A DNA stretch of 64,000 bases from Candidatus Kaiserbacteria bacterium (GTDB lineage: Bacteria > Patescibacteriota > Minisyncoccia > Phycocordibacterales > UBA2100): the NCBI GenBank assembly GCA_963767115.1, contig CAVYCR010000003.1, positions 27,559 through 91,558 on the forward strand. Direction: 5' to 3'. How positions within the stretch are numbered: the first letter of the stretch is position 1; the number at the start of each line of letters is the position of its first letter. Positions 1 through 64,000 of the stretch are shown here, in pieces. The notes under the pieces were generated by a model. That model saw only the letters and a list, made by a program, of their open reading frames with translations, was not told the origin of the DNA and did no database searches. A program made the translations under genes and the position numbers.

Positions 1-1536
1 CTCTTTGCGACCAAAGGCATCGACGCGCGCGCTGTCGAGATCGGCTCTGAAGCAGACGGCTACGAAAAAGGAATGGGCGCGGGACTTTTCGAAGACGGTA
101 CATCCATCATGGGCCGCATCTTTTTCTACAACGCCAAGAAAAACTGGTGGTCGCGCGCTGGAGTGCCCGAGAACATGCCTTCGGGAGAGCCCGGCGGACC
201 CGACAGCGAGGTCTTTTATGATTTCGGGACGCCTCATGACGAAAAGTTCGGCAAGCACTGCCATCCCAACTGCGATTGCGGCCGCTTCATGGAGATCGGC
301 AACTCCGTTTTCATGCAATATATCAAGAAAGAAGACGGTTCCTTCGTACTGCTTCCCAAGCAAAACGTAGATTTCGGCGGCGGCTTGGAGCGCATTACGG
401 CTGCATCCAATAATGACGCTGACGTTTTCACTATCGATGTGTTTCGGGAGATCATTCAACTCCTCGAGCATTTCTCGGGCAAAAAGTACGAAGGCGAACA
501 CAAGCGATCATTCCGCATCGTCGCCGACCACATGCGTGCTGCAACATTTATGCTTGCCGATGGCGTACGGCCCGGCAACAGCGCCCAAGGCTACGTATTG
601 CGCCGTTTGATCCGCCGCGCCGCCCAGCACGCACAGAAGCTCGGTGTGCAAAACGACTCCGGGAGTGAGAGTATGCTCAATCGTTGCGCGATCATCGTCA
701 TCGAGAAGTACAAAGGCGCATACTCGGAGCTTGGCGGCGAAGAAGCGTACCAGATGATAACGAGCGAGATCTGGAAGGAAGAGGTCCAGTTTGGTCACAC
801 TCTTGAGAAGGGCTTGAAAGAGTTCGAGAGAATAACAAAAAACAGTGAGCAAGGCGAAACCTTGCTCACGGGGGAGCAGGCGTTCACGCTCTTTACCACC
901 TATGGCTTTCCGTTTGAAATGACACGCGAAATCGCGATCGAAAAGGGGATTGCGGTCGACGAAGCCGCATTTCAGGAGTTGATGAAAAAGCACAGCGAAC
1001 TATCGCGTGCCGGTTCCGAACAAAAGTTCAAGGGAGGGCTTGCTGATCATTCCGAGAAGACGACGCGCTTGCATACGGCGCATCATCTTTTGTTACGTGC
1101 TTTGCAAAAAGTACTTGGCCCAGAAGTAAAGCAGCGCGGCAGCAACATCACCGCCGAGCGCCTGCGTATCGACTTCTCATACGGCGCCAAAATGACTCCG
1201 GAGCAGATCAAGCAGGTCGAAGAAATCGTCAACCAGAAAATCAGCGAGGCATTGCCGGTCATTCGCAGCACCTTGCCCAAAGAAGATGCCGAGAAGCTCG
1301 GCGCTGAGCACGAATTCGGCGCGAAGTATCCGGAGATGGTCTCGGTATATTCAGTAGGACCAAGTAGCGCGACGCCAGAAGATCCGCAATTCGACAAAGC
1401 GTTTTCGATAGAATTCTGCGGAGGTCCGCACGTGACAAACACGCGCGAGCTTTTTGCGGAGGCATCGCACTTCAAGATCCAGAAAGAAGAAGCAGTGGCA
1501 TCCGGCATCCGTCGTATCAAGGCGACACTTGTATAG
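1..1536 (+). CDS. alaS: alanine--tRNA ligase, C-terminal part (5' end lies outside the window)
   Basis: Frame 1 is open from nt 1 into track ORF 73..1536. AlaRS-like sequence with editing-domain motifs HTAHHLL (HxxxH) and EFCGGPHV (CxxxH). Confidence 0.9.
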
Positions 1537-1547
1537 CAGTCTCTACT

Positions 1548-3359
1548 ATGAATGTTGCAGAACAGTTTCTTGCTAAGCTCAATACAGACTATCTCAAGCT
1601 GCATAAAACTTACGAAGAACTCTTTTGGATTTCGTACATGGGTGATCATTCGGTGGATGCGCGCAAAGACGACGCACTCTCTCGGCGCGACGCGTTTCGC
1701 GGTAACGCAGAACTCTTGCGGCAAGTACGCGAACTACTAAAGACGGCCAAACCTCAGGCCCAAAAGCGCCTTGCAATCTGGGCCGACTTCTTTGAACGTT
1801 ACCAATCGCCGCCGCATACACTTGAACTCAAGAGTCAGATAAGCGCGCTTGAGTCAGTAATCCTCGAGAAACGCTCAAGTAAAAAAGAAGGCTATGTCGA
1901 TCCCTATACCAAACAATTCGTAGAGGCGTCCTCGCTCAAGATGCGCACGCTTATCACGACTCATCCTGACGAGAAGACTCGCAAGGCATGCTTCGACGCA
2001 CGAGAGGGTCTTGCACTCGATCTATTGGATGAATACATAAAAATGATCAAGCTGCGCAACGAGTATGCCCGAGAGCTCGGCTACAGTGATTTCTATGATT
2101 TTAAGATCCGCCACGAAGACGGAATGACCACAAAGGAATTGTTCTCGCTTTTTGATTCTATATATGAGAAAACAAAATACGCGTTCAAGGACCTGCGGAA
2201 ACTGGAGCGCTCGATGCCAGGCCTTCGAAAACCATGGAACTTCAGCTACATGATGTCGGGTGACTTCACCAAAGAAGAAGATTCCTATTTCCAATTTGAT
2301 GAAGCACTTGACCGCTGGGGACGCTCCTTCGCGGCGCTCGGTATCGATTTCAAAGGCGGCACGCTGCAGCTTGACCTTCTCGATCGCAAAGGGAAATGGA
2401 ATAACGGATTCTGTCATTGGCCCGACCTGGTCCACTACGAGAGCAGCACAAGGATCGCAGGCAGTTCCAACTTCACCTGCAACGTAGTGCCCGGGCAGGT
2501 CGGCTCAGGCGTCTTGGGATACAACACGCTTTTCCACGAAGGCGGCCACGCCGCGCATTTCCTCAATGCCCAAGAGAAGGAGGTGGTGCTCAATCACGAG
2601 TACTCGCCGATGTCGATGTCATGGGCCGAGACGCACAGCATGTTTCTCGATACGCTTTTTTCAAGCATAGAATGGAAAACGCGCTATGCCAAAGATACAA
2701 ACGGCGCTCCGTACCCGTTTGAATTATTCGAACGTAAGGCGCTCAAACTGCAGACTCTGCGGCCACTTCGTTTCAACTCGATCATTTTTGTCGCAAACTT
2801 CGAGCGTGAAATATACGAGGCGAAGAAATTAACAAAAGAAAAGATACTCTTGATCGCGAAGAAGAATTATCGCAAGTACTACGATATGTCGGTCGATTCG
2901 CTCGCTGTACTCAATGTTCCTCATTTGTATACGTGGGAAAGTTCAGCTTCGTACCATGGCTACGGCCTCGCAGAGCTCGCGGTGTATCAGTGGCGCGATT
3001 ATTTTCATGAGAAATACGGCTTCATTGTGGATAACCCGCGCGTTGGCAGCGAGATGGCCAAGGTATGGAAGCTGGGCGGCGCTCATACGTTCAAAGAGTT
3101 TGTCGTACTTGCGACAGGGAAGGAATTATCAACGCGTGCGTACCTCAAAGAAATGACTCAATCGCACGCGCGGACAGTGCGTACTACTCGGGAGCGCCTC
3201 GCGCGCTTGGAGAAAGTGCCTCAGCAGAGCGCTCCCGTACGACTGAACGCAACTATTCGCATGGTTGAAGGCAAGAAAATAATCGCAAACAATAAGAAAA
3301 GTTTCGAAGATATGGCGGCAAAATACAAAGCTTGGGTGAGAGAACAATCTCGCGCCTAA
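1548..3359 (+). CDS. pepF: M3-family oligoendopeptidase F-like metallopeptidase
   Basis: 603 aa. Zinc motif FHEGGHAAH (HExxH) in a PepF-like context. Confidence 0.8.
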
Positions 3360-3388
3360 GCTTGGTTTGTTTGGTATATAATGAAACG

Positions 3389-4540
3389 ATGTTCGGAAAG
3401 AAATCCGGCGGTGAGCGTGTCGTTGCCGTTGCAGATATCGGCAGCGGGAGCGCTGCGCTCGCGCTCGTCTCGATGGTACCGGAGAGTCCTGGGAAGATTC
3501 TTTTTGCATCGCGCGCCGTTTTGCCATATGAGAATCGCTCCGACGATGCCGCAGTAAAGGCCATCATCGCCAACCTCGATACAGCAGCACAAAAAGTACT
3601 TGCTGAGTATACGGCAAGTGTTGAGGGCAAGAGCCCGATTGTCGGAGCCTATGCGATCATCCGTGCTCCTTGGACGCATTCAAAGACGTTGCGCGCTGAG
3701 TCGAAGCTCGAAGCGCAGAGTAAAATCACTGAGAAGATGATAGGCGAACTCGCACAGCAAGCCCTCGCCCAAGACAAAGAGTTCGACCGACAAAACCTGC
3801 TCGAAGCGAGCGTTATACGCGTAGAGCTTAATGGCTATGCGACCGGCACTCCGATCGGCAAGGTCGCACATACGGTTTCTGTCGCCGCACTCATGAGTGA
3901 ATGCGACCAGGGTATACAAGCAGGCGTCACGGAAATTCTCCGGAAAATAGCGCCACAGGCAACCCCGATGCTGCTCTCTGGGACACGTGCGCTGCTTTCT
4001 CTCACACAGGAATTGCCGTCGATTGCGCCGGAATACGTCATTGTTGACACCTCGGGCGAGGGAACGAGTATCGTGTGCGTGCGCGACGGCCTCGCTGAAT
4101 CATACGCAGTCATACCCGAGGGTATGCGCGCGATACTGACGCGCTTTTCTGAGAAAGGTCTGCCCGAAGAAACACTTTCGCTCATGCGCATGCTTGAACG
4201 CGACGAGTGTAATACCGAAGCTTGCAAATCACTTATCGATTCGATCGGCCGCGTCGAACCGGATCTCGCACGAGTCTTCGGCGACGCGATGATCAAGATT
4301 GCTTCACCGCGTAGATTGCCCGTACAAATGATCCTGCTCGCACAGGCTGATTTCGCGCCGTGGCTCTCACGCTTTTTCTCGCGCATCGACTTCACGCAGT
4401 TCACACAAGCGTCGCAACCTTTCTCCGTGTATCCGTTATCGAGAAAGGATTTTGAACGTTTCGTCTCTGACAGCAAGGCGCTCGCTGATACTCAGCTCTC
4501 GATCGCGTGTGCACTTGTCAACAGCAAGATTAACGATTAA
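3389..4540 (+). CDS. hypothetical protein with actin-like ATPase (ASKHA; FtsA/PilM-like) motifs
   Basis: Internal ATG at 3389 avoids overlap with pepF. VAVADIGSGS and VIVDTSGEGTS resemble the phosphate-1 and phosphate-2 motifs of sugar-kinase/actin-fold ATPases. Confidence 0.45.
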   Translation: MFGKKSGGERVVAVADIGSGSAALALVSMVPESPGKILFASRAVLPYENRSDDAAVKAIIANLDTAAQKVLAEYTASVEGKSPIVGAYAIIRAPWTHSKTLRAESKLEAQSKITEKMIGELAQQALAQDKEFDRQNLLEASVIRVELNGYATGTPIGKVAHTVSVAALMSECDQGIQAGVTEILRKIAPQATPMLLSGTRALLSLTQELPSIAPEYVIVDTSGEGTSIVCVRDGLAESYAVIPEGMRAILTRFSEKGLPEETLSLMRMLERDECNTEACKSLIDSIGRVEPDLARVFGDAMIKIASPRRLPVQMILLAQADFAPWLSRFFSRIDFTQFTQASQPFSVYPLSRKDFERFVSDSKALADTQLSIACALVNSKIND

Positions 4541-4575
4541 CAAAATCTGTATGGTAGGTGATATAATATCTCCGC

Positions 4576-6168
4576 ATGGCCAAAGACTATTTCCAAGACA
4601 TTGTGCCGCCCGGTGAACCGAGCCCTAAGTCGAAGGCAGCGAGGTCGCGCATCGTGCGGCCAGTCGCTAAAAAGCATGTTCGCACTGTGACGGCAAAAAC
4701 ACCTGAGCCGGAACCAAAGATTGTTGATAGCTACACAGATGCTGACGATGAGGACACTATCGGTACCGTCTCCAATAAATCATCAGAGAACGATCACCGC
4801 CAATTCAACGTAGAGGAGCCGCTCGTCCAAGAAGCGCCGCGCGGTATCCGCAGTATCAACGTCAACCCTACTCGGCCGACTCGTTCTCGTATCGATACAC
4901 CGGAAGTGCGCGAATATCCTACATTTAATAATAGCCCACGTCCGTTGCCGCCGCGCCCGAACGCAGAGCGGTCACGGCTGTGGATCTGGATCGTTGCCGC
5001 GGTGTGCATAGTAGTCTTGATCGGCATCGCACTGGTCGCTTTTCGCTCGACGACGGTCACCGTCACGCCGCGTGAGCAAGACATCACCTTCGATCAATCC
5101 GCACAATTCATCGCATACCCGGCTGCGAGCGCCGCCTCCGGCACGCTTGCGTATACGGTCGCGACGACCAACCTCTCTGCTTCAGAGAGTGCTGCCGGGC
5201 AGGGGACTACCCATGTCGACAGTAAGGCGAGTGGCACGATCACTGTCTACAACAATTACTCGGCTTCCAGCGTGAAGCTCGTAGCAAGCACTCGCTTCGC
5301 AAGCTCAGGCGGCCTTATTTTCCGTACACCCGCGACCGTTGTCATTCCGGGCAAATCAGGCTCAACACCGGGACAAGTTTCCATAACTGTTTTTGCAGAC
5401 CAGGCTGGCTCGCAATATGACGTGGCTCCGGGCAAATTCACCGTACCGGGCCTTCAGTCGACGCCAGCAATGTATGCAGGTATCTATGCGCAATCAACCT
5501 CCGCCATGAGCGGTGGTTTCTCAGGCAACGAAAACGGCGTTTCCGATACACAGCGTGCCGCCGCGGTTGCTGATCTTCGTGCGCAGTTGCAGGAGCAAGC
5601 GGCGCAATACGCAGCCTCGCTTCAAAATGCATCTACCACAGCGTTTGCTTCGCTTGCCCAAGTGGCTTATCAAGACATGCCGGATACGGAAGTCTCAAGC
5701 AGCTCCGTCGGTATCAACGAAAGCGCAACGGTGAGCATACCTGTCTTTGCGGCCTCTGACCTAGCATCAACCGTTGCATTTGCCCAAAATATCACCACCA
5801 GCGGCTCCTCGATCACTCTGGTAGCTGGCCATGGTTATGGCGCAGAGCTTACGAGTGCGTCCTCGACGGTCTTGGGCACTGATCCTGTTGATTTCTCTCT
5901 TGTGGGAAGCGCTAGCCTCGTCTGGCAGATCGATCAAAGCCAACTAGCCTCCGCGCTCGCCGGCAAGAATCAATCAGCGTTTCAGAGCATAATCGCCGGG
6001 TTCCCGGGTATTCAGAGCGCACATGCCCGTATAGAGCCATTCTGGAGCCAAACCTTCCCAAGCAACCCTTCTAGTATCAAAATCACGGTTCTGGCCCCTC
6101 AATCAGGCAATTCTGGGAGCCCAGCTCCGAATTCAACCTCTTCATCAGGCTCGGCAAGCGGCCAGTAG
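4576..6168 (+). CDS. single-pass membrane protein: disordered basic N-terminus, large Ser/Ala/Thr-rich ectodomain
   Basis: 530-aa ORF with one hydrophobic helix (LWIWIVAAVCIVVLIGIALVAF). No recognisable catalytic motif. Confidence 0.55.
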   Translation: MAKDYFQDIVPPGEPSPKSKAARSRIVRPVAKKHVRTVTAKTPEPEPKIVDSYTDADDEDTIGTVSNKSSENDHRQFNVEEPLVQEAPRGIRSINVNPTRPTRSRIDTPEVREYPTFNNSPRPLPPRPNAERSRLWIWIVAAVCIVVLIGIALVAFRSTTVTVTPREQDITFDQSAQFIAYPAASAASGTLAYTVATTNLSASESAAGQGTTHVDSKASGTITVYNNYSASSVKLVASTRFASSGGLIFRTPATVVIPGKSGSTPGQVSITVFADQAGSQYDVAPGKFTVPGLQSTPAMYAGIYAQSTSAMSGGFSGNENGVSDTQRAAAVADLRAQLQEQAAQYAASLQNASTTAFASLAQVAYQDMPDTEVSSSSVGINESATVSIPVFAASDLASTVAFAQNITTSGSSITLVAGHGYGAELTSASSTVLGTDPVDFSLVGSASLVWQIDQSQLASALAGKNQSAFQSIIAGFPGIQSAHARIEPFWSQTFPSNPSSIKITVLAPQSGNSGSPAPNSTSSSGSASGQ

Positions 6169-6211
6169 CTTGACTCTCGGATGGCTTTTTGTTATTCTTC
6201 GGCGCGCAGAT

Positions 6212-6418
6212 ATGGCTGAACCAGTGGTTGTAGAAGGAGTCGTGGATGAAGCACTCCCCAACACCCTTTTTCGCGTTAAGATTGCTTCCGGAGAAACGGT
6301 ACTCGCGTATCTCGCAGGGAAAATGCGTCTGCATCGTATCAAGGTTCTCGTGGGTGACCGCGTACAAGTCCAGTTGGATCCGTATGGTGGTCGGGCGCGC
6401 ATCACGCGCAGAAGTTAA
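6212..6418 (+). CDS. infA: translation initiation factor IF-1
   Basis: S1-like IF-1 sequence ([44 protein letters not shown]). Start moved to ATG 6212. Confidence 0.9.
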
Positions 6419-6446
6419 GCACAATCAACAACAACCAACAATTTGC

Positions 6447-6560
6447 ATGAAAGTCAAAGCTTCAGTTAAAAAGATCTGCATGCACTGCCGCCACGTAAGG
6501 CGCCGTGGTGCTCTGCGTGTCATTTGTTCCAACCCGCGTCACAAGCAGCGACAAGGCTAA
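6447..6560 (+). CDS. rpmJ: 50S ribosomal protein L36
   Basis: [37 protein letters not shown], 37 aa, inside track ORF 6246..6560. Confidence 0.9.
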
Positions 6561-6585
6561 TCCTCGATCATCTTTTCTATTTACC

Positions 6586-6969
6586 ATGTTGCGTATTTCC
6601 GGCATTACCATTCCTGAAGACAAGCGCCTTGAGATCGGCCTCACGGCGGTCTACGGCGTCGGCCGCCCGCGTGCCCTTTCAGTACTGGCGAGCCTAGGTA
6701 TCGAAGCTGGCAAGCGTCCCAACGATCTCACGTCGGTCCAAGAATCGTCTTTGCGCGAAGCGATCGAGAAGTTCACGGTCGAAGGCGAGCTCAAACGCGA
6801 GATCAGCTCCAACATCCGCCGTCTCAAAGACATCAAATCGTTCCGGGGTTCTCGCCATATCAAGCGGCTGCCGGCGCGCGGCCAGCGTTCCAAGACCAAC
6901 TCCCGCACCGTACGCGGCAACGTGCGCAAGACCATGACGAGCGGCCGCCGTAAGCTCGAGAAGACATAA
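6586..6969 (+). CDS. rpsM: 30S ribosomal protein S13
   Basis: MLRISGITIPEDKRLEIGLTAVYGVGRPRA... Start at ATG 6586 within track ORF 6505..6969. Confidence 0.92.
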   Translation: MLRISGITIPEDKRLEIGLTAVYGVGRPRALSVLASLGIEAGKRPNDLTSVQESSLREAIEKFTVEGELKREISSNIRRLKDIKSFRGSRHIKRLPARGQRSKTNSRTVRGNVRKTMTSGRRKLEKT

Positions 6970-6986
6970 TGATAAAATCAAAAATA

Positions 6987-7044
6987 AAATCTCAAATCTC
7001 AAAACTAAATAGAGAAACGGATTTGAGATTTGAATTTTGAGATG
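6987..7044. repeat. AT-rich heptad repeat / imperfect inverted repeat (AAATCTC units and the complement GATTTGAGATTTGA)
   Basis: Spacer between rpsM and rpsK. aaaatctcaaatctcaaaac ... ggatttgagatttgaattttgagatg. Confidence 0.7.
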
Positions 7045-7059
7045 TAAATTTGTAAACCT

Positions 7060-7494
7060 ATGGGAAAAAAACGAATCATTCGAAAATCAGGAGGAACAGT
7101 AGACGCCGGCATGAAGTCGCGCGCGCTTGCACGTGTGGCCAAAAAGAACATTACGGCAGGTACTTTGCATATTCATGCGACCTACAACAACACCAAGGTC
7201 CTGCTTGCCGACAAGGGAGGCAACACCATCGCGTGGTCTTCTTCGGGAGCATTGGGATTCTCAGGGGCTAAAAAGGGCACGCCGTTTGCAGCCGCTAAGG
7301 TCGGAGAGCTTGTAGGCGACAAGGCAAACATCATCGGTATGAAGGAGGTCGAGGTAATCATTCGCGGCGTAGGCTCGGGTCGTGAGTCGGCGCTCCGCGC
7401 TTTTGCAGGCAAGGGCATCGACATCATGCGTATCGCTGATGACACCCCGGTCCCACACAACGGTCCGCGTGCTCCCAAGCCCCGAAGAATCTAA
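7060..7494 (+). CDS. rpsK: 30S ribosomal protein S11
   Basis: 144-aa S11-like sequence (LHIHATYNNTKVLLADKGGNTIAWSSSG...). Confidence 0.92.
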   Translation: MGKKRIIRKSGGTVDAGMKSRALARVAKKNITAGTLHIHATYNNTKVLLADKGGNTIAWSSSGALGFSGAKKGTPFAAAKVGELVGDKANIIGMKEVEVIIRGVGSGRESALRAFAGKGIDIMRIADDTPVPHNGPRAPKPRRI

Positions 7495-7500
7495 AAGGTC

Positions 7501-7587
7501 AAATCTAAAATCTCAAAACTATGTTACAAACTTTTTCAAAATATATTAGCTTCTCAATTAGATTTGAGATTTAACTTTTGAGATTTA
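7501..7587. repeat. second copy of the AAATCTN heptad / inverted-repeat spacer element
   Basis: aaatcta aaatctc aaaacta ... gatttgagatttaacttttgagattt, between rpsK and rpsD. Confidence 0.7.
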
Positions 7588-7597
7588 AAATATTTTT

Positions 7598-8209
7598 ATG
7601 TTGCTCGTAAAATCAAAATACAAGATCGCGAAGCGTCTCGGTGCGGGAGTCTTCGAGAAGACCCAGTCGCAAAAGTTCGCACTCTCCGAGGCGCGCTCCA
7701 GCAAGCGTAAACCCCGTGGTCGCGGCGGGTCTGACTACGGTCGCCAGCTCCTGGAGAAACAGAAGGTCCGTTATACCTACGGCCTTTCCGAGCGCCAGCT
7801 TTCGAACTATGCGCACGCCGCCTTCGAGGAGAAGGATCCTTCGGTCGCGCTTAATACTGCCCTTGAGATGCGAGCCGACAACGCTATCTATCGCGCAGGT
7901 CTTGCCTCGAGTCGTCGCGCCGGCCGCCAGATCGTCTCGCACGGCCACATCTTGGTCAACGGCACGCGCATCAAGAGCCCCTCATATGCGGTCAAAATTG
8001 GCGATGTAATTACCGTGCGACAGGGGAGTATTCAGAGTCCGCTTTTTGCTGGCCTCGCTGATCGCAATCCTGAATCCATGCGTGCCGTACCCAAGTGGCT
8101 CGATTTCAATGTCTCTACGCTTCGTGTAGAGGTCAAAGAGATGCCGACCTATGACGGTACCCTCGGCGGGTTGGATTATGCGACGGTATTTGAGTTTTAC
8201 AGTAGATAA
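7598..8209 (+). CDS. rpsD: 30S ribosomal protein S4
   Basis: 203-aa S4-like sequence with a C-terminal S4 RNA-binding domain. Confidence 0.92.
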   Translation: MLLVKSKYKIAKRLGAGVFEKTQSQKFALSEARSSKRKPRGRGGSDYGRQLLEKQKVRYTYGLSERQLSNYAHAAFEEKDPSVALNTALEMRADNAIYRAGLASSRRAGRQIVSHGHILVNGTRIKSPSYAVKIGDVITVRQGSIQSPLFAGLADRNPESMRAVPKWLDFNVSTLRVEVKEMPTYDGTLGGLDYATVFEFYSR

Positions 8210-8289
8210 TGTATAATCCGTTCCAATTTCATCTTTTTATCAGCAGTATTTGTCTTTTGCGCGTCACTAGCTAAATAATTAATCATCCT

Positions 8290-9262
8290 ATGTCCGACTA
8301 TCATATCGCACTTCCTAGCAAGCCCCGTGTCGTCTCGGAAACCGAGCGCAGCGGCGTCTATGAGATCGACGGCCTCTACCCGGGATACGGCAATACCCTC
8401 GGCAACTCGCTTCGCCGCATCATCCTCTCATCGCTTCCGGGCGCTGCTGTCACGCATGTAAAGATCCCGGGCGTGCCTCACGAGTTTTCCACGATCGAGG
8501 GCGTCAAAGAGGACGTCGTCACGATCCTTCTCAACATTCGCAAGATCCGCTTCCAGCTCCTCACCGACGAGCCGCAGACCATCACGCTCTCGGTGAAGGG
8601 CCCGAAGGAGGTCACTGCTGCCGACCTTAAGCTTCCCGGCCAAGTCGAAGTACTCAACCCTGAGCAGGTGATTGCCGAAGTAACCGGCAAGGTCAACTTC
8701 GAACTCGAGCTTCGCGCCGAGCGTGGCTTGGGTTACATCCCCAAGGAAGAGCACCAGAAGGAGCGTGTCGATATCGGCACCATCGCGATCGATGCGATCT
8801 TCTGCCCGATCCGCCGCGCCAACTACGAAGTCGAAAACATGCGCGTCGGCGACCGCACCAACTTCAATCGCCTGCGCATCATGATCGAGACTGACGGCAC
8901 GCTTCGCGCCGCGCGAAGCGCTTGAAAAGTCCATCGAGACGATGATCCACCAGCTCAAGGCCGTCGTCGGTTTCAAGGAAGAGGAAGTCGAGGAATCTAG
9001 CGCACAGGTCACTGATACGCGCATGACGCGCGAGGAGAAGGCCGCTCCGATGGACGCTGAAATGCTCAAGACCCGCATCACCGAGCTACAGCTCCCGCAG
9101 CGCGTCGAGCAGGCTCTCGACAATGCGTCGATCCGCACGGTCGGCGGTTTGGTCCGCAAGCGCGAGGACGATCTCCTTGCGATCGAAGGCCTCGGCCAGA
9201 AGGGTTTGCAGGATATCAAGCGCTCACTCTCCAACCTCGGTCTTACGCTGCGCTCGCAATAA
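8290..9262 (+). CDS. rpoA: DNA-directed RNA polymerase alpha subunit, interrupted by a +1 frameshift near 8905-8908
   Basis: Track ORF 8290..8925 is the alpha NTD (ends ...IETDGTLRAARSA*). The +1 frame, open from 8885, reads PREALEKSIETMIHQLKAV... and continues as the alpha CTD to 9262. Confidence 0.85.
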
Positions 9263-9288
9263 TTCAAATCCGAACTCGATATAATCTT

Positions 9289-9654
9289 ATGAAGCATCAC
9301 AAGGCAGGCCGCACACTAGGACGCAAGAAGGGGCAGCGCACCGCGCTCCTGCGCTCTTTGGCGCGCTCGCTTGTCTTGCAGGAAGGCATCGTAACGACCA
9401 TCGCGAAGGCGAAAGAATTGCGCCCGTTCGTCGAGCGCCTCGTGACCGCGAGCAAAGCCAATACTCCTGCTTCGCAGCGCCTCGTCTCTGCTCGCCTTGG
9501 CTCTGCACCTGATGCGGTCAAGAAGCTCCACAGTGACATCGCACAGCGCTACGCGACGAGAAACGGCGGATATACGCGCATCATTCGCCTCGGCAAGATC
9601 GGCAAGCAGGCTACCGAGTCAGCTCGTATCGAATTTGTCTCACAAGAAAAATAA
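9289..9654 (+). CDS. rplQ: 50S ribosomal protein L17
   Basis: MKHHKAGRTLGRKKGQRTALLRSLARSLV... is a typical L17 N-terminus. Confidence 0.92.
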   Translation: MKHHKAGRTLGRKKGQRTALLRSLARSLVLQEGIVTTIAKAKELRPFVERLVTASKANTPASQRLVSARLGSAPDAVKKLHSDIAQRYATRNGGYTRIIRLGKIGKQATESARIEFVSQEK

Positions 9655-9664
9655 CTGATTTATT

Positions 9665-10033
9665 ATGGAAAAGAAAACTACACATACTATTGATGCTGCA
9701 GGTAAGCCGCTGGGCCGCGTTGCTTCAGAAGCCGCGAAGGCTCTGATGGGCAAGATGGGCTCCGACTACACGCCGCACATCCGCTCTGAGGTAAAGGTAA
9801 CTATCACCAACGCTGGCAAGCTTACGATACGCGAGAAAAAGTCGGTGCATACGAAGTTCACGCGCTATACTGGTTATCCGGGCGGCCTCAAGATAGAATC
9901 CTTGCAGCAGCTCAACGCGCGCAAGCCGGGCGAATCATTGCGACGTGCTATCGAACGTATGCTCCCGCGCAACACGATGCGCACGGCGCGTCTCAAGAAC
10001 CTCACTATTTCACCAATAATGTATGGCAACTAA
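9665..10033 (+). CDS. rplM: 50S ribosomal protein L13
   Basis: 122-aa L13-like sequence ([14 protein letters not shown]..., YTGYPGGLK). Confidence 0.9.
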
Positions 10034-10418
10034 ATCTACCTATACAGAAGCAGTCGGACGCCGCAAGACCGCGAGTGCACGCGTACGCATTACCCCTGCC
10101 AAGAGTTCGACCATGACGGTCAATGGCAAAGATGCGCAGGACTATTTCCCGCTTGAGGGAATGGTGAAGACTGCATTTGCTCCTATGGCCACACTCGGAG
10201 CCACCTATGCTGTCACGGTGAAGGTACAGGGCGGAGGCCACAAGGCGCAAGCCGAAGCAGTACGACATGGCATCTCGCGCGCAATGATCGCAATCGTCCC
10301 CGAGCAGCGCAAGGACCTCAAGGTCAAAGGGTATCTCAAGCGCGATCCGCGTGCGAAGGAGCGCAAGAAGTTCGGCCTCAAAGGTGCGCGCCGTGCTCCG
10401 CAGTGGTCGAAGCGCTAA
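10023..10418 (+). CDS. rpsI: 30S ribosomal protein S9
   Basis: 131 aa. [12 protein letters not shown]... and C-terminal ...[17 protein letters not shown]. Confidence 0.92.
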
Positions 10419-10421
10419 GCT

Positions 10422-10688
10422 ATGCATAAGCGGCCGACTGTTGTCGCAATTGCAAATTATTTTCTACCTGGTTCGGGATACATACTTCTTGGAAAGAGAG
10501 GTTTATTCGGTTGGATCTTGCTACTTGGTGTCGCTGTTCAAGCGACGCAGCTGATAATAGACCCGCTTCCATATTACGGGATTGTGTATGGCCATTCTCC
10601 GATAAGTATTACTCTTGGCTTCTTAGCAATTTTCATCCTCCAAGTTGCATTCGCATACGACGCTTATCGACTGGCAAAAGGTCATTGA
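10422..10688 (+). CDS. small membrane protein (2-3 predicted TM helices)
   Basis: 88-aa hydrophobic ORF, tightly packed after rpsI. Confidence 0.5.
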   Translation: MHKRPTVVAIANYFLPGSGYILLGKRGLFGWILLLGVAVQATQLIIDPLPYYGIVYGHSPISITLGFLAIFILQVAFAYDAYRLAKGH

Positions 10689-10727
10689 ATATTGTCTCAG
10701 CAACAATTCATTTGCTATACTCGCCGT

Positions 10728-11267
10728 ATGAACGATGAACTACACGACGAGATTGATTTCGAGCCCGAAGATGAGATGGGAGGTGAGGGTGCCGCAAAGG
10801 CGAAGATCGCAAAGCTGCGCGAGCAATTGAGAGAAGCCCAAGCGAAGCGTGACGAATATTTGGCCGGCTGGCAACGTGAGAAGGCTGATGCTGTCAATGC
10901 TAAGAAGGAAGCATCTGCTGGGCACGAGCGCCATCATGCGCGTGGCAAAGAATCAGTTATCGAAGAAATCGTTCCCGTCCTCGATAGCTTCGACATGGCC
11001 TCCGCTGGGGAAGCCTGGGAGAATGTCGACGAGAGCTGGCGCAGCGGCATCGACCAGATCAGGAACCAGCTGCTTGGGGTGCTTTCGCGCCACGGCATTG
11101 AGCGGTACGGCAAGGTAGGTGACACGTTTGATCATTCTCATTACGAGGTAGTGCAAGAAATGGACGACGTCGCGGGTGAGAGCGGTGAAATCGTACGCAT
11201 CCTTCGATATGGTTATAAGACGGGCGACCGTGTGATCCGTCCGGCGCAGGTGATCGTTAAGCGCTAG
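10728..11267 (+). CDS. grpE: nucleotide exchange factor GrpE
   Basis: Acidic N-terminus, coiled coil, C-terminal GrpE beta-domain (...FDHSHYEVVQEMD...GYKTGDRVIRPAQVIV). Start at ATG 10728. Confidence 0.88.
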   Translation: MNDELHDEIDFEPEDEMGGEGAAKAKIAKLREQLREAQAKRDEYLAGWQREKADAVNAKKEASAGHERHHARGKESVIEEIVPVLDSFDMASAGEAWENVDESWRSGIDQIRNQLLGVLSRHGIERYGKVGDTFDHSHYEVVQEMDDVAGESGEIVRILRYGYKTGDRVIRPAQVIVKR

Positions 11268-11276
11268 TATTTATCA

Positions 11277-11395
11277 ATACCTCGAATGCGATCGAGCGAA
11301 TAGTTTGATTCTTAATACCTCGATGCTTTGCATCGGTCCTTTAACCCTCCCCGTATTCTCTTCGATACCTCGGTGCTCTGCACTAGGGTAGTTCA
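11277..11395 (+). repeat. three degenerate direct repeats, each ATACCTCG followed by a short unit-specific hairpin
   Basis: ATACCTCG at 11277, 11315 and 11365. Hairpins are ctcgaatgcgatcgag, cgatgctttgcatcg and gtgctctgcac. Confidence 0.6.
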
Positions 11396-11413
11396 TTGAC
11401 TGCTCTCTCGCAA

Positions 11414-11449
11414 CTCCTGTAATTTACCCAATTGGTGAATTTACAGGAG
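11414..11449. promoter_or_regulatory. 36-bp near-palindrome (candidate operator), copy 1
   Basis: ctcctgtaatttacccaattggtgaatttacaggag: 15 of 18 symmetric pairs. Ends 26 nt before ATG 11476 and overlaps a TTGACT-N16-TGTAAT promoter-like motif. Confidence 0.6.
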
Positions 11450-11475
11450 CACTGTATGATGATACGATCAAAGAT

Positions 11476-12057
11476 ATGGCGACCAAATTTGCAGGTATCA
11501 AAACTGTCGCGGAATACCGACGCGGCGAGCTGGCGCGTGATATCTTGCGACTCATCGGCGCAGGGGTCGCTGTCGGAGCCACTATTGTTGCGCCTAATAC
11601 CGTGCAACTCATAGATTATTTAGATCCGAAAGGTCGCAATGAACGCAATCGAATCTGGAAAACTATCAAGTATCTCGAGGAAAAAGACCGTGTGACTTTC
11701 CAGGAGCGTGACGGCCATACGTACGTGCAACTTACTGCAACGGGTAGGCAGCAGCTCGATGAGGATGCTATTTGGGAACTTGCGATCGCGCGTCCGCGGC
11801 GCTGGGATCACAAGTGGCGCATCGTGATGTTTGATTTGCCGAGCAAGCGTGAGACCGCACGACAGGCTTTTCGACATAAGCTGGAGGATCTTGGCTTCAA
11901 GTTTTATCAGAGGTCGGTGTTTATTTTCCCGTATGAATGCGCGCAAGAGGTCAATACCGTCGCGCAGTGGTATGGCGTCGAGCAGTATGTGCGGTATATA
12001 GTTGCGACCGAGATCAACGACATGCGCCGTTTCGCGCAATTATTTGACTTGCTTTGA
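11476..12057 (+). CDS. putative transcriptional regulator: winged-helix N-domain plus PaaX_C/Cas2-like C-domain
   Basis: 193 aa. IWKTIKYLEEKDRVTFQERDGHTYVQLTATGRQQL is wHTH-like. WRIVMFDLPSKRETARQAFRHKLEDLGFKFYQRSVFIFP has the Cas2/PaaX_C-type beta-alpha-beta pattern. Confidence 0.5.
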   Translation: MATKFAGIKTVAEYRRGELARDILRLIGAGVAVGATIVAPNTVQLIDYLDPKGRNERNRIWKTIKYLEEKDRVTFQERDGHTYVQLTATGRQQLDEDAIWELAIARPRRWDHKWRIVMFDLPSKRETARQAFRHKLEDLGFKFYQRSVFIFPYECAQEVNTVAQWYGVEQYVRYIVATEINDMRRFAQLFDLL

Positions 12058-12081
12058 ATATCAGTTACACTATATTTAAAG

Positions 12082-12117
12082 CTCCAGTAAATTCACCAAT
12101 TGGTTAAATTACAGGAG
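12082..12117. promoter_or_regulatory. 36-bp near-palindrome (candidate operator), copy 2
   Basis: ctccagtaaattcaccaattggttaaattacaggag matches the reverse complement of copy 1 at 34/36. Ends 63 nt upstream of the dnaK ATG. Confidence 0.6.
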
Positions 12118-12180
12118 CACGTGCAAAACCACTGCAACTTTTATATACTTATAAAAAAACTATTAGAATAACCACAAAAT

Positions 12181-14040
12181 ATGGCAAAAATCATAGGCAT
12201 TGATTTGGGCACGACCAATTCTGCGATAGCAGTCGTCAAAGGCGGCGAGCCGGAAATCTTGGAAAACGCGGAGGGTGCGCGCACGACGCCTTCGATCGTC
12301 GCTACATCGAAGACTGGCGAGCGCCTTGTAGGCCTTCTTGCGAAGCGCCAGGCCGTCACCAATCCAAAGAACACAGTTTACCAGATCAAGCGCTTCATCG
12401 GCCACAACTTCGACGAGCCGCTCGTGCAGAAAGACCGCGGAGCCGTGCCTTTTGAGACACAAAAATCCGCTAACGGAGGCATCGAGGTCAAAATGGACGA
12501 CAAGTGGTATCGCCCCGAAGAGATTTCAGCGATGATCCTCCAGAAGCTCAAGGCAGATGCAGAGGCACGCCTCGGTGAGACCATCACGGAGGCAGTCATC
12601 ACGGTGCCCGCTTACTTCAATGATTCGCAACGCCAAGCCACCAAGGATGCCGGCAAGATCGCAGGCCTCGACGTGAAGCGCATCATCAACGAGCCGACCG
12701 CGGCTGCGCTTGCCTACGGCTTCAACAAGAAGAAGAACGAGAAAATCGTCGTCTTCGACTTCGGCGGCGGCACCTTCGATATCTCCGTGCTCGAAGTGGG
12801 CGACGATGTGATCGAGGTACGTTCGACCGACGGCGACGCGCACCTCGGCGGCAAGGACATCGACCAGAAGATCATGGATTGGATCGCAGAGGAGTTCAAG
12901 AAAGAAAGCGGCATCGACGTGCGCAATGACCCGCTCGGACGCCAGCGTCTCGACGAAGCCGCGGAGAAGGCCAAGATCGAACTCTCAACTGCGCTCGAAA
13001 GCGAGATCAACATCCCATTCATTACCTCGGACAGTTCCGGCCCGCGTCACTTGCTCGTGAAGCTTACACGCGGCAAGCTTGAAGAACTCACCCAGGAATT
13101 CGTCGATCGCGCGATGACCATCACCAAACGTGCGATGGAAGCATCACCCTTCAAGGTCAGTGATATCAACGAAGTCGTGCTTGTCGGAGGCCAGACTCGC
13201 ATGCCCGCTCTGCAGAAAGCAGTCGAGCAATTCTTCTCCCGCAAGCCCAACATGAGCGTCAACCCCGACGAGGTTGTGGCGCTTGGCGCCGCTATACAAG
13301 GCGGTATCTTGCAGGGTGATGTGAAAGACGTGCTCCTACTCGATGTGATCCCGCTTTCACTCGGTATCGAGACCATGGGCGGCGTCGCGACCAAGCTCAT
13401 CGAGCGCAACACGACCATCCCGACCTCGCGCTCGCAAACGTTCTCTACCGCTTCTGACAACCAACCCTCGGTCGAGATCCACGTCGTGCAAGGCGAACGC
13501 CCGATGGCTCCCGACAACAAATCACTTGGCCGTTTCAACCTCGACGGTATTCCGCCGGCGCCGCGCGGTATGCCCCAGGTCGAGGTTACCTTCGATATCG
13601 ACGCCAACGGCATACTTACCGTGAAGGCAAAAGACAAGACGACCAACAAAGAGCAGTCGATACGCATCGAGGGCTCCTCAGGCCTCTCAGATGCCGACAT
13701 CCAGAAAATGCGTGAAGACGCCGAGAAAAACGCAGACATCGACAAGCAAAAACACGAGCTTGTGGAAGCACAAAACGCAGCCGATCAAATTGTGTATGCG
13801 GCGGAGAAGGCACTCAAGGATCATGGCGACAAGGTCGGCGATGATATCAAGAAGGGCGTGCAGGAAAAGATCGATGCGCTCAAGACTGCGCGCAACGGCA
13901 GCGATCTTGCGGTTATCAAGTCAGCTTCTGAGGCACTTTCTACAGAGATGAGCAAAATCGGCGAGACCATGTCTAAGAACCAAGAATCGCCACAAGCATC
14001 GACCGACCAGTCTCCGCCTTCTGACAATAACCAACAATAA
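12181..14040 (+). CDS. dnaK: molecular chaperone DnaK (Hsp70)
   Basis: 619 aa with canonical Hsp70 motifs ([30 protein letters not shown]). Confidence 0.97.
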
Positions 14041-14053
14041 GCACAAGACCATC

Positions 14054-14131
14054 GACCTCGCCCAAAGAAATATTCTTTTGCGACCCGAACGATAGGCGGA
14101 AGCGCAAAAGAATATTTCTTTGGGCGAGGTC
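14054..14131. repeat. foldback element, type 1: perfect 29-bp arms and a 20-nt loop
   Basis: Arms 14054-14082 and 14103-14131 are exact reverse complements. The loop is acccgaacgataggcggaag. Confidence 0.85.
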
Positions 14132-14165
14132 TGGTATATTTCTATCTCAGGCACATAATGTAACT

Positions 14166-15245
14166 ATGAAAGATTATTACGAAATCCTCGGCGTGCCGAA
14201 AGGTGCCAGCGAAGACGACATCAAGAAAGCATTCCGCAAGCTCGCGCAGAAGCATCACCCCGACAAGAAGGGAGGCGACGAAGCGAAGTTCAAGGAGGCG
14301 AGCGAGGCATATGCCGTGCTTTCTGACAAAAAGAAGCGCGCTGAGTATGACGCCTACGGCAAGACATTTGCTGGCCATTCGACAGGCTCAGGCCAAGGTG
14401 GTCCATTTGGCGGGTTCGATTTCTCAAATTTTACCAACGGGGGCGGACAAGGACAACAATTCGAATTCGACCTCGGAGATATATTTGGTGATATCTTCGG
14501 CGGAGGCAGCGCGCAACAACAAGCGCGAGGACGTGACGTCTCGATCGATATCGAGCTCTCGTTTCGCGAAAGCGTCTTTGGCACGGAGCGACGCGTCCTT
14601 GTATCTAAAATAGGTCTCTGTGATACCTGCAATGGCTCTGGTGCCAAGCCAGGCACGAAGATGACCCAATGCAAGACCTGCAACGGCAAAGGCGAGATCC
14701 GTGAGACACGCAATACATTCTTCGGTCAATTCACGTCGGCGCGTGTGTGCTCCACTTGTAATGGTCGCGGTGAAGTTCCCGAGACACCGTGTCCGACATG
14801 TCAGGGCAGAGGTGTAATGAAAAAGCAAGAAGAGATCCATATCCAAGTGCCATCAGGCGTCCAAGACGGCGAGATGATCCGCATGACAGGCCGTGGTGAA
14901 GTAGTACAAGCCGGCGGGGCAGGGGATCTCTATGTGAAGTTGCATGTCAAAAAAGATCCTGCATTTTCGCGCGAAGGAAATAACTTGCTGACGAATCTTT
15001 CGATCAAGCTTACCGACGCGCTTCTCGGAGGACAGTACACTATCCGGTCGCTCGACGGCGATGAGAAGATCAACGTCTCGCCCGGGGTCGCGCATGGCGA
15101 GATCATTCGCGTGCGCGGCAAAGGTGTGCCCACCGCCAGAAGCGGCCGCGGAGATCTTCTCGTGCGTATCGACATTGAATTCCCCAAGAAGCTTTCGCGC
15201 AGCGCGCGCGACCTCATCGAGAAGCTGCGTAGTGAAGGATTGTAG
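14166..15245 (+). CDS. dnaJ: molecular chaperone DnaJ (Hsp40)
   Basis: J-domain with HPD (KHHPDKK), a G/F-rich region, and four CxxCxGxG zinc-finger repeats. Confidence 0.95.
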
Positions 15246-15254
15246 CAGGTGACA

Positions 15255-15362
15255 TATCCCAGCTGCGGCTGTTTTGCCGTCTACGCAGGCGCGGCGGCGC
15301 CGAGTCCGAGCGCTGGGCGAGCACGCCCAGACAGCGACGGCAAAACAGCCGCAGCTGGGATA
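15255..15362. repeat. foldback element, type 2: perfect 27-bp arms and a 54-nt core with two internal hairpins
   Basis: Arms 15255-15281 and 15336-15362 are exact reverse complements. The core is shared with 55975..56094. Confidence 0.85.
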
Positions 15363-15387
15363 CGCCAAGGAAAACGTAGGTTATACT

Positions 15388-15909
15388 ATGAAGGTTATGC
15401 ATTTGATTGCGCCTTCATTTTCACTCCCGTCACTCGCTGTCTTTTCACAGTTCCCGATCGACTGGGCGATCGTGATTGTATTCTTCATCATAGTCACTTT
15501 TGACGCACTGCGCTCCGGTCCATCGCGTGCCGCCACCATTTCTCTTGCGTGGCCTATCGCACTTTTCGCATTCGGCCTTTTACCGCAGACATTCCTCATC
15601 GGCAAAATATTTCTCACCATTCAGTCGCAATCACCGATTGCCCAAGCGGCCGTATTCTTGATCCTGCTCGTCGGATTCTTCGCGCTCATCTACCGTACGA
15701 CGCATATTTTTGGTAGTTCCAATGGCTTTCTCTTCGCGCTCCTTGCCGGAATGAGCGCGACAATAATAACAATTACCCTGTGGCTCCAAGAGCCAGCACT
15801 CCAAGTAATCTGGCATTTCGGTCCGCAGATCCAAATGATCTTCGGCGGCGCATACACCCTTTTCTGGCTTATTGGATCGTATATCGCCCTAGCTTTTATC
15901 AAAAGCTAA
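15388..15909 (+). CDS. integral membrane protein (about 5 TM helices)
   Basis: Hydrophobic ORF. Start moved to ATG 15388 so the CDS does not run through the foldback element. Confidence 0.55.
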   Translation: MKVMHLIAPSFSLPSLAVFSQFPIDWAIVIVFFIIVTFDALRSGPSRAATISLAWPIALFAFGLLPQTFLIGKIFLTIQSQSPIAQAAVFLILLVGFFALIYRTTHIFGSSNGFLFALLAGMSATIITITLWLQEPALQVIWHFGPQIQMIFGGAYTLFWLIGSYIALAFIKS

Positions 15910-15989
15910 GTGTGGTAATCTCCTACAGTGGCTACATAGACCCAGAGCTTCATCTAATATTCTAGGAGTGTCGGGCAAGATATCCACAG

Positions 15990-16018
15990 TTGCTCATTGA
16001 AACTTGCATTATTATAAT
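15990..16018 (+). promoter_or_regulatory. sigma70-like promoter (TTGCTC-N17-TATAAT)
   Basis: -35 at 15990-15995 and -10 at 16013-16018. Followed by the RBS aaaggagg 6 nt before ATG 16083. Confidence 0.5.
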
Positions 16019-16082
16019 ATTGTGTTATCATCGAGGCTAGGATCACTGACATCCTATAGGGCAAACTTGAAAGGAGGATGAC

Positions 16083-16577
16083 ATGCGTACGAGTCTGATT
16101 TCTATCCTAAGTGCGTGCTTGTTCGCATACAGCGGCGCTGGACACGCACAGGAAGCTACCACAGGTTCAGTAATAAAGACCTATGGTGCTCTATCAATCG
16201 GACCCGGGGGTGCGATTGGCTGGGTTCAAGATGAGTCTTCGCGAGACGATGCGTCGTCGAGTGCGCTGGCGACCTGTTGGAACAAATTGCCAGCGCATGT
16301 ACTACTGACCAAATGCGTGGTCGGTACGGCATCGGCAAACTACTATCTTGCGGCGGTGTGGTGCGACCACAAAACACCAAACGGGTTGCACTTCGCTCGG
16401 TACGCTGTCGGCGGCGACCTGACTGAAAAAATCGCGGGGAATGTCGCCATTGACAAGCTCACTGAGGATGGAAATGTACTGCCTGCGGACTGTAAAGTCA
16501 TTAAGACTATCCAGGTCGGGGCTGATTCAGCCAAACCTGCCCCGAAAACGGCAACAGTTATTGGACAGCAAGGGTGA
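16083..16577 (+). CDS. secreted protein (signal peptide; possibly DUF4189-like)
   Basis: MRTSLISILSACLFAYSGAGHAQEA looks like a signal peptide. Cys-containing YGALSIGPGG...ALATC pattern, strong SD, terminator downstream. Confidence 0.6.
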   Translation: MRTSLISILSACLFAYSGAGHAQEATTGSVIKTYGALSIGPGGAIGWVQDESSRDDASSSALATCWNKLPAHVLLTKCVVGTASANYYLAAVWCDHKTPNGLHFARYAVGGDLTEKIAGNVAIDKLTEDGNVLPADCKVIKTIQVGADSAKPAPKTATVIGQQG

Positions 16578-16584
16578 TGACATG

Positions 16585-16629
16585 GGCGCGAACGAATACA
16601 AATCGTTCGCGCCTTTATGTTTTTTATTT
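16585..16629 (+). terminator. Rho-independent terminator
   Basis: 11-bp stem ggcgcgaacga/tcgttcgcgcc, 7-nt loop, then tttatgttttttattt. Confidence 0.8.
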
Positions 16630-16763
16630 ACAAATACAGAACTTTGGGAAGGTGTTTATAAAATGTATCCACAATATTGACGCTACTCACTTTTTCATGT
16701 TCTTGTGGTACAATTCGCAACAGGTCCCGAGAGAGGGGCTTATATAACGTAAGGAGTTCTGTG

Positions 16764-17372
16764 ATGAATCAGCGGCTTCGTCGAGAAGACATGGTCCCTG
16801 CGGAAGAGATAGGATCGAGAACCCGGATCGAGGCATTTCTTGGAGTCAGTTTACCCGAAGGCTTTGAAATCAACCCGACTGATGCAGTCGAACTGTTGGA
16901 TCAATCTGCGCTTGGCGAGTTGATGTTGGAGCGCCCGCCGTTTTTCTTCATTGAAAAAGCAGCCGCCATTGCGGATGGGAATGGTACTTTCAAGACTGTC
17001 TTTGGCTACTTCCACATGACCGAGGCGCACGTGGCGGGACATTTCCAGGGTCGTCCGATTGTTCCACTCATTGAACTATGCAAGGGTATGGCTCAGACCG
17101 GGATCGCCCTCGCCGCACTCCAAGGCAACGAGACGGTTGCACCAATCGCAATTTCTGCCGGCGCTTCAAAGGCAACCGCCAAGAGCCTGATTGATGCACC
17201 TGCAAGGATCCTGACCAGGGTAGAGCTTACCGGAAGACGTGCAGCACTGTCTTTCGTGGACGGCGTTACCTATCTGGTCAATGACCATAACACGACGGAG
17301 ATCGGCAGACTCGAGAGGATCGTATATACGCTTGTTTTGCGTACCGAACTTCTCAAGGGAGGTGTTGCGTAA
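16764..17372 (+). CDS. FabA/FabZ-like hotdog-fold protein
   Basis: HVAGHFQGRPIVPLIELCKGMAQTG resembles the FabZ motif HFPxxPVxPGVLxxEAxAQ. AAGGAG RBS 7 nt upstream of ATG 16764. Confidence 0.55.
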   Translation: MNQRLRREDMVPAEEIGSRTRIEAFLGVSLPEGFEINPTDAVELLDQSALGELMLERPPFFFIEKAAAIADGNGTFKTVFGYFHMTEAHVAGHFQGRPIVPLIELCKGMAQTGIALAALQGNETVAPIAISAGASKATAKSLIDAPARILTRVELTGRRAALSFVDGVTYLVNDHNTTEIGRLERIVYTLVLRTELLKGGVA

Positions 17373-17400
17373 ATTTGTCTAAGCTCCTCTCTCATCTTTG

Positions 17401-17436
17401 ATCCGCGACAGTAGGCAACTACGTCGCGGATTTTCA
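17401..17436 (+). terminator. Rho-independent terminator
   Basis: atccgcgac-N13-gtcgcggat followed by tttt. Confidence 0.65.
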
Positions 17437-17451
17437 CGTTATACTTTCTTT

Positions 17452-19038
17452 ATGCATATAGATTGGCAAGTTCTCCTACTTCTAGTTGTGGGTTCGGTTG
17501 ATCTTTTGCTTGGCCTTATTATATTCTTGCAAAATGTACGCAATGCAACAAACATTGCCTACAGTATCTTCGCGTTACCCGTAGCTCTCTGGGGGTTTGC
17601 AGTTGCATTGTACTTAGGATCTACAGATCCGTACCACATAGTTTTGTATGCAAAGTCATTGTATTTTGCAGGTGGTACTATCCCAGCCGTATTTCTCTTC
17701 TTCTCGATTGTTTTCTCAGACAATGCATACATCAGAAAATGGTGGGTGTATTTGCTTTTTATACCAACTATTATTTTTGCGTATCTCTATTTCTTTACAG
17801 ATACGATGATCATTGGGTATTTAGTCGAACCTGACGGCACTAGGGCATTTATATATGGAAAACTACACCTCCTTTTTGACCTGCATCTATGGGCTATCTT
17901 TACGATCGCTTTTTTTCAGCTAATTTTCAAGTATTCAAGAGTGCAAGGACTTGAGAGACTTAATACGCTTTTCATTATTCTTGGTACGTATGCCGTACTT
18001 GCAATTGCCGGTGTAAGTAATGTTATAGCGCCTCTTATTGGAATTTTTAATGTTATTTGGATAGGTCCGTCAGCAACGATCTTCTGGGTAGGAGTTGTAG
18101 CATATGCCGTGATCAAGCATCAACTTTTCAACATTCGGACTATCGCGGCAGAACTTCTCGTTGTGTCTTTATGGCTCTTGATGCTATTCCGTGTGTTTTT
18201 CTCTGAGACCATCAATGATGTAGTCATAAACGGATTATTTTTCCTAGTTACTCTCGTACTTGGAATGCTCCTTATCCGCAGTATTTTGCTTGAAGTATTT
18301 CAACGTGAATTAATTGAAAAGCAGGCAAAGGATCTTGAGACCATTAACACCCAACAAGAAAACCTGCTCCATTTCATTAGCCATGAGGTCAAGGGATACT
18401 TGGCCAAAAGCGAGGCGGCTTTTGCCGCGATCGTGCAGGGAGATTATGGTGAAGTGTCTCCCGAGCTTGGGGCGATGTCTCGCATCGGGCTCGACGACAT
18501 GCGCAAGGGCGTGCGCACGGTCATCGACATTCTCGACGCTTCCAACCTCAAGAAGGGTACCGTCTATTTCAAGAATAATATTTTTGACATGAGGGATGTC
18601 GTTGAGAAGACCGTCAAACACCTCAAGCCTACGGCTGAGGAAAAAGGTCTTACGGTCGAGACCTCGATCGCGTGGGAAGTGCCGTGCAAGATCAACGGCG
18701 ACGAGGCGAAGATCCGCGAGCACGTGGTGCGCAACCTCATCGACAACGCGATCAAGTACACGCCCGCCGGCTCGATCAAGGTCAAGCTCGCAAAGACAGG
18801 CAACGTCATCCGCTTCGTCGTCGAAGATAGCGGTGTCGGGATCACGTCGGAAGACATGCAGAGACTCTTCACCGAAGGCGGTCACGGCAAGGATTCGATC
18901 AAGATCAACGTGCACTCGACCGGCTATGGTCTCTATATAGCGAAGCAGGTCGTCGATGCGCACAAGGGCAAGATCTGGGCCGAATCCGACGGACAAGGCA
19001 AAGGTTCTCGATTCATCGTCGAGCTACCGGCAGCATAA
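17452..19038 (+). CDS. sensor histidine kinase with a polytopic (about 7-8 TM) N-terminal domain; no cognate response regulator adjacent
   Basis: H-box FISHEVKGYL, N-box NLIDNAIKYT, G-boxes DSGVGI and GYGLYI. Confidence 0.85.
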   Translation: MHIDWQVLLLLVVGSVDLLLGLIIFLQNVRNATNIAYSIFALPVALWGFAVALYLGSTDPYHIVLYAKSLYFAGGTIPAVFLFFSIVFSDNAYIRKWWVYLLFIPTIIFAYLYFFTDTMIIGYLVEPDGTRAFIYGKLHLLFDLHLWAIFTIAFFQLIFKYSRVQGLERLNTLFIILGTYAVLAIAGVSNVIAPLIGIFNVIWIGPSATIFWVGVVAYAVIKHQLFNIRTIAAELLVVSLWLLMLFRVFFSETINDVVINGLFFLVTLVLGMLLIRSILLEVFQRELIEKQAKDLETINTQQENLLHFISHEVKGYLAKSEAAFAAIVQGDYGEVSPELGAMSRIGLDDMRKGVRTVIDILDASNLKKGTVYFKNNIFDMRDVVEKTVKHLKPTAEEKGLTVETSIAWEVPCKINGDEAKIREHVVRNLIDNAIKYTPAGSIKVKLAKTGNVIRFVVEDSGVGITSEDMQRLFTEGGHGKDSIKINVHSTGYGLYIAKQVVDAHKGKIWAESDGQGKGSRFIVELPAA

Positions 19039-19040
19039 AT

Positions 19041-19075
19041 AGTGATGTCCGACATCACTAATATCGTTATTTTTA
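19041..19075. terminator. hairpin between convergent genes (probable bidirectional terminator)
   Basis: agtgatg-tccga-catcact followed by a T-rich run. Lies between the histidine kinase stop and the thrS stop. Confidence 0.5.
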
Positions 19076-20302
19076 GCTGCGATCGGCGATTTCCTTGCTG
19101 ATTCTCTCTGTGATTTCTTCGATAGAAAATGCACCGATTTTGCCCTCGCGACCCTCAAGCGTCGCAGTCTTGGAATTCACTTCCTCGTCACCGACAATAA
19201 GAAGATAGGGGATCTTCTCGAGCTTGGCCGCACGAATGCGCTTGCCGAGCGTTTCGTTGGAATCATCAATGACGACGCGGATGCCATCTTTCTTGAGTGC
19301 CGCGACAATCTCTTGCGCGTACGCTGCGTGCTTATCGGAGATTGAGAGCACTTTTGCATGCACCGGTGAGAGCCAGAGCGGTAGCGCACCGTCATAATGC
19401 TCGAGAAGTACCGCAATGCACCGTTCAAGCGAACCGGCGATAGCGGCGTGAATCATAACGATACGCTCTTTTTCCCCCTTCTCGTTTATACAAGTGAGAT
19501 CAAAGCGCTCGGGAATGTTCATATCGAGCTGGATCGTTGCCACCTGCCACTCGCGTCCGGCACTGTTTTTAGCCATGAAATCGAGCTTCGGGCCATAAAG
19601 CGCCGCTTCCCCTGGACCTTCGAAGGAGTCTGCACCGCGTTCCGTCGCGATTGCGCGCAGTTCGCCCTCAGCTTTGTCCCAGATCTCAGACGTACCGAGA
19701 TATTTCTCAGGTGTGGCCGGATCGCGGAAGGAAAGCCGCACGCGTAGCGTGAAGCCGAACGTCTTGTAGAATGTATCGACAATATCCCAGATCTTTAGAA
19801 ATTCCTCTTTCACTTGGCTGTTGCGGCAGAAGACATGCGCGTCGTCTTGAGTGATCGAAAGTACGCGGGTAAGGCCGCCGAGCTCACCGGACTGCTCATC
19901 GCGGTACACCATCGTAGTCTCCGCGTATCGCTGCGGCATTTCGCGATAACTATGCGGTTTGCGGTTGAAGATCTGCGTATGATGCGGGCAGTTCATCGGC
20001 TTCATCGCATACTCGCGGCCCTCGCGTGCGGTAATCTTAAAAAGCTCGTCGGCGAATTTCTGCCAGTGGCCTGAAGTTTCGTATAATTCCTTTTTGGTAA
20101 TATGCGGGATGGTGACGCGTTCGTAGCCGCGCTGCGCCCGCATTTCCCAGATAAACTTGTCTAATTCCTGACGGATGATAGTCCCGCGCGGCGTCCAAAG
20201 GGGAAGACCGGAACCCACCAATTCCGAAAAAGTAAAAAGATCGAGCTCCTGACCGATCTTGCGATGGTCGCGATTTTCGGATTGTGACTCTTGATCTGCC
20301 AT
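19073..20302 (-). CDS. thrS: threonine--tRNA ligase, catalytic core plus anticodon-binding domain only
   Basis: 409 aa from ATG 20302. Begins directly at ...DHRKIGQELDLFTF, the start of the class II core. No TGS or editing domain upstream; the divergent trpS starts at 20381. Confidence 0.88.
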   Translation of the reverse strand: MADQESQSENRDHRKIGQELDLFTFSELVGSGLPLWTPRGTIIRQELDKFIWEMRAQRGYERVTIPHITKKELYETSGHWQKFADELFKITAREGREYAMKPMNCPHHTQIFNRKPHSYREMPQRYAETTMVYRDEQSGELGGLTRVLSITQDDAHVFCRNSQVKEEFLKIWDIVDTFYKTFGFTLRVRLSFRDPATPEKYLGTSEIWDKAEGELRAIATERGADSFEGPGEAALYGPKLDFMAKNSAGREWQVATIQLDMNIPERFDLTCINEKGEKERIVMIHAAIAGSLERCIAVLLEHYDGALPLWLSPVHAKVLSISDKHAAYAQEIVAALKKDGIRVVIDDSNETLGKRIRAAKLEKIPYLLIVGDEEVNSKTATLEGREGKIGAFSIEEITERISKEIADRS

Positions 20303-20380
20303 ATCGCGCCATGATACCAGCATTCTTCATGTATGCCAAAGTCATTTCATACAGCCGTTTTTTCTGCTATATTTGATCCT

Positions 20381-21319
20381 ATGAAAAAGCGGCTTCTCAC
20401 GGGCATCCAATCTTCGGGCACGCTCCATATCGGCAACTATTTTGGCGCACTGAAGCCCTTTGCTGACATGTGCGAAGGATATGAGAGTTTCCTCATGGTC
20501 GCCGACTATCACGCACTCACGTCTCTGCATGACGCGGCAGCGATGCGCGCCAACATCATCAATGTCGTGAAGGATTACATTGCTGCCGGGGTCAACCCTT
20601 CTCAAGTAACCGTTTTCAAACAGTCAGACGTGCCGGAGCATATGGAGCTCGCATGGATTTTCGACTGCCTCGTCACGGTACCTTTCCTCTCGCAGGCGCA
20701 CGCATACAAAGACAAGGTCGCGAAAGGTCTCGAGGCGAACGCCGGTCTTTTTACCTACCCCATGCTCATGGCAGCAGATATTTTGCTCTATGACAGCGAA
20801 GTGGTGCCAGTAGGCGCTGATCAACGCCAACATGTGGAATACGCACGCGAAGCTGCTACTAAGTTCAACAACGCTTTTGGAGAGACGTTCAAAGAGCCGC
20901 AGGAAAAAATCATCGATGCGATTGCGACCGTCCCAGGCACCGACGGCAAGAAAATGAGTAAGAGTTATGGCAACACGATCCCGCTTTTTGGGACCAAGGA
21001 AGAAATAACCAAATCAGTCATGTCGATCCTGACTGATTCCAAAGGAGAAAGCCCTGAGAACGTCTATGCGATTCATTCACTTTTCCGCACCAAAGACGAG
21101 CTGGCGGTCATCTACAAGGCCAATAAAGGCAACTACAAGGCGCTCAAGGAAGCCCTCATCGAGGACATTGAGATGCTGGTGGCACCGATGCGCAAAGTGC
21201 GCGACGAGATCACCGATGACGACGTGAAAAAAATCCTTGAGGAGGGCGCGATCAAAGCACGCGCGATCGCTTCCAAGAAGATCGCGGATGTACGCGTGAA
21301 AGTCGGCGTCGCTATCTAA
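20381..21319 (+). CDS. trpS: tryptophan--tRNA ligase
   Basis: GIQSSGTLHIGNYFGA (HIGH-type) and KMSKS (GKKMSKSYGN). Confidence 0.92.
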   Translation: MKKRLLTGIQSSGTLHIGNYFGALKPFADMCEGYESFLMVADYHALTSLHDAAAMRANIINVVKDYIAAGVNPSQVTVFKQSDVPEHMELAWIFDCLVTVPFLSQAHAYKDKVAKGLEANAGLFTYPMLMAADILLYDSEVVPVGADQRQHVEYAREAATKFNNAFGETFKEPQEKIIDAIATVPGTDGKKMSKSYGNTIPLFGTKEEITKSVMSILTDSKGESPENVYAIHSLFRTKDELAVIYKANKGNYKALKEALIEDIEMLVAPMRKVRDEITDDDVKKILEEGAIKARAIASKKIADVRVKVGVAI

Positions 21320-21330
21320 GCAAATTATTT

Positions 21331-22659
21331 ATGGAACGAACACTTATTGCTGATTTGAATACCAAAATAGGAGAAACTGTCTTGATCAAGGGTTCGGTGT
21401 CGGTGCGGCGCGACCAAGGCAAGATGATTTTCTTTGATTTCCGCGACATGAGCGGCACGGTACAGGGCGTCGTCCTGCCAAGCTCCGGCGCAATGGAGAT
21501 CGCGAAGGAAATACGCACGGAATACGTCGTGTCGATAGAAGGAACGGTAAACAAGCGTCCCGACAAAAACGTACAACAAGGTAAGGTGAATGGTGACATA
21601 GAGCTACAAATCGAGAAAGTCGATATAGTGAGTGCGCCGCGAGATTTGCCGTTTGACCTCGATGCGGATGTGAACCTCGATATTCTGCTTGATTACCGAC
21701 CGTATACGCTTCGCAACAAGCGCAATCGGGACATCTTCAAGGTACAGGCAACGATCGTCGAAGCGTATCGTCAGGCACTGCGCAAGCGCTCGTTTACAGA
21801 ATTCCAAGCGCCGGCACTTGTCGGTGGAGACGCAGAAGGCGGTGCGGCAGTGTTCAAGGTTGAATATTTCAATGATACGCTCGCATATCTGGCGACCAGC
21901 CCGCAACTGTATAAGCAGATTATGGTCGGACCGTTTGAACGAGCATTTACTATCGCGAAGATCTTCCGCGCCGAGAAGAGCGCTACAACGCGCCACGTCG
22001 CTGAGCTCACACAGATGGACTTCGAGATGGGGTTCATAGAAGATCATACCGACGTGATGAATGTCTTGCGAGACGTCGTTCGCGATGTCGTCAGTGCCGT
22101 TGCCAAAGAGCATGCACAGATTTTGGAGGAATTTGGTACAAGCGTGCCGCTCGCTCCGGAAGAGTTTCCGACGTTTACTTTGCGCGAAGCGCAGGAGATC
22201 ATCAAGCGTGAATTTGGCCGTGACGTTGTCGGTGAGCTCGATATGGAGCCGGAAGACGAACGCCAGATCTGCGAGTGGGCGAAGAAGGAGTACGCATCGG
22301 ATTTCGTATTCATCACCGAATACCCGACGAAGAAGCGCGCCTTCTATACCTACGCTAAGCCCGACGAACCCGAGATATCGCGCAGTTTCGACCTGCTTTT
22401 TCGCGGTCTTGAGATCAACAGCGGCAGTCAACGTATTCACGATTACGATGAAATGATCGCCAAGATCGAGTTGCGCGGTATGGACCCGAAGAAATTCTCA
22501 TTTTACTTGCAAGCCTTCAAGTACGGCATGCCGCCGCACGGCGGGTGTTCAACAGGCCTTGAACGCATCACGGCGCGCATGCTCGAGCTCGCCAATGTGA
22601 AGGAGGCATCTGCATTCCCGCGCGACATGACCCGCATCGATAACCGCATCAACGAATAG
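21331..22659 (+). CDS. aspS: aspartate--tRNA ligase, short archaeal/eukaryal-type
   Basis: 442 aa. N-terminal OB fold and class II motifs (FRAEKSATTRH, GGCSTGLERI). Lacks the bacterial-type insertion domain. Confidence 0.88.
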   Translation: MERTLIADLNTKIGETVLIKGSVSVRRDQGKMIFFDFRDMSGTVQGVVLPSSGAMEIAKEIRTEYVVSIEGTVNKRPDKNVQQGKVNGDIELQIEKVDIVSAPRDLPFDLDADVNLDILLDYRPYTLRNKRNRDIFKVQATIVEAYRQALRKRSFTEFQAPALVGGDAEGGAAVFKVEYFNDTLAYLATSPQLYKQIMVGPFERAFTIAKIFRAEKSATTRHVAELTQMDFEMGFIEDHTDVMNVLRDVVRDVVSAVAKEHAQILEEFGTSVPLAPEEFPTFTLREAQEIIKREFGRDVVGELDMEPEDERQICEWAKKEYASDFVFITEYPTKKRAFYTYAKPDEPEISRSFDLLFRGLEINSGSQRIHDYDEMIAKIELRGMDPKKFSFYLQAFKYGMPPHGGCSTGLERITARMLELANVKEASAFPRDMTRIDNRINE

Positions 22660-22660
22660 C

Positions 22661-23392
22661 ATGGATGACACATTCACCATCCAGAGTGAAGTCTTCCAGG
22701 GGCCGCTTGAGAAGCTCTTGGATCTGATCGAGGGGCGCAAGATGTCGATCAGCGAGGTCTCGCTCTCCGAGGTGTGCGACGCGTATCTTGCCTATGTGGA
22801 GCAATTGCCCGAGCTGCCGCTTGGCGAGACCTCACAATTTATCCTGACTGCTGCTACATTGCTCCTGATCAAGTCGCGTACGCTTCTGCCCACGCTCGAG
22901 CTCACAAGCGACGAGCGTGAGTCAGTCGAAGAACTGGAGCGCCGCCTCGCGCGTTACGCGATCATACGTGCCGCAGCTAAACTCTTGCGCAAGGAATGGG
23001 GAAGGTCGCCGCTTGTGCTGGCACACAGTACTCCGGCACGTCCTGCGACATTCACGCCTGCCGAGGCAAGTCTTGAGAGTATCAAGCACGCCGCCCTTAA
23101 GCTTCTCCACTCATTGCCACACGCCTCTGTGCTCGCTGAAGCGGCGGTGAAGCCCGTCGTCGCACTCGAAGATGTGATCAAGGACTTACACGCTCGCTTG
23201 CGTACTGCGATCCGCACGCGCTGGAGCGAGCTCACACGCGAGACGTCCGATAGGCACGAAATCATCGTCCACTTTCTAGCCGTCTTGGAGTTGGTACGTA
23301 ACGGCAGCGCGAGCGTCACGCAGGCAGAGCTCTTTAGCGATATTACGATAGAATTGGAAGGCATGTCGGGTGCCCCGCGCTACGGCGTGTAA
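22661..23392 (+). CDS. scpA: segregation and condensation protein A
   Basis: 243 aa. FQGPLEKLLDLIEGRKMSISEVSLSEV is a typical ScpA N-terminus. Confidence 0.85.
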   Translation: MDDTFTIQSEVFQGPLEKLLDLIEGRKMSISEVSLSEVCDAYLAYVEQLPELPLGETSQFILTAATLLLIKSRTLLPTLELTSDERESVEELERRLARYAIIRAAAKLLRKEWGRSPLVLAHSTPARPATFTPAEASLESIKHAALKLLHSLPHASVLAEAAVKPVVALEDVIKDLHARLRTAIRTRWSELTRETSDRHEIIVHFLAVLELVRNGSASVTQAELFSDITIELEGMSGAPRYGV

Positions 23393-23397
23393 TCACT

Positions 23398-23970
23398 ATG
23401 ACCAACGAAGACCGCGCATCATTGGCACAAGCATTCCTCTTCGCAGAAGGAGGGACTTTGTCGTACAAAAAACTTGAGGCGCTACTTGAATGCGATCGCG
23501 CGGAGCTGGTGCGTACACTGCATGAAATCACCGGCAGACTGCAGGGGAGTGGTCTTGTACTGATCCAGACAGAAACCGAGGCAACGCTCGCAGTCGCGCC
23601 AGCGCAGAGCGAGCATTTGCGAGCCCAGTATGAAAAAGAATTGGGTAGAGAAATAGGCGAAGCGGGTCTTGAGGTCCTCGCGATACTCCTGTATCGCGGT
23701 GCTTCGACGCGAAGCGGGATCGACTACATCCGCGGTGTGAACACCTCTTCGACCGTGCGCAACTTGCTTGCGCGTGGACTCATCGAGCGCGCGGGAAATC
23801 CCGCAGATAGTCGAGAGTACCTCTATCGTCCGACCGCAGAACTACTGGCTCATTTGGGCGTCTCCGACATGACAGAACTACCTGAACATGGTAAAATCAC
23901 TTCCGAATTACAAGCATTTGAGCAATCACAAAAAGCGGCCGAGCCGTTTGACGGGACTAAGAGCGCATAG
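23398..23970 (+). CDS. scpB: segregation and condensation protein B
   Basis: 190 aa with tandem winged-helix ScpB-like sequence (GLEVLAILLYRGASTRSGIDYIRG), adjacent to scpA. Confidence 0.82.
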   Translation: MTNEDRASLAQAFLFAEGGTLSYKKLEALLECDRAELVRTLHEITGRLQGSGLVLIQTETEATLAVAPAQSEHLRAQYEKELGREIGEAGLEVLAILLYRGASTRSGIDYIRGVNTSSTVRNLLARGLIERAGNPADSREYLYRPTAELLAHLGVSDMTELPEHGKITSELQAFEQSQKAAEPFDGTKSA

Positions 23971-23982
23971 CCAATACCAGGT

Positions 23983-25035
23983 ATGAACGAGCCGGAAATG
24001 AATCAGGCGCCACAGGAGGCGCAGCAGGTCGTGCCACGATTGTCGCAGCACGTTTTTGGCGTAGTAGCGCTTGCGATTGTATTTGTCGCAAGTGCAGGCT
24101 TCACCTACGCCTATTTCGTCGAGCAAACTCCACTGCCTGCAGACCACCAAGAAGCGGCCGCTGTTGTCGCTTTCATGCCGGATTTAAATGCGTATTCCAA
24201 TATGTCGCTCCAAGCACAGAGCGCCTACGTGTACGACATCAAAGAGCAGCAGCCGCTCTTCGCGCTCAATCCGGACGCACAAAGGCCGCTCGCGTCGCTT
24301 ACAAAGGTCGCGATGGCACTCGCTGTTTCTCCCGTACTTGCATCTGACAGCACGATCACTATTCCTTATAGCACAGGCGCGCCAGGAGAAGTCGATGCAC
24401 TGTTTCAGGGTGACGTGTGGCGCGAGCAAGATCTGATGGACTTCACGCTTGTGATGTCCAACAACGACGGAGCTGACTTCCTCGCCGAAGCGGCCAACAA
24501 TGCAATTCACGGCCAGTATCCGCTCGCTCCGCTCACGAGCACGACGAGTGCAACCATCTGGCGTATGAACGACATCGCCTCGAGTCTCGGCCTGAGCGAT
24601 ATGTATTTTATCAACGACAATGGTCTTGATATCGATGCCACTCATTCAGGTGCATACGGCTCAGCACGCGATGTCGCTACGCTCATGGCATACGCTGCGT
24701 CGACCTCGCTTCCGGTCTTTGCAGATACGGTCAGAAGCAACCTTTCGTTCACGACCGTCAACGGCGCAAAAGCATCTGCAGTCAACACTGACGAAGCGCT
24801 CGGCAACATTCCCGGAATCATCATGGGGAAAACTGGCTACACCGAGCTTGCAGGCGGCAACCTTGCTGTGGTCTTCGACGTGGGGCCGGACCATCCGGTC
24901 GTTGCGGTCGTCATGGGCTCCTCCGAGACCGGACGATTTACCGATATGGAGACCCTTGTGGCAGCCACCATCAAGGCGATCAACAACGCAACCACGACAA
25001 TGGTGACACAAGGTACTGACAGCACCAATCAATAG
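23983..25035 (+). CDS. D-alanyl-D-alanine carboxypeptidase (serine-type, S11-like)
   Basis: SxxK (SLTKV), SxN (SNND) and KTG (GKTGYT) motifs, with an N-terminal membrane anchor. Confidence 0.85.
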   Translation: MNEPEMNQAPQEAQQVVPRLSQHVFGVVALAIVFVASAGFTYAYFVEQTPLPADHQEAAAVVAFMPDLNAYSNMSLQAQSAYVYDIKEQQPLFALNPDAQRPLASLTKVAMALAVSPVLASDSTITIPYSTGAPGEVDALFQGDVWREQDLMDFTLVMSNNDGADFLAEAANNAIHGQYPLAPLTSTTSATIWRMNDIASSLGLSDMYFINDNGLDIDATHSGAYGSARDVATLMAYAASTSLPVFADTVRSNLSFTTVNGAKASAVNTDEALGNIPGIIMGKTGYTELAGGNLAVVFDVGPDHPVVAVVMGSSETGRFTDMETLVAATIKAINNATTTMVTQGTDSTNQ

Positions 25036-25041
25036 AGCGCT

Positions 25042-26109
25042 ATGATCTCCGCCTTCAATACCGTCAAGATTCTTCTGCCTGCAGTGCTCGCTTTCTGGGT
25101 AGGCATCGCTGCTACGCCGCTTCTGACCAATTATCTTTACAAATACAAGGTCTGGAAAAAGAAAGGCGGCAAGAAGACACTCGACGGCAAAGCTGCCGAG
25201 GAGTTCAACAGACTTCACGCAGAAGGTGAGACCAAGACCCCACGTATGGGGGGCATCGTTGTGTGGGGTAGTGTCATCATAACCACCCTCACTGTCAGCC
25301 TCATTGCACACCTGTTGCCAGGGAGCCACGCTGCAGACATTGATTATCTGAGCCGAAACGAGACATGGATACCTTTTTTCACACTTGGAGTGGGCGCCCT
25401 CGTCGGTTTTATCAATGATTGGATGGACGTTACTGAGAAAGGGCACGGGATGCCACTACGGTATCGGCTCATGATTATTTTTATACTTTCACTTTTCATC
25501 GGATGGTGGTTCTGGGCCAAGCTCGGCGTCACTGTGATCGACGTACCGTTTGGCACACCATTTACACTCGGGATTTTTATCGTGCCTTTTTTTATACTCC
25601 TGTCGCTGTGCCTGTACGCTTCGGGCGTCATCGACGGTATCGACGGTCTCTCGCCGGGCGTGTTTGCTTCCATCTTTGCCTCATATACAATCATCGCTTT
25701 TGGAGAAAATCAGATAGCGCTCGCCGGTTTTTGCGCATCGGTGGTCGGTGGGCTGCTCGCATTCCTATGGTTCAACATTCCGCCTGCACGCTTCTACATG
25801 AGCGAGACGGGCACGATGGCGCTCACTCTCACTATTGCCGTCATCGCCTTCATGACCGACAACCTTGGCTCTGGCGTGGGCATTGCGGTCTTACCGATCA
25901 TTGCCGCGCTCCTTTTCGCAACCGTCGCATCAAACGTCCTGCAAGTCTTCTGGAAGAAAGTATTTCATCGCAAGCTTTTCCGTATTGCGCCTCTGCACCA
26001 CCACTTCGAAGCGATTGGCTGGCCCGGATATAAGGTCGTGATGCGCTACTGGGTACTTTCCGTCATTTGCGCTTTTGCCGGCGTCATCGTCGCACTGATC
26101 TCGATCTAG
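25042..26109 (+). CDS. mraY: phospho-N-acetylmuramoyl-pentapeptide transferase
   Basis: 355-aa polytopic protein with MraY motifs (PRMGGIV, IDGIDGL, APLHHHFE). Confidence 0.93.
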   Translation: MISAFNTVKILLPAVLAFWVGIAATPLLTNYLYKYKVWKKKGGKKTLDGKAAEEFNRLHAEGETKTPRMGGIVVWGSVIITTLTVSLIAHLLPGSHAADIDYLSRNETWIPFFTLGVGALVGFINDWMDVTEKGHGMPLRYRLMIIFILSLFIGWWFWAKLGVTVIDVPFGTPFTLGIFIVPFFILLSLCLYASGVIDGIDGLSPGVFASIFASYTIIAFGENQIALAGFCASVVGGLLAFLWFNIPPARFYMSETGTMALTLTIAVIAFMTDNLGSGVGIAVLPIIAALLFATVASNVLQVFWKKVFHRKLFRIAPLHHHFEAIGWPGYKVVMRYWVLSVICAFAGVIVALISI

Positions 26110-26111
26110 CC

Positions 26112-27236
26112 ATGCAACGAATCCGCAACAAAATGGGCCCTGTAGACCGACCGTTTGCAATTCTCGTAGCAATACTCGTGGTCGGCGGGTGCATGATTTT
26201 CTCATCAGCAGCCTTCGGGCTGCTTGCACGCGGTACCACAGGTATTTCTTCTGTTGTGTTCAACCATCTTGTACTCGGCGTCGGCGCGGGGCTTGTCGGG
26301 CTGATCCTCACGGCCTCGATTGACTATCGGCAATGGCGGCGTCTGGCGCCATATCTCTATGGCATGTCAGTCTTCCTCACCGCACTCGTCTTCGTACCGC
26401 ACCTCGGTGCTATATACGAGGGGGGTCAACGTTGGATCCTCGTATTCCATTTTTCATTCCAACCTTCAGAGCTTATGAAAATCGGTTCGATCACTATGGC
26501 AGCCGCGTATTTCTCTACGATGAAAGAAAAAACAGCAACACTCCGATACGGTCTCGGCGGCCTTTGTGCACTGCTAGCATTACCGGCACTCCTTCTTGTC
26601 GGCCAGCCCGACCTCGGCACGCTCGGCGTCATCTGCGTGTCAGTCCTTGCGGTATTTTGGGTCGCCGGAGCACGCTGGTGGCACATAGTCGGACTCGTCT
26701 TCTCGGGCATCGTAGCAATAGCATTACTTGCGCTCGTGCAGCCGTACGTGCATGCGCGTGTCGAGACATTCCTGCACCCATCCAAAGGCCAACAAACACA
26801 GAGCTACCAACTCAAGCAATCTCTCATCGCGATCGGATCAGGCGAAATACTCGGGCGCGGCTTCGGCCAAGGTATTCAGAAATTTACCTATCTGCCGGAG
26901 CCGATGGGGGACTCGATCTTTGCTGTGGCAGGAGAAGAGCTTGGCTTCGTAGGTGCCTTCGCTATCGTCGCGCTCTTCCTCGCTTTTGCTCTGCGGGGCT
27001 TTAGTATTTCCTCGCGCGCGCCGGATACCTTTGGCGTACTTCTGGGCGTCGGCATTGCCACGTACCTCGGGTCCGAAGCATTCATCAACATCGCGGCAAT
27101 GATCGGCATCGCACCGCTTACCGGCATCCCGCTTACCTTTATAAGCCAGGGCGGTAGCGCTATGCTTGCCTCGCTCACCAGCGCCGGTATTCTCCTGAAT
27201 ATCTCGCGTCAAAATACGCGGAAAAAGTCTGCATAA
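26112..27236 (+). CDS. ftsW: SEDS-family peptidoglycan polymerase FtsW/RodA
   Basis: Polytopic protein with a SEDS C-terminal motif (GIPLTFISQGGSAML). Start at ATG 26112, right after the mraY stop. Confidence 0.88.
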   Translation: MQRIRNKMGPVDRPFAILVAILVVGGCMIFSSAAFGLLARGTTGISSVVFNHLVLGVGAGLVGLILTASIDYRQWRRLAPYLYGMSVFLTALVFVPHLGAIYEGGQRWILVFHFSFQPSELMKIGSITMAAAYFSTMKEKTATLRYGLGGLCALLALPALLLVGQPDLGTLGVICVSVLAVFWVAGARWWHIVGLVFSGIVAIALLALVQPYVHARVETFLHPSKGQQTQSYQLKQSLIAIGSGEILGRGFGQGIQKFTYLPEPMGDSIFAVAGEELGFVGAFAIVALFLAFALRGFSISSRAPDTFGVLLGVGIATYLGSEAFINIAAMIGIAPLTGIPLTFISQGGSAMLASLTSAGILLNISRQNTRKKSA

Positions 27237-27250
27237 ACAGCACGGTTCGT

Positions 27251-27365
27251 GCGTATCCTCTCGTTACATATTTTTGAAGCCGAGGACCGAACCCGCAGAC
27301 CGCGAAGCGGGCGTGAGGGCGCTTGCGTCCCGCAGGATTCAAAAATATGTAACGAGAGGATACGC
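27251..27365. repeat. foldback element: perfect 28-bp arms and a 59-nt GC-rich core
   Basis: Arms 27251-27278 and 27338-27365 are exact reverse complements, between ftsW and murG. Confidence 0.8.
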
Positions 27366-27414
27366 CATGCACACACAGTTTGAACACACGCAATCCCGCG
27401 ATACAATAGGTAGA

Positions 27415-28557
27415 ATGAAAATCGTACTGGTAGGCGGAGGCTCGGGAGGTCATTTCTACCCGCTTATCGCGGTTGCAGAGTCCGTACAAGACATATGCGA
27501 GGAACGGCATTTTATCGAGCCGGAAATATATTACATGGGACCTGCGCCTTTTGACTCCGAGGCACTTGAGGAGTACGACATCATATACAAATCATCGCCC
27601 GCAGGTAAGACGCGCCGATACGCAAGCGCGCTTACTATTTTTGGCTTCTTTGCCACCGGCATCGGTATCATACGCGCCACTTCTCAGCTCTTTAGTATTT
27701 ATCCCGACGTAATTTTCTCGACAGGTGGGTACGCCGCTTTCCCGACCCTGTGCGCTGCGCGCCTCTTGAAGATCCCTGTAATGATCTACGACGCTGATTC
27801 GACGCCCGGTCGGGTCTCGCTCTGGTCGTCCAAGTTTGCACAATGGATCGCGGTCGCGCATCCCGACGCCGCGCAAAACTTCCCAGCAAAGGTACGATCA
27901 AAAATCGCGCGCATCGGACATCCGATCCGCAAGGAAATAATCTCACCGGCCAAAGAGGGTGGTTACGAATTCCTAAAGCTCGATCCGAGCGTACCGACGA
28001 TACTGATCATGGGAGGCTCGCAGGGTGCACGCGCTATCAACGAGACGGTGCTCGACGCGCTAGCCGAGCTCGTTCTCTCATACAACGTGATCCATCAGGC
28101 GGGCAAGGTGAACCTCGAGGAGACTGCCGGTATCGCATCGGTCATTCTCAAGGATTCGCCGCATGCCAATCGTTATCGCGTCTTCGGACTCCTCAACACG
28201 CTCGCCGAGCGCATGTCGGCAGGCATCGCGACACTTGTCGTCGCCCGCGCCGGCAGCGGCACCATCTTCGAAGTCGCCTCATGGGGCATCCCCACGATTC
28301 TTGTGCCGATACCAGAAGATGTATCGCACGATCAGACCGAAAACGCGTTCGCGTACGCACGTTCGGGCGCGGCACAGGTGATCGAACAGCGCAACCTGAC
28401 GCCGCATATTTTGCTCGAGGAAGTGAGTCGCATAGTAGGCGATCAAGCGCTGCGACAGAAGATGTCTGAGGCGGCGAAAGCCTATGCACGCCCCGACGCA
28501 GCACGTAAAATCGCAACGATCCTTCTCGACACGGCCGTCGAGCATCAACCTCTATGA
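27415..28557 (+). CDS. murG: UDP-N-acetylglucosamine--N-acetylmuramyl-(pentapeptide) pyrophosphoryl-undecaprenol GlcNAc transferase
   Basis: MKIVLVGGGSGGHFYP N-terminus and GT28 C-domain. Start at ATG 27415, downstream of the foldback. Confidence 0.9.
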   Translation: MKIVLVGGGSGGHFYPLIAVAESVQDICEERHFIEPEIYYMGPAPFDSEALEEYDIIYKSSPAGKTRRYASALTIFGFFATGIGIIRATSQLFSIYPDVIFSTGGYAAFPTLCAARLLKIPVMIYDADSTPGRVSLWSSKFAQWIAVAHPDAAQNFPAKVRSKIARIGHPIRKEIISPAKEGGYEFLKLDPSVPTILIMGGSQGARAINETVLDALAELVLSYNVIHQAGKVNLEETAGIASVILKDSPHANRYRVFGLLNTLAERMSAGIATLVVARAGSGTIFEVASWGIPTILVPIPEDVSHDQTENAFAYARSGAAQVIEQRNLTPHILLEEVSRIVGDQALRQKMSEAAKAYARPDAARKIATILLDTAVEHQPL

Positions 28558-29903
28558 GAAAAATCGTCACGCGCATCGCACCGAGCCCGACAGGCTATCT
28601 GCATTTTGGCCTGGCACGCACTGCGCTTTTTAATTACCTGCTTGCACGCCAACAGGGCGGCGAATACATCGTGCGTATCGAAGACACTGATGCCGCACGC
28701 AACAAGCCAGAATACGAAGAGGATATCTTCGAGCAGTTCAGATGGCTCGGACTTGAAGGCGATCGTGTATATCGCCAATCAGAACATAAGGGACGCCACA
28801 AAGAATGCTTGCAGACGCTCATCGATAAAGATCTTGCATACGTCTCCCATGAAGCTTCCAAGGACGATCCGCAAAAGATGGTCGAGGTGATTAGGTTGCG
28901 CAACAAAGGCGAGCGCGTTGCGTTTACCGATATGGTACGTGGCGAGATATCGTTCGATACCACTGAGCTCGGCGATTTCGTAATAGCGCGCTCGATCGAT
29001 GACCCGCTGTACCACCTCGCCGTCGTCATAGACGATCACGATGAAGACGTGAGCCATGTGATCCGTGGCGAAGACCATGTCTCAAATACGCCGCGCCAAA
29101 TCCTCATTCATCGGGCACTCGGCTTCGACGTACCTGTGTATGCACATATTCCACTGATCCTCATGCCCGACAAAAGCAAGATGTCGAAGCGCAAACACGA
29201 AACCTCGGTCAAGAACTTCCGAGAACATGGATTCTTGCCGCAAGCGCTCGTCAATTATGTGGCGCTGGTCGGTTGGAACCCAGGGACCGAACAAGAAATC
29301 TTCTCGATCGAAGATCTTATATCTACATTCGACATTGCGCATATACATAAAAATGGCGCTGTTTTCGATATTGCAAAGCTTCGCTGGTTTAACCATGAGT
29401 ATCTCAAGACGTACTCCGATGAGGCCTTCCAAGACTATATTTCAAATACATTTTTAACTTCGCTCACCGAAAAAGGTTTTCAACCCGACGGTCAAATAAT
29501 CATAGGACTTCTACCGATCATTCGCGATCGCATCGAAAATCTTGATGACCTCAAAAAGATGATCTCCGACGGCGAATTTGATTTCTGCTTTACCGACCCA
29601 ACGCTTGACCCGACACGTATCCCCGGGAAGGGAAGTGAGGCGCAGACAGCAGCGCAACACCTTATAGCAGTGCGTGAATTACTCGCAGGAGTCTCGCAAG
29701 AAGATTTCGCATCATCAGAAACGATAAAGAATGCGCTCTGGGAATATGCAAGCGAAACAGGCAGGGGAGCCGTGCTCTGGCCGCTGCGTTACGCGCTTAC
29801 TGGGCGCGAGAAGAGTCCGGACCCTTTTTTGGTCGCGAGCATCGTAAGCAAAGAAGCCGTCCTGCGTCGGATAGATGCGGCTCTCGCGCTTTTGAAATCA
29901 TGA
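28554..29903 (+). CDS. gltX: glutamate--tRNA ligase
   Basis: RIAPSPTGYLHFG (HIGH) and KMSKR. ATGA overlap with the murG stop. Confidence 0.92.
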   Translation: MRKIVTRIAPSPTGYLHFGLARTALFNYLLARQQGGEYIVRIEDTDAARNKPEYEEDIFEQFRWLGLEGDRVYRQSEHKGRHKECLQTLIDKDLAYVSHEASKDDPQKMVEVIRLRNKGERVAFTDMVRGEISFDTTELGDFVIARSIDDPLYHLAVVIDDHDEDVSHVIRGEDHVSNTPRQILIHRALGFDVPVYAHIPLILMPDKSKMSKRKHETSVKNFREHGFLPQALVNYVALVGWNPGTEQEIFSIEDLISTFDIAHIHKNGAVFDIAKLRWFNHEYLKTYSDEAFQDYISNTFLTSLTEKGFQPDGQIIIGLLPIIRDRIENLDDLKKMISDGEFDFCFTDPTLDPTRIPGKGSEAQTAAQHLIAVRELLAGVSQEDFASSETIKNALWEYASETGRGAVLWPLRYALTGREKSPDPFLVASIVSKEAVLRRIDAALALLKS

Positions 29904-31240
29904 AAAGGAGCATCTCGCTTGCAGTCGGCGCGCTCGCGCTTCTCGCCGTTCCGTTTGCGGTGTGGGCCGATACGGCATCGACCAGCGTCCCCGTAACACC
30001 GACGCTCGATCAGCAGATCGCACAGCAAAACGCGGCGATCTCGCAGCTCGATACGGAGATAGGGCAGTACCAGAGCGCACTCAACCAGACTACTCAGCAG
30101 AAAAATACGCTGCAAAATCAGCTCAATCAGATCAATCTCTCAGTCAAGAAGACCAACGCGTCGATCAGCGCTACCCAGCATCAGATAACGAGCACCACCC
30201 TCCAGATCCAAGAGCTCGGCACGCAAATCAATGGTGCACAACAAAGTATCGCTACCGACACACAGGCGGTCGGCGAAATGATACGCACACTCAATGGAGC
30301 TGAGTCAGAGCCCGTGATTGTTCAGATTATTTCTTCTGACAACCTCGCGGGCGCATGGCAGGACATCGACGACATCCTCAGTATCCAGTCGGCAGTAAGT
30401 AGCGCGATCCAAAACCTCACACAACAGGAACATACCCTCTCACAAGCCAAGAGTCAGACCCAAACAAAACAGCAGCAGTTGCAGACTCAGCAGCAGACTC
30501 TCAAGACCCAGCAAGGGTCCTTGACCGCGACACAAGAGTCGCAAAGCCAACTTCTCGCGCAGACCAAGTCACAAGAGTCGACGTACGAAAGCATCATCGC
30601 GCAGAAGAAGGCCCAGGAGTCGTCATTCGAACAATCACTCGATGATCTCAAGGCGCAATACAACGAGGCCGTGAACCCCAACCAAATCACCGCTGCAGGC
30701 GCCGGCGTATTGCAATGGCCGATTTACGGGACGGTTCGCATCACACAATATTTCGGCAACACTCCGTATTCTGATGCCCACGAAGCGCTCTACAGCGGTC
30801 ACGGGCACGACGGGCTCGACATCGGGGCACCGATCGGGACGCCGGTCCATGCCGCGCTCTCGGGTACCATTCTCGCCACCGGCAACACCGACTCGGTGAA
30901 GAGCTGTGTCGGCGGCTCTTTTGGCAAATGGGTGATGATCAAGCACGACAACGGCCTCAATACGATGTATGCGCATCTCTCCGCCATAGACGTGACGCAA
31001 GGGCAGACTGTCTCCACCGGTGACGTGATCGGATACAGCGGCGAGACGGGCTACGCGACCGGTCCGCACCTGCACTTCGGCGTATACGTCTCTTCGGTGA
31101 CGCAGATTATTCCGCTCGGTCAGGCAACAGGCGGCAACGGCGCATGCTCAAAGGCCGTAATGCCTGTGCCGCCGGTCTCAGGCTATCTCAACCCGCTCAA
31201 CTATTTGCCCGCGACGAGTTTTGTCGATGACACGCAATAA
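29900..31240 (+). CDS. M23 peptidase with an N-terminal Q-rich coiled coil (EnvC-like architecture)
   Basis: Signal/anchor sequence, long coiled coil, and the C-terminal LytM motifs HDGLDIGAPIGTPV...HLHF. Confidence 0.85.
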   Translation: MKRSISLAVGALALLAVPFAVWADTASTSVPVTPTLDQQIAQQNAAISQLDTEIGQYQSALNQTTQQKNTLQNQLNQINLSVKKTNASISATQHQITSTTLQIQELGTQINGAQQSIATDTQAVGEMIRTLNGAESEPVIVQIISSDNLAGAWQDIDDILSIQSAVSSAIQNLTQQEHTLSQAKSQTQTKQQQLQTQQQTLKTQQGSLTATQESQSQLLAQTKSQESTYESIIAQKKAQESSFEQSLDDLKAQYNEAVNPNQITAAGAGVLQWPIYGTVRITQYFGNTPYSDAHEALYSGHGHDGLDIGAPIGTPVHAALSGTILATGNTDSVKSCVGGSFGKWVMIKHDNGLNTMYAHLSAIDVTQGQTVSTGDVIGYSGETGYATGPHLHFGVYVSSVTQIIPLGQATGGNGACSKAVMPVPPVSGYLNPLNYLPATSFVDDTQ

Positions 31241-31255
31241 GGGTTCACGGGGAGA

Positions 31256-31897
31256 TTAGGCTCGCTTCTTGTTGCGCTTCCATTCCGGCCCGACGTGCGT
31301 ATTTACTTCGAAACGCGTCGCCTTGCGCAGGGCCCTAATATTTTTCTGTGGAGCGACAGGGTAGTGCTTCGTATCGGTAAGGGCGTCGGCGAGCCATATC
31401 AGATCTTCGTCGGAGGTCAGCCATTTCTCGAGCGGGTATTTGGAAAGGTCAAATGGCTTGGAATAACCGCGCAAACTTTTGCGGCCGTCCTGCAGGAAAT
31501 ATTCGTGGAAGTACGACATCGCGAGCTCGCGTACAGTGGCATACACCGGGTCGCGATAGCGCAGCACCGCATGGTTGGTCTTGCTTGTAGCGCCCCAATG
31601 CGAGCCTTCCTTGAAGAGTGTAACGATATGATCCTGATCGCCATGGGTCGTATCGAGGTCGAGGAGAAGGGGTTTGTGGCCATGGTAGAGCAAGGCTGCA
31701 GCAGCGACGAGCGCACCCTCGAAGCAGTGCATCGTACCGGCCTTCAGGCTCCGGCGGGGCGACATATAGGTCTCCCCTTTGACCTCAAGATTGAAGGGGA
31801 GTGAGTCTAGAAAATCCTGGATTTTAGCGGGGGAATCAAGCCTCTTGAAAAGCCTCTTTTCCTGCGTCGTGAGCAGACTGTGAATATCTTTCTTCAT
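31256..31897 (-). CDS. hypothetical protein, possible papain/transglutaminase-like Cys-His fold
   Basis: 213 aa from ATG 31897. Candidate catalytic GTMHCFEGA ... DHIV ... The assignment is weak. Confidence 0.5.
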   Translation of the reverse strand: MKKDIHSLLTTQEKRLFKRLDSPAKIQDFLDSLPFNLEVKGETYMSPRRSLKAGTMHCFEGALVAAAALLYHGHKPLLLDLDTTHGDQDHIVTLFKEGSHWGATSKTNHAVLRYRDPVYATVRELAMSYFHEYFLQDGRKSLRGYSKPFDLSKYPLEKWLTSDEDLIWLADALTDTKHYPVAPQKNIRALRKATRFEVNTHVGPEWKRNKKRA

Positions 31898-32089
31898 AAT
31901 CAATTTGCCCCGTATAATGAGGGAATATGGCAGAGGAAGTCAAAAGAAGCAAGCTAGACCATCTGATGTGTATTGAAAGAGGCTGCCGCGTGCGACTGCC
32001 TTTCCAGTACGAATCTGTACTGTGATCTTCGAAAGGAGGTATAAGTCAAGTATAAGTAGACGAGACGCGCTTAACGAAGGAGATGAGCC

Positions 32090-32329
32090 ATGGAGCAAAT
32101 CTGTCCTTTGAGTGCAGTAGGAGAATCTGAAGGAGTCTCACCTCACTGCAGGTCGTGTTTTCGCTCTATCGTCTGCCCGTTTGGACACCACGATCTAGGA
32201 GGAGAATCAGATGTGACTATGCATGCGGTTGGTGCAATGCAACAGCAGCCTACTATGCTCGCGTATCGCACTCCACGACAATTCCACCGTCGTGAACTTC
32301 CTGATCCTCTTACCTCAGATTGGAAGTGA
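32090..32329 (+). CDS. small Cys/His-rich hypothetical protein (79 aa)
   Basis: AAGGAG 8 nt upstream of the ATG. HCRSCFRSIVCPFGHH cluster. Terminator hairpin 44 nt after the stop. No recognisable homology. Confidence 0.35.
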   Translation: MEQICPLSAVGESEGVSPHCRSCFRSIVCPFGHHDLGGESDVTMHAVGAMQQQPTMLAYRTPRQFHRRELPDPLTSDWK

Positions 32330-32372
32330 TCCTATCTATACGCCGCCACTAGAGCGGGTCATTCACCTTAAA

Positions 32373-32400
32373 GCTTCCGGTTCTGCCGGAAGTCTTTTTG
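32373..32400 (+). terminator. Rho-independent terminator
   Basis: cttccgg-ttctg-ccggaag followed by tctttttg. Confidence 0.7.
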
Positions 32401-32426
32401 TGCATAAAGTCCATAAAGGAAGGTCT

Positions 32427-32473
32427 AAAAACACAAACCCCCAGCCTGAACAAAAGGTTCAAATGGCTGGGGG
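32427..32473 (-). terminator. Rho-independent terminator (minus strand)
   Basis: Minus strand reads cccccagcc-N18-ggctggggg then tttgtgttttt. The loop itself can pair (tgaac/gttca). Confidence 0.7.
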
Positions 32474-32955
32474 CGGGTGTATGAAGGCGGTTCGATACAC
32501 CACAGGAACAAGGGACCCGACCTCGCCCTTCTTGGCGGAAATAGTGAACGACGAGTGGTCTCCCTAGTCCGCTTACAATCGTATAACGAAAGTCCTTTCG
32601 CGCAAAGGGGATAAAATATGAGGTATGTGCTATCCTGCTGACGGCAGCCAGAAAGGAAGTCAAAATGGCCGGTAAATGGGAACACTTGAGGCCCGAATTT
32701 GAGCCGGAAATGAGTCTATGGGACAAATTGACTGAATGGTGGTACCTGCGCATCTATTATCCATTCATGGATTGGTGGAGAGGTCGTGGCGGCGGAGGCG
32801 GTCCACCACGCATGGCATGATCTACGAAAAGCCGTTCGGTCAATCCGGGCGGTTTTACTTATGTAAAAAGGGAAGCCCAGTTGAGCACAATTCTTTAGGT
32901 ATATATGTCGCAAAAGATATAGGTCGAGAATACCAACGTTTTATCAAAGCCTTAT

Positions 32956-32985
32956 AAAAGAAAAATCCCACGCACTTGGCATGGG
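32956..32985 (-). terminator. Rho-independent terminator after the DUF433-like gene
   Basis: Minus strand reads cccaug-ccaagug-cguggg then auuuuucuuuu, directly after the stop at 32996. Confidence 0.6.
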
Positions 32986-32995
32986 ACGAGGTCGC

Positions 32996-33214
32996 TCACT
33001 GTTGAATGAGGAAGTCTATCTTGTCGAGTTCCGCGACAAGACGCTTGTCCATCTCGATCAGAGAAAGAGGTTCGCCTGTGCCGAGCCAGACTCTGATGGC
33101 GGCATTCTCGATTTGGGCATGCGAGAGTCGTGGATAAAGACGTTGCGCCCCATCAACCATCATTGCACCGAGGATTCCTAAAGTTCGCGAACCACCCAAT
33201 GAAGGCTCACTCAT
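32996..33214 (-). CDS. DUF433-like small protein (antitoxin-like HTH); no partner gene found
   Basis: 72 aa. ...YPRLSHAQIENAAIRVW... resembles the DUF433 C-terminal motif. Confidence 0.45.
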   Translation of the reverse strand: MSEPSLGGSRTLGILGAMMVDGAQRLYPRLSHAQIENAAIRVWLGTGEPLSLIEMDKRLVAELDKIDFLIQQ

Positions 33215-33424
33215 AGTCGTCTCCTTACTATAGAGGAATTACTTAATAGATTATATATTAAATACCTAATCTGTCAATAAATTACTAAAATTCGCAAAAG
33301 GATATAGAGCGAGAGTGATTTAGGTTAACCAAAATATTAGCAATAAAATTGCAGTAATTTTAGTGTATTAACAGCATGGGTAAATTCATGCGCAATTAAG
33401 ACATCTATATGCTATAGTCCTTGT

Positions 33425-33610
33425 ATGAATTGGTGGAAAAGACTCGTAAATATTGGGCCAAACAACAATCTGGAAGATACAAATCCTGTAGAAAAAGAGG
33501 CTAATTCGTTGTTGCTTTCTGACTCTGATAGAAAGGAGATGGTTAGAAAAGCAGCGGAAGATTTTGCTGTTCGTTTTGAGAGTGTCATGAAAGACCTTGC
33601 AAAGACCTAG
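33425..33610 (+). CDS. putative antitoxin of the Doc pair
   Basis: 61-aa ORF ending 2 nt before the Doc ATG. No similarity to Phd/YefM recognised by eye. Confidence 0.45.
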   Translation: MNWWKRLVNIGPNNNLEDTNPVEKEANSLLLSDSDRKEMVRKAAEDFAVRFESVMKDLAKT

Positions 33611-33612
33611 TC

Positions 33613-34050
33613 ATGCCGTTTATATATCCTGATGATGATGACTTTAGGATATTTATCGGTGTAATTAAGAGTGATCAGTACCCGATTAGCAAGTACATTC
33701 CTGCTATAGATAACAATTGGTACAAAACGATCTGTGATTGTGTAGATTACGTACGCAATACAGCTCATTATGAGCAAAATGCAGAGCTTCAAGATTGTGC
33801 AGCGCGAATGTTGTACAAGGTTGCAAAAAGACACGAATTAGGTGACGGCAATAAACGAAGCGCAATCATAGCGGTATACCTATTCGTTATGTTAAACGGA
33901 TACTACTGTGGTGACCCTGCCGCATTAAAACGAGAGGCTATTAGAGCCGCTCGAAGCAAAGGCAGAACAAACGAAGAAATGATCCGGAAAAGAATTGCGA
34001 GAGTAATAGCTGCAAATATGTACCCTCACGGTGCTAGATTCCAAAAGTAG
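33613..34050 (+). CDS. doc: Doc-family toxin (Fic fold)
   Basis: HELGDGNKRSAIIAVYLF matches the Doc signature Hx(F/L)x(D/N)(A/G)NKR. The gene is AT-rich relative to the window. Confidence 0.75.
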   Translation: MPFIYPDDDDFRIFIGVIKSDQYPISKYIPAIDNNWYKTICDCVDYVRNTAHYEQNAELQDCAARMLYKVAKRHELGDGNKRSAIIAVYLFVMLNGYYCGDPAALKREAIRAARSKGRTNEEMIRKRIARVIAANMYPHGARFQK

Positions 34051-34528
34051 GCGGTGACGTTCTTTGATATCTAAATTTTGAGCAACTGATGAAAAGGCGA
34101 CTAACAACTCGGTACGCCGTAGAACTGGCCTTGGGGTTGGTCAGGGGACTTTTGAGGTTCTATCACGCACACCATGGACATCTATGCCCGTCGGCTAAAC
34201 TAGCGAGCAGGATGGTGCAAGGTTTGGGAAAAGCCAGAGCTGCTGTGCCAACGACTTGATTGCCTTATTTGCTCTAGGTATACGTCGCAAAAGATATATT
34301 GTGCGACGTATACGGTAAATGAACTCGGACATACCAGACCACTGCCCTGTCAAGTTATCCACAGGTCCTTTTCGGGAGCACGACCTTAAGGAAACCGCCT
34401 TCTCGTTCACTGTTCATGCTCAAGAAAATTCTTGATAATTATTTGCGGGGAGTGTGCCCGGGAAATTTAAAAGATATAATAGGGTGGGGTCGCAGGCAAA
34501 ACATACCGACTCCCCTGTCCCCTGCTTT

Positions 34529-35044
34529 TTATTGATCTTGAAGAGAGCCATGCTCCTCGCGCGTACCAGCCAGATACTTTTTGATATGCGCGCGATGGAC
34601 CAGAGCAATATTTTGAGGCAAAGCACTTAGGTCAAACCATTTGCGTTCGATAATTTCCCAATCATGGAGAGTAGCAAGAGTGCCTGAGAAGTTGCTCGTA
34701 TAAAAGACCGCGACCGTATCGCGCTCACCAAACCGGTCGGTATAATGCCCGACTGTGCCGTCGATATGACGGATAGTAAGGCTTGTTTCTTCGTATACTT
34801 CACGCTGTGCTGCGTGCTCGAGTGTCTCATCCTTATTCACGCCGCCGCCCGGCAGCGTCCACACAAAAGGCGCATGCCATGCTCGTACGAGAAGAACAGT
34901 ATTGGTACTCGTGTCGTTGATGATAATACGCACACCAGCAAAACCACTATGACCGGTGATTCTTGCAAGCGTGTAGCGAACCACGTGCGCGAGCTTGATT
35001 GAGAGCAAAGAAAGATCGTAACCTGTTTTACTCAAGAAGCGCAT
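34529..35044 (-). CDS. Nudix hydrolase
   Basis: Nudix box GGGVNKDETLEHAAQREVYEETSL. Confidence 0.85.
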   Translation of the reverse strand: MRFLSKTGYDLSLLSIKLAHVVRYTLARITGHSGFAGVRIIINDTSTNTVLLVRAWHAPFVWTLPGGGVNKDETLEHAAQREVYEETSLTIRHIDGTVGHYTDRFGERDTVAVFYTSNFSGTLATLHDWEIIERKWFDLSALPQNIALVHRAHIKKYLAGTREEHGSLQDQ

Positions 35045-35047
35045 ACC

Positions 35048-35659
35048 TTATGCGTGTCTCCAAGGAATTTCAAACTGCTCAAATTCCGGCAAGAGTTTGC
35101 GGCCATAGAGAAGTCGAGAAATTACTTCTGCGTGCGAGAGTGCGCCGGTAAGCGCGTTGTGCGGGTGCGGCTCTTCGGGAATGCCGCAATAAGTGAGGAT
35201 GGTATCGAGGTCGAGCGCGCTTCGCTTATGCCGCACTGGCGGCTGGAGGCCGTGAGTGACCATATGCATATATGCGAGCGTGTGCGTGTCGATCGTACGG
35301 AAGGCAAATGGCCAATCAGTATGCCCTGCCCGCTCCGACGCTTGGCGCAAGAAGTCTCTGTCAAAGGACACATTCTGGCCGGCAAGCGTACGCTCATCGA
35401 GGCCTTCGCTCCAGTGTAGAAATGCGTGGGTGAGATCGGCTTCAGATTGTTTGGCGGCATCGGTTATCTGGGCATGAGTGAATCCGTTTACCTTGAGCGC
35501 CTCAGGCATGATGTGGGCGCCTTCCCATACCCTACACTCCTCATAAAAGCGATTGGATGGGTGGGCAAGGTCGAGCGCACCGACACTCACGATGGAGTGT
35601 TTGCTAGGATCTGTGCCTGAAGCTTCGACGTCGACGACGAGCATGGCGGAATTGTACAC
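35048..35659 (-). CDS. DnaQ-like DEDD 3'-5' exonuclease
   Basis: ExoI VVDVEASG, ExoII NVSFDRDFL, ExoIII HNALTGA. Separated from the Nudix gene by 3 nt. Confidence 0.75.
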   Translation of the reverse strand: MYNSAMLVVDVEASGTDPSKHSIVSVGALDLAHPSNRFYEECRVWEGAHIMPEALKVNGFTHAQITDAAKQSEADLTHAFLHWSEGLDERTLAGQNVSFDRDFLRQASERAGHTDWPFAFRTIDTHTLAYMHMVTHGLQPPVRHKRSALDLDTILTYCGIPEEPHPHNALTGALSHAEVISRLLYGRKLLPEFEQFEIPWRHA

Positions 35660-35696
35660 TGCGACACTCCAAAAGTCTTTGACGCGTCACGGGGTG

Positions 35697-35772
35697 CGAG
35701 AACGGCTGGGGGAATCTTTTTGCGCTTCCGCCTGTCGTTCGGGTCGCAAAAAGATTCCCCCAGCCGTTCTCG
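35697..35772. repeat. foldback element, type 1 (second copy): perfect 28-bp arms and a 20-nt loop
   Basis: Arms 35697-35724 and 35745-35772. The loop cttccgcctgtcgttcgggt is the reverse complement (19/20) of the loop at 14083-14102. Confidence 0.85.
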
Positions 35773-35788
35773 ACATCTACCCTATTAG

Positions 35789-36172
35789 TTAGTTCAAACC
35801 TTTGCAATTCTTAGCAGCCTTATACCCTGCTGCCTGAGCTGCGGCCTCGTCCTTGAACCACACTTGCTTCCCTATTGGGATACTTTCTGCAGCTGCGCAC
35901 CAGGGGAAATAATAGACAGTGCCGGTGTCAGAGCCGACGTATTGCCCACCAAGGAAAATGCCTTGCGGCTCTTGTAAAACAGGTGCTTGGATGATCGAAA
36001 CCGGCGGTTCGACCTCTTCTTGAGCCGAGAGCCTACCCAAGCCAAATGCGCAGAATGTGCTTAGAAATATGAGTATTATAGTGCCCCACTGCCCTACCAA
36101 GCCCTCGAAGGATTCCACGAATACAAACTTGCATTTGTGCCATAATTCCTGTATATTCTCATGACTCCTCAT
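35789..36172 (-). CDS. membrane-anchored protein with a C-terminal sunset-type Cys motif
   Basis: One TM helix. C-terminus [37 protein letters not shown]. Confidence 0.55.
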
Positions 36173-36189
36173 ACGGGAATCATACCACT

Positions 36190-36465
36190 ATGGCACATAC
36201 AAAAGCAGGCGGATCCACAACCAACCTACGCGATTCAAACGCGAAATATCTGGGCGTGAAGCGCTCTGATGGACAGAAGGTAGCTACGGGCGAGATTATC
36301 GTCCGCCAACGCGGCACCAAGATCATGGCTGGCAAAAACATTGGTACCGGTAAGGACCACACGCTTTTTGCAATGACAGACGGTGTCGTACGATTCCGCT
36401 CCGCACGCAAAGGCAACTTCGACGGCACCACTAGCCGCCGACAGGTCGTCGACGTGGTCGCGTAA
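36190..36465 (+). CDS. rpmA: 50S ribosomal protein L27
   Basis: [31 protein letters not shown]... Confidence 0.93.
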
Positions 36466-36486
36466 ATCTCCTAACGCTTAGAGTTC

Positions 36487-36610
36487 GGCAAGCCCGCCTC
36501 GCGGGATTTTGTTTTTTTGGGTCGTTCTTTTTCTGCTGAAAAAGAACTCTGTTTCGCGCCGCCGCGCTGCAAAGACCCCAAAAAACAAAATCCCGCGAGG
36601 CGGGCTTGCC
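36487..36610. terminator. mirror-image twin terminators forming a 37-bp-arm foldback
   Basis: Arm 36487-36523 (gcccgcctcgcggg + attttgttttttt) and its inverted copy 36574-36610 (1 mismatch) lie between convergent rpmA and rplI. The 50-nt centre has its own 9-bp hairpin. Confidence 0.75.
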
Positions 36611-37053
36611 TATTGCGCTTCTACGAGTATTGCGAAACGTGTCTTATGTTTGCCGAGCTGAACTTCGATAGTGGTCTCACCAGTCGCTTTGATTGGGTTT
36701 TTGATAGTAATTGATTTGTCGTCGATCTCTATTCCTTTCTCTTTCTTGAGAGCGTCGATGATCGTACGAGCGGAAAGCTGTTTGTAGAGATGGCCGGAAT
36801 CGTTTGCTGCCGCTTTGATGATGAGCGTAAAACCTTCCAGCCTCGCGATCTCAGCCTTTTGGTGCGCGTCTTTTTCACTGATTGATTGCGCCTCATTCTT
36901 CATGCGTGCTTCCCATGCTTTGATCTTTTCTGGAGTTGCCTGCTCGGCGAGTCCCTGCGGGATCAAATAGTTGAGAGCGTAACCGTCAGAAATTTCCTTG
37001 AGTTGACCCCGCTGTCCGACGTTGCCCGTATCTTTGAGGATAATGACTTTCAT
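36610..37053 (-). CDS. rplI: 50S ribosomal protein L9
   Basis: MKVIILKDTGNVGQRGQLKEISDGYALNYLIPQGLA... Confidence 0.92.
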   Translation of the reverse strand: MKVIILKDTGNVGQRGQLKEISDGYALNYLIPQGLAEQATPEKIKAWEARMKNEAQSISEKDAHQKAEIARLEGFTLIIKAAANDSGHLYKQLSARTIIDALKKEKGIEIDDKSITIKNPIKATGETTIEVQLGKHKTRFAILVEAQ

Positions 37054-37054
37054 A

Positions 37055-38308
37055 CTATTCGTTATCGAGTACCTTCACCGCTGTATCCATCTGCGGATCG
37101 TCCCCCTTGGGAGGTGTTGTGGTCGGCGTCGCCGAGAAAATATCAGGTACGAGTCCCGTGTGCGGGATCTGCAAGCCATCAGGACCAAGCCAGCGCGCGA
37201 CAGTCACCTTGAGCGAAGTCGTGTCGGTGATCGGGAAGAGCTCCTGCACGACGCCTTTGCCATAGGTATTGGTACCCACCATCTTGGCGACACCGTAATG
37301 GCGCAAGGCGTCCGAGAATATTTCTGAGGCTGATGCAGAGCCGGCGTCGACGAGGATGACCATCTTGAGATTGTTGTTGAAAATATCGTAGCCTAGAGAT
37401 CGATGGACAATATTTTGTTGATGGCCGTCATAATCTTCGGTCACGATGATGTCGCCGGTCGGTAGAAACCAGCTTGCCATATCGACGGCAGCATCGAGGA
37501 ACCCCCCAGGATTTCCGCGTAGATCGAGTACCAGCTTGTTGTCCCCGCTCTGCACGAACTTCTGGAGTGCGGTACGGAAGAGGTCCGGTGCGTTTGAAGT
37601 AAATTGTTCAACAGTAATCACGAAAATACCACCGGGCTCTGTCGAGGTAGTGACGATGGGGACGTTGATCACCGCGCGTGTGATCTTGAAGACTTTGGGT
37701 GCTGTCCAACCCTGGCGCAGCACGGTCACTGAGACCTGTGTGCCGGCGGGCCCGCGGATCTCGTCGACTGCAGTATCTACGTCAACACCCGCAGTAGAGC
37801 TCCCATTGATATCAATGATTTGGTCCCCTGCCTTGATACCAGCCTCAGCAGACGGCGTGCCAGTGAGCGGTGAGATGACGGTGAGCACATCGTTTTTGAT
37901 ATCGATCTCCATCCCGACACCTGTGAAGTTGCCGCTCAGGTCACTGTTGAAATCGGTGTTTTCTTGCGGTGGTAGGAAAAAGGTGTACGGATCGTTGAGC
38001 GAATCCGCCATGCCGCCGATCATTCCCCAGACCTCCTGCTGGTCGATACCTGCGGTCGTCGTGGCAAGTGGCGAAGAAGATGCGACGGCATCGGGGACGA
38101 AGTTCTCATTGAGCGTGTTCCATGCCTTCCATACGGGAGAAAAGTCGACATTGGAGGGTTCTTGTGAATCATCGGAGACATTGGTGCCTGTATCGGCGGC
38201 ATGCGCTGATATAAGGAAGCCGCCACCGAAGCCCAAGACCAAGATGGCCAGACCAGCAAGTATCGCAGATCGGACTGTTAAATACCGCTTGCCTTCATGT
38301 TCGTACAT
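37055..38308 (-). CDS. ctpA: S41 carboxyl-terminal processing protease with a PDZ domain
   Basis: 417 aa. PDZ (GVGMEI...GIKAGDQIIDING) and S41 motifs (LVLDLRGNPGG, GSASASEI). Confidence 0.88.
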   Translation of the reverse strand: MYEHEGKRYLTVRSAILAGLAILVLGFGGGFLISAHAADTGTNVSDDSQEPSNVDFSPVWKAWNTLNENFVPDAVASSSPLATTTAGIDQQEVWGMIGGMADSLNDPYTFFLPPQENTDFNSDLSGNFTGVGMEIDIKNDVLTVISPLTGTPSAEAGIKAGDQIIDINGSSTAGVDVDTAVDEIRGPAGTQVSVTVLRQGWTAPKVFKITRAVINVPIVTTSTEPGGIFVITVEQFTSNAPDLFRTALQKFVQSGDNKLVLDLRGNPGGFLDAAVDMASWFLPTGDIIVTEDYDGHQQNIVHRSLGYDIFNNNLKMVILVDAGSASASEIFSDALRHYGVAKMVGTNTYGKGVVQELFPITDTTSLKVTVARWLGPDGLQIPHTGLVPDIFSATPTTTPPKGDDPQMDTAVKVLDNE

Positions 38309-38372
38309 CGGGACAGTATCTCATAAGGGGCGCAAAGCCTCAAATCCTAAAATAATGGTATATAATGAAGAG

Positions 38373-39296
38373 ATGTATTCGCGTCATGAGCAAGGCGACA
38401 TCGTATGGATCGACCTCGAGTCCCCCACGCCTGACGAAGTGCGGCGCGTGATCGAGGAGTTTGAGATACTACCACTGGTAGCTGAAGAACTTCTGCTTCC
38501 TTCTACCAAACCACGCTCAGAATTCTATAAAAACTACGCATACCTTGTACTCCACTTCCCTGCTCTACGACATAGCCATAAGACGCGCGAGCAAGAGATC
38601 GATTTCGTGATCGGCAAAAATTTCCTGATCACTGCGCACTATGACGTGATCGACCCGTTGCATAGTTTCTCCAAGATTTTCGAGGTACGTTCGATACTCG
38701 ATAAGAGTGACGAAAAGAATGAAATGGGTGACCACGCAGGGTTCCTTTTCTTCTACATGCTCAAAAAGCTCTACAAGGCGGTCGAGCATGAGGTCGAGTA
38801 CGTGCGTCACGATCTCGCTCTCATCGAGGAGCATATTTTCTCGGACCAGCAGTATCAGATGGTCGAAGCGATCTCGCGGACGGCGCGTGACCTCTTAAAC
38901 ATTCGCCAAGCGATCGAACCACACCGCGAGATCCTGCATACGCTCGAGACAGACGGCACGAGGATATTCGGCGCCGATTTTGATACGTATTTGCGCGCTC
39001 TTTCCAACGAGTATTATCGCGTGCATAACCACGTCATGCGTGAGACTGAGTCGCTTCACGAACTGCGCGAGACCAACAATTCCCTGCTCACGACGCGCCA
39101 AAACGAAACCATGAAAGTACTTACTGTAATGGCCTTCGTCACCCTGCCGCTCTCGCTTATCGTGCAGGTCTTGGGGATCAACGCGAGCGGGACGCCTCTC
39201 ATCGGGACGCGCTACGACTTCTGGATCATTTGCGCTCTCATGGCTGCGATCGCGGCGACAATGCTCTGGTATTTCAAATATAAACACTGGCTCTAA
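38373..39296 (+). CDS. corA: CorA/ZntB-family divalent cation transporter with a GIN variant of the GMN motif
   Basis: C-terminal two TM helices with VLGINASG where CorA has YGMNF. The 5' part of track ORF 37446..39296 is antisense to ctpA and was discarded. Confidence 0.8.
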   Translation: MYSRHEQGDIVWIDLESPTPDEVRRVIEEFEILPLVAEELLLPSTKPRSEFYKNYAYLVLHFPALRHSHKTREQEIDFVIGKNFLITAHYDVIDPLHSFSKIFEVRSILDKSDEKNEMGDHAGFLFFYMLKKLYKAVEHEVEYVRHDLALIEEHIFSDQQYQMVEAISRTARDLLNIRQAIEPHREILHTLETDGTRIFGADFDTYLRALSNEYYRVHNHVMRETESLHELRETNNSLLTTRQNETMKVLTVMAFVTLPLSLIVQVLGINASGTPLIGTRYDFWIICALMAAIAATMLWYFKYKHWL

Positions 39297-39298
39297 GT

Positions 39299-40789
39299 AT
39301 GATCATCGACAAACTTCTCAAGCGCGAAAACAGCGTCTCTCATTCGCCGTCGACTCCCCTGTATCTACACAATACGCTCGGGAATGAACTGCAACTCTTC
39401 AGCTTGCCGTCGCGCAACAAAGAAGTGAAAATGTACAACTGTGGGCCGACAGTCTATGGGGTCCAGCATATCGGCAACCTTTCGATGTTTGTCTTTACTG
39501 ATGTTTTGCGCCGTACGCTCGAGTACAACGGATTCAAGGTCAAGCAGGTCATTAATTTCACGGATTTTGGGCATCTCGTCGACGACGGTGACGAAGGAGA
39601 GGATAAAATGCTCAAAGGTCTTAGGCGCGAAAGGATGGCTCCTACCATGGACAACATGGCCAAGCTCGCCGAGAAGTATGCACGTGTCTTCATTGAGGAC
39701 CTGCAGAAGCTTCATATCGATACCGACGCGATAGAGTTCCCACGGGCAAGCCACTTCGTAGCAGCACAGATCGCGATGATCCAGACGCTCGTCGAAAAAG
39801 GCTACGCGTACCAGACCAAGCACGGTGTGTATTACGATACGTCGCGCTTCGCTGAGTATGGCAAGCTCGGCAACATCAACCTCGCGGGCCAAAAAGAAGG
39901 CGCACGAGTCGCAGCCGATCCCGAAAAGAAAAGCCCGCATGATTTCATCTTGTGGAAATCAGACCCGAAGCTCGGCTGGGAGTCGCCGTGGGGCATGGGA
40001 TTCCCCGGCTGGCATATCGAGTGCTCGGCGATGATCCGCAGCATCCTCGGCGAGCAGATAGACATTCACACCGGCGGCATCGAGCACATACCGATACATC
40101 ACAACAACGAGATCGCGCAGTCGGAAGCCTCGACCGGCAAGAAGCCCTTCTCGCGCTTCTGGATGCATCGCGCGCATATCCAGATCACGGGAGAGAAGAT
40201 CGCCAAGTCGACTGGCAATGTGGTCTATCTCTCTGACGTCGTTACGCAAGGGTATCATCCGCTTGCGCTGCGCTATCTTTTCTTGGGCGCTCACTATCGT
40301 ACCAACGCCAATTTCTCATGGGATGCACTCGCTGCATCGCAAACGGCACTCGCAAAGATATTCGCCATTGCCGTTCATTACGAAGATCTTGAGCCTGGCC
40401 CAGTACCAGAGAAGTGGCGCGCGAAGTTTATCGAGCGTATCAACGACGACCTCGATACCCCGGGCGCGCTCGCGCTCACCTGGGAGATGATCAAGGACAA
40501 ATCGCTTACGAGCGAAGAGTTGCTCGCGGGGCTTCTAGAGTTCGACAAAGTGTTTGGCTTCAACCTGGCGCATCCTGACGACTCCGCGCGCGCCCTAGCA
40601 CTCTCCGAGATCAAAGAAGAGATTGACCCGGACGATCTCACGATCGAAGTACGTACACTTGTCGAGGAGCGCGAAGAAGCGCGGCGCAACAGGTCATGGG
40701 ATCGCGCCGATGAGCTGCGGCAAAAGATCGACGAAGCAGGTTATACAGTTGAGGATTCCAAGGATTCTTTGCGCATCTTCAAGAAGTGA
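39299..40789 (+). CDS. cysS: cysteine--tRNA ligase
   Basis: MYNCGPTVYGVQHIGN (HIGH region) and KIAKSTGN (KMSKS variant). Confidence 0.92.
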   Translation: MIIDKLLKRENSVSHSPSTPLYLHNTLGNELQLFSLPSRNKEVKMYNCGPTVYGVQHIGNLSMFVFTDVLRRTLEYNGFKVKQVINFTDFGHLVDDGDEGEDKMLKGLRRERMAPTMDNMAKLAEKYARVFIEDLQKLHIDTDAIEFPRASHFVAAQIAMIQTLVEKGYAYQTKHGVYYDTSRFAEYGKLGNINLAGQKEGARVAADPEKKSPHDFILWKSDPKLGWESPWGMGFPGWHIECSAMIRSILGEQIDIHTGGIEHIPIHHNNEIAQSEASTGKKPFSRFWMHRAHIQITGEKIAKSTGNVVYLSDVVTQGYHPLALRYLFLGAHYRTNANFSWDALAASQTALAKIFAIAVHYEDLEPGPVPEKWRAKFIERINDDLDTPGALALTWEMIKDKSLTSEELLAGLLEFDKVFGFNLAHPDDSARALALSEIKEEIDPDDLTIEVRTLVEEREEARRNRSWDRADELRQKIDEAGYTVEDSKDSLRIFKK

Positions 40790-41895
40790 GTGTTGATCGG
40801 AATCTCAAGAAATATCGCCGCCCAGAGCATACCTTGCTCTGCACGATAGAAAGGCGTCTTGTACCAGGTGCCGTCTGTATCAAGCATTTCGGGAAAATTA
40901 TGATGCTTCTCAAGGAGAGTGGCGAATTTCGCATACTCGTCTGCAAACTCGGCACGGCTTGCGCTGTGAAGTACCTGTAGATATATCGCACCGAGCCACG
41001 TCCAGAGCGTCGTCCCTTGATAATTAGGCATAAAATAGCGGCCCCATGCATAGTAGCGGAATGACTCCGGAGAATCGGTGTAGCGGATCGGATACGGGTC
41101 AGTGAGGCCTTTGTGCTTGATCGTAGCAACGACACTTTCGAGCTTGCCACTGTCCTCAATGATGCCGAGCCAAAAAGGAAAAAGGTTGGCCTCAGAGCTC
41201 CACGCGTGCTCGCCGATATCAGCATCAAAATACTCGCCGTTCCAATAATCGCGCACGAGTATCTCGGCATAGTCGTGCTTGAGCCACGGATGTACTGGTA
41301 TGTCGAGTAGTTCAAGTTCTTTGCGCAAGAAGGCAAGCATCGTCACGACATACGCGCTGCGCCGGTAATGAACGGCGTCACGCAGCTCCGCTATGCGTTT
41401 GTTTTCATACAAGAGTCCAGTCTCCGGGTCGATAAAAGTATCACAGAAACGGCGCATGTCGTGCTCGAGAAATATCCGCTCCGTGCCCGAGAGAGGATAT
41501 TCAGACACACGTACCGCATGCAAAAACCATGGCAATGCATCGATCGAAGGCAGCGGCTGGTCAAAGGCATTGCCCATGGGTGAAAGACACAAGGCCACGT
41601 ATCCTTCGGAGCGATAGTGGCCGAGCGCCCAGCTGACTGTCGCCTGCACACGGTCGCGCTCGCCGAGCGCTACAAGCGAGCCTGCAACGGTGCCGAAATC
41701 GCGCATCCAAAAGAAGTTGTAATGGCCGAGTCCGATCTGATAGAAGGTGCCGTTCCACGCATGCGCGACGATCGTGGCACAGATGTCGCGCGCACCACCT
41801 CCAAATACGTCATCCTTCCTGAAGAGCCGGCGCATGAAGGCAAACTCCGAGGTGCGGAGCCTGTCGAACTCTGCTATAAGTTTGCGCGTGCGCAT
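40741..41895 (-). CDS. (alpha/alpha)6-barrel glycoside-hydrolase-like protein (glycogen-debranching/GH63-like)
   Basis: 384 aa. FFWMRDFGTVAGSL... resembles the GDE_C/trehalase-type WxRD motif. The 3' end overlaps cysS by 49 nt (convergent). Confidence 0.5.
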   Translation of the reverse strand: MRTRKLIAEFDRLRTSEFAFMRRLFRKDDVFGGGARDICATIVAHAWNGTFYQIGLGHYNFFWMRDFGTVAGSLVALGERDRVQATVSWALGHYRSEGYVALCLSPMGNAFDQPLPSIDALPWFLHAVRVSEYPLSGTERIFLEHDMRRFCDTFIDPETGLLYENKRIAELRDAVHYRRSAYVVTMLAFLRKELELLDIPVHPWLKHDYAEILVRDYWNGEYFDADIGEHAWSSEANLFPFWLGIIEDSGKLESVVATIKHKGLTDPYPIRYTDSPESFRYYAWGRYFMPNYQGTTLWTWLGAIYLQVLHSASRAEFADEYAKFATLLEKHHNFPEMLDTDGTWYKTPFYRAEQGMLWAAIFLEIPINTHFLKMRKESLESSTV

Positions 41896-41900
41896 TCACT

Positions 41901-44780
41901 TCACGCTCCGGTGATGACGAAATTCACCAAGCGATTAGGGACAATGATAACACGCGCAACACTCTTCCCCTCCAAGCGCGCAGCGACATTTTCTCGCGCA
42001 GCTGCTTCCACGATAGCTTTATCCGCGTCGGTCTCGATCTCGATCTCGCCGCGCACCTTGCCGTTGATCTGCACTACGACAGTCGATGTCTTGCCTTTCA
42101 TCTTCGAGATGTCCGCCGTAGGCCACGCCACAGAGCCAATGTACTCTTTCTTGCCCGCTGCTTCCCAGAGTTCTGCTGAGAGATGCGGGGCAAAAGGCGC
42201 AAGAAGCTGAAGAAACGTCTTGTACGCGGCAGGCGGTATCGAAGGAAGCGTCTCAAACTCATTGAGAAGGATCATCAGGGCAGAAACCGCGGTGTTCATC
42301 TTCAAGGCCTCAATATCATCGCCGACTTTTTGTATCGTTTGGTTGAGGAGCATCTCGGACTTTTCGGGAAGCGGCACGGAGGCATCCGTCTTCAAATCGT
42401 TCACGCGCTCGAGGAAGCGCCGGATGCCGATGATATTCGTCGTGCTCCACGGCTTCATGCTCTCGAGCGGGCCCATAAACATCTCGTACATGCGCACCGC
42501 GTCAGCGCCGTAGAGCGCCGAGCATTCGTCGGGATTCACGACATTACCTTTCGATTTTGACATTTTGGAACCGTCTTCGGCGAGAATCGTACCTTGGTGG
42601 CGAAGCTTGAGGAACGGCTCGCCAAAAGCTACGTAGCCGAGCTTCTGCAACACTTTGGTGAAGAAGCGCGCATACATGAGATGCAGCACCGTGTGCTCCG
42701 CACCACCCATATAGAGATCGACAGGCAGCCACTTGTCGAGCGCTTCGCGCGAAGCAAACTCCGTATCGTTGTGCGGGTCGGCAAAACGGAAGTAGTACCA
42801 GCTTGAACACACGAAGGTATCCATCGTGTCGACCTCGGGCGTCCAGCCTTTGCCGAAAATAGTTTCAGTACGATCTTTGAGTTCCTTCGACTGGCCCAAA
42901 GGCGAAACTCCCGTGGGCTTGAATTCTACATCGGTAGGCAAAAGCCACGGTAAATGTTCTTCGGGAATCGGATGTGCAGCACCTTGCGGATCGTAGACGA
43001 TCGGAATCGGCGCGCCCCAATAGCGCTGGCGCGAAATGAGCCAGTCGCGGAGTTTATATGTCGTCTTACGTCGACCGAATTTGTCGGTGATCAGCTTCTT
43101 TGCTTCAGGTGTCTCGAGGCGATTGAACTCTCCCGAGCCGGTAAGAGTGCCATTGCCCGTAAATAAAACATCCTCGCCATTGAGAGAGCGCAAAGCGTGC
43201 TGATGCGTGTCAGGAGTCAGGAACTTTGCTAACTCAGCTTTGGAAAGCCATAAAACATCATGGATCGCGTTTTCAGTGTCTGCAACGTCTTCTCGCGCAT
43301 CGTCCTCGAGCTCGAGATAAATAACGTGCGCATGCGCGTTGCGATTCGTCTTTTTTGGGACATGGTAAAATTTCCCGTGGACTACGCCAAAATCTTTGAC
43401 GTATTTGGCGTGTATGAATCCCGTCTCTTCACGAATTTCCATCTTGGCAGCTTCTTCCGGTGTCTGGCCCGTTTCGATACCACCCGTGATGAACGTACCC
43501 CATGCCACTTGTTTCCATTTGAGCGCGATATATTTTTCTTCAGACCAATGCTTCACGATCGCAATGATCGCTTCACGATGGTCAAACGGCTCGCCTTCTC
43601 TGATCTTGCCGGGTTCGGTCGTTTGCTCGTATGTCGGCTCGAGGACTTCCCTGATCGGCAGATCAAATTTCTTGGCAAACTGATAGTCGCGCTCGTCGTG
43701 CGCGGGCACCGCCATGATGGCACCGGTGCCGTAGCTACCGAGAACATAATCGGCAATATACATCGGGATCTTTTCACCGGTCGCGGGATTGACGGCAACG
43801 ACCCCTTTCAATTCAACACCCGTCTTATCCTTCGCGTCCGCCTGTCGATCAAGATCGGTTTTATTCTTGGTTGCTTCGACATATGCAGCGATCTCGTCGT
43901 TGTTTTGAAAGACCGTCCCGTGTCCGAGGGTAAAATCCACCCATGCGTGCTCCGGCGCAAGCACGAGATACGTCGCGCCGTAGAGCGTGTCGGGGCGCGT
44001 AGTGAAGACCGTGATGCGCGGCTTCGTGCCGTCGGTATCAACGCGATCGTTGAGCAGAGCATCGCCGAAATCGAGGTGGAAATCGATCTCCGCGCCCTCG
44101 CTTCTGCCAATCCAGTTGCGCTGGTTGGTCTTGGTCGACTCGGGCCAGTCAACGTGATCGAGATCATCGACGAGCGCGTCGGCAAAATCCGTGATCTTGA
44201 AGAACCATTGCTCGAGATCCTTCTGTATCACTTTGGCGCCGGAGCGCTCCGCGGTACCGTCGGGCAACACCTGCTCGTTGGCGAGCACCGTCTGATCGAC
44301 CGGGTCCCAGTTGACCTTGGCCTTCTTTTTATATGCGAGGCCGTTCTTGTAGAGCGTGAGGAAAAACCACTGCGTCCATCGGTAATACTCCGGCGTGTGC
44401 GTGCCGATCTCGCGCGGCCAGTCATACGAGAGCCCGAGGCCTTTCATTTGCGATTTGAATGTCTCGATCGCTTTAGCAGTCGTCTCTATCGGCGGCACGC
44501 CTGTCTTCACAGCGTAATTCTCTGCAGGCAGGCCGAAGGCATCCCACCCCATCGGGTGCAGGACGTTGAAGCCCTTCGCACGCTTGAAGCGACTGACGAT
44601 GTCGGTTGCCGTATACCCTTCTACGTGACCTACATGCAAGCCCGCGCCGGAGGGATACGGGAACATGTCGAGGATATAGCTCTTTGGAGATGCGGAATCG
44701 TCGGATACGGCGAAAGTCTTTTCTTCTTCCCATCGCTTCTGCCACTTCTTCTCGATCTTCTTATGATCGTAATTCTTCAT
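41901..44780 (-). CDS. leuS: leucine--tRNA ligase carrying an internal Nudix-domain insertion
   Basis: 959 aa with HVGH (HIGH), CP1 editing domain and KMSKS. A Nudix box GGIETGQTPEEAAKMEIREETGF sits at aa 433-455. Confidence 0.95.
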   Translation of the reverse strand: MKNYDHKKIEKKWQKRWEEEKTFAVSDDSASPKSYILDMFPYPSGAGLHVGHVEGYTATDIVSRFKRAKGFNVLHPMGWDAFGLPAENYAVKTGVPPIETTAKAIETFKSQMKGLGLSYDWPREIGTHTPEYYRWTQWFFLTLYKNGLAYKKKAKVNWDPVDQTVLANEQVLPDGTAERSGAKVIQKDLEQWFFKITDFADALVDDLDHVDWPESTKTNQRNWIGRSEGAEIDFHLDFGDALLNDRVDTDGTKPRITVFTTRPDTLYGATYLVLAPEHAWVDFTLGHGTVFQNNDEIAAYVEATKNKTDLDRQADAKDKTGVELKGVVAVNPATGEKIPMYIADYVLGSYGTGAIMAVPAHDERDYQFAKKFDLPIREVLEPTYEQTTEPGKIREGEPFDHREAIIAIVKHWSEEKYIALKWKQVAWGTFITGGIETGQTPEEAAKMEIREETGFIHAKYVKDFGVVHGKFYHVPKKTNRNAHAHVIYLELEDDAREDVADTENAIHDVLWLSKAELAKFLTPDTHQHALRSLNGEDVLFTGNGTLTGSGEFNRLETPEAKKLITDKFGRRKTTYKLRDWLISRQRYWGAPIPIVYDPQGAAHPIPEEHLPWLLPTDVEFKPTGVSPLGQSKELKDRTETIFGKGWTPEVDTMDTFVCSSWYYFRFADPHNDTEFASREALDKWLPVDLYMGGAEHTVLHLMYARFFTKVLQKLGYVAFGEPFLKLRHQGTILAEDGSKMSKSKGNVVNPDECSALYGADAVRMYEMFMGPLESMKPWSTTNIIGIRRFLERVNDLKTDASVPLPEKSEMLLNQTIQKVGDDIEALKMNTAVSALMILLNEFETLPSIPPAAYKTFLQLLAPFAPHLSAELWEAAGKKEYIGSVAWPTADISKMKGKTSTVVVQINGKVRGEIEIETDADKAIVEAAARENVAARLEGKSVARVIIVPNRLVNFVITGA

Positions 44781-44825
44781 TGTCCAAGCCTACCATGAAG
44801 AAAACCCGCTTAAAAGCGATTCGTC

Positions 44826-44844
44826 GCAGAGGTCAGACCTCTGC
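44826..44844. repeat. 19-bp perfect palindrome gcagaggtcagacctctgc
   Basis: Intergenic. The same 17-bp core recurs at 57680-57696. Confidence 0.8.
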
Positions 44845-44849
44845 ACAGA

Positions 44850-45821
44850 CTATAAGACACTTGGTTTCTCTATCGGTGTGATTGTTGTGTTGACCGGGTA
44901 ACGCTTCGGGTCGATCGTCTGGGTAAAGCACGTATGCCCTGCTCCGTGGTACCAAGTCATATCGAGGCCCCCTGACATTCCAGGATACGTAGCAGCATAT
45001 GATTGTTGAAGAGTTGGAGAACCGGATTGTGTGGCTGCGTTGAAATCAGCGCAGAGTTTGAATGAATAGGTACTAAGCACGTCATACTCATACGAAATTC
45101 CAGTCTGTTCGTCGGTCGGAACGGTAAAGTCAGTGATCGAATTATTGAGGTCCGCAAGATTGGTCGGGAGTTTCCCCTGCTGTTGCCAATACGAGACAAT
45201 CTGCGATTGGATACTTTCGAGGTCATTTACTTTTTGGTCGTCGAAACGATACAGACGCACAGCCCCCGGCGTACCAATGATGAATATGCCCGCGATGATG
45301 GTGAGGACTACGAGCACGCCACTTGCCCAGCCGATCGATTGCGCGTAGCGCGGGTTCTTGTCCCAGTACCCCCAGATGTCGGCAAGGAAGTGCAGGAATG
45401 CACCTGCGACCACGAGGAAGACGACGAGCACCTTGAGGATAAAGGGCTCCGAGAGATTGCCGTTGAGGTAGGTGTTGATGAGCGTAATAAGGTCGATCGC
45501 CATCGTGGCCCCGCCGACGAAGATCGTCAGCACGAGCGCCCAGCGCCGCACCCACAGCTGCTGCTTCTCGTGATGCATGCGCACATCGCGGCGGATGAAA
45601 TACATCAGCGTGAGAAAGATCGGAAAAAGTACGACAAGGCAGGCGATCGAGAGCCGCACGGCGGTAGAATACGGATCGTAATTGTAATTCAAGGCATCGG
45701 GAAATGCCGTGTCGATGTAATCAAAAAAGAGGGCGAGGAGCGAAAAGACGCTCACGTAGAAAGAAACCATTGCACCGGCCCAGAGGAAGAAATCCTTCGG
45801 TGTAACCCTAGTCTTTTCCAT
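44850..45821 (-). CDS. DUF5671-like polytopic membrane protein with an extracytoplasmic C-domain
   Basis: 323 aa. N-terminus ...PKDFFLWAGAMVSFYVSVFSLLALFFDYID... followed by about 5 TM helices. Confidence 0.6.
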   Translation of the reverse strand: MEKTRVTPKDFFLWAGAMVSFYVSVFSLLALFFDYIDTAFPDALNYNYDPYSTAVRLSIACLVVLFPIFLTLMYFIRRDVRMHHEKQQLWVRRWALVLTIFVGGATMAIDLITLINTYLNGNLSEPFILKVLVVFLVVAGAFLHFLADIWGYWDKNPRYAQSIGWASGVLVVLTIIAGIFIIGTPGAVRLYRFDDQKVNDLESIQSQIVSYWQQQGKLPTNLADLNNSITDFTVPTDEQTGISYEYDVLSTYSFKLCADFNAATQSGSPTLQQSYAATYPGMSGGLDMTWYHGAGHTCFTQTIDPKRYPVNTTITPIEKPSVL

Positions 45822-45822
45822 A

Positions 45823-46074
45823 TTATGCGAACCGTTTTTCTAATCTAGTAATTCTGCGTTCGTGATCAATAATCGATGTAGCATCCTTGTCCACGGCCTT
45901 AGAAATAGCACGGATTTCGAACGTCAGCCTTTCTTCTAATTCAAAAAGGTCGTCTTTCGTGGCGTATTTCGTTCGCAAATCATCTTGAATTCCTCGAAAT
46001 CTATCGTCGAGACCGATGATCGCTTCGAGTAAATGTTCATTGCTAATATTCTTATTTGATACCCCTTTTTTCAT
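45823..46074 (-). CDS. small coiled-coil hypothetical protein
   Basis: 83-aa ORF abutting the downstream membrane-protein gene (1-nt gap). Confidence 0.45.
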   Translation of the reverse strand: MKKGVSNKNISNEHLLEAIIGLDDRFRGIQDDLRTKYATKDDLFELEERLTFEIRAISKAVDKDATSIIDHERRITRLEKRFA

Positions 46075-46113
46075 ATACCATCAGTATACCAGTTACGTAC
46101 GTAGAATTTCGAA

Positions 46114-47214
46114 TCAACTGTGCAAAAATTCCATCACGTCACCGTCTTGCACGATGTATTCTTTGCCCTCGGTGCGCAAGACGCCCTTTTCTTTGGCCTT
46201 GGCATAACTGCTGCACTCGAGCAGTGTGTCCCAATGAATGACCTCGGCACGGATGAATTTGTCGCGAAAATCAGTGTGAATCGCGGCACCGGCAACCGGC
46301 GCGGTCGAACCCTTCGAAATCGTCCACGCACGCGTCTCGTCCTTACCTGTAGTAAAAAATGAGATGAGGTTGAGCAAAGAATATCCGCCTTTGATGAGCG
46401 CATCAATGCCGTCGTCCTGCACGCCGAGCTCGCGGCGGAAGTCAGCGCGCTCGTCGTCGTGCACGTCGGAGAGCTCGCGCTCGACACCTGCGTCGACGAT
46501 TACATATTGCGCGTTGGAGCGTTCCAAGAAGTCCTTGAGCTCGCGCCAACGATTTGCATCTTCCGCATCGACGTTGACCGCGCCGCTCTTTCTATTGAGG
46601 ATGTACATGATCGGTTTCATCGTAAGAAGATGCAGTGATTTAGCTGCGATCATCTCCTTCTCTTCTAGCTCAATGGTGCGCGCCGCCTTCCCCTCCCGCA
46701 AGACAGGTACGATCTTCTGCAGCGCATCGCGTTCGGCGACGAGCGCTTTGTCACCACCCTTGGCATCCTTCTCCACGCGCTCGAGGCGCTTCTCGGCGCT
46801 CTCGAGATCGGCAAGCACGAGCTCGAGATCGATCACCTCGATGTCGCGCACCGGGTCAACGCCACCGTCGACGTGGTGCACGTCTTCGTCGTCAAACATG
46901 CGCACGACCTCGGCGATCGCATCCACCTCGCGTATATGCGAGAGGAATTGGTTGCCCAAGCCCTCGCCTTGCGAAGCACCTTTGACGAGCCCCGCGATAT
47001 CGACGAACTCGACCGCGGCCGGCACGACCTTGGCCGACTCGGACATTGCAGCGAGCTTCTGGAGCCGAAAATCCGGCACCGCGACCACTCCCACATTGGG
47101 GTCGATAGTGTTGAAAGGATAATTCTCGGCAGGCACGCCCTTCTTGGTCAAGGCGTTAAAAAGCGTCGATTTGCCGACGTTGGGCATGCCTACTATGCCG
47201 ATTGAGAGAGACAT
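46114..47214 (-). CDS. ychF: redox-regulated ATPase YchF
   Basis: GIVGMPNVGKSTLFNALT, TGS-like C-terminus, 366 aa. Confidence 0.93.
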   Translation of the reverse strand: MSLSIGIVGMPNVGKSTLFNALTKKGVPAENYPFNTIDPNVGVVAVPDFRLQKLAAMSESAKVVPAAVEFVDIAGLVKGASQGEGLGNQFLSHIREVDAIAEVVRMFDDEDVHHVDGGVDPVRDIEVIDLELVLADLESAEKRLERVEKDAKGGDKALVAERDALQKIVPVLREGKAARTIELEEKEMIAAKSLHLLTMKPIMYILNRKSGAVNVDAEDANRWRELKDFLERSNAQYVIVDAGVERELSDVHDDERADFRRELGVQDDGIDALIKGGYSLLNLISFFTTGKDETRAWTISKGSTAPVAGAAIHTDFRDKFIRAEVIHWDTLLECSSYAKAKEKGVLRTEGKEYIVQDGDVMEFLHS

Positions 47215-47506
47215 TGAGCCATATTACAGTAATATGCAATTTTAGACTCATTGACAATAATGCATTATATGTAATAATCATATTAGCAATCGCAAATAAT
47301 CCTAAACAGTGGAGAAAGAGATAACAACCGAGACAATTGAGGGCTGGTCGGAATGGACGGCGCAACTTCTCGCAGAAATCGACAAAGGTTATATGGAGGC
47401 GGCAGCAAACATGCTTGCTTGCTGCTGCGAAAGACATTCATACCACAAACCAGACGACCTTGCTGGATACGATTCGGAGGTGAAAATTCCGACAAGAGAG
47501 ATACGT

Positions 47507-48403
47507 CTACTGCATCCGTTTTCGTTCAACGCGATAATCGGCGGCGATTTTCCAGACGCCTTTTTCGCGGAAGGCTGGTATGGTCTGTCGTCGACCAGCA
47601 TTGATGAGGTTGACAAGTGATTGTGTATGTGTGCGTGCAAATTCTGCGAGCGTTACAATCGTTTTGCCCTCCATGTATGCAATACGCTTGTGCAAACCCT
47701 CACAAAGCGCTCGATACAAAATCAGCTCAAGACTTTTGGGACTCTTCTTGTCTCTAAAATCTCTAAACGTCTTGTAGTATTGTTGCTTCTCTGTATTGCG
47801 AATAATTACGGGTGGATATCCGTACGCCTGAAATTGCATGTTGATGAGTACTCGACCGATGCGGCCGTTACCGTCGCAAAAAGGATGGATGGTTTCAAAT
47901 TGCAAATGAAATTGTGCAATTTTCTTTATTAGTTCACTTGTGTGATCCGACGTATATTCATAGATCGTGTTTTCAATCATACGAATCACGTCCTCCGGCG
48001 CAGGAGCTACGTGTTTGCCTACACGCACATATTCCCCAGCTTCGCGAAACCTACCGGCAATAGCATCGTTAATGCCGCCGATCAAGAGCCCGTGCAAGAA
48101 GAGCATCGTCTCACGATTGAGCACGATATCATGTTTTTTCTTTATATACTCCTGCACGCGCGCAAGGTTTTTGGCTTCGAACACCTCTCGCAGGGTGTAA
48201 TCTTTTGATATTTCCAGGTCGAGAAGGATCTTTTCGGTATCTGGTAGTGTGAGTGTGCTGTTTTCTATCGCGTTTGAGTTATACACCGACTCAGCAAGCT
48301 CTACGTCTTCGATAATCGTGAGCAATGATTCCTTACCGGGCTTAAGTGCATCAAAGCGCCTTTTGAGTTCTTGTATGTGAACAATCTTTTTTGATATTCT
48401 CAT
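47507..48403 (-). CDS. Fic-family protein with an N-terminal auto-inhibitory motif (class II-like)
   Basis: Fic motif HPFCDGNGRIGR. SNAIEN matches the inhibitory (S/T)xxxE(G/N). Start at ATG 48403. Confidence 0.85.
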   Translation of the reverse strand: MRISKKIVHIQELKRRFDALKPGKESLLTIIEDVELAESVYNSNAIENSTLTLPDTEKILLDLEISKDYTLREVFEAKNLARVQEYIKKKHDIVLNRETMLFLHGLLIGGINDAIAGRFREAGEYVRVGKHVAPAPEDVIRMIENTIYEYTSDHTSELIKKIAQFHLQFETIHPFCDGNGRIGRVLINMQFQAYGYPPVIIRNTEKQQYYKTFRDFRDKKSPKSLELILYRALCEGLHKRIAYMEGKTIVTLAEFARTHTQSLVNLINAGRRQTIPAFREKGVWKIAADYRVERKRMQ

Positions 48404-48419
48404 ACCTTTATTATAGCCA

Positions 48420-48450
48420 ATTTGCGTTTCCTTGTCAATAAAACGCAAAT
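48420..48450. promoter_or_regulatory. palindrome ATTTGCGTTT-N11-AAACGCAAAT upstream of the Fic gene, with a third half-site at 48471-48480
   Basis: 10-bp perfect inverted repeat 17 nt upstream of the Fic ATG. Confidence 0.45.
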
Positions 48451-48537
48451 GATGCACTAATATAGACTCTATTTGCGTATTTTACAATTATCTACCTTCC
48501 GTCTAGAGGCGTCGCCTCTGGACGAGCAAGCAGTGTT

Positions 48538-49131
48538 CTAAATCCCCTTGGTACCCAAGCGCGCCACTTTTGCGAGCCAGCGGTCCTTGCACTCGTCGGT
48601 GGGATTCTCGGCCGGACCAAACCAGGTGGCGCGGGTCGAGAAGCCGGCAAACCACAGGATGCCCCACTTGAGCTGGGAGTTTACGTTGCCCGGCAAAAGG
48701 CGCACGAACCACGGCGGCGTGCCGGAGGTGATGATGATGCGCGCGGTCTTACCACTATAGAGCCTGTGCCAAAACATCGATCGCTTGCCGGATTTCATCT
48801 TGATGTAGCGGAAGGCCGAGCCCGGGAGCCACGCACGGTCAAAGAGTCCTTTGAGGAGCGCGGGCATGCCCACCCACCACACTGGGTGCACTATCACGAA
48901 ATGATCGCACCATTGCACGAGCTCTTGGAAACGCTTGAGGTCAGGCTCGAGTTCCTGCATCGCGCGATAGCCTTTGTGCAATATAGGGTCGAACTGCATC
49001 TCTCCGATGTTGAGCCGCTGCACCTCATGCCCCGCGTCGCGTGCTGCCTTCTCGTAGGTATCGACGATGCATGTGCACATGCCTTCGCTGTCGGGATGTC
49101 CATTGAGGATAAAAATCTTTTTGGATTTCAT
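48538..49131 (-). CDS. flavodoxin-fold NAD(P)H-dependent oxidoreductase (NQO/MdaB/KefF-like)
   Basis: MKSKKIFILNGHPDSEG... and ...VIVHPVWWVGMPALLKG... Confidence 0.7.
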   Translation of the reverse strand: MKSKKIFILNGHPDSEGMCTCIVDTYEKAARDAGHEVQRLNIGEMQFDPILHKGYRAMQELEPDLKRFQELVQWCDHFVIVHPVWWVGMPALLKGLFDRAWLPGSAFRYIKMKSGKRSMFWHRLYSGKTARIIITSGTPPWFVRLLPGNVNSQLKWGILWFAGFSTRATWFGPAENPTDECKDRWLAKVARLGTKGI

Positions 49132-49135
49132 AGGA

Positions 49136-49333
49136 TTATTCGCTTGCAGCATCATCAGCGCCGTCGTCGCCCTCGTTGAAATGCTCTGCATACTCGGGTG
49201 GGATCTCGCCGAGACCGTCTTCGGTCTTCATTTTGCGCAAGACAGGATCTTCGTCGGTCTCAAGCGTGTCCCCCATAGCATCTTGAAAGCTTTTCTTGAC
49301 GTCCATGTCGTCGGGAGTCTGGTCGTTCATCAT
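49136..49333 (-). CDS. small highly acidic hypothetical protein
   Basis: 65-aa ORF in an operon-like position. No homology recognised. Confidence 0.35.
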   Translation of the reverse strand: MMNDQTPDDMDVKKSFQDAMGDTLETDEDPVLRKMKTEDGLGEIPPEYAEHFNEGDDGADDAASE

Positions 49334-49347
49334 ATGGCGGGATTATA

Positions 49348-49671
49348 TCACGATCTTTTTCCCCGGTCAGCGTTCTTAGCGGCAAGCGCGACCAGTGTGT
49401 TCACATCGTCCTGCGTGTCCGCATTGACCCGCCGCTCTGTACCGCAGCGCTCGCAGCGGTGCACGATGCGATAGTGCGGAGAAGCGCCTTCGAGCCCGAC
49501 AGGCTCCATCATGCCGCCGCATTTTTCTGCGCGGTCACCCGGGTTCTTGTCGACATGCTTGCTCCAGAGACACTGCGGGCAATGGTTGGTATAGCCGTCG
49601 CCTTCGATAAGCGCGCCGCAATGCTCGCACACGAAATCTTCTATATGTCGCTTGAATTTCTTGGTCTGCAT
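49348..49671 (-). CDS. RNHCP-domain zinc-ribbon protein
   Basis: CEHCGALIEGDGYTNHCPQCLWSKH...CGG...CERCG. Confidence 0.7.
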   Translation of the reverse strand: MQTKKFKRHIEDFVCEHCGALIEGDGYTNHCPQCLWSKHVDKNPGDRAEKCGGMMEPVGLEGASPHYRIVHRCERCGTERRVNADTQDDVNTLVALAAKNADRGKRS

Positions 49672-49672
49672 A

Positions 49673-50116
49673 TTATTGAACGACTACAGATGCTTTGCGG
49701 ACCACGGAAGCGCCGTTTGCGCCTGTGCAAGTAAGTGTGAAAAAGAGTTGGCCGGTCGTCGTCGCCGCCACAACCGTCGAGCCGACAGAGCCAGTACCTA
49801 TAAGCGTGCTGCCCTGCAGTACGGTGCACGGCGCGCTTGGTGCCATGTCGGAGGTCGTCCAAGAAATGGTGACCGGAGAAGATGTGCCGACGAACGATGG
49901 CGCTACGGAGAGTTGAGCGGCGGCCATCGTATGGCGCGACGCCTGAATCGGTACCGGCTGCAAATCAGTATCGCCGGGAAAAGTTGAGTACGCCGACGGA
50001 GTAACGTTTTCAAACGGGCTTACGGTAACATCAAGAGACAGGGCCGGAACCGTGCCAAAATATATATAGATAATGCTGATCGGCAAAACAAAAAGAACCG
50101 GCCAAAACCTTCTCAT
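49673..50116 (-). CDS. membrane-anchored/secreted hypothetical protein (Ig-like beta-rich C-domain?)
   Basis: Start at ATG 50116 (MRRFWPVLFVLPISIIYIYFG anchor) avoids overlap with atpC. Confidence 0.45.
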   Translation of the reverse strand: MRRFWPVLFVLPISIIYIYFGTVPALSLDVTVSPFENVTPSAYSTFPGDTDLQPVPIQASRHTMAAAQLSVAPSFVGTSSPVTISWTTSDMAPSAPCTVLQGSTLIGTGSVGSTVVAATTTGQLFFTLTCTGANGASVVRKASVVVQ

Positions 50117-50166
50117 CGCTTCATTGTAGCCCGCATCTGGAACAACCTTTGCCGCCGTGTTGAAAA

Positions 50167-50420
50167 CTAAAGTAAAATCACGACACGATTGTCGGCGCAC
50201 TCGAGGACGCCGCTCTCGACCGGGAAATCTCGTACTTCGCCCCCGCTTTCTTTCACACTCACTATGCCTGCCTTGAGTGTGCTCACCAAGGGTTCGTGCT
50301 GCGGCAGAAGAGTGAATACACCGTCAGTGCCGGGCACTGTCGCTGACACCGCTGCACCGTCGAAGAGCGTCTCCCCGACGGAGGCGATAACGAGATGAAA
50401 CGTGTTTGGGTGCTCGGCCA

Positions 50421-50421
<1 letters not shown>
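50167..50421 (-). CDS. atpC: F1 ATP synthase epsilon subunit, beta-sandwich domain only
   Basis: 84 aa (FHLVIASVGETLFDG...LPQHEPL...). The C-terminal helical hairpin is absent. Confidence 0.8.
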
Positions 50422-51812
<1,391 letters not shown>

Positions 51813-51851
51813 TTACTTGATATTTCAACAAAAGTAAATTAGTGAAACTGA

Positions 51852-52160
51852 CTAAATGAATATAAGAGATATAAGTTGTGTAAAGCCAAAATATACAAAA
51901 GGAGCTATCCAAAACATTGAAAATATAATGCTTGTTGTGTATTGCTTTTTTGTTAGAAAATAACGACTAAGAAATGGAGCGACTATTAACAAGGCTGGTA
52001 TACCTACAATTACCAGTTCCCCCAAATTCTGATTCAAATTAGACTCACCCGGTGCTCCAAGTCCGGCAATTGCCCATAAATCAAAAAGTAGAGTGATCGG
52101 CATCACTATAAGTGTCGCAACGATCGATAGTGTAGATAGTTTTCGTGCTGTTGACTCCAT
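51852..52160 (-). CDS. small AT-rich 3-TM membrane protein inserted between atpG and atpD
   Basis: 102-aa hydrophobic ORF on the same strand as the atp genes, 1 nt after the atpG stop. Confidence 0.5.
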   Translation of the reverse strand: MESTARKLSTLSIVATLIVMPITLLFDLWAIAGLGAPGESNLNQNLGELVIVGIPALLIVAPFLSRYFLTKKQYTTSIIFSMFWIAPFVYFGFTQLISLIFI

Positions 52161-52161
52161 A

Positions 52162-53115
52162 CTATTTCATTGCTTCCATGCCAGACGTTATCTCCGAGAC
52201 CTCACGCGTGATCGCAGCCTGACGAGCCTTGTTGAACTGCCGCGTGTAGGCGTGCGCCATCTCCTTGGCCTTATCGGTCGCGTTTTTCATAGCGACACGG
52301 CGCGCGGAATGCTCTGAGGCCTTTGATTCCAAGACCGCGTGGAAGATCGCCACGTTGAGAAGTTGCGGTAGAATCACGGCGAGCACGGAATCAGCATCAG
52401 GCTCGATCGTGTATGCCGCCGGTGCCTTGAGCAAGGTTTCGCCTTGCTCAGACGCTTGAGGTGCATACTTGCCGCGCACCGGTCGGATCTCGCTTACGAT
52501 CGTACGCATTCCTTCTGGTGTGATCGGTACGATTTGACGCACTACAGCCTGCTGCTCAAAGGTCGAGATAAAATTGGTGTAGGTGATCATGCACTTCCCT
52601 ATCTCGCCAGCCTTGTGCCAAGCCATTACGAGCTCGGTGACTTTGCGAATATCGCTTTGCGAAACGTCATCAGAAAGATTTTCAAAGCGTTCACGCACAT
52701 CATACCCGCGCGAAGCGAAATACTCCGCTCCGCGCCGCCCGATTGCGATCATCACAATATCCGATGTAGCGATGTCCGACATCACTATTTCGGCTTCAAC
52801 CCTGCGTATAATCGAGCTATTCAAGGAGCCTGCGAGGCCTTTGTCGCTCGTGACAACGATAAAGCACGATTTTAGCGAGGAATTGACTGAGGCCGGGCCT
52901 CGGTCAGCAGACATGAGCGGGTGGTGCGAAAGGTCGACAGTGCCAGCAAGACGCTCAAGAACACTGAGCGCGGCGGCGGCGTATGCGCGGCCGTTGAGCG
53001 CGCGCTCCTGCGCCTTTCGCATCTTGACTGCGGAGACGGCCTCCATCGCGTGCGTGACGGTGCCCGTCTTCTTGTACGACTGGATCTTGAGCTTTATGTT
53101 TTTGAGGCTTGCCAT
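52162..53115 (-). CDS. atpG: F1 ATP synthase gamma subunit
   Basis: 317 aa. MASLKNIKLKIQSYKKTGTVTHAMEAVSAVKMRKAQ... and C-terminus ...AAITREVSEITSG. Confidence 0.93.
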   Translation of the reverse strand: MASLKNIKLKIQSYKKTGTVTHAMEAVSAVKMRKAQERALNGRAYAAAALSVLERLAGTVDLSHHPLMSADRGPASVNSSLKSCFIVVTSDKGLAGSLNSSIIRRVEAEIVMSDIATSDIVMIAIGRRGAEYFASRGYDVRERFENLSDDVSQSDIRKVTELVMAWHKAGEIGKCMITYTNFISTFEQQAVVRQIVPITPEGMRTIVSEIRPVRGKYAPQASEQGETLLKAPAAYTIEPDADSVLAVILPQLLNVAIFHAVLESKASEHSARRVAMKNATDKAKEMAHAYTRQFNKARQAAITREVSEITSGMEAMK

Positions 53116-53146
53116 GATGGATGTACCGACTTACGAAGTCCGTAAT

Positions 53147-54715
53147 TTACTTCGCTACGAAAAGATCGGCGTGCGCGAGGCGGAATTGTTCCATTGCGCG
53201 GCCAAGTTCTTTCTTGGAGTCATCAGAGAGTTGCGCTGACTTTTTGATCTCGGCGAGCGTGGCGGAGTGTTCGCCGTCGAGGTATTCGGCGAAGAGCGCT
53301 TCGACTTGCGTCACTTTGGTAAGCGGCACATCAATGAAGAATTTGGAATTGGCGGCATACAAGACGGCGACCTGACCCTCCAGTGGCAGCGGCTCGCCGT
53401 TTTTCTGCTTGAGTACTTCGACCATGCGCTGACCTGAGGCGATGCGGTCGGCAGTGGTCTTGTCGAGATCCTGCGCGAACTGCATGAACGCCTCGAGCTC
53501 TCGGAACTGCGCAAGCTCGAGCTTGAGGCCGCCTGCGACGGCTTTCATCGCCTTGGTCTGCGCGCTGGAGCCTACGCGTGAGACGGAGTTGCCTACATCG
53601 ATCGCGGGGCGGATGCCTTTGTTGAAGAGGTCGGTAAGGACGAATATCTGACCGTCGGTGATCGAGATCACGTTGGTCGGAATGTATGCGGAGATATCGC
53701 CTTCGAGCGTCTCGATGATCGGAAGCGCGGTGATCGAACCGCCGCCTTTCTCATCACTCAAACGGCACGCACGCTCGAGCAAGCGAGAGTGGAGATAGAA
53801 AATGTCGCCCGGATACGCCTCGCGGCCCGGCGGCCTGCGGAGCAAGAGCGAAAGTTCGCGATACGCGACGGCCTGCTTGGAGAGATCATCGTAAATGATA
53901 AGCACATCTTTGCCTGCGTCCATGAAGTACTCGCCGATAGCGACACCGGCAAATGGTGCGAGGTACTGAAGCGCTGCGGGGGCTGAAGCAGGTGCATCCA
54001 CGATGATCGTATATTCCAAAGCACCGCGCTCGCGAAGCTCCTGCACGATGCGTGCCGTTTTCGATTCCTTCTGGCCGATCGCCACGTAGATGCAGATCGG
54101 GCGCTTGTCGGCATCAATGCTCTTCTGGTTGATGATGGTGTCGATGGCGATGGTGGTCTTCCCTGTGCCGCGGTCGCCGATGATGAGCTCGCGCTGGCCG
54201 CGGCCTACGGGTATCATCGCGTCGATCGCCTTGATGCCGGTCTGCAAGGGCACTGTGACTGATTTGCGATCGATGACGCCGCTCGCTTCTCGCTCCACAG
54301 GCATCATCGTCACCTTCTTGAAAGGTCCTTTGCCGTCGATCGGCTCGCCGAGCGTATTGACTACGCGGCCGAGCAACTCTTCGCCAGAGGGCACACTAAG
54401 GACATTGCCGGTCGATTTGACCGTCATGCCCTCATAGACGCGCGAGCTCTCTCCGAGGATCGATGCACGTATGCCGTCTTCTTCGAGGTTGAGCACGAGC
54501 CCATACAATGCACTACGGTCCTCCATGCTTTCGGACAATTTCTCGCCCTTGCCTTCTTCGAAGATGAGGACCTCGCTCATGAGAGCTTTGGAGAAGCCAT
54601 CGATAGAGACGACACCATCGCCGACAGCTGTGACGCGGCCCACATGCAGAGCTTCCGCCTTCGGCGTATAGCCCTCGATCTCCTTGATGATCTTTTCGAC
54701 GATTGATGAATCCAT
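53147..54715 (-). CDS. atpA: F1 ATP synthase alpha subunit
   Basis: Walker A GDRGTGKT. 522 aa. Confidence 0.97.
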
Positions 54716-54760
54716 AAAATAGCTTGTAGGTTTTAGCTTGTAGCTTGTAGGAATGCAAAT

Positions 54761-55159
54761 CTACAAAGAAGCGGCACCGACTGCACGATTATACATGTCC
54801 AGTAAATAATGCTTGTAGCTCGCATCGATCAGGTGTTCCCGGCCCTCGAGGCGCCATCCGCCGATCAGAGTCTCGTCGACACGCGTCTCGATGTGGCCGG
54901 CGTCGATCTCAAAATCGATCAATGCTGCTGCAGCGTCGTTGCGCAATCGATGCTCGTGCTTGTTGTCGGCGATCGTGATCGTCATGAGAGAATTCTTCTC
55001 TTGAGTCTGCGCGAGGCGCTTGAATGCAAAGTGAATGCGCGGCCAGAGGTCGAGCCTGCCGCTACGCTCAAGTGACTGGTGGAGATTGCGTACCGCATCT
55101 TGCGGCTTTGCTCCTGACTCTATAGTGCGCCAAAGCGCTTGAGCGTATTCGTTTTCCAT
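54761..55159 (-). CDS. atpH: F1 ATP synthase delta subunit (short, OSCP-like)
   Basis: 132 aa. Assigned from its position between atpF and atpA and weak OSCP-like sequence. Confidence 0.7.
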   Translation of the reverse strand: MENEYAQALWRTIESGAKPQDAVRNLHQSLERSGRLDLWPRIHFAFKRLAQTQEKNSLMTITIADNKHEHRLRNDAAAALIDFEIDAGHIETRVDETLIGGWRLEGREHLIDASYKHYLLDMYNRAVGAASL

Positions 55160-55161
55160 AT

Positions 55162-55612
55162 TTAGGCGGATTTCTCTCGCAAGATCTTTTCGGCTCCGAG
55201 CATTGCGGCGCGCGCGATCTCCTTCTGGCTGCTGAGAAGCGCCTGACGCTGTGCTTCATCGGCACGCGCTGATGCATCCTCGAAGCATGGCCTGCGCCTT
55301 CGCTTCGGCGGCGCGGACGATTTCCATACCTTTATCGTCGGCACGCTGCCGTGCGGAGAGCGAAAGCGCTTCGGCTTCGCGCGCTGCAGCGCCGACGATC
55401 CCCTCGCCTTCAACTTTCGCCGCTTGCAGGTTGCGCCCCGCCGCCTCGGCTTGGCGCATGCCTTCAGCGATCTTTTCGCGGCGCTCGTCGATCATTGAGG
55501 TGATCGGTTTGTAGAGAAAATACGAGAGCGCGGTGAGCAGCACGCCGAAATTGATCGCCTGAATAATCAGGAGACGCCAATCGATGCCGAATGCTGCGAA
55601 GAGTTGAGACAT
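55162..55612 (-). CDS. atpF: Fo ATP synthase b subunit, interrupted by a +1 frameshift near 55281-55285
   Basis: The N-terminal TM plus coiled coil in track ORF 55256..55612 ends ...AQAMLRGCISACR*. The +1 frame continues EDASARADEAQRQALLSSQKEIARAAMLGAEKILREKSA* and stops 2 nt before the atpH ATG. Confidence 0.8.
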
Positions 55613-55615
55613 GGT

Positions 55616-55685
55616 TAGCTTCTAGCTTCTAGCTTCTAGCTTCTGGGGAATTTCTAATCCCTAGCGGCTAGCCACTAGAAGCTAG
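55616..55685. repeat. 4 perfect TAGCTTC heptads plus a downstream complementary CTAGAAGCTAG
   Basis: 55616-55643 is (tagcttc)x4. 55675-55685 can pair with it. Lies in the spacer between atpE and atpF. Confidence 0.8.
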
Positions 55686-55687
55686 TC

Positions 55688-55933
<246 letters not shown>

Positions 55934-55974
55934 CTAATTGGTAATTTATGACCTACTTTAGCACAAAACGCGGC

Positions 55975-56094
55975 GGCGCGCACTGGCGAGGTAGGTATTT
56001 TGCCGGCTACGCAGGCCCGACGGGGCCGAGTCCGAGCGCTGGGCTAGCAAGCCCAGATAGCGACGGCAAAATACCTACCTCGCCAGTGCGCGCC
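55975..56094. repeat. foldback element, type 2 (second copy): 31-bp arms with the conserved core
   Basis: Arms 55975-56005 and 56064-56094 are exact reverse complements. The core aligns with 15271-15345 at 67/74, with two compensatory pair changes. Confidence 0.85.
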
Positions 56095-56102
56095 TAACAA
56101 CC

Positions 56103-56872
56103 TTAATGCGCCGCGTGAGGATCCGTGATGGCGAGCTTGATAAAGAAAAGCGTGAGGAGCGCGAAGACCGCGGCTTGGACGAAACCGACGAATATTTCAA
56201 AGGCCATGAGGGGCGCCGGCACGATGTACGGCGCGAAATAGGTCGCAACCGCGATAAGGACTTCGCCCGCAAAAATGTTGCCGAAGAGACGAAAAGAGAA
56301 TGAGACGAAGCGCGAAAGCTCGGAGACAAATTCGATGATGCCGATCGATGAAGTTGAGCAAGCGGTTGCCGAGTCCCTCTCCGCGGAAGGTGAAGAATTT
56401 GCCCGCGTAGCGTCCAGAAGCCTACGGCGATGATGCCGAAGACTTCTATAGAGATCACCGAGATGATCGCAAGCGTGAGCGTCACATTGAGGTCGGTGTT
56501 GACGCTGCGCAGAAGCGGCGTGAAGGTACCGTCAGCAGCATAGAAGCCGACTGAGCCGATGCCCGGCGTGAATTCGATCAGGTTGGACGTCGCGATGAAG
56601 AGGAAGATCGTGATGAGAAGCGGGAAAGCGCGTCGCGACCATTTTTCGTCCTCGAGCGTCTCCTTGATGAAGTCCTGCATGTAGATCACGAGCGATTCGA
56701 GGAGTGCTTGGAAGCGGCCCGGCACGTACGAGAGCCTGCGTCGCACCACGATCGCTGCTATGATGAGGATAGTGATCGCGACCCAGCTCGTGAGCAGGGT
56801 GTTGGTGATAGGAATCCCCCACAATGTGCCTATCTGCTCGGGCGCGAGCATGACTGAAATTCCGCTTTGCAT
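56103..56872 (-). CDS. atpB: Fo ATP synthase a subunit, interrupted by two +1 frameshifts (near 56417-56420 and 56350-56353)
   Basis: The N-terminal frame is good to ...IEVFGIIAVGF. The next frame reads GRYAGKFFTFRGEGLGNRLLNF. The third frame reads IGIIEFVSELSRFVSFSFRLFGNIFAGEVL...DPHAAH*, stopping at 56103. The Ser/Arg-rich tail of the track ORF (to 56075) is out of frame. Confidence 0.8.
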
Positions 56873-56893
56873 AATGGAACGATTCTAACACAA

Positions 56894-56931
56894 AGCACAA
56901 AAAACCGCCCTTACGAGCGGTTTTTTGTGCT
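56894..56931. terminator. bidirectional terminator-like hairpin (15-bp perfect stem with A-run/T-run flanks)
   Basis: agcacaaaaaaccgc-ccttacga-gcggttttttgtgct, between the fasciclin gene and atpB. Confidence 0.7.
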
Positions 56932-56957
56932 TGTCCACTTATCTACTTAGACCTAGT

Positions 56958-57575
56958 TTATTGCGGCGTCTGGCTCGGCGTGGGCGGGAGCATCACGCCA
57001 CCGATGAGATACACGACACCGTTCGACGCTTTGTATTGCGTGATGATGATCGCATTGCCTACGCGAGCGATGTTGTCAGAGTAGGTGAAGTTGATGGCGT
57101 CGCCCGAGAGCGCCTGGATCGAGCCCACACTGAGCGCGGTGTCGTCGATAGCGCGGCCCGAGACGACAGCGTATTCCACATAGCGCTTGAATTGCGCGGC
57201 GGACATGTCGGAGATAGTCCCTGCGGGAAGCTCGCTCAGAGCGCCGTCGGTCGGCACGAAGATCGTGTACGGACCTTTGCCGGTGAGCTTGGCGCCAACG
57301 CCACTCGTCTCAAGGTACGATGCGAAGCGCGTCGCGCCGGGGATGCTCTCGGCGACCGCGACGACGGAGTCCGACGTGCGGCTCACACTCTGCGGCGCAG
57401 AGGTCGTCGCCATATTCGCAGTAGTCGAAGTAGCAGTGCTACTGGTGCTCGTCGACATACCACCAAGCTGCATCCCTACCGGGCCACTGCCTGCGTACCA
57501 CCACCAGCCAAGACCGACTACGAGGATAACTGCGACGACTCCAACCCAGATATCTCTGCTTTTCATATATTTCAT
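56958..57575 (-). CDS. fasciclin (FAS1) domain protein, membrane-anchored
   Basis: GPYTIFVPTDGALSELP and NGVVYLIGGVMLPP are FAS1 H1/H2-like motifs. N-terminal TM helix. Confidence 0.75.
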   Translation of the reverse strand: MKYMKSRDIWVGVVAVILVVGLGWWWYAGSGPVGMQLGGMSTSTSSTATSTTANMATTSAPQSVSRTSDSVVAVAESIPGATRFASYLETSGVGAKLTGKGPYTIFVPTDGALSELPAGTISDMSAAQFKRYVEYAVVSGRAIDDTALSVGSIQALSGDAINFTYSDNIARVGNAIIITQYKASNGVVYLIGGVMLPPTPSQTPQ

Positions 57576-57679
57576 GTGGATGAACTTGTAATTGATTGCA
57601 CCGACAACGTCTCGACTTTCTTCATGATGCAACTCCTATGATAATGCCTCTTTCGTGTGAACGTATCATGAAGCAAATA

Positions 57680-57696
57680 CAGAGGTCAGACCTCTG
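57680..57696. repeat. second copy of the palindrome cagaggtcagacctctg
   Basis: Lies in the divergent promoter region between the fasciclin gene and the P-loop gene. Confidence 0.8.
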
Positions 57697-57767
57697 CATC
57701 ATACTCCCCTGTCTATGGTTTGCCCGCTGTGATATGGTGGCCTGAGTAGATGCAAATGGAGATCCCT

Positions 57768-58343
57768 ATGACGACAGTGATGGGAGTGATAGGAAGAAAC
57801 GGCGCCGGCAAGTCGACCCTTGTGCGACTCTTACGAGAGATATGCGTCGGCAGCAGCATTGAGTCCCATTCCTCTGGCGCGCTCATGGTTGAGACACTTG
57901 GCCTCTGGGGCGTCGCGCTGACTAGGGACAACCTGCAAAAGCTTCCCGTCATGATGGAAGCGACGTACGGCACAGGCTTGCTTGCTAACGCCATGCGAGC
58001 GCGGCTCGAGGCGAGCTGCGCAGACATCGCGATATTTGACGGCCTGCGCTGGCAAAACCAGCTTTACAGCGTACAGTCATTCACACCACACGTGCTCGTG
58101 TACGTCGATGCACCGCAAGATCTGCGCTTCGAACGCTTGAGGGCACGCGCGACCAAGCCGGGCGAGGCAGCCATGAACCGGGAACAATTCCTGAAGGAAG
58201 AACAGGCGCCGACAGAAGTAGAGATCAGCCTGATCGCCCACGAAGCAGACTTCACGATACACAACACCGGGGATCTCGACGATTACCGCGCACAAGTCCT
58301 CAACCTGTGCCAGCAGTACAGACTTATAGCGGCGCTCTCATGA
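57768..58343 (+). CDS. P-loop NTPase, small nucleotide-kinase-like
   Basis: Walker A GRNGAGKST. GGAG sits 6 nt before ATG 57768. Family not resolved. Confidence 0.5.
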   Translation: MTTVMGVIGRNGAGKSTLVRLLREICVGSSIESHSSGALMVETLGLWGVALTRDNLQKLPVMMEATYGTGLLANAMRARLEASCADIAIFDGLRWQNQLYSVQSFTPHVLVYVDAPQDLRFERLRARATKPGEAAMNREQFLKEEQAPTEVEISLIAHEADFTIHNTGDLDDYRAQVLNLCQQYRLIAALS

Positions 58344-58465
58344 GCGCCGTTTTCATTGATAGTGTCGCGATGCAAATTTTGAAGCACGTCAAGTCTCTGC
58401 TACTATGGCGGTGTTCCTCTCGCTAAGTATTTAGGGGCGTGCCCCGCAAAGCCTTGGCGAAGTAG

Positions 58466-58537
58466 GGCCCTATCGTCTAACGGTTAGGACGCCGGCTTCT
58501 CAAGCCGTTAATCGGGGTTCGATTCCCCGTAGGGTCA
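58466..58537 (+). tRNA. tRNA-Glu (anticodon CUC); CCA not encoded
   Basis: Manual cloverleaf. Acceptor GGCCCTA/TAGGGTC (one G-U pair), D-arm GTCTAACGGTTAGGAC, anticodon loop TTCTCAA, T-arm CGGGG-TTCGATT-CCCCG, discriminator A. Confidence 0.85.
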
Positions 58538-58585
58538 CAAAAATAACGAGACCGATGCATGTCATCGGGCGAATCTATTTTTGTA

Positions 58586-58714
58586 GGCCCTACGGGGAAT
58601 CGAAAGACGGAGGCGAGGTCCCCTGCAAGCTTGCAGGGCGCCCAGTCAGGGTCGTGGAATTTTTGGAGCGACGGCGACAAAAATATCCCTGACCGATCCC
58701 CGTAGGGTCACAAA
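58586..58714. repeat. structured ~130-bp segment bounded by an inverted and a direct copy of the tRNA-Glu 3' end
   Basis: 58586-58604 ggccctacggggaatcgaa is inverted relative to the tRNA T-arm/acceptor. 58694-58714 cgatccccgtagggtcacaaa is direct. Perfect 18-bp palindrome ccctgcaagcttgcaggg at 58621-58638. Confidence 0.75.
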
Positions 58715-58718
58715 TTTA

Positions 58719-59075
58719 TTGCACCACATCTTTACATCTTTTGCGGGGTCTGACCCCCATTCGCTCGTTGCGCTGGCCAGAGTGATCGCATTTGTGCTCG
58801 CAATCGGTTTTTCTTATTTTGGCGATATGCACATAGCGGGAGGTCCTATGCGAGCTGCGATACTGGCCGGTATCGTTGCCGTCTTCGCAGTGAGGTACCC
58901 TGACGCATCAAGGTGGCTCATGATCATACTTATATGTTTTGAGCCGGAGCTTCAGGCCACGACGCAAGGTGAGTCCCTGATATTCGTGTTCATTTGTATG
59001 GTACTTCTATTCCCAATGCTCTTCACCCTTTGCCTAAACCAGATCAGATCTGACCGAGGCGAAAGGATCGGATGA
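58719..59075 (+). CDS. hypothetical small membrane protein (TTG start)
   Basis: 118-aa hydrophobic ORF. ATGA overlap with the next ORF suggests translational coupling. Confidence 0.35.
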   Translation: MHHIFTSFAGSDPHSLVALARVIAFVLAIGFSYFGDMHIAGGPMRAAILAGIVAVFAVRYPDASRWLMIILICFEPELQATTQGESLIFVFICMVLLFPMLFTLCLNQIRSDRGERIG

Positions 59076-59407
59076 AGAAACTAGCGAAAGAGCGGCATCG
59101 GCTCGACTTCGTGGCCGTGCCCGCCACACAGACGTCGCACCTTCTCGTAGTGCGGCTGATGCATGATGGCTCGGTCTGCGTGCGGCCATACGGACCTATG
59201 CCATCCAAAAGAGTAACGTCGATGCAGGCGCCTGCACGGATACGCTGGTGGAAGCGGCATCTCCCCTACGCCCGGGGAAGGATTCGCTGGTATGATTACA
59301 TATCGAAATATGAGCGGAAGATATATCTGAAATCAATCGGGATTCGTGCTCCATGGAGACAGCACATCAGAGACATCGATGAATACGCGCAAAGAGCCGC
59401 CCGTTGA
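59072..59407 (+). CDS. hypothetical basic Arg/Trp-rich protein
   Basis: 111 aa. The stop codon lies in the loop of a good terminator. Confidence 0.4.
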   Translation: MKKLAKERHRLDFVAVPATQTSHLLVVRLMHDGSVCVRPYGPMPSKRVTSMQAPARIRWWKRHLPYARGRIRWYDYISKYERKIYLKSIGIRAPWRQHIRDIDEYAQRAAR

Positions 59408-59423
59408 GGGCGGCTTTTCTTTT
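59396..59423 (+). terminator. Rho-independent terminator
   Basis: gccgccc-gttga-gggcggc followed by ttttctttt. Confidence 0.75.
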
Positions 59424-59428
59424 GCCAG

Positions 59429-60721
59429 TTATCGATCCTTCCATTCGCTCTCCTGCCGCACGAGAAGCTCCGGCGCTTTTGAGGGTTCCTCAAGGAGGAG
59501 CGCAACGGTCTTTTCCATCCGCATCGACTGCGAGCCTTTGACGAGGATGATGTCGCCCTCCCTGATCTCTTGCACGAGTTCCACCGCTGCGCGCTCCGCT
59601 TCGCCTACTTCGTATTCGCGCACTTGGACGTCGCTCATTCCCGCATCAAGCGCTGCCTCGCCGATCACGCGTGCACGGAAGCCTATTGTAATGAGCATAT
59701 CGGCACACTGCGCTGCGCGCTCCCCTACGTGGCGGTGCGCATCGGTCGAATATCTTCCGAGCTCAAGCATGTCGCCGAGGATGGCGATCTTGCGGCCGGT
59801 AGTCTCTATCGAAGCGAGTGTATCGAGGGCAGCGAGTACTGCTGCGGGAGAAGAGTTGTACGTGTCGTCGATCACGGTGCTGCTGCGGATGCCCGAAAGC
59901 ACGCGCATGCGGCCGGGCGGCGGCGACCATTGCAGCAAGCCTGCGGAGGCATTCGCGAGATCGATGCCAACGGTATCGGCGACGGCGAGCGCGGCGAGCG
60001 CCGCTGAGACGCGCGGATACCCGAGCGAGCCGCGGATCGTTATCTCCTCAGAAGTCTCGGAGTGATTCGCGCGAAACATCATACCGAGGGGCTTGCCTTC
60101 GCTGTAGAGCACGCGACTCTCGGACGCGAAGAAATCGTCATTTCCTTCGATGCCAAAAGTGACCGAGCGCCCGTGGAAATCACTGCGCAGGTCGCTCATG
60201 CGCGGGTCGTCGCCGTTAACCACGAGCGTGCCGCCGGGCTTCATGTACTCCGCGAGCTGGCGCTTCTCGCGCAGCACCGCTTCCGGCGAATCGAAAAACT
60301 CGACATGCACGGGGATCTCGGGGATCGCGGTGATCACCGCGATGTCGGGCCGCAGCCAGCGCGCGACATTCTTAATGTCATTCGGCCGGTCAGCACCGAC
60401 TTCGAGGACGAGCCATTCGGGATATTCGCTCTTGACGATGATCAGCAAAAAGCCGCTGACGATGTTGGCGATCCATTTGAACGGGTTTTGCCACGCATTC
60501 TCGAGGCCGAGGATCGTGAGCGGCACGCCAAGCTCGCTGTTGAAGCTCTTCTGGCTTTTGCGGATGCGCAGGCTCGACGAGAGCGCCGCGAAGATCGCGT
60601 CCTTGGTCGTCGTCTTGCCGACGCTCCCGGTGACCGCGATGATGCGTGGAGAGTAGCGCGCGAGCACGAGACGCGCTTCCCAGGTCAGTATGGCGACAAT
60701 GATTTTCTTAAAAAATTGCAT
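59429..60721 (-). CDS. murF: UDP-N-acetylmuramoyl-tripeptide--D-alanyl-D-alanine ligase
   Basis: 430 aa. IIAVTGSVGKTTTK (Mur ligase P-loop). Confidence 0.9.
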   Translation of the reverse strand: MQFFKKIIVAILTWEARLVLARYSPRIIAVTGSVGKTTTKDAIFAALSSSLRIRKSQKSFNSELGVPLTILGLENAWQNPFKWIANIVSGFLLIIVKSEYPEWLVLEVGADRPNDIKNVARWLRPDIAVITAIPEIPVHVEFFDSPEAVLREKRQLAEYMKPGGTLVVNGDDPRMSDLRSDFHGRSVTFGIEGNDDFFASESRVLYSEGKPLGMMFRANHSETSEEITIRGSLGYPRVSAALAALAVADTVGIDLANASAGLLQWSPPPGRMRVLSGIRSSTVIDDTYNSSPAAVLAALDTLASIETTGRKIAILGDMLELGRYSTDAHRHVGERAAQCADMLITIGFRARVIGEAALDAGMSDVQVREYEVGEAERAAVELVQEIREGDIILVKGSQSMRMEKTVALLLEEPSKAPELLVRQESEWKDR

Positions 60722-60740
60722 GTAATGAATTGGATTTTCT

Positions 60741-60768
60741 GAAAGCTGAAACCTGACAGCTGAAAGCT
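60741..60768. repeat. four tandem heptads gaaagct gaaacct gacagct gaaagct
   Basis: Spacer between ftsI and murF. Confidence 0.7.
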
Positions 60769-60769
60769 A

Positions 60770-62491
60770 CTATCTATCTGGCGGGATGTTGTAGTAGTTT
60801 ATCAGGAATTGCTCGAGCTGGTAGTATGGGAGATCCCACGTGTAGGCGGAATATTCTTGCCCGATAGGATGATATGCGTAGAGGAAGACGATGAATCGCG
60901 GGCTGCTTGCAGGGAAATAACCGAAGAAAGAGTGGATGTAATACGAGCCTGGGTAGTAGCCGCCGGTTGCAGGGTCTGGGATCTGCGCGGTGCCGGTCTT
61001 CGCGGCGGCAGTGTAATGCTGCATTTTGATCTGACCGTTGAGTTCGTAATCGTCATAGACGGTCTCGAGCATGTTGGTCACGGTCTGCGCGCTTGAAGGC
61101 TTCAAAACCTGCGGACCTTGCGGATATGAGAGCGAACGCGTGATGCCGTTTTCATATTGGATTCCCGTCACCACATGCGGCGTCACCAAAGTACCATTGT
61201 TGGCGAGGAGGTCGATCGCGCGTATCATTTCGATCGGCGTCACCGTGATCCCTTGTCCAAAGGATGCAGTATCGAAGTTGACGGCGGGGCCCGAGCCATC
61301 GTCGAGATTGGTAAGATTGCCGGTCTGCTCGTCGGGCAAATCGATGCCGGTCGAGCTCGCAAGGCCGTAGGATTTCATATACTTGGTAAAGGTCGGATAG
61401 CCGGTCTGTGTCGCGATCCAACTCGCGCCGACGTTGAGCGACTGGTCAAGCACGACAGGTACGGGGATCACACCGCGTGCCTTGAAGTCATAATTGCAGA
61501 CTTTGGCACCGCTCACGGTGATGCATCCCGTGTCGTCATAAGTAGTCGAGGCGCTGATTGCTCCGCTGTCGATGCCCGCAGCCATAGTAAGCGGTTTCAT
61601 GATCGATCCGAGCTCGTAACGACCTGACACGAGAGAGTTCTGATAGACCGACGGATCGCTCGCTGCGCTGTAGTCGTTGGGGTCATAGGTTGGATCCATC
61701 GCCATCGCATAAATCGCACCGGTCTTTGCGTCCATGATGATCCCGCCGTCGAAGGCCGGCGTGTACTGCTTCATGATCTGGTCAAGCGTCTTCTGCAGCT
61801 CCTGCTGCACAGTCGGCTCGATAGAAGTAATGATCGAGCCAGATTGGGCAGAAGGGTTGAGCGTGACGAGATCCTGCACGTTGGCGAAGATCTCCGCGAA
61901 GGGGTTCACGTAGAGACCTGAGTTGGGCTCGACAAGCGTGTCGTTGTATTGCTTCTCGAGCCCGTATTCGCCGACCTTCTCTGACGAAGTACCCTCATAA
62001 CCGACAAAGCCAAGTACCTGAGCAGCAAGATCACCGCCTGGGTATTCGCGCCACTGATCCTGAGCAAGGATCACTCCCGGGATGTTGGATGCCTGCACCT
62101 TGGAGCCGACATCCGCATCGAGATGAATAGCGACTTCTTGATAAGTCCCGCCTGATTGCAGAGCGGCATCGAAGTGAGATTGGTCGATCGGCGTGATCGC
62201 GTCAAGCAATTGGTATGTCTTTTGCGGATCGGTGATCTCGGAAGGATCGATGGCGATGTCGTAGCCGGTCTCAGAGACGGCAGCGGCGACCAACTGCCCC
62301 GTCTTGGTAGTGAAATAAATATTGCCTCGGTTGTCGCCCTGGGTGTCGGGCTCGATGTATTGTCCAAGGGCTTCTTGCTCGTAGGAGCTGCCGTGCACGA
62401 TCTGTACGAAGTACAGCCTGAGCATGATGGTCAGCGCTACAAGTATGAAAACGACGGAGAGGATCCGCGCCCGGAAAACAATCGACTTCAT
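60770..62491 (-). CDS. ftsI: class B penicillin-binding protein (transpeptidase)
   Basis: SxxK (SIMKP), SxN (SLN), KTGTA. N-terminal anchor. Confidence 0.9.
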   Translation of the reverse strand: MKSIVFRARILSVVFILVALTIMLRLYFVQIVHGSSYEQEALGQYIEPDTQGDNRGNIYFTTKTGQLVAAAVSETGYDIAIDPSEITDPQKTYQLLDAITPIDQSHFDAALQSGGTYQEVAIHLDADVGSKVQASNIPGVILAQDQWREYPGGDLAAQVLGFVGYEGTSSEKVGEYGLEKQYNDTLVEPNSGLYVNPFAEIFANVQDLVTLNPSAQSGSIITSIEPTVQQELQKTLDQIMKQYTPAFDGGIIMDAKTGAIYAMAMDPTYDPNDYSAASDPSVYQNSLVSGRYELGSIMKPLTMAAGIDSGAISASTTYDDTGCITVSGAKVCNYDFKARGVIPVPVVLDQSLNVGASWIATQTGYPTFTKYMKSYGLASSTGIDLPDEQTGNLTNLDDGSGPAVNFDTASFGQGITVTPIEMIRAIDLLANNGTLVTPHVVTGIQYENGITRSLSYPQGPQVLKPSSAQTVTNMLETVYDDYELNGQIKMQHYTAAAKTGTAQIPDPATGGYYPGSYYIHSFFGYFPASSPRFIVFLYAYHPIGQEYSAYTWDLPYYQLEQFLINYYNIPPDR

Positions 62492-62520
62492 GTGACACTT
62501 ATTATAACGCGTTTAAGAGC

Positions 62521-62928
62521 CTAGATCGCGGTGCTTGCGATGGTACCTGCATCACTTACCTGATCCGGGCGGTCAACGTAGTTGGTATCTTGTACCGGTA
62601 CCAAGCCAATGCTCGCTCCTGCCTGCGGCGTGATCTCTTGCGTCAGTGCGAAATACTGATTCTCAAGGCCACCGATCGAAGCATCGATCTGATTGATCTG
62701 CGTGAGCGCTTCGCGCCGATACATCACGTTGAGTACTGCAGCGGAGACGAAATAGAGATAGAGGCAGATGAGGACGATGATCGCGAAGTAGAGACCGCGC
62801 AGAATATTGCGTTCGATAGGAAACTCGGTGGCAAGCGCATTACGCGGCTTCGCCGCTACCGCTGCAAAATCGAGCCGTCCTTGGAAGACAGATGCCTGGT
62901 GCTTACTGGTCTTGGTTTGATGGCTCAT
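62521..62928 (-). CDS. ftsL: FtsL-like single-pass division protein
   Basis: 135 aa with one TM helix and a short coiled coil. Positioned between rsmH and ftsI. Confidence 0.55.
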   Translation of the reverse strand: MSHQTKTSKHQASVFQGRLDFAAVAAKPRNALATEFPIERNILRGLYFAIIVLICLYLYFVSAAVLNVMYRREALTQINQIDASIGGLENQYFALTQEITPQAGASIGLVPVQDTNYVDRPDQVSDAGTIASTAI

Positions 62929-62934
62929 AGGTAG

Positions 62935-63873
62935 TTATATTTTTTCTACGATTCGAAGCTTGGCGCTGCGTGCACGGGGGTTTTCTTTTAATTCCGAAGC
63001 TGAAGGCTTGAGCGGAGAGTGCGTGATCCGCCGGATGATTCCGATACGTTCCTGTTCGAGAAAGAGTTCTTTGACGGCGCGATCCTCGATGCTGTGGAAG
63101 GTAATGACTGCGACGCGCCCATTGCTCGCGAGAAGATCGAGCGCATCAGTGATCCCCTGCTTGAGCGCACCGAGCTCGTCGTTGACTGCGATACGAAGTG
63201 CTTGAAATGTCTTCGTCGCGGGATGAATGCGGCCGTGGCGGTATACTGCTGGCACTGACGCTTTGATGACTTCGGCAAGATCAGATGCGATCTCAAAGCG
63301 CTTGGTGGAACGACGCTCCACGATCGCTTTGGCGATCCGCCGTGAGTATCGCTCATCGCCCCAGCCGTAGATCACATCCGCGATAGATTCTTCCTGCCAC
63401 GTGTTGACGATCTTTGCGGCAGTGAGACTGTTTACATCCAACTCTTTGGCGTAGGTCATCAGCAGTGGTTCATCTGACAAGAATGAGAATCCTCTGCCGG
63501 AGGCGAGCTGGTATCCGCTCCAACCAAGGTCGAAAAGTGCCTTATCGATCTTCTCGATGCCATGATCATTCAGCGCGCGCTTGATGTCTCTAAAGTTGTC
63601 TTCTATACAAAATTTTTGCGCCTGTGCGTCTTTCAAAAGTATCTGTGCCCTTTCGATCGCGTCATGATCGAGGTCAAAGCCGATGAACGTGCCGCTTGCG
63701 TCGAGTTTCTCAGCGATGGCACGAGCATGGCCCGCGCCGCCGAGTGTCGCGTCGACGATAATATCATCAGGCCGTATCTCGAGGCCTTCTATTGCTTCGT
63801 GTAAAAGAACCGAGCGGTGCACTATGGTTGATGGCACCGGGTCGCTGGAGGAAAGTGCTCGTCGCGTGCGCAT
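62935..63873 (-). CDS. rsmH: 16S rRNA (cytosine1402-N4)-methyltransferase
   Basis: HRSVLLHEAIEGL..., DATLGGAGH, FDLGWSGYQL. Start at ATG 63873. Confidence 0.9.
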   Translation of the reverse strand: MRTRRALSSSDPVPSTIVHRSVLLHEAIEGLEIRPDDIIVDATLGGAGHARAIAEKLDASGTFIGFDLDHDAIERAQILLKDAQAQKFCIEDNFRDIKRALNDHGIEKIDKALFDLGWSGYQLASGRGFSFLSDEPLLMTYAKELDVNSLTAAKIVNTWQEESIADVIYGWGDERYSRRIAKAIVERRSTKRFEIASDLAEVIKASVPAVYRHGRIHPATKTFQALRIAVNDELGALKQGITDALDLLASNGRVAVITFHSIEDRAVKELFLEQERIGIIRRITHSPLKPSASELKENPRARSAKLRIVEKI

Positions 63874-63926
63874 GACGTATACAAATCCTCCAACGACCAG
63901 GTACAACCAAACAGTAACCAGTGGGA

Positions 63927-64000
63927 TTACAGAGCGCCGATCTCACCGAGCTTCTCGGCCATCGCGTCTGCCTGACTCACGATGCGCTGCTTGTACTCGC
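63927..64000 (-). CDS. 3' end of an upstream gene (possibly mraZ by position)
   Basis: Minus-strand frame reads ...EYKQRIVSQADAMAEKLGEIGAL* with stop TAA at 63927-63929. The gene extends beyond the window, and its identity is inferred only from dcw gene order. Confidence 0.3.
   Translation of the reverse strand, partial: EYKQRIVSQADAMAEKLGEIGAL

Follow-up and report, generated by a model that had tools for sequence, protein, structure and literature searches.

A one-base insertion in rpoA of a Kaiserbacteria-type bacterium as a probable consensus error between coexisting haplotypes

CUU is the slippery P-site codon of the +1 frameshift sites of prfB, which encodes RF2, and of Ty1 (CUU-UGA-C and CUU-AGG-C, respectively). 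Naturally split subunits are known for RNA polymerase, as in the case of cyanobacterial and plastid rpoC1/rpoC2; the known splits are located at tolerated boundaries and are conserved throughout a clade. Frameshifts can also derive from small consensus indels, which are known both in long-read assemblies and in MAGs (PMC9262707; bioRxiv 10.1101/2021.08.23.457338), or from quasipalindromes, which are hotspots for template switching and give rise to frameshifts and complex changes (PMC7202029, PMC3820800).

The DNA considered here, indicated as the window throughout, is a stretch of 64,000 nucleotides; Pfam matches, homologues and GTDB loci identify its host as a Paceibacterota/Kaiserbacteria-type CPR bacterium. 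The operon region around rpoA comprises rpmJ, rpsM, rpsK, rpsD, rpoA, rplQ, rplM and rpsI. The rpoA gene carries an extra base, which is most likely an undecoded one-base insertion due to a consensus error at a position where two haplotypes coexist.

The break in rpoA and its intact counterparts

A first-pass annotation of the window had described rpoA as split between two frames, and translation confirmed this: the first frame runs from 8290 to a TGA at 8923-8925, while the +1 frame is open from 8885 and extends to 9262 (Table 1). The upstream ORF, 8290-8925, encodes 211 aa and has the C-terminal end ...IETDGTLRAARSA immediately before the TGA; the +1 frame, preceded by a TGA at 8882-8884, reads ...APREALEKSIETMIHQLKAV... 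and reaches its stop at 9260-9262. Pfam scans assign RNA_pol_A_bac and RNA_pol_L to the upstream ORF and RNA_pol_A_CTD to the downstream one. The removal of a single base restores a normal alpha subunit, again as had been reported: when 8905 is dropped, the product has 323 aa and 99% identity to the intact protein P0001. The junction peptides of the restored frame are ...ETDGTLAPREALEK... and ...IETDGTLAPREALEK....

Table 1. Coordinates of the features of rpoA and of the atp operon in the window
Feature	Position	Strand	Evidence or remark
rpoA codons 1-205, upstream frame	8290..8904	+	RNA_pol_A_bac 57-171 and RNA_pol_L 31-207 (Pfam), translation; covers the insert domain and the larger part of the dimerisation domain
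Extra base (T, T or C of ACG CTT C GCG)	8903..8905	+	...GTLAPREAL..., the form of every close relative, is restored by deletion of any one
Perfect 10+1+10 palindrome CGCTTCGCGC-C-GCGCGAAGCG spanning the extra base	8900..8920	+	Left arm imperfect in relatives
Direct copy of the derived 11-mer GCTTCGCGCCG	8709..8719	+	192 nt upstream, same gene, in frame as L-R-A
TGA closing the upstream frame	8923..8925	+	After six out-of-frame codons (RAARSA)
rpoA codons 206-323 and stop, +1 frame	8906..9262	+	RNA_pol_A_CTD (Pfam); end of the dimerisation domain, linker, CTD
ATG (Met218)	8942..8944	+	Start of a separate 106-aa ORF (P0381) in the gene calls of the deposited record
atpF (ATP synthase b subunit), one extra sense-strand A at 55280	55162..55612	-	ATG CTT CG[A] GGA; L086 has ATG CTT CGG GAT
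Fifth extra A, atpF-atpH spacer	55161..55163	-	AAA in the window, AA in L086; no CTTC nearby
atpB (ATP synthase a subunit), two +1 breaks	56103..56872	-	Extra A at 56413 (sense TGG[A]CGC); extra base within 56345-56349 (sense CTTC-ATCGA-TC)

The break had been assigned to the linker between the NTD and the CTD, a position that does not hold: it follows residue 205 and lies within the dimerisation domain defined by Pfam. The last correct residue in the upstream frame is L205, about 20 residues short of the NTD end. On the truncated ORF the RNA_pol_L match covers profile positions 5-59 of 74 with 54.3 bits, and on the repaired protein it covers positions 5-74 of 74 with 67.5 bits, reaching residue 222; moreover, E. 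coli alpha-NTD crystal constructs (e.g. 1bdf) align with residues 11-227 of the repaired protein. The extension of RNA_pol_L to residue 222 and of the NTD constructs to residue 227 thus places the break away from the linker. As the domain is folded and the protein essential, a break that cuts through it counts in favour of an artefact.

The same position weakens the proposal of a functional split, since the break is off the linker and deprives the dimerisation domain of the NTD of its last helix region. A genuine split gene would yield a 211-aa N-terminal polypeptide and a 106-aa CTD polypeptide, both functional, the second starting from an ATG at 8942. This ATG is present, as had been claimed, 17 nt past the TGA, and termination-reinitiation is conceivable; both ORFs were annotated by the gene caller of the deposited record, and the CTD is intact. 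However, residues 206-217 are in neither product, the first product ends with six wrong residues and the interruption falls in the dimerisation domain rather than in the linker. The sequence upstream of 8942 is GC-rich and coding, unlike the AT-rich leaders that precede the rpoA and rplQ starts, and no relative has a split gene among 120 homologues and 80 GTDB loci. The resemblance to rpoC1/rpoC2 is that one subunit appears as two adjacent ORFs; differently from those splits, the rpoA break runs through a domain and is seen in one assembly only. A functional split is therefore scarcely credible.

In all of the 120 best database homologues, rpoA encodes a single protein of 320-338 aa. Similarly, the 80 GTDB loci, from a set with one genome per species in which the species of the window is absent, all match over residues 1-323, and the motif ETDGT-x-x-P-[RKHN]-[EQD]-A is in frame at every GTDB locus where the junction peptide was found. 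Relatives have T-[LI]-A-P-R-E at the junction, encoded for example by ACG CTT GCG CCT or ACG CTC GCG CCG; the window reads ACG CTT C GCG CCG, and the deletion of either a T or the C of CTTC brings TLAPRE back. On these sequence comparisons, the organism almost certainly makes a normal alpha subunit of 323 aa. A comparison with rpoA of the closest genomes had been suggested in the first-pass annotation: all of them are intact, and so are the contigs of the same strain, although these carry another haplotype at the sites in question.

The same-strain comparison was based on Logan k-mer contigs from run ERR11630394 (L001, L086 and L087). L087 matches 51330-53675 of the window, 2346 nt, with 100% identity; L001, which covers rpoA, has no differences in 6446-8448 and 99.46% identity overall; L086 has 99.6% identity to the window over 54217-55645 and two bases fewer. 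In L001 rpoA is in frame, with GGC ACC TTG GCG CCG, and at the break the window differs from it by one inserted base and by a G>C change at 8905. It had been argued that raw reads with one base fewer would leave a plain assembly error; the ERR11630394 contigs do have one base fewer at both rpoA and atpF, which comes close to that result, although they are contigs and not reads. Indeed, the Logan contigs carry the other haplotype exactly in the indel patches, and what they show is an in-frame allele in the population, not that the base is missing from reads of the window's haplotype.

Substitutions between the window and L001 are concentrated: 16 of 18 are inside 8449-9154, a 700-nt patch in rpoA, and none is found in the 2 kb upstream. 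The patch corresponds either to a second haplotype or to a recombined segment, with mostly synonymous changes. Thirteen of its 16 substitutions are synonymous and in third position, including all three located downstream of the break when they are read in the +1 frame; the latter finding indicates that the downstream part evolved as coding sequence. The comparison thus indicates that two rpoA haplotypes exist in the population. The frameshifted allele was sought elsewhere with an exact 38-mer adjoining the site, which gave no matches in JGI metagenome contigs; the haplotype of the window was not found in an in-frame version either, and the relatives carry the forms ACC TTG, ACG CTT, ACG CTC and others.

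Insertions in the atp operon and the CTTC motif

The rpoA break had been described as one of four +1 shifts in the window. With a frame-switch HMM that had been trained on long ORFs, exactly four non-boundary switches were counted on the coding strands, one in rpoA (8908), one in atpF (55287) and two in atpB (56418 and 56349); all of them are +1, and no -1 break was detected by the HMM in the window. Further coding breaks were not found by Pfam scans of essentially all ORFs or by tblastn of relatives' ORFs against the window.

The atpF gene is intact in L086, where it encodes 149 aa (P0361). The two atpB shifts are 65-70 nt apart, and the gene is read in three successive frames, ...AVGFW, RYAGKFFTFRGEGLGNRLLNF and IGIIEFVSELSRF..., respectively. 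When two bases are removed, the atpB product has 255 aa, the same length as in the closest relatives, and gives a full-length Pfam ATP-synt_A match of 142.9 bits, compared to 75.9 before repair. At the first atpB site, only the A of TGG-A-CGC can be the extra base, since the flanking W and RY match the relatives; no 0-frame stop is nearby, and the wrong frame continues for 113 codons.

With the extra A in the atpF-atpH spacer, five indels are recognised with respect to relatives or to same-strain contigs: in all five the window has the additional base, always outside homopolymers, and its 197 runs of at least 5 nt are free of frameshifts. Four of the five, namely the three coding insertions of the atp operon and the spacer one, cluster within 1.25 kb, and the insertions for which a comparison was available all sit in haplotype-divergent patches. 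After repair, rpoA, atpF and atpB are each colinear with their relatives and have full-length Pfam matches, with no other decay visible. Pseudogenisation of the atp operon was considered and discarded, the repaired genes being full length and conserved.

Other differences were noted in the same region. Codon 41 of atpA (54591-54593, minus strand) is TTC (Phe) in the window, whereas a Leu codon, TTG or another, occupies this conserved position in L086 and in relatives. This is one of two G-to-C differences that convert a CTTG of the Logan contigs into a CTTC of the window, the other one being at 8905 in rpoA. In the atpE-atpF spacer (55616-55644), just upstream of the atpF start, the 15-nt sequence TAGCTTCTAGCTTCT (plus strand) is repeated at a 14-nt offset.

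All four coding shifts had been reported to lie on a sense-strand CTTC. This is correct insofar as a CTTC occurs 0-5 nt upstream of each extra base; however, phase and spacing vary, and a common decoding site does not emerge. The motif is phased as CTT|C in rpoA and atpF, and as C|TTC at both atpB sites. The probability that four random coding windows of 10-12 nt share any 4-mer is 4e-4 to 1e-3, and the association of CTTC with the four coding breaks is probably not due to chance.

The motif bears on programmed +1 recoding, a possibility raised by the first-pass annotation, in which ribosomes or an RNA-level process would skip a base near CUUC in rpoA, atpF and atpB, leading to full-length proteins. 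The four breaks are all +1, with no -1 counterpart, and all are in highly expressed essential genes; the CTTC precedes the break by 0-5 nt on the sense strand in every case, even though rpoA and the atp operon are on opposite strands, and conservation is perfect in the sequences that follow the breaks. The rpoA and atpF sites, and only these two, also share with prfB and Ty1 a CUU followed by the base to skip. Differently from prfB and Ty1, however, they lack both a stop or rare codon in the A site and a Shine-Dalgarno-like stimulator upstream, they are not conserved among orthologues, and their heptamer-like context is decoded normally elsewhere in the window. Indeed, intact genes of the window contain in frame 66 CTT-C, 13 CTT-CGN and 6 CTT-CGC, and one such in-frame occurrence is in rpoA itself, around 8410. 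The codons in the A site of the 0 frame are ordinary, CGC being the commonest Arg codon (513 of 951).

The recoding interpretation is further contradicted by the differences among the sites. The CTTC phase is not uniform, with two sites each way; the base to be skipped is at a varying distance, from 0 to 5 nt after CTTC, and at the first atpB site it is the A of UGG-A-CGC, where a nearby 0-frame stop is lacking. A search for a downstream RNA structure shared by the break sites found none, and the fifth insertion is in a spacer, with CTTC not near. The shift is not conserved: the other haplotype of the same strain and all relatives are in frame, and this lack of conservation brings programmed recoding close to refutation. 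The absence of the shift from every relative, the common A-site CGC and the variable CTTC phase thus leave the proposal of programmed frameshifting unsupported, and recoding of this kind is considered very unlikely.

Specific slippage models were also examined and rejected. A single slip site at CTTC disagrees with the different phase and spacing of the sites, and A-site CGN is not a plausible hungry codon, given that CGC is the commonest Arg codon. An m1G37-type slip at CUN/CGG would give the alternative junction peptides GFWTLAGKF and LNFIDGIIE, which contradict conserved residues. Quadruplet decoding, RNA editing and transcriptional slippage do not fit either: a consistent 4-base codon is not observed, the extra bases are T/C versus A, and homopolymers are not involved.

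In a more specific form of the recoding interpretation, this Kaiserbacteria lineage would truly carry the rpoA, atpF and atpB insertions, recently acquired and restricted to one haplotype, and would correct them by CUUC-linked +1 recoding or by base skipping at the RNA level; such a scenario is extremely improbable. If the breaks were decoded, they would be the first case, for a CPR bacterium, of +1 recoding that acts on several genes, with effects on both core transcription and ATP synthesis; the evidence points in the opposite direction.

Origin of the extra bases

Three readings of the rpoA break had been offered, and the first of them, a plain indel or assembly error, provides the best fit, with intact contigs from the same strain and intact relatives. 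In the proposed mechanism, two closely related haplotypes of the same population would have been collapsed in the deposited consensus and, at SNPs or multi-nucleotide differences, both alleles would have been stacked, always with the addition of one base. Thus, in atpF the stacking of CGG and CGA would produce CG-A-G; at the second atpB site GTC and ATC (Val/Ile, both found in relatives) would produce ATC-G-A-TC; in rpoA ACC TTG, from the L001 haplotype, and ACG CTC, found in several relatives, would produce ACGCTTC. In a variant of this explanation, the base would have been added by a polymerase template switch in the quasipalindrome during library preparation or sequencing. Allele stacking would account for the bias towards insertions, for the lack of homopolymers, for the co-location with divergent patches and for the intact same-strain contigs. 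A consensus error is also supported by the absence of the rpoA insertion from all relatives and from the independent same-strain assembly, and by the presence in the window of four more single-base insertions of the same kind.

Consensus indels in long-read and mixed-strain assemblies are artefacts to which IDEEL-type tests and proovframe are directed (PMC9262707; 10.1101/2021.08.23.457338), and the window resembles these cases in that conserved genes are split into adjacent ORFs, several per contig, and that the splits are gone in an independent short-read k-mer assembly. Differently from the usual artefacts, the five indels of the window are exclusively insertions outside homopolymers, located in haplotype-divergent patches and near CTTC at the coding sites. 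A homopolymer-type error, of nanopore or 454 origin, was rejected, none of the 197 runs of at least 5 nt being affected.

Some findings speak against this explanation. Non-homopolymer insertions are atypical as nanopore errors; the first atpB site (TGG[A]CGC) fits the stacking model only if a switch of Arg codon family is assumed; and the CTTC association (P about 1e-3) is left unexplained by stacking. Furthermore, the perfect 21-nt palindrome at the rpoA break, together with an 11-mer identical to one located 192 nt upstream, suggests a templated event rather than a random stacking error.

The palindrome is of a rare kind: in the 64 kb, five perfect hairpins with a stem of at least 10 are observed and 0.5 are expected, and 8900-8920 is one of the five. 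Both differences from L001, the insertion and the G>C change at 8905, are within 5 nt of each other and turn mismatches into pairs with the right arm. In L001 and in the GTDB relatives the left arm has 1-3 unpaired or mismatched positions, as exemplified by CGCTCGCGC-C-GCGCGAAGC in the relative L017. The 11-mer GCTTCGCGCCG, created by the extra base, belongs to the class of 11-mers repeated directly within 300 nt, which cover only 0.42% of the window. For any of five indels to land in a palindrome of this sort, the probability is roughly 0.01, or about 0.05 given a pre-existing quasipalindrome. At the three atp sites, a search for hairpins or repeats perfected by the extra base revealed only trivial GAAG/CTTC pairings of 5-8 bp, and the 12-mer repeat adjoining the second atpB site reflects a repeated GII peptide. 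The rpoA site thus has the signature of a quasipalindrome event, namely a derived perfect inverted repeat with clustered changes that are all explained by copying of the other arm.

This signature is compatible with a real and recent mutation, in which a template switch during replication would have converted a quasipalindrome (CGCT-CGCGC or C-CTTGGCGC) to CGCTTCGCGC; the resulting rpoA allele, frameshifted and probably without function, would belong to a sub-lineage that is variant or dying. Such an origin is favoured by the rarity of a perfect 10+1+10 palindrome, by the insertion and the G>C change both creating pairs, by the imperfect form seen in relatives (L017) and by the established role of quasipalindromes as template-switch hotspots (PMC7202029, PMC3820800). 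As at the E. coli and yeast hotspots, an imperfect inverted repeat is made perfect by a clustered change that includes a one-base insertion, with a frameshift as the outcome (PMC7202029, PMC3820800). In contrast to those systems, the signature is found at rpoA only and not at the three atp sites, the direction of the change is presumed, and the event may have occurred in vivo or in vitro. A mutation in the organism, moreover, would affect an essential gene and remove part of its dimerisation domain, while the consensus of a contig ought to represent the majority of a viable population; a comparable palindrome or repeat is missing at the other three coding breaks, four lethal or severe lesions arising at once in one lineage are implausible, and the same template switch could equally occur in vitro. 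A real mutation is thus unlikely.

The rpoA frameshift is therefore an accurate observation that most likely reflects ordinary biology and not a new form of decoding. Its value is that of a warning: the deposited contig contains at least five single-base insertions, with essential genes broken, in strain-heterogeneous patches and not in homopolymers. Fragments from the deposited record are already present in protein databases, namely the 211-aa and 106-aa pieces of rpoA and a 118-aa piece of atpF, and frameshift scans of such assemblies will go on flagging similar sites.

Other elements of the window

The leuS gene (41901-44780, minus strand) encodes a protein of 959 aa, with a NUDIX match that spans residues 429-527 and separates the editing domain from the remainder of the catalytic core. 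The region 31940-34528 is poor in ORFs, has a G+C content of 0.48 compared to about 0.54, and contains a Doc/Fic-like ORF of 145 aa (33613-34050); it sits where the gene orientation changes from mostly plus to mostly minus. GC skew across the window, calculated to relate strand bias to replication, was uninformative.

An 18-nt direct repeat, TCCCCGTAGGGTCACAAA, is found on the plus strand at 58524-58541 and 58697-58714; its first copy overlaps the 3' end of the gene for tRNA-Glu(CTC) (58466-58538), and the arrangement could be an attachment-site duplication. The repeat is followed by two small ORFs without Pfam matches (58719-59407).

A perfect 23-nt hairpin, TGAGCAAGG-CGAAA-CCTTGCTCA, is present twice, at 846-868 (plus strand) in alaS and at 52428-52450 (minus strand) in atpG. 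Each copy is in frame on the sense strand of its gene and is translated as SEQGETLL, the two genes being unrelated; the alaS and atpG genes of relatives are without the hairpin, and the proteins of the window are about 4-5 aa longer at these positions. For atpG, the copy is present also in the independent contig L087, which confirms it. The exact 23-mer was also found in 11 JGI metagenome contigs (L088-L098), with unrelated flanks and up to three copies per contig; some of these copies are intergenic, and others are in open frames reading EQGETLL, for example in a uracil-DNA-glycosylase-like ORF (L091). The hairpin resembles a tiny palindromic element of the REP/RPE kind, with tolerance of in-frame insertion.

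Follow-up and report, generated by a model that had tools for sequence, protein, structure and literature searches.

The window (the whole stretch of DNA analysed, 64,000 nt) contained grpE, a PaaX/Cas2-like gene, dnaK, dnaJ, genes for ribosomal proteins and aminoacyl-tRNA synthetases, the dcw cluster and the ATP synthase operon. Relatives of its DnaJ and AtpB proteins were annotated as Candidatus Kaiserbacteria or Paceibacterota, with the nearest public DnaJ relatives at 83–84 % identity, which places the organism within the CPR/Patescibacteria. No transposase, reverse transcriptase, recombinase or HUH nuclease was detected among the approximately 39 window ORFs scanned against Pfam. The foldback elements of the window, and the genes on either side of the hairpin under study, were located as follows.

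12181–14040, plus strand: dnaK, the gene 5' of type-1 copy 1
14054–14131, plus strand: type-1 foldback copy 1 (left arm 14054–14082, loop 14083–14102, right arm 14103–14131)
14166–15245, plus strand: dnaJ, the gene 3' of type-1 copy 1
15250–15367, unstranded: type-2 foldback A, 4 nt past the dnaJ stop codon, with locus-specific outer arms
27251–27365, unstranded: type-3 foldback, between ftsW and murG
35697–35772, minus strand: type-1 foldback copy 2 (arms 35697–35724 and 35745–35772, perfect over 28 bp)
36487–36610, unstranded: type-4 foldback, abutting the rplI stop codon
55975–56094, unstranded: type-2 foldback B, in the atpB-atpE spacer, with 31-bp perfect arms
58518–58604, plus strand: tRNA-Glu(CTC) palindrome, not of type 1, whose left arm is the tRNA 3' end

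Copy 1 begins 13 nt past the dnaK stop codon and leaves 34 nt before the dnaJ ATG. Its two 29-bp arms are exact complements and enclose a 20-nt loop, ACCCGAACGATAGGCGGAAG. Read on the minus strand, the loop of copy 2 is ACCCGAACGACAGGCGGAAG, with 19/20 identity to that of copy 1, and the stem-proximal closing pairs TTTTGCG/CGCAAAA are common to both copies. Copy 2 is located between a 127-aa ORF (35789–36172, minus strand) and an RNase T-like gene (35048–35659, minus strand). An earlier note, made from the sequence alone, had described both elements, the second as inverted and in a minus-strand gene context; the exact complementarity of the copy 1 arms bore out its 29-bp arms, loop and coordinates, and the description of copy 2 was confirmed. 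Both copies lie 13–16 nt past a stop codon and are sense to the flanking genes. With up to three mismatches, the loop pattern occurred at only these two window sites, against a chance expectation of 0.01.

RNA folding energies of the two copies were −53 and −58 kcal/mol (z=−11.6 and −12.1) and DNA folding energies were −36 and −38.5 kcal/mol. Perfect hairpins of at least 20 bp numbered six in the 64-kb window, with stems of 27–31 bp, while first-order Markov simulations (n=30) produced none and had a longest stem of 15 bp. No T-run follows either type-1 hairpin of the window and a terminator scan called neither, in agreement with the proposal of the earlier note that copy 1 is not a canonical terminator; instead, the 5' arm itself contains a T-run and the core is followed by an A-run, whichever strand is read. 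At the gathering threshold, tRNA was the sole Rfam match in the window. Permissive searches gave generic miRNA-precursor hairpins far under threshold and no specific family for the foldbacks. A resemblance of the type-2 core to the raiA-hairpin extended over 12 nt and scored 13.9 bits, against a cut-off of 43.7, and was attributed to chance.

Several further features of the window were recorded. A 193-aa protein with a PaaX-type Cas2-like domain is encoded at 11476–12057, between grpE and dnaK, an interval that is the usual place of hrcA-type regulators. The leucyl-tRNA synthetase (41901–44780, minus strand) carries a NUDIX domain (residues 426–524) beside its editing domain. Tandem heptamers (TAGCTTG, TAGCTTC and CTGAAAG, approximately four copies each) are located between genes in the ATP synthase and mur operons (54720–54750, 55616–55644 and 60739–60768), and 14-nt repeats with inverted repeats in the rpsM-rpsK-rpsD spacers (6974–7054 and 7488–7591). 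Compared with 11 Paceibacterota homologues, atpB (56075–56872, minus strand) has two frame changes near residues 160–185, and the window copy would be either a pseudogene or the product of assembly indel errors. Its true stop codon is a TAA approximately 8 nt before the type-2B hairpin, the apparent ORF end being a frameshift artefact; a public atpB gene call (P0121) keeps the shifted frame.

Distribution of the type-1 loop

A metagenome collection was scanned with the loop alone, the polymorphic base being left free. The scan returned 23 loci, 15 of them hairpins that represent 13 distinct loci and have unrelated or diverged stems of 23–30 bp. The remaining eight were not hairpins and were present in approximately the number expected by chance, three of the eight falling in one conserved ThDP-enzyme coding motif. 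The earlier note had proposed a repeated foldback element in which a conserved loop is combined with a variable perfect stem. Further copies were indeed found, with 13 additional distinct hairpin loci in the metagenome scan, and the pattern stood across 15 copies, the invariance of the loop being partly a matter of ascertainment since copies were searched for by their loop. In the alignment of the 15 copies, 92.6 % of stem cells were paired and 26 of 27 pairs had changes on both sides; shuffles and slid registers came nowhere near the observed pairing.

The claim that the arms are unrelated was upheld in part. Similarity between the outer arms of copies 1 and 2 was not significant (P=0.55, local alignment against shuffles), but a weak consensus was present in the 5' arm across copies, running from G-rich through A/G-rich sequence to a T-run and then CG. 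Because of this consensus, the arms of the type-1 family are described as highly diverged rather than strictly unrelated. Among the analysed sequences, no arm had a second match with up to four mismatches, which ruled out arms that act as guides or are copies of other loci. No genome had two type-1 copies with shared arms: recent transposition of a copy-paste kind has left no visible trace, or else the arms are replaced in some other way.

The exact 34-nt core had no match in GTDB species representatives, and neither the loop nor the type-2 core had a match in IMG/VR. Phage and plasmid collections gave merely chance-level partial matches to the loop with its closing pairs, and no vector that might carry the loop between phyla was found in the viral, phage and plasmid collections. 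A covariance model of type 1 recovered its training copies and no diverged copy in 772 kb searched, and zero copies in 545 kb of Kaiserbacteria/Paceibacterota relatives. A literature search on the loop sequence gave no match, and keyword searches gave no description of such elements in CPR bacteria. Type-1 hairpins are apparently an undescribed family of small palindromic insertions.

Type-1 copies were located both in spacers and in frame inside genes. The in-frame copies were found in lepA, in an rsmI-like methyltransferase gene (approximately 36 residues between two subdomains), in lhr, in grpE (in the disordered N-terminal part of GrpE, the gene belonging to a dnaK-grpE-dnaJ-hspR operon) and in two GT4 glycosyltransferase genes. 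The loop is translated as RDPNDRRKR in LepA and as ETRTKGGS in Lhr, and these different frames indicate that the constraint is on nucleic acid and not on peptide. Hosts of the lepA and rsmI copies were Paceibacterota-like (GC 0.53–0.57). Those of the other in-frame copies were high-GC (0.67–0.72) Actinomycetota, the Lhr host being placed by homologue names and the CAJDUA01 MAG presumably belonging there, as judged from operon structure. The presence of an identical 20-nt loop in two phyla is not accounted for by vertical descent.

Relative to host genes, the loop was sense in about nine of the 15 copies, antisense in four (L045, L052, L053 and L036) and ambiguous in two. The earlier note had observed that the loop reads in transcript sense at both window loci; this did not extend to a general rule, given these antisense copies and an inversion of the loop between rsmI orthologues. 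A replication-strand orientation rule was also rejected, there being no GC-skew switch and types 1 and 2 being in conflict in orientation. A heat-shock regulon element was considered from a second copy that follows dnaK in L053 and was rejected, as other copies flank unrelated genes.

Filled sites, empty sites and orthologous hairpins

About 30 related dnaK-dnaJ spacers had no hairpin, including those of 25 GTDB-representative orthologues and of the 84 %-identical L060, and several of these hairpin-free spacers contained an ordinary terminator instead. The earlier note had recognized that the element might be simply a vertically inherited terminator; with orthologous spacers lacking it, this comparison indicates that the dnaK-dnaJ hairpin is not one. 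The same note had looked to such spacers to define an empty site. Exact empty sites were obtained for other copies and none was definable for the dnaK-dnaJ copy.

In four comparisons of filled and empty sites, the indel was the complete hairpin, approximately 72–80 nt. The lepA copy (L038/L058) lies at a surface turn of the G domain, where LepA reads NW EYGT[[24 protein letters not shown]]GSYVLNLIDTPGH. The protein of L038 has 24 extra residues, and exactly 24 residues (72 nt) are absent from a 92 %-identical LepA allele in a Paceibacterota MAG (P0373/L074). With the junction marked by a slash, the empty site is TAC AAG GAG/CAG GAT and the filled site is TAT GGA ACG/72 nt/CAG GAT. The lhr helicase copy of Solirubrobacterales L043 adds 27 residues in an interdomain linker and is absent from 86–88 %-identical homologues. 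A copy between hisS and an RNase H-like gene in L050 is absent in L058 and L074. For the type-2A hairpin, L059 provides an empty site that reads TAG/ggaaaacgtagg, compared with TAG cagg, 118 nt and aggaaaacgtagg in the window.

In the lepA, type-2A and lhr comparisons, neither arm was present at the empty site. An origin of the arms as an inverted duplication of the target, which looked attractive because of the tRNA-Glu palindrome and the terminator-like arm of type 4 (both described below), was excluded for type 1, type 2A and lhr, since the arms are missing from the empty sites. Target-site duplication at the lepA and type-2A junctions amounted to at most a 3-nt AGG/GGA repeat, possibly due to chance, and there was none at the remaining copies.

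Orthologous hairpins were then compared for arms and apex. At rsmI, the copies in L049, L046 and L045 are orthologues, as their flanks align on both sides. Their arms differ by roughly 20–35 % through compensated changes, and the loop has one orientation in L049 and L046 and is inverted in L045. The atpB-atpE spacer is empty in L062 and L068 and holds a type-3-like hairpin with homologous arms in L061 and L065; the two elements match at 73 of 87 positions, only after one is reverse-complemented. A decayed version of this hairpin is present in the same spacer of L063. In the window, the spacer instead has a type-2 core, flanked by arms similar to the L061 arms (P=0.0035, from a set of several tests). 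The lhr arms of L043, L071 and L072 are homologous up to the closing CCCGAG, and their loops differ. These alignments show that orthologous copies inherit their arms and that the apex can be inverted or replaced in situ.

The Solirubrobacterales Lhr interdomain linker was a hot spot for translated hairpins in a comparison of L071–L073 and the Lhr homologues P0241–P0360. Of 120 Lhr homologues retrieved, 53 had a linker that could be delimited, approximately 17 being long with diverse tips and approximately 36 short. The long linkers have 20–30 extra residues, with homologous arms and diverse tips, and the short allele retains just an 8-bp outer palindrome (CCGCGGGT/ACCCGCGG).

Other foldbacks and tRNA palindromes

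Foldbacks of types 2–4 in the window have Y-shaped cores of 50–62 nt inside arms of 27–37 bp. The conserved, Y-shaped core of type 2A is closed by TTTTGCCGTC/GACGGCAAAA, a pair found both in the type-2 elements of the window and in the type-4 element of L038. Cores A and B of type 2 are approximately 89 % identical, with compensatory changes in the inner helix (GGCGC/GCGCC versus GGCCC/GGGCC) and unrelated arms. A core related to type 3 is present in the atpB-atpE spacer of L061 and, inverted, in L065, and the type-4 core recurs at L038 8267–8378 and L048 3292–3407. Each arm of type 4 is a canonical terminator (CCCGC-CTC-GCGGG followed by the T-run ATTTTGTTTTTT) directly after the rplI stop codon, and the element may supply or duplicate the rplI terminator. 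Type-4 and type-2-like cores, together with a fifth type, recur in L038, L048 and L052. The arm/core junction consists of a T-run and then GC(C)G in all types.

Several types occurred together in hairpin-rich genomes, and their sister genomes were without any of them. Six long hairpins are present in the 64 kb of the window, and three types in approximately 14 kb of the L038/L058 genome. L074 has none in 21.8 kb that is syntenic with three L038/L058 hairpins, and L059 has none in 14 kb. In 545 kb of Kaiserbacteria/Paceibacterota relatives, long perfect hairpins were rare and mostly terminator-like, with short loops, and none had these cores; close relatives were without all four additional foldbacks of the window. 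The joint presence or absence of types suggests a genome-level factor, either a shared mobilizing activity or a missing anti-palindrome activity. L074 (GCA_035500505.1) has approximately 75–83 % nucleotide identity to the hairpin-rich Ga0075522/Ga0209483 population (L038/L058), and this pairing is suited to tracing the gene or genes responsible.

A related phenomenon, palindrome growth, was seen at tRNA genes. The palindrome that follows the tRNA-Glu gene (58466–58604 in the window for gene and palindrome together) has an AAAAA-hairpin-TTTTT centre, and on its right side the last 21 nt of the tRNA are repeated in inverted orientation. The number of tRNA nucleotides inside the palindrome is 21 in the window, four in L063 (8750–8995) and zero in both L065 and L068. 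In the window, the additional bases form an insertion that precedes a conserved AGRCGGAG block. A second tRNA case, a perfect 29-bp version at a tRNA-Gln gene, was found in Paceibacterota (L031 180–320). The tRNA palindromes look like the result of stepwise growth by inverted-copy insertion, which indicates that inverted copies are templated at hairpins in these lineages. Perfect arms and flipped loops could plausibly arise in this way, but the origin of the type-1 arms is left unexplained.

Interpretation and comparison with known systems

The dnaK-dnaJ hairpin is probably, with confidence that is modest, a non-autonomous selfish palindromic insertion element whose behaviour is closest to that of Rickettsia palindromic elements (RPEs) and MITEs and in which the apex is the conserved signal. 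The conserved apex, G-ACCCGAACGAYAGGCGGAAG-C with a few closing pairs, would be a cis-acting signal at the end of a hairpin extruded as single-stranded DNA or RNA, where a putative trans-acting factor would recognize it. The stem would be required for pairing alone. Template switching within the palindrome during replication or repair could keep stems near-perfect and flip loops, and would be the process by which the palindrome next to tRNA-Glu has grown into the tRNA. Any effect on dnaK-dnaJ expression would be at most a generic by-product of a 29-bp stem, acting as an exonuclease barrier or an RNase III substrate, and not the cause of loop conservation.

A host cis-regulatory or structural RNA, such as an mRNA 3'-end stabilizer, an RNase III site or a protein-binding hairpin, was the first alternative, with a host protein reading the loop while the stems covary. 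This explanation is rather unlikely but retains some weight. The strong stem covariation, the position of both window copies in sense orientation 13–16 nt past a stop codon, and the retention of the loop in three rsmI orthologues despite arm differences of roughly 20–35 % are all as it would predict. Relative to loop sense, G.T outnumbered A.C mismatches by 12:2 in the main helix (P=0.013), which hints at a strand-specific functional single strand, although the ratio was 22:17 and not significant once outer predicted pairs were included. However, the loop is antisense in L045, L052, L053 and L036 and is flipped between orthologues, copies occur inside unrelated coding genes in three reading contexts, close relatives have no hairpin at the same sites and there were zero Rfam family matches. 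The perfect stems of the window contain no G.U pair in approximately 175 bp, and stems nearly free of G.U pairs are unusual for RNA helices and typical of DNA palindromes. Three observations are easier to reconcile with a palindrome in DNA than with a helix in RNA, namely the near-absence of wobble pairs in the window stems, the flipped loops and the occurrence of coding insertions in both orientations. The check suggested in the earlier note for complementarity of the loop to rRNA or tRNA was negative: against the E. coli rrnH operon (16S, 23S and 5S rRNA and tRNAs, used as a proxy) no complementarity or similarity was found and all cores scored within shuffles, and duplex energy with the other cores and the window tRNA-Glu was not in excess. 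Mimicry or targeting of rRNA or tRNA was rejected on these scores against the E. coli proxy.

An unlikely, more speculative possibility is that the mobile unit is smaller than the hairpin. An apical cassette of approximately 20–34 nt, with counterparts in types 2–5, might invade or replace the tips of existing chromosomal hairpins by a hairpin-directed template-switch or single-strand mechanism, and would be common to Patescibacteria and Actinomycetota, which would imply DNA traffic between episymbionts and their possible hosts. If true, mobility of this kind would be new: the target would be set by structure and not by sequence, and the element would have no ends of its own.

A host signal at the DNA level, recognized on either strand as a cruciform or single-stranded DNA and serving in DNA uptake, replication restart or priming, chromosome organization or as a self-marker, would be in keeping with a loop found in either orientation and flipped in situ, in coding and non-coding DNA, with identical sequence in distant phyla and between arms of DNA-like perfection. 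It is decidedly unlikely in view of the low density (two per 64 kb) and of sister genomes that are entirely without the element; no associated gene is known, and the occurrence of several unrelated cores together suggests parasites and not one host signal.

The hairpins could alternatively be pure template-switch (quasi-palindrome) by-products under weak anti-palindrome surveillance, small hairpins growing arms and the shared loop being a hitch-hiking accident. Perfect arms, flipped loops, the growth of a palindrome into the tRNA-Glu gene by inverted copying and the second tRNA case in L031 illustrate such a process. It is very unlikely to account for type 1, since in lepA, type 2A and lhr the empty site contains neither arm, so that the arms were not copied from the flanks, and since an identical 20-nt loop is present in hairpins at no fewer than 13 loci in two phyla compared with approximately eight non-hairpin chance matches in the whole collection. 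That the hairpin arose as an artefact during assembly or library preparation (a chimeric fold-back read or a hairpin adapter) is barely conceivable: two atpB frame shifts suggest some assembly indel errors, but Logan assembled the same run independently (L001) and the hairpin there is 100 % identical, and the family occurs in many JGI, ENA and NCBI assemblies of different projects, in frame and in diverged orthologues.

If the interpretation as a selfish palindromic element is correct, streamlined CPR genomes, usually deemed repeat-poor, carry lineage-specific bursts of tiny palindromic parasites. These would remodel spacers of core operons (dnaK-dnaJ, the ATP synthase operon and the dcw cluster) and add 24–36 residues to essential proteins such as LepA and RsmI. 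A fixed tip on a free stem, its flipping and its presence in two phyla offer a handle on how hairpin DNA is recognized and copied and on gene flow between Patescibacteria and Actinomycetota. Perfect 30-bp palindromes also mislead assemblies and gene callers, with ORF starts extended through hairpins and extra peptide segments.

Among known systems, the terminal hairpins of parvoviruses exist in flip and flop forms, and inversion between short inverted repeats can occur by strand switching. Type 1 may be likened to these in having an apex in two orientations between identical arms, as may types 2–4 with T- or Y-shaped cores in a long stem. It differs in that the hairpins are internal to the chromosome and not the ends of a replicon, and no Rep-like nickase is known. 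MITEs (Correia, ERIC and Nezha) resemble type 1 as small, non-coding, multi-copy hairpins with presence/absence polymorphism. MITEs have conserved terminal inverted repeats, target-site duplications and a parent IS, whereas the termini of type 1 are its least conserved part, target-site duplications were not seen and it has no known parent IS.

TIGR-Tas systems, known from CPR bacteria and phages, form tandem arrays beside a Tas (Nop-domain) gene, with two variable spacers between box C/D motifs in the loop (PMC12045711). They share with type 1 variable palindromic stems, conserved loop motifs and occurrence in Patescibacteria (PMC12045711). A TIGR-Tas array was rejected for type 1, as the copies are solitary with an invariant loop, the neighbours are housekeeping genes and there is no adjacent Tas gene. 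REP/BIME-RAYT systems and the ends of IS200/IS605 elements are comparable to type 1 in that a hairpin is read by its shape and a few bases, probably as single-stranded DNA, with strand-level orientation and stems that may covary. REPs are extragenic, high-copy sequences of 20–40 nt with a 5' GTAG or CGTC tag (PMC3733652). Type 1 is 72–80 nt long, has neither tag at either end, occurs twice per 64 kb and is also intragenic, and no Y1/HUH gene was seen in the window.

RPEs are short palindromic repeats, folding into a long hairpin, that are located between genes and, unusually often, in frame at tolerated positions of housekeeping genes unrelated to one another, with a patchy distribution and without a transposase of their own (PMC10969869). 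Type 1 is alike in forming hairpin palindromes in spacers and in frame in housekeeping genes, patchily and without its own transposase. RPE families show full-length similarity over approximately 100–150 bp and a conserved peptide, whereas in type 1 similarity is confined to the apex and a few closing pairs. By this comparison, which was made with RPEs by description, type 1 is shorter (72–80 nt), has locus-specific stems and an apex in varied frames and orientations, and occurs in Paceibacterota and Actinomycetota and not in Rickettsia. Type 1 fails the defining features of RPE families, MITEs, REPs and terminators and is a member of none of them; for this reason it is filed as a variant and not as a member.

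Follow-up and report, generated by a model that had tools for sequence, protein, structure and literature searches.

The foldback at positions 15250-15367 of the window (the 64-kb stretch of DNA analysed here) belongs to a family of structured repeats that are located just behind stop codons, are present or absent as whole units among related genomes, and share modules of their arms. We favour, with a probability of about one half, an interpretation in which it is a copy of a lineage-specific, non-autonomous and modular repeat family of the MITE/REP-like kind, whose arms would be templated at the DNA level and whose hairpins may have a role in transcripts. The way in which the units are copied, their mobility and their role in RNA are what we infer from these features.

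Six long foldbacks with a common layout

The window contains exactly six long foldbacks, all of them non-coding, with perfect stems of 27-31 bp in units of 76-124 bp (search with a minimum perfect stem of 12-13 bp and a maximum loop of 130 nt). T1a (14054-14131, plus strand) has 29-bp perfect arms around a 20-nt loop and is located between dnaK and dnaJ. T2a, the foldback flagged initially (perfect arms spanning 15255-15362, plus strand; perfect stem of 27 bp), follows between dnaJ and a membrane-protein gene, and T3 (27251-27365, plus strand; 28-bp perfect arms) separates ftsW from murG. T1b (35697-35772, minus strand; 28-bp perfect arms) is positioned 16 nt past the stop codon of the minus-strand ORF 35789-36172, which encodes 127 aa, and is followed by an RNase T-like gene on the minus strand. 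T4 (36487-36610, minus strand) has 31-bp perfect arms, or 40 nt at 95%, and lies between the convergent genes rpmA and rplI; each of its arms holds a hairpin followed by a T-run. The sixth foldback, T2b (55975-56094, plus strand; perfect stem of 31 bp), is found between atpB and atpE, which are on the minus strand. Together, the six insertions occupy about 1% of this 64-kb housekeeping region. Only two further stems in the window reach at least 16 bp, namely an ordinary terminator-like palindrome (16 bp, 56893-56932) and a stem of 17 bp beside tRNA-Glu, and a few more stems of 12 bp appear at the lower cut-off. In about 100 kb of related Paceibacterota DNA from seven related loci, the longest perfect stem is 14 bp.

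All six foldbacks are built on the same layout. The order is a perfect, copy-specific stretch of arm (20-23 nt), TTTT(T)G with a short inner stem that is conserved, the core, the complement ...CAAAA(A) and finally the complementary arm. T1a and T1b are identical at 33 of the 34 positions of the inner stem and loop when T1b is read on the minus strand, and their arms are unrelated. In each of the six cases the distance from the preceding stop codon is 0-21 nt, with the promoter or start of the next gene downstream. Moreover, six of the seven informative copies are in sense orientation relative to the upstream gene.

The whole T2a unit (15250-15367, plus strand) is composed of the perfect arms, five further imperfectly paired nucleotides on each side, and the core, and it is located 4-9 nt 3' of the dnaJ stop codon (15243-15245). 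The left arm (15255-15281, plus strand), perfect over 27 nt, runs from the copy-specific part through TTTT into the inner stem GCCGTC. The right arm (15336-15362, plus strand) is likewise perfect over 27 nt, and its outer end GGATACGC(CA) is common to T3 and to L016B, a repeat of another genome. Direct reading and repeat finding agree that the two arms are exact reverse complements over 27 bp, as the first-pass annotation of this DNA had stated, and repeat finding extends the pairing to 32 nt at 94% over 15250-15367. The arms enclose the family core (15276-15341, plus strand), in which the GCCGTC/GACGGC closing stem is followed by a TACGCAG junction, a first hairpin (H1, 15288-15301), a linker and a second hairpin with an AGCA loop (H2, 15313-15330).

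T2b (55975-56094, plus strand) is the second copy of this core, placed within unrelated 31-bp perfect arms (55975-56005 and 56064-56094). It is located 8 nt past the true atpB stop codon (56103-56105, minus strand) and ahead of atpE, so that it is antisense to the atp operon. The cores of T2a (15272-15345) and T2b (55998-56071) match at 67 of 74 positions (91%), and four of the seven differences form two compensatory pairs, both in accordance with the initial reading. One of them is a G/C pair replaced by a C/G pair in H1 (GGCGC-GGCG-GCGCC versus GGCCC-GACG-GGGCC), and the other is a G/T with C/A exchange in H2 (CTGGGCG-AGCA-CGCCCAG versus CTGGGCT-AGCA-AGCCCAG). Of the remaining three differences, one is in the H1 loop, one is a T/G change where the closing stem meets the interior, and one is in ACAGC/ATAGC. 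The predicted RNA folding energies are -81.7 kcal/mol for T2a and -95.3 kcal/mol for T2b (z = -9.8 and -10.7, respectively), and none of 200 shuffled sequences folds as stably.

A Logan contig of run ERR11630394 (L014) is identical to the window over 13955-15328, and contains the complete T1a together with the left arm and most of the core of T2a. Because this separate assembly, whose reads may not be independent of those behind the window, reproduces T1a fully and most of T2a, an assembler artefact is unlikely.

The conserved core of T2, T4 and the L016 repeats

In a BLAST comparison of the cores with related genomes, two intergenic repeats of L016 (MAG GCA_035524715.1) were found to resemble the minus-strand reading of the T4 core (36518-36579). 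One of these is located directly past the grpE stop codon (about 5125-5190 of L016), and the other upstream of infA (about 172-240 of L016). The T2, T4 and L016 cores follow a common plan, in which the closing stem GNNGTC/GACNNC leads into the junction T(A/T)(C/T)GCAG, and a GC-rich hairpin is connected by a purine-rich linker to a second hairpin. The AGCA loop of the second hairpin is invariant, and its stem differs by member, being CTGGGCG, CTGGGCT, (G)TTCTTTTTC or GGGATTTTTC.

A covariance model (R1) was built solely from T4 and the two L016 repeats, and the whole window was scanned with filters off. T2a was matched over the full length of the model with 18.8 bits (E about 0.017) and T2b with 13 bits (E about 0.5), and these two are the best full-length matches in the 64 kb outside the model itself. 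Since R1 recovers both T2 copies without having been built from them, T2, T4 and the two armless L016 repeats share one three-way-junction core. In the five-member alignment, which was fitted to the model and in which two rows are the palindromic H2 read backwards, 93% of the cells pair, versus 41-57% when the partners are slid. Double-sided changes are present at 11 of the 19 pairs, H2 covaries in 8 of its 10 pairs, and the covariation score is reached by none of 500 shuffles; the sample as a whole comprises eight elements from two genomes. The core of T2, T4 and L016 is a conserved structure, which bears out the earlier suggestion, made from the two T2 copies, that their hairpins are maintained. 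The two copies do not stand alone, as further members and further covariation were found. However, covariation by itself is no proof of selection on RNA, because template switching can make compensatory pairs in one event (PMC8794818).

The family defined by R1 has its own limits. No members were detected by the model in L015, L019, L020, L022, L023, L025 or L026. Neither the T1 nor the T3 core scores with R1, and an alignment of the T1 core with the T3 core is not significant (642 of 2000 shuffles); we therefore do not claim that all six foldbacks form one core family, and treat the T1 and T3 cores as separate core types under the same outer architecture.

The first-pass annotation could not place the element in any described repeat family, and the database searches agree with this. 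In the Rfam scan of the window, tRNA-Glu alone passes the gathering threshold, and E-value scans of T2a, T3, T1b, T4 and both L016 repeats returned only sub-threshold matches to miRNA-type hairpins. An exact-pattern scan of GTDB genomes with GCCGAGTCCGAGCGCTGGGC gave 13 matches, all due to chance, with flanks identical at 30-38 of 74 positions (including the 20 bases of the pattern) and no foldback. The pattern TACGCAGGN{8,12}CCGAGTCCGAGCG found one chance match in the JGI metagenomes, located in a coding region.

Empty sites and the origin of the arms

The foldbacks are present or absent as whole units. At all five testable orthologous sites (those of T1a, T2a, T3, T1b and T4), the complete unit including both arms is missing in relatives, and no pre-existing hairpin is found at any of them. 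Homologues of DnaJ and MurG assign the host to Paceibacterota/Kaiserbacteria-like CPR bacteria, and the nearest DnaJ relatives are 84%, 83% and 78% identical. In L015, whose DnaJ shares 83% identity, the dnaJ stop codon TAG abuts GGAAAACGTAGG where the window has the 118-nt T2a unit. The TAG is followed directly by GGAAAACGTAGGCTATAAT in L015, and by CAGG, the 118-nt unit and AGGAAAACGTAGGTTATACT in the window. Both the dnaK/dnaJ spacer and the spacer between dnaJ and the next gene are empty in L016/L017 and in L019 as well. The T3 insertion is sharply delimited by comparison with L025, in which the ftsW stop codon abuts ACAGTTTGAACAC...TACAAT without T3. The window reads TAA-ACAG-CACGGTTCGT, then T3, then CATGCAC-ACAG-TTTGAACAC...TACAAT, which corresponds to an insertion of 132 nt with ACAG on either side. 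This site is also empty in L026. In addition, L026 and L027 have an empty T1b site with an RNase T spacer of 21 nt. L026 also lacks T4, its rpmA and rplI genes overlapping at TTAA. Target duplications may be represented by the ACAG at T3 (against L025) and by AGG at T2a (against L015), and none is evident at the other copies.

Genes for a transposase, reverse transcriptase, recombinase or integrase were not found in the 64-kb window, and since no transposase, reverse transcriptase or recombinase is encoded there, the case for mobility is made by the pattern of presence and absence. A PaaX_M/Cas2-like ORF (11476-12057) was considered and set aside; it is of the regulator type, its position is conserved in relatives, and it is unlinked to the elements.

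The arms of different elements share terminal modules. The right arms of both T2a and T3 end with GGATACGCCA, positioned 12 nt past the A-run at the identical offset, and a common substring of at least 10 nt at any offset between T2a and T3 arises in 15 of 2000 shuffles (0.75%). The 3' extension of L016B carries GGGGATACGCC, for which the corresponding figures are 9 of 2000 shuffles with the right arm of T2a and 10 of 2000 with that of T3. Moreover, ACATATTTTTGAAG at the inner left end of T3 has a match in the 5' end of L016B (0 of 2000 shuffles), so that T3 and L016B are homologous at both termini and have different cores. Each terminal motif of T3 has its complement on the opposite side, the left one on the right and the right one on the left. 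The L016 copies show no long stem in their predicted fold, and the flanks of L016B, inspected by eye, are complementary in a degenerate way at most; this pairing is absent from the minimum-free-energy fold. Judged from these sequences, the terminal pattern of T3 against L016B is what a two-way conversion would give.

Because T3 and L016B share their termini and not their core, while T2a and T2b share their core and not their arms, cores and terminal segments behave like modules that are re-assorted, and for this reason copies with the same core can bear different arms. The T1 cores are nearly identical and their arms unrelated, which therefore requires either renewal of the arms at each insertion or recombination of modules; the T1a/T1b sequences would fit either. 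Copies that lack arms, or that have arms in common, are not visible in the window. The claim that the outer arms are unrelated holds between T2a and T2b, but the T2a arm is not unique, as the 27251-27365 element and the repeat of another genome also carry GGATACGCCA at this offset. The further idea that the arms are locus-specific in the sense of copies of the local flank is not supported. With up to 4 mismatches allowed, nothing else in the window matches the arms, no 11-mers are shared, arm-like sequence was not found in relatives, and the GC content is 61% in the arms versus 42% in the surrounding spacers; furthermore, T2a shares its module with other elements. The left flank of T1a is 70% similar to 32499-32528, and an 8-mer, GGCGAGGT, is shared; both similarities are possibly due to chance.

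The perfect stem runs of the six elements add up to about 174 bp, with zero G-T pairs and zero mismatches. The few stem mismatches are located beyond the perfect runs, either beside the core or at the outermost ends. Under selection on RNA, G-U pairs are tolerated and typically account for several per cent of the pairs in a stem. The absence of G-T from about 174 stem pairs therefore points to copying at the DNA level, and renders the DNA-level process proposed for the perfect arms plausible. Template switching in replication is documented as a source of perfect hairpins and of several simultaneous 'compensatory' changes, as well as of homogenised and extended inverted-repeat arms and of inverted spacers (PMC8794818, PMC5453318, PMC8604942).

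In our preferred interpretation, each unit is inserted as a whole just 3' of a stop codon and comprises the core and a long outer stem built from the element's own 5' and 3' terminal segments. The T2/T4 core has the form of a three-way junction made up of the closing stem, the YGCAG junction, the GC-rich hairpin and the AGCA-loop hairpin. A templated process acting on DNA would make each copy's arms perfectly Watson-Crick complementary, or keep them so. A candidate is intramolecular template switching or snap-back synthesis, with the stable inner hairpin as its nucleator. It could also yield the compensatory pairs in one event and invert the core between its arms, and such a spacer inversion would account for the antisense orientation of T2b relative to its operon.

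A related explanation is that only the core is mobile, and that its inner inverted repeat folds back after insertion and primes the copying of about 20-25 nt of adjacent DNA, giving an inverted duplication and unique arms for each copy. The closely matching cores with unrelated arms (33/34 for T1a/T1b and 67/74 for T2a/T2b) would be expected from such a process, as would the uniform length of 20-23 nt of the copy-specific arm part, always followed by TTTT(T)G. A comparable event may be seen in the tRNA-Glu foldback (58518-58604), the left arm of which is the native tRNA 3' end, and snap-back or template-switch synthesis is documented (PMC8794818, PMC10766183). However, the two best-resolved empty sites, dnaJ in L015 and ftsW in L025, lack both arms, with the conserved flanks abutting. 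The unmatched arms at up to 4 mismatches, their GC content of 61% against 42% in local spacers and the arm modules common to T2a, T3 and L016B further disagree with local copying, and we regard this explanation as unlikely. A more general form of the idea takes the conserved three-way-junction core as a palindrome nucleator, whose arms would be made de novo or renewed by snap-back synthesis, at insertion or continuously, giving each copy a unique stem of about 27-31 bp. Such an element would produce inverted rather than direct flanking duplications, which is undescribed for bacterial mobile DNA, and we put it forward only tentatively. A copy of the visible local flank, like insertion into a hairpin, is unsupported because the sites are empty and the arms are unmatched in the window and richer in GC.

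Possible role in transcripts and relation to known elements

Within the preferred interpretation of a modular repeat family with templated arms, the elements probably act as very stable hairpins at the 3' ends of genes or between cistrons once they are transcribed. The units are located where read-through transcripts of dnaK, dnaJ, ftsW, atpB and rplI end or continue. Transcribed by read-through from the upstream gene, a unit would fold into an extremely stable hairpin, most likely serving as a 3'-end or intercistronic barrier or processing site, that is, as an exonuclease block, an RNase III substrate or a terminator. A perfect stem of 27-31 bp would block 3' exonucleases, would impede RNA polymerase and would have a size recognised by RNase III. 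Correia hairpins are substrates of RNase III and provide a precedent for roles of this kind. REP elements offer another precedent for such roles of RNA hairpins (PMC3733652). A role strictly at the RNA level is weakened by T2b, because it is antisense to its operon.

The elements could also be copies of a cis-acting structured RNA motif with a regulatory or processing function in 3'-UTRs or between cistrons, which was spread by duplication and in which selection on RNA keeps both the core and the long stem. The strong covariation of the core across two genomes, the sense orientation of six of the seven informative copies, the conserved unpaired YGCAG and AGCA loop, and the constant post-stop position in the conserved operons dnaK/dnaJ, ftsW/murG and atpB/atpE are all in line with this. 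On the other hand, an outer stem total of about 174 bp with zero G-U would be improbable if selection acted on RNA alone, T2b is antisense, the units are present in some and absent from other relatives that have the same operons, and arms and cores re-assort. Together with the absence of matching Rfam families, these observations render the RNA motif an unlikely explanation.

CPR/Paceibacterota genomes are small and gene-dense and, to our knowledge, are not known for repeat families, and in this case the insertions reside inside operons such as dnaK-dnaJ, atpB-atpE and ftsW-murG. If template switching makes the copy-specific stems, the family would be a natural system that displays this mutational mechanism repeatedly and visibly, and compensatory changes in such elements need not signal selection at the RNA level. 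If the stems are functional, they would be candidate intercistronic processing or stabilising signals in a phylum with almost unknown transcript architecture. In addition, the conserved core with its YGCAG junction and AGCA-loop hairpin is a candidate new nucleic-acid motif that can be searched for across CPR genomes.

Long hairpins such as terminators might also have been present first and have received the cores in their loops, a mechanism that the first-pass annotation had considered under the heading of insertion into a hairpin. Insertion sequences that target palindrome loops exist elsewhere in bacteria; IS1397, for example, targets the loops of REP elements. T3 and L016B, which share arm termini and differ in their cores, may have had a core swapped within an existing foldback, and the T4 arms hold a canonical hairpin plus a T-run. 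Nevertheless, all five empty sites in relatives are without any hairpin and lack both arms along with the core, the perfect stems of relatives reach at most 14 bp in about 100 kb, and the T-run on the 5' arm has the wrong polarity for a terminator, which makes loop insertion very unlikely. An inverton, an assembly or amplification artefact, or a guide- or spacer-like hairpin with arms targeting foreign DNA is highly improbable: perfect inverted repeats do flank a short segment, T2a and T2b are opposite relative to transcription, and the variable part of 20-23 nt has a guide-like length, but the arms differ at each locus, whereas an inverton has repeats for a single recombinase around a promoter-bearing segment, and cores of 20-62 nt are too short for recombinase synapsis (with no recombinase in the window), a second assembly reproduces the elements and another MAG has conserved cores, and arms and cores have no exact match in viral contigs and no BLAST match in phages or plasmids. 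The guide idea was dropped on the last of these results, which comprise zero exact matches in viral contigs for a 20-mer of the T2 core, the T1 core, the T2b arm and the T1a arm, and nothing meaningful in BLAST searches of all six elements against phages and plasmids.

The elements were also compared with other systems in which hairpins are formed. An intrinsic terminator has a U-tract directly behind a GC-rich hairpin, and the units are not canonical examples of it: the sequence after the stem is CGCCAAGG in T2a and TAACAACC in T2b, and their T-run is located inside the 5' arm. The combination of a hairpin with a T-run behind it is confined to the T4 arms. Integron attC sites have conserved R''/R' boxes (RYYYAAC...GTTRRRY) at the base of the stem, a variable centre and extrahelical bases; here the base is variable, the centre is conserved, the inner ends are TTTTG...CAAAA and the stems are perfect, and attC was therefore rejected. 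PATEs derived from IS200/IS605 have two subterminal hairpins and no terminal inverted repeats, are inserted 3' of a fixed tetra- or pentanucleotide, and go with a Y1 TnpA in the genome; in the present elements the core contains two small hairpins, the arms are long and inverted, and no common 5' target motif is seen. Products of template switching (quasi-palindromes) are similar in their perfect stems from a single event, their simultaneous 'compensatory' changes and their spacer inversion (PMC8794818, PMC8604942). Such products are sporadic and arise at arbitrary loci, whereas here the process would act systematically on all six members, giving stems of closely similar length (27-31 bp). The T- or Y-shaped terminal hairpins of parvoviruses and AAV are likewise composed of a long perfect stem around two small hairpins, with both internal orientations, and their perfection is kept by self-templated synthesis. 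Those hairpins form the termini of linear ssDNA viruses with an HUH Rep, whereas the present elements are inserted internally in the chromosome, among housekeeping genes, and the window has no gene for a Rep.

The closest kinds are MITE/Correia and REP/REPIN elements, whose defining features (terminal repeats or palindromes that the copies have in common, GTAG/CGTC tags, and a parent IS or RAYT) do not characterise the family as seen in the window. We rate the family as unusual, since the usual pattern is inverted, with the centre conserved and the long stem copy-specific yet perfect, and regard it as an undescribed variant of hairpin-forming intergenic repeats. In common with MITEs and the Correia/NEMIS elements of Neisseria, the units are short, non-coding, multi-copy and intergenic, have inverted-repeat ends that give a long hairpin on transcription and are variably present between related genomes, as illustrated by the six units of 76-124 bp and the five of five testable sites that are empty in relatives. 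The terminal repeats of MITEs are conserved among copies and derived from a parent IS, and their direct target duplications have a fixed length. In the present family, copies with one and the same core have different arms, a search of the window gave neither a parent IS nor a transposase, and the candidate target duplications are at most 3-4 bp and inconsistent.

The likeness to REP and REPIN elements consists in extragenic palindromes that mostly lie 3' of coding regions, where the neighbouring genes are unidirectional or convergent, and that plausibly act as RNA hairpins (PMC3733652). REPINs are hairpins of roughly 100 nt (PMC3116915), and the stems of CGTC REPs measure 8-9 bp with loops of 4-5 nt (PMC3733652). 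A REP is a conserved palindrome of 20-40 bp with an unpaired GTAG or CGTC tag, a REPIN consists of two REPs in inverted orientation, and the repeats flank a cognate RAYT gene. In those elements the stem with its GTAG/CGTC tag is conserved and the loop is free, whereas here the core is conserved and the stem is mostly copy-specific. REP tags were examined and discarded, as GTAG (on the minus strand) and CGTC are present in T2 only, are not found in T4 or L016 and are not located beside a stem of 8-9 bp. The 64-kb window contains no RAYT gene. In one relative, L023, a RAYT-like gene is flanked by unrelated hairpins.

The grpE–dnaK region in the window and in relatives

The window carries two near-identical imperfect palindromes of 39 nt (CTCCTGTAATTT...AAATTACAGGAG) at 11414-11452 and 12082-12120, which flank an ORF encoding a PaaX_M/Cas2-like domain (11476-12057). 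One palindrome lies upstream of this ORF and the other upstream of dnaK, and together they look like a putative operator pair for a heat-shock regulator located between grpE and dnaK. In a locus from the relative GCA_035541295.1, the same grpE–dnaK position is occupied by a Y1_Tnp gene (locus positions 7200-8010), which encodes a RAYT/IS200-like protein of 236 aa with the HUH motif HFHLL. The hairpin TGTGCAAGTC[A/T]GACTTGCACA is found on either side of this gene, giving this CPR genome a layout that resembles REP/RAYT systems. The sequence of this hairpin is unrelated to those of the foldbacks in the window.

In the related MAG GCA_035524715.1, both armless repeats share a conserved 3' extension of ~45 nt (TGAGAGACATGTCKTCAGGG..TACGCCCC..CTTGAC), located at locus positions 5190-5225 and 238-275. 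A –35-like hexamer, TTGACA/TTGACT, closes the extension. In copy A, it is followed after 17 nt by TATAAT, upstream of dnaK, suggesting that the repeat may supply or adjoin a putative promoter.

Repeats of the tRNA-Glu end and a recurring 8-mer

Within the region 58466-58714, the final ~20 nt of the tRNA-Glu gene recur twice, as a direct copy at 58693-58714 and as an inverted copy at 58585-58604. The latter gives rise to a foldback at 58518-58604, whose core contains the hairpin CCGATG-CATGT-CATCGG and weakly resembles the 3' extension described for GCA_035524715.1 (67 of 2000 shuffled sequences matched as well). These repeats could represent the att-like remnant of an integrated element. Alternatively, they could reflect a foldback that has the native gene end as its left arm.

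The 8-mer GGCGAGGT is present at 14123, 55985, and 58612, with complements at 14055 and 56077. It is common to the arms of two long-stem foldbacks, T1a (14054-14131) and T2b (55975-56094), and to the segment adjacent to tRNA-Glu, and may constitute a further shared arm module or a chance occurrence.

The atpB reading frame and a low-GC stretch

Beside T2b, atpB (ATP synthase subunit a; 56103-56872, minus strand) maintains a single open frame for ~165 codons, and two frame changes are required before the conserved C-terminus ...FVGFVQAAVFALLTLFFIKLAITDPHAAH* is reached. These breaks indicate either a pseudogene or assembly indels. The listed ORF 56075-56872, which extends into the T2b arm, is itself a by-product of the frame changes.

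Between the dcw-cluster genes and a Fic-like ORF, the stretch 31900-33600 has a low GC content (~45%), contains few if any convincing ORFs, and gives no match in Rfam. Its possible identities include a degraded island and a non-coding RNA that has not been described.

Follow-up and report, generated by a model that had tools for sequence, protein, structure and literature searches.

The intergenic DNA between atpB and atpE in a 64-kb window of a Candidatus Kaiserbacteria genome (the window being the whole stretch of DNA analysed, 64,000 nt) contains a 120-nt foldback, at positions 55975-56094, in which a repeated 74-bp centre is enclosed by outer arms peculiar to this locus. The reading that we prefer, and in which we place about even confidence, is that a 74-bp non-autonomous palindromic element sits at the tip of a rapidly evolving hairpin at the gene end, with stems that are kept perfect, probably by template switching. 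The inner layer would be a core with copies in three or more intergenic sites of the Kaiserbacteria genome, able to fold as a three-way junction on either strand. The outer layer, a perfect 23-bp locus-specific stem, would be the local version of a hairpin or palindrome that follows stop codons.

The foldback, copy 2 of what we call the type-2 family, has arms at 55975-56005 and 56064-56094 that are 31 nt long, 100% complementary and 58 nt apart, in agreement with the 31-bp exact arms reported in the initial annotation; if one mismatch is tolerated the stem extends to 33 bp. The RNA fold energies of the two strands are -95.3 and -96.3 kcal/mol (z -9.4 and -9.3), that of the DNA is -60.1 kcal/mol (z -12.7), and on either strand the predicted shape is a single long stem with two small hairpins on top. 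None of 200 shuffled sequences folded as well, and the window as a whole contains 30 perfect inverted repeats with arms of at least 10 nt, compared with 3-14 in Markov simulations; the foldback is therefore not explicable by chance. Its outermost sequence is GGCGCGC...GCGCGCC. The left outer arm, GGCGCGCACTGGCGAGGTAGGTA (23 nt, 55975-55997), is peculiar to this locus and bears no relation to the copy 1 arms; even with 5 mismatches allowed it matches nothing else in the window, and viral contigs contain no exact match to it. The right outer arm (56072-56094) is the exact reverse complement of the left. Between the two lies the 74-bp core (55998-56071, plus strand), which runs from TTTTGCCG to CGGCAAAA and folds as the three-way junction. 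The inner 5' strand of its closing helix P1, TTTTGCCG at 55998-56005 (plus strand), pairs with 56064-56071 and is kept in both type-2 copies. Hairpin P2 (56014-56027, plus strand) reads GGCCC-GACG-GGGCC and differs from GGCGC-GGCG-GCGCC in copy 1 by one compensatory double change, and hairpin P3 (56039-56056, plus strand), CTGGGCT-AGCA-AGCCCAG, likewise differs from copy 1 by one double change. Pairing is continuous from the outer arm into the core.

Copy 1 occupies 15250-15367 (plus strand) and begins 4 nt past the dnaJ stop codon. Its core, 15272-15345, is identical to that of copy 2 at 67 of 74 positions (90.5%) on the same strand, and similarity drops to random level exactly at the TTTT/AAAA boundary. 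The terminal inverted repeats TTTTGCCG and CGGCAAAA are the same in both copies, and the outer 23-nt arms beyond them are mutually unrelated. The 20-mer GCCGAGTCCGAGCGCTGGGC occurs exactly twice in the window, against 0.01 occurrences expected. Because identity ends so abruptly outside TTTTGCCG...CGGCAAAA, the repeated unit is the 74-bp core. The earlier statement that the two copies enclose the same core thus holds for this centre, and the alignment bears out that they share plus-strand orientation; it fails for the outer 23 nt, which are locus-specific, so that 31-nt arms are not a trait of the family.

The foldback had also been described as a two-copy element. It is indeed repeated, but a third, diverged member, previously read as something else, lies between the convergent genes rpmA and rplI at 36487-36610 (minus strand; core at about 36514-36583). 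Read on the minus strand, its core aligns with the type-2 core. Its outer arms each include CCCGC-ctc-GCGGG followed by A and a T-run, which makes two identical intrinsic terminators placed face to face, and the right arm shares 1 nt with the rplI stop codon. The three-way junction is common to all three members: helix P1 closes it, and the hairpins P2 and P3 end in the loops GRCG and AGCA, respectively. Across the members, 9 of its 23 pairs differ on both sides and yet still pair, with no single-sided change and no G-U pair; in the three-member consensus 97% of cells are paired, against 33-50% when the partners are slid, and 0 of 500 shuffles reached the observed covariation values. In P3 the AGCA loop is constant but the stem is wholly different, type 2 having CTGGGCK/MGCCCAG and the third member TTCTTTTTC/GAAAAAGAA. 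A covariance model built from the three sequences (R1) scores them at 102, 98.7 and 78 bits, copy 2 scoring 98.7 (E 2e-26) and the third member 78, and the next-best match in the window scores 19.9. The conservation of unpaired junctions and loops (GRCG, AGCA, GCAG and GAG) suggests sequence-specific recognition by some partner.

Homologues of AtpA, AtpD and DnaJ identify the host as Candidatus Kaiserbacteria (Patescibacteria/CPR), the nearest homologues among 5.8 billion proteins being only 83-85% identical. The atp genes are on the minus strand, where the true atpB stop codon, the TAA after ...DPHAAH, lies at 56103-56105 and the atpE start codon (ATG) at 55913-55915. In the atp sense, copy 2 begins 8 nt past the former and finishes 59 nt ahead of the latter. 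A longer atpB open reading frame that extends into the foldback arm was rejected as a frameshift artefact. Two single-A insertions interrupt atpB, within 56337-56352 and 56407-56419, and deleting both restores full-length AtpB; atpF has one extra G within 55271-55285, on the opposite side of copy 2. None of these falls in a long homopolymer. The atpB sites are close to copy 2, as the initial annotation had remarked, but at about 250 and 318 nt they are slightly nearer than its 300-350 bp, and the atpF site is about 700 nt away. A connection between foldback and frameshifts was considered and dropped, the single-base insertions lying on both sides at these distances with no mechanistic link found. 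The three frameshifts fall within 1.2 kb, while long genes nearby are intact.

A 9-nt sequence 11 nt downstream of the foldback, TGCTAAAGT (55955-55963, minus strand), is by eye a possible extended -10 box of atpE, and it matches in position TGCTACTAT and TGCTATTAT in two relatives (L014 and L016, respectively), 38-42 nt before the atpE ATG. A consensus promoter scan that required a -35 box detected no promoter near copy 2. Rho-independent terminators consist of a G+C-rich stem with a U-tract directly after it (0-2 nt). The T-run following copy 2 in the atp sense, TTTTGTG, begins 6 nt after the stem and is not adjacent to it. A terminator scan returned a weak call on a small alternative hairpin at 55981-55968, and found 2 terminators where 1.0 was expected from shuffles; a genuine-looking terminator, AAAAAACCGC..GCGGTTTTTT, is present elsewhere in the window at 56893-56932. 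The spacers of these genes hold other features as well. In L014 (3585-3707) and L016 (2578-2814) the atpB-atpE spacer contains a small antisense open reading frame (40 and 78 aa, hydrophobic) that the window lacks, and in the atpE-atpF spacer of the window (55616-55685) four tandem CTAGAAG units stand opposite inverted CTAGCTTCTAG, making a further intergenic hairpin in the operon.

Relatives lack the type-2 foldbacks at the corresponding sites. Copy 1 is absent from two genomes with a DnaJ identity of 83-84% (L101 and L102) at an alignable orthologous site: L101 reads TAG|GGAAAACGTAGGCTATAAT, where the window reads TAG, cagg, the 118-nt foldback, a single a and then GGAAAACGTAGGTTATACT, and L102 is also without the foldback. 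The empty site in L101 indicates that the whole of copy 1, arms included, is extra DNA. This empty site carries no pre-existing palindrome and neither arm of copy 1, and for the latter reason an insertion that duplicated its target flank in inverted form was rejected for copy 1. Copy 2 is absent from the atpB-atpE spacers of all four relatives recovered, which range from 66 to 421 nt (187 nt in the window) and cannot be aligned base by base; since, in addition, the closest relatives have only 85% AtpA identity, the comparison with an empty site covers copy 1 alone.

Within the sequence sets searched, the core has been found in this genome only. R1 had no match in 1.1 Mb of other fetched DNA, including the atp loci of five relatives, or in the dnaJ regions of L101 and L102. 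At the gathering threshold, tRNA-Glu alone passed an Rfam search of the whole window, and a permissive search of 55850-56200 gave four sub-threshold matches, the top three to miRNA-hairpin models and the best at 28.5 bits, where 90 was the threshold. Scanned as an exact pattern, the core gave 13 matches in species-representative genomes, all of 20-23 nt, at chance level and in unrelated high-GC taxa, and none in JGI metagenomes and IMG/VR; a scan of IMG/VR for the core of a second foldback family, type 1, was likewise empty. Comparison of the type-2 core with phage and plasmid collections by blastn gave at most 31-nt chance matches in mycobacteriophages, and a metagenome scan by way of AtpA recovered only distant loci of 54-73% identity. 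No transposase was seen among the open reading frames inspected in the 64 kb, which are part of a 237-kb contig, nor was an autonomous parent element seen there, and a Pfam scan of ten unassigned open reading frames of the window detected no transposase, HUH nuclease or recombinase. Foldbacks elsewhere in the window are reproduced independently: a contig from the Logan assemblies (L100, run ERR11630394) is 100% identical to window positions 13396-15328 (1.9 kb) and includes a type-1 foldback, the left arm of copy 1 and 57 nt of the copy 1 core. Such foldbacks are therefore not an artefact of one assembly, and the perfect match over 1.9 kb, away from the atp region, indicates that the window assembly is not generally error-prone. 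The contig ends inside the copy 1 core, which suggests that foldbacks fragment de Bruijn assemblies of CPR genomes.

The same architecture recurs with other cores. Six inverted repeats in the window have arms of 27-31 nt, and each of these six long foldbacks has a stop codon no more than 16 nt from its start, in one case with an overlap of 1 nt. The type-1 pair (14054-14131 and 35697-35772), both sense to local transcription, has the same sharp core boundary: a common 34-36-bp centre, TTTT(T)GCG-N20-CGCAAAA(A), with one loop difference, is flanked by perfectly paired outer arms of 20-22 nt that are unrelated to each other. The first of the pair stands in the dnaK-dnaJ spacer, where the relative L102 has only a 7-bp hairpin. 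A single-copy foldback at 27251-27365, 14 nt past a stop codon and upstream of a MurG-like gene, has arms of 28-31 nt, the boundary TTTTTGAA...TTCAAAAA and a core unrelated to types 1 and 2. Outside the window, the atpD-atpC spacer of the closest relative, L016 (AtpA 85%), holds a foldback of 109 nt whose perfect arms measure 27 nt (L016 8084-8192); the corresponding gap is 0-13 nt in five other genomes, the window included. The layout of this foldback is the same, an outer arm followed by TTTTTGATAC...GTATCAAAAA, and its core is again unrelated. No relative above 93% AtpD identity was available as a filled or empty partner for this foldback. A TTTT(T)G...C(A)AAAA boundary is thus common to four unrelated core families (type 1; type 2 with the 36487-36610 member; 27251-27365; and L016 8084-8192), and the outer arms of the core-bearing foldbacks are perfect, unrelated to one another and 17-23 nt long.

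Palindromes without a core are also found at gene ends, in the window at 16585-16613, 19040-19060 and 56893-56932, and most of them have arms of 10-16 nt as against the 17-23 nt of the core-bearing foldbacks. After the atpB stop codon in particular, three of the four relatives whose spacer was read have a palindrome with arms of 11-18 nt that is unrelated to copy 2: TTGTGCATACC-a-GGTATGCACAA in L014, AAGCCCCGGAC-catatt-GTCCGGGGCTT in L016 and CCGCACTAATTCCTCAAC-g-GGTGAGGAATTGATGCGG in L019. At L019 8577-8613 (atpB) and 8955-9079 (atpE), the left arm consists of the last codons and the stop, and the right arm is an imperfect inverted copy, which at the atpE stop lies 87 nt downstream. In the window, the last 17 nt of the tRNA-Glu (CTC) gene (region 58466-58711) recur inverted at 58588-58604, 53 nt downstream, and the 3' end recurs once more in direct orientation at 58697-58711, 98 nt further on; these repeats resemble the outcome of successive local inverted-copy events, or else what is left of an integration site. 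The inverted copies of native gene ends at tRNA-Glu and at atpB and atpE of L019 indicate that local inverted copying is active in these genomes.

The stems of the foldbacks are strictly symmetrical. Stems under selection only as RNA usually contain some G-U pairs. In the six long stems of the window the number of G-T positions is zero, and this, together with the absence of G-U intermediates among the covarying pairs, points to a copying process that acts on both strands at the level of DNA. Template switching can create and maintain perfect stems and produce multibase compensatory changes in one event (PMC8794818), and it homogenises and lengthens repeat arms (PMC13100816); in a census of perfect inverted-repeat density, Candidatus Kaiserbacteria ranks second-highest among all phyla (PMC13155455). 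Hairpins attributed to template switching (PMC8794818, PMC13100816) resemble copy 2 in having perfect Watson-Crick stems and no G-U intermediates, and they are inverted copies of adjacent native sequence, as at tRNA-Glu and in L019. At copy 2 itself the arms are perfect and paired changes occur without one-sided intermediates; arms drawn from adjacent sequence are seen at tRNA-Glu and L019, and those of copy 1 are missing from the relative's flank. Template switching accounts for the stems, but not for the presence of one 74-bp core at three distant loci.

For this second feature the closest parallels are small repetitive elements. REP, BIME and REPIN sequences of Proteobacteria, which are mobilised by the Y1 HUH transposase RAYT (TnpA-REP), are likewise short, intergenic, non-autonomous palindromes that follow stop codons, often within operons, and REP stem-loops in RNA can protect the upstream mRNA. 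In REPs, however, which occur at high copy number, the conserved part is the stem, an imperfect palindrome of 20-40 nt with a GTAG or CGTC tag at its foot, and the loop varies, whereas the type-2 elements conserve the centre and have an outer stem unique to each locus; they have no GTAG or CGTC tag, their stems differ wholly between copies, no RAYT gene was seen in the window, and a copy number of 3 in 64 kb is low for REP. Miniature inverted-repeat elements (MITEs) such as Correia/NEMIS, ERIC/IRU, RUP and BOX are also small non-coding intergenic repeats with terminal inverted repeats, present in either orientation and co-transcribed with neighbouring genes, like the type-2 foldbacks. The type-2 core has conserved terminal inverted repeats (TTTTGCCG and CGGCAAAA) and, at copy 1, is missing from the orthologous sites of L101 and L102. 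Target-site duplications were not seen: in no copy is the 74-bp core, or the foldback as a whole, flanked by a direct repeat, apart from an ambiguous AGG at copy 1. The core departs from MITEs in that the 23 bp outside the terminal repeat are inverted rather than direct and in that its interior is a covarying junction rather than a transposase remnant. We know of no parent insertion sequence for the type-2 core.

A target preference of the kind that we envisage does have precedent. IS1272, of the IS1182 family, inserts into inverted-repeat structures that follow genes and produces no target-site duplication (PMC5678879), and REP palindromes are the targets of several insertion sequences (PMC1525189); the apparent terminal repeats of such elements vary by copy as target and element repeats merge. 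These, however, are full-length insertion sequences with a transposase, whereas the type-2 element is 74 bp and its insertion is deduced, and IS1272 is described as replacing the target inverted repeat, whereas the putative target stem is here retained. Integron attC sites are also folded, with structure conserved over sequence and in some cases a branched centre. Their outer R and L boxes (RYYYAAC/GTTRRRY) are conserved and their centre is variable, the opposite of type 2, and no R/L boxes, integrase or cassette array was seen in the window. The type-2 foldback, a lineage-specific repeat, is thus best filed as an element of the REP/MITE kind, shaped by template switching, with the unusual layout of a conserved covarying centre and locus-specific perfect arms.

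The anatomy, the family, its covariation, the absence from relatives, the empty site of copy 1 and the location with respect to the genes are read directly; how the core moves, what template switching contributes and whether there is an effect at the RNA level are what we infer from them. In the most likely history, the hairpin at the end of atpB received or captured the core at its apex, perhaps by structure-targeted insertion. Replication template switching between the arms would then hold the stems in Watson-Crick pairing, with seemingly compensatory changes arising in a single step. Simple insertion into a loop does not predict long outer arms with pairing continuous into the core, and a later step that perfects or extends the stem is therefore needed. 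The relatives' empty dnaJ site, which has no palindrome, does not bear out an order in which the hairpin came first, and the lack of a transposase or autonomous parent in the 64 kb and the conserved unpaired junctions and loops also count against the preferred reading. Co-transcription with atpB would yield a hairpin of about -95 kcal/mol, closed by a 33-bp stem, between the atpB stop codon and the probable atpE promoter or leader. Such a hairpin could plausibly act as a block to 3' exonucleases, an RNase III site or a weak terminator of atpB transcripts. Overall, copy 2 is probably a small selfish or structural element and, as far as the ATP synthase is concerned, it probably has either no effect or a modest one on the ends of atpB/atpE transcripts.

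The main competing explanation, which we regard as fairly unlikely, reverses the order of events: a bare 74-bp core arrived first, and its 8-bp inverted ends provoked an intramolecular template switch that copied about 23 nt of flank in inverted form. The native inverted copies at tRNA-Glu (17 nt, 53 nt away) and L019 atpE (87 nt) have a similar spacing, and the narrow 17-23-nt range of the outer arms and the continuity of pairing into the core fit this order at least as well; a perfect stem could, moreover, arise in one template-switch event (PMC8794818). It is weakened by the empty site of copy 1, which carries neither arm, so that the source arm too would have to be newly gained, and by the microhomology that a return switch requires. 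An improbable reading is that the family is a functional structured RNA, either a cis-acting 3'-UTR element or a small RNA, whose three-way junction binds a protein or ligand and whose stem serves as a scaffold. Covariation is strong, loops and junctions are conserved even though the P3 stems share no sequence, and the three members score 78-102 bits over a background of at most 20 bits. Yet G-U pairs and single-sided changes are both absent, Rfam gives no match, the consensus scan finds no sigma-70-type promoter nearby, and absence from the relatives' orthologous sites implies that neither atp nor dnaJ has the element as a conserved regulator. Orientation also bears on this reading. As the initial annotation stated, gene ends and strands place the core sense to dnaJ at copy 1 and antisense to the host operon at copy 2, and its view that this is hard to reconcile with a purely mRNA-level function needs to be divided. 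A sense-specific role of the core is hard to hold at both loci, but a role of the stem only is unaffected, since a symmetric stem would exert the same RNA effect whatever the orientation of the core. The opposite sense at the two loci, the absence from relatives and the DNA-symmetric stems together make a sense-specific RNA function of the core unlikely.

Quite improbable, too, is that copy 2 is an intrinsic terminator or attenuator of atpB and the repeat incidental. Its position, 8 nt past the atpB stop codon and just upstream of the probable atpE -10 box, would suit such a role, as would TTTTGTG 6 nt beyond the stem, the weak call at 55981-55968 and the two clear terminator hairpins in the arms of the related 36487-36610 member. 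The T-run, however, does not adjoin the long stem, the scan performs no better than on shuffles, the genuine terminators of the window look different (AAAAAACCGC..GCGGTTTTTT, 56893-56932), and the repeated core would be left unexplained. We give very little credence to the idea of an RNA-guided system with shRNA-like units, in which a conserved scaffold would carry variable arms of 20-23 nt acquired as guide- or spacer-like sequences. The uniform arm length (17-23 nt), the unique arm sequences and the conserved scaffold are what such a system would present, but arms have no match elsewhere in the window at up to 5 mismatches, exact scans of four arms against viral contigs gave one chance-level 19-mer only, some comparable arms are plainly native gene ends (tRNA-Glu, L019), and no effector gene occurs among the window's open reading frames inspected. 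Equally remote is the possibility that assembly or sequencing produced the foldback artificially, for instance as a chimera. Three single-base insertions in the nearby atp genes might be taken as a sign of error; against this, the core is found at three sites with compensatory differences, every copy sits exactly in an intergenic slot, and the independent Logan assembly contains the neighbouring foldbacks without a single base difference.

If a 74-bp element has indeed been nested in a gene-end hairpin maintained by template switching, copy 2 would be a clean example of how CPR gene-end hairpins are built and remodelled, with inverted copying making the stems and small repeats colonising their tips. 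It would also help to account for the high rank of Kaiserbacteria in the census of perfect inverted repeats. A caution would follow, namely that covariation without G-U intermediates can originate at the DNA level and is not proof of a functional RNA. The foldbacks occupy sites that are annotated as terminators or promoters and so matter for operon prediction in metagenome-assembled genomes of CPR bacteria, and they break short-read assemblies, as the Logan contig that terminates within one illustrates. A broader proposal, which we think unlikely, is that Kaiserbacteria, and perhaps other CPR lineages with a very high density of perfect repeats, harbour very small mobile elements of a class not described before, namely structured cores of 34-84 bp, bounded by TTTTG...CAAAA, that either home specifically to the apices of gene-end palindromes or form a fresh perfect stem of 20-23 bp each time they insert. 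The three-way junction with its GRCG and AGCA loops might be the recognition site of a single-strand DNA enzyme.

Elsewhere in the window, AT-rich hairpins made of AAATCTCAAA-type units stand on either side of an rpsK-like gene, at 6974-7051 and 7494-7591, and represent a further repeat family. At about 32000-34400 there is a patch of short open reading frames with a third-position GC of 0.37-0.39, compared with about 0.6 elsewhere, which includes a weak Fic/DOC match at 33613-34050; this patch may be a small foreign island at the place where gene orientation switches.

Follow-up and report, generated by a model that had tools for sequence, protein, structure and literature searches.

A folded element that is apparently undescribed is widespread behind the tRNA genes of Patescibacteria, where it can bracket accessory genes; literature searches found no description of it. 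The copy analyzed here lies in a window of 64,000 nt (the whole stretch of DNA under analysis) from a genome that its MurF homologues place in the Patescibacteria, as Paceibacteria/Kaiserbacteria-like, and it follows the gene for tRNA-Glu(CUC). The reading that we favour, with less than firm conviction, is that the segment 58539-58714 may well be a small cargo-less, non-autonomous insertion cassette at the 3′ end of this gene, with a folded stem that mimics its target and a recombinase encoded elsewhere. The features of the region are as follows, X denoting the tail of the tRNA.

58466-58537, plus strand: tRNA-Glu, anticodon CUC (ARAGORN and Rfam RF00005, 61.4 bits; ARAGORN/Rfam end 58537/8)
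58518-58541, plus strand: X copy 1, the tRNA tail (exact repeated block 58524-58541; repeat search and BLAST self-matches)
58539-58584, plus strand: spacer hairpin, with A-run 58539-58543, stem CCGATG (58552-58557) / CATCGG (58563-58568) and T-run 58578-58582 (sequence and fold)
58586-58604, plus strand: reverse complement of X, GGCCCTACGGGGAATCGAA, the 5′ strand of closing helix P1 (inverted-repeat search and folds)
58600-58696, plus strand: Type A three-way-junction core (covariance model R1, from 16 other loci; 31.8 bits, E = 2.6e-6), with closing helix P1b, TCGA../..CGA, on the plus strand
58606-58608 / 58645-58647, plus strand: GAC / GTC base of P2 of the core, which encloses the palindrome 58621-58638
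58650-58694, plus strand: P3 of the core, with an AT-rich apical hairpin
58694-58714, plus strand: X copy 2, CGAT-CCCCGTAGGGTCACAAA, the 3′ strand of P1 (exact block 58697-58714)

The discriminator A of the tRNA is 58537 and CAAAA comes next, so that CCA is not encoded. Copy 1 comprises the T-loop, the 3′ strands of the T-stem and acceptor stem, the discriminator and CAAA. Within the two direct copies is an exact repeat of 18 nt, TCCCCGTAGGGTCACAAA, at 58524-58541 and 58697-58714 (BLAST E = 2.6e-4 against the 64-kb window), beside which the tRNA is intact. An earlier note on this DNA had described three copies of the tRNA-Glu tail, direct, inverted and direct, around a strongly folded segment, and all three are present at 58518-58541, 58586-58604 and 58694-58714. 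The last matches at 20 of 21 positions with one T deleted, as read directly in the sequence. The inverted copy is real and somewhat longer than noted, with arms of 26 nt (58518-58543 / 58579-58604) that are 85% complementary and contain an exact part of 17 nt (58518-58534 / 58588-58604). The 18-bp palindrome at 58621-58638 is perfect, and the stem of GTCAGGG (58645-58651) with CCCTGAC (58687-58693) appears in the minimum-energy fold, both as the note had them.

In the folds the reverse complement of X can pair with copy 2, leaving one bulged A and one G•T pair, or alternatively with copy 1. The helix P1 formed in the window is a 12-bp mimic of an acceptor plus T-stem, ending at the discriminator. 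The tRNA and element together (265 nt, 58466-58730) have a predicted folding energy of −125.4 kcal/mol, compared with −84.5 ± 5.4 for shuffled sequences (z = −7.6, 0/200). A Logan assembly from an independent sequencing run (ERR11630394, locus L001) carries 58516-63889 at 100% identity, and thus the inverted copy and the second direct copy are not artefacts of the source-contig assembly. With the BLAST E-value and the fold z-score, this identity rules out chance or assembly artefact.

The small hairpin with a T-run between the tRNA and the inverted copy had been taken as the likely tRNA terminator. It is terminator-like yet not canonical, because the T-run begins 9 nt beyond the stem at 58552-58568, and a terminator scan flagged the minus-strand reading only. 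Compared by eye, its inner hairpin is similar to those of two related units (L114 and L101). A scan found no promoter-like site, and the ORFs around the unit have no Pfam matches. Against Rfam 15 the tRNA alone passes the gathering score, with nothing meaningful at E ≤ 10 in 58530-58730, and ARAGORN finds no tmRNA in the window. The unit has no D or anticodon arm, which sets aside a tmRNA, a second tRNA or an intron-containing tRNA. A hammerhead-like CTGATGA...GAA in one unit (L143) was dropped by eye, as other units have GTGAT or ATGAT there. Two other loci have fragments that look like ordinary tRNA pieces, distinct from the unit: at the unrelated locus L201 a seemingly second copy of tRNA-Glu is interrupted by insertions in the anticodon-loop and T-loop regions, and downstream of tRNA-Ser in L104 lies a stray tRNA-Ser 3′ half of a different variant.

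How widespread is this arrangement? An unbiased set of loci was drawn from 80 species-representative genomes (GTDB) chosen by MurF alone, in which tRNA-Glu(CUC) often adjoins murF. A second, 13/13 copy of the locus's own tRNA-Glu tail lies 137-187 nt downstream in 10 of about 45 of these murF-chosen loci. The match within a genome is kept though the tail varies by lineage, the T-stem reading CCCCG, CCCGG or CCCTG and the acceptor TAGGG or TGGGG. A metagenome scan with a degenerate pattern gave at least 120 loci, and among the matches listed the three free positions of the pattern agree between copies in 118 of 127. Across these loci (at least 120) the structured unit is 140-190 nt long and the layout is common to them: the tRNA, a hairpin (mostly A-run, stem and T-run), a 5′ strand complementary to the tail, one to three conserved hairpins and then the tail copy. 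The same core types lie behind tRNA-Ser(CGA), Val(GAC), Phe(GAA) and Leu(UAG), with both strands of the stem matching the tail of their own tRNA; these four tRNAs played no role in locus selection. Loci with tRNA-Glu(UUC), retrieved by the Glu-tail pattern itself, carry the unit as well. The lineages concerned span Paceibacteria to Moranbacteria, and many of the loci come from groundwater of the Hainich wells. A layout that recurs at 120 or more loci, where it follows five or more tRNA species and its stem fits the one that it follows, does away with the idea that the window holds a unique scar.

Downstream of tRNA-Glu in four loci (L010, L012, L033 and L048) there are arrays of modules (TTTGTGAAGGCRCAGGCATAATTTTT...GCCGAGCCGGGGTCG...GTGAC) in which the conserved hairpins occur with no tail copy. 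These may be decayed or alternative forms of the family.

The Type A core is a three-way junction in which a closing helix (GAAUCG/CGAUUC and outward) is joined by P2 and P3. A base pair in P2 alternates among A-U, C-G, G-C and U-A, while a G•U pair in P3 is invariant. The alignment of 16 sequences has 85.6% of its cells paired, where shuffles have 69.1 ± 1.2, and there are 73 double-change cells, against 22.5 ± 3.7, a number that none of 500 shuffles reaches. The covariation score of the real structure is 0.408, and sliding the 3′ partners as a control gives at most 0.13. The strand that is sense to the tRNA folds better in 117 of 118 distinct units among the listed loci, by 7.6 kcal/mol on average. 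For 117 related units the predictions give a pairing probability of 0.6-0.78 between the tail copy on the 3′ side and a partner far to the 5′ side. Selection acts on the fold, which is specific to one strand. A minus-strand RNA antisense to the tRNA tail is ruled out by the same strand test.

These properties bear on the rival account that survives best, in which the unit encodes a structured non-coding RNA, produced together with the tRNA or directly behind it, and the closing helix copies the acceptor/T-stem stack of the neighbour. RNase P, RNase Z and the CCA-adding enzyme would trim and complete such an RNA as they do a tRNA, and its function, perhaps the binding of a protein, would reside in the three-way junction. 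We regard this as possible, on the doubtful side. The strong compensatory covariation, the invariant G•U pair and the near-universal preference for the tRNA-sense strand all speak for it, as does the tRNA-like P1 of the window with its end at the discriminator. The core is moreover retained where the X arms are lost, scoring 37.6 bits in L010 and 27.5 bits in L012 with the covariance model. Set against this, the hairpin loops are predominantly GNA-type triloops and tandem G•A pairs, not the GNRA or UNCG types usual in RNA; the discriminator and the C after it are base paired in many units; a terminator-like hairpin stands between the tRNA and nearly every unit, and between the units of arrays; and neither a promoter-like site nor, even at the permissive threshold given above, a matching Rfam family was found for the unit.

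A different set of observations argues for insertion. Among 126 listed loci the block of identity has its left limit 0-7 nt inside the T-loop and its right limit mostly 0-4 nt past the discriminator. Williams in 2002 is said to have given just such an extent as that expected for tRNA att sites of the T-loop class. Units also accumulate: one locus (L173) has three in tandem, of different core types and each with X at its end, and two more (L128 and L151) have tandem units. At three others (L159, L155 and L019) respectively 1.7, 3.7 and 5 kb of co-oriented accessory genes lie between one X and a further unit plus X. By Pfam, the cargo across these three includes a SAM methyltransferase, KilA-N, HTH regulators, restriction-modification genes (methylases with nuclease) and an AAA_15/OLD-like ATPase. 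The RNA account would explain the arrays and the cargo as rearrangements of secondary origin around the genes of a multi-copy RNA family. The 5-kb restriction-modification/OLD-like island of L019, between two identical units, is bounded by a perfect inverted repeat of 245 bp (7954-8198 / 12741-12985), possibly an assembly artefact; part of it (CCTTTGCTCGAACYYATTTCGA) recurs downstream of tRNA-Glu in L008 and L009.

The sequence following each copy of the tail is also informative. Among the listed loci CCA is encoded after copy 2 only in 15, after both copies in 15 and after copy 1 only in none, so that 30 of 118 loci have it after copy 2, far above chance. Terminator-like hairpins follow copy 2 in 47 of 113 loci, compared with 18 of 103 in a coding background, and are enriched after copy 1 as well; in 68 of 113 related loci the spacer hairpin is a canonical one of A-run, stem and T-run. 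The asymmetry of CCA and the hairpins after copy 2 are as expected if the original trailer follows copy 2 and the intervening DNA was inserted, and suggest that the native tRNA trailer has been displaced to that position. The RNA account can also claim the CCA after copy 2. The 3-4 nt past the tRNA end are identical between the copies within a genome and differ between genomes, being CAAA in the window and TGA in L114, and this concerted change in the sequences points to a probable homogenization of the repeat at the level of DNA. Here the RNA account fares worse, since the processing enzymes need neither a stem matched to the neighbouring tRNA nor identity in the 3-4 nt past its end, and yet those nucleotides change together. 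The earlier suggestion that the duplicated tRNA end is a scar of the integrase type thus holds in part: block limits, arrays, cargo and CCA asymmetry all give it the behaviour of an insertion mark, and it is neither unique nor the recent scar of a lost island.

On the favoured reading, a cassette would consist of a spacer hairpin, replaced by several genes in other genomes, followed by a folded site in which the complement and the copy of the tRNA tail close the conserved three-way junction. Its entry would be a site-specific recombination event somewhere between the T-loop and the end of the tRNA, which would regenerate an intact tRNA with copy 1 and displace the original tail as copy 2. The folded stem, which reproduces the target duplex, could then serve as a single-stranded recombination substrate, by analogy with attC and with the attP hairpin of CTX phage, and the recombinase would come from elsewhere in the genome or from a helper element.

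Several observations weigh against this cassette. As the earlier note had stated for an integrase, no recombinase gene was detected, whether by a search of the window for tyrosine-recombinase motifs, by a narrow Xer-type box-II regex (one that would miss λ-Int-like or divergent enzymes) over about 1.7 Mb of related loci, or in a Pfam scan of cargo ORFs. Among the relatives compared, none offers an empty site whose flanks match, and neither a free nor a circular form came to light. The viral contigs scanned lack the unit; what they carry are tRNA-Glu genes of phages and two tRNA halves of a classical, attP-like kind. Units within one genome are not recent copies of each other, and in many Type A units the 5′ strand is complementary to the T-loop part of X only.

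Conservation in place is a further point against the cassette, being, like the invariant G•U pair of P3, what would be expected of a functional RNA gene. In one relative (L114, 59% MurF identity) the orthologous unit is 76% identical in nucleotides over 123 nt, lacks the same T in copy 2 and has the order and orientation of the window: tRNA-Glu, unit and convergent murF. In another pair (L103 and L181) the flanks are 81% identical and the units about 80%, the latter figure by eye. This conservation is deep, and the RNA account draws support from it. The distribution among relatives is patchy, a point in favour of the cassette. L002 (69% MurF identity) has the tRNA and no unit; its flanks are not alignable with the window, and the region downstream of its tRNA is no more similar to the window unit than shuffled sequence. 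The closest relatives (L261 and L262, 81% and 70% MurF identity) have no tRNA beside murF. The window copy is old and inherited, not a fresh insertion.

The surroundings of murF have changed in other ways. Directly past copy 2 of the window, at 58719-59407, are two small co-oriented ORFs with no Pfam match, one membrane-like (75/118 aa) and the other of 111 aa, with a terminator hairpin of their own at about 59396-59425. L114 is without this 690-bp segment, its murF beginning 12 nt past copy 2, and therefore an insertion or deletion has occurred right at the repeat boundary. The upstream neighbour of the tRNA anchor is murF elsewhere and a P-loop kinase-like ORF in the window. At the murF loci (L002-L081) tRNA-Glu(CUC) is in tandem within tens of bases in many and convergent at 0.7-4 kb in others. 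Rearrangement has a hot spot downstream of murF.

The core is not confined to tRNA genes. The earlier note had proposed a search for other copies of the interior; in the window BLAST finds none, and nhmmer, using sequence alone, gives just 14 matches in 1.7 Mb. The structure-aware model does tie the interior to the other foldbacks of the window, a link that the note had also drawn. The covariance model R1, built without any window sequence, finds the tRNA-linked unit and then the cores of these four foldbacks.

36487-36610: foldback with core 36518-36578, minus strand (rank 2, 19.3 bits, E = 0.007)
15250-15367: foldback with core 15277-15341, plus strand (rank 3, 13.8 bits)
55975-56094: foldback with core 56000-70, plus strand (rank 4, 11.2 bits)
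27251-27365: foldback with core 27284-27331, plus strand (rank 7, 9.1 bits, E = 4.1)

Taken singly these scores are weak (19.3-9.1 bits), and what supports the link is that the matches coincide with inverted repeats found independently. The four foldbacks have unique arms of 31-40 nt that are 94-100% complementary, and inner hairpins that fit the three-way-junction model. All are intergenic and just past gene ends, at rplI, dnaJ, inside the atp operon and at an unnamed ORF. Beside them there is neither a flanking direct repeat nor a third copy of an arm, and exact-match scans of the arms as spacer-like virus matches gave nothing. The model also finds long, unique-armed copies in other genomes. 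Thus the inner module is dispersed and its closing arms can vary freely; arms that match the tRNA tail, and with them a flanking direct repeat, are peculiar to the copies linked to a tRNA. A core that occurs with unrelated long arms and no flanking repeat itself needs no tRNA target, and this too counts against the cassette. Four of the five core copies in the window (the four foldbacks and the tRNA-linked unit) are co-oriented with the upstream gene, in keeping with the RNA account. The element accounts for part of this genome's unusual long foldbacks.

Two other features of the window may be recorded here. The perfect foldbacks 14054-14131 and 35697-35772 have arms of 28-29 nt and a common, different loop of 20 nt, ACCCGAACGAYAGGCGGAAG, in opposite orientations and flanked each time by CTTTTGCG/CGCAAAAG; one of the two lies between dnaK and dnaJ. 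They look like a second small hairpin family. The gene atpB (ATP synthase subunit a, 56075-56872, minus strand) is split by a frameshift, the N-terminal part running to about ...GFWTLRG and the conserved C-terminus (...FSFRLFGNIFAGEVLIAV...DPHAAH*) lying in another frame, which could be a sequencing error, a pseudogene or recoding.

The abundance of foldbacks lends some support to another mechanism, in which X, its complement and X arose as a zig-zag by replication template switching at hairpins (‘palindrome growth’), with no recombinase involved. The stem of the terminator would have been extended into the tRNA tail first, and then the stem of the neighbouring conserved hairpin module. The genome is rich in long, unique-armed foldbacks with arms of 28-40 bp and 94-100% complementarity, consistent with active palindrome correction; the arm formed by copy 1 and its complement runs without a break into the stem that the A-run and T-run form in the spacer hairpin; and the other foldbacks have no flanking direct repeat. 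We consider this mechanism improbable nonetheless. The left limit of the repeat falls within the T-loop in all loci examined, instead of at variable depth. At the 15 loci where CCA is present at copy 2 and absent at copy 1, copy 2 cannot derive from copy 1. Arrays of different core types each ending in X, and cargo on the scale of kilobases, are left unexplained.

A remnant of a large prophage or genomic island with its own tyrosine integrase, deleted to about 155 bp between attL and attR, would account for the direct repeat of the tRNA 3′ end, and two viral contigs (L224 and L244) do have a phage-type attP overlapping tRNA-Glu(CUC), but this highly improbable reading is largely refuted by recurrence and the conserved fold, as independent deletions would not leave the same covarying unit at 120 or more loci and five tRNA species, and neither Pfam on nearby ORFs nor the motif search of the window revealed a remnant of an integrase.

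Known mobile systems offer partial parallels to the favoured cassette. Integron gene cassettes have folded attC sites acted on by IntI (PMC2727003). Like these, each unit closes on its 3′ side with an imperfect hairpin site, which has a conserved and strand-specific structure, a stem of varying sequence and a variable, branched terminal structure; arrays form at one anchor, accessory ORFs share one orientation and cargo is absent from some units. In contrast to integrons, the anchor is the end of a tRNA gene instead of attI, no intI adjoins it, and reading the sequences reveals in the unit no R″/R′ boxes (RYYYAAC/GTTRRRY), the stem showing the tRNA tail. That stem reproduces the sequence of its own anchor, and the inner hairpins are conserved in sequence.

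In the IMEX phage CTX-φ a folded single-stranded attP mimics the duplex target and the host XerCD acts upon it. There, as here, the target sequence is present in inverted copies whose stem equals the duplex target, and the element encodes no recombinase; once integrated, it has the hairpin beside one junction and a restored target at the other. The unit differs in that its target is a tRNA 3′ end and not dif, and in that it carries 150-200 bp or cargo of defence type, not the genome of a filamentous phage.

Integrative elements that target tRNA genes have non-autonomous derivatives (CIMEs and mobilizable islands), and their integrase-less members are presumed to be mobilized in trans. The unit shares with these the direct repeat from T-loop to tRNA end, the regeneration of an intact tRNA and tandem accretion. 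It is distinguished from them by a far smaller size, a folded and covarying junction, an inverted core copy and the presence of the same types at several tRNAs, and no integrase gene was detected in or beside it.

REP and REPIN sequences and MITEs such as Correia and ERIC are short intergenic hairpin repeats in many copies, with conserved ends. The unit is likewise short, intergenic, hairpin-forming, multi-copy and non-coding, with members just after gene ends. The earlier note had read the inverted and direct copies as terminal inverted repeats of the transposase type, and this reading fails: from one family copy to the next it is the arms that change and the inner hairpins that are kept, whereas a MITE would show the reverse. 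BLAST finds no near-identical copies in the window, and the 18-nt flanking repeat of the unit is the tRNA tail. By these comparisons the unit would appear most like attC cassettes or the hairpin att sites of IMEX/CTX type, with a resemblance to integrase-less derivatives of tRNA islands, and it would fall outside each of these classes as defined.

The cassette and RNA accounts could both hold, since an RNA might be encoded by a mobile cassette. A bolder extension, which we think unlikely on balance, is that Patescibacteria possess an integron-like cassette platform at tRNA 3′ ends, its stem ‘programmed’ by the tail of the tRNA that it occupies, which would use a host or helper recombinase to stockpile defence and accessory genes. 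Targeting in such a platform would be set by the element's own nucleic acid.

The genomes of Patescibacteria are about 1 Mb and have almost no spare non-coding DNA, yet they keep a folded element of 150-200 nt behind many tRNA genes. If this is a recombination site, it would be a new insertion platform for accessory and defence genes, with restriction-modification systems, OLD-like ATPases and methyltransferases between its copies, and would choose its integration sites by mimicking the target. If it is an RNA, it would constitute a widespread new class that borrows the ends of tRNAs. Annotators gain a recognizable feature where they might otherwise have seen a prophage scar or an assembly artefact.
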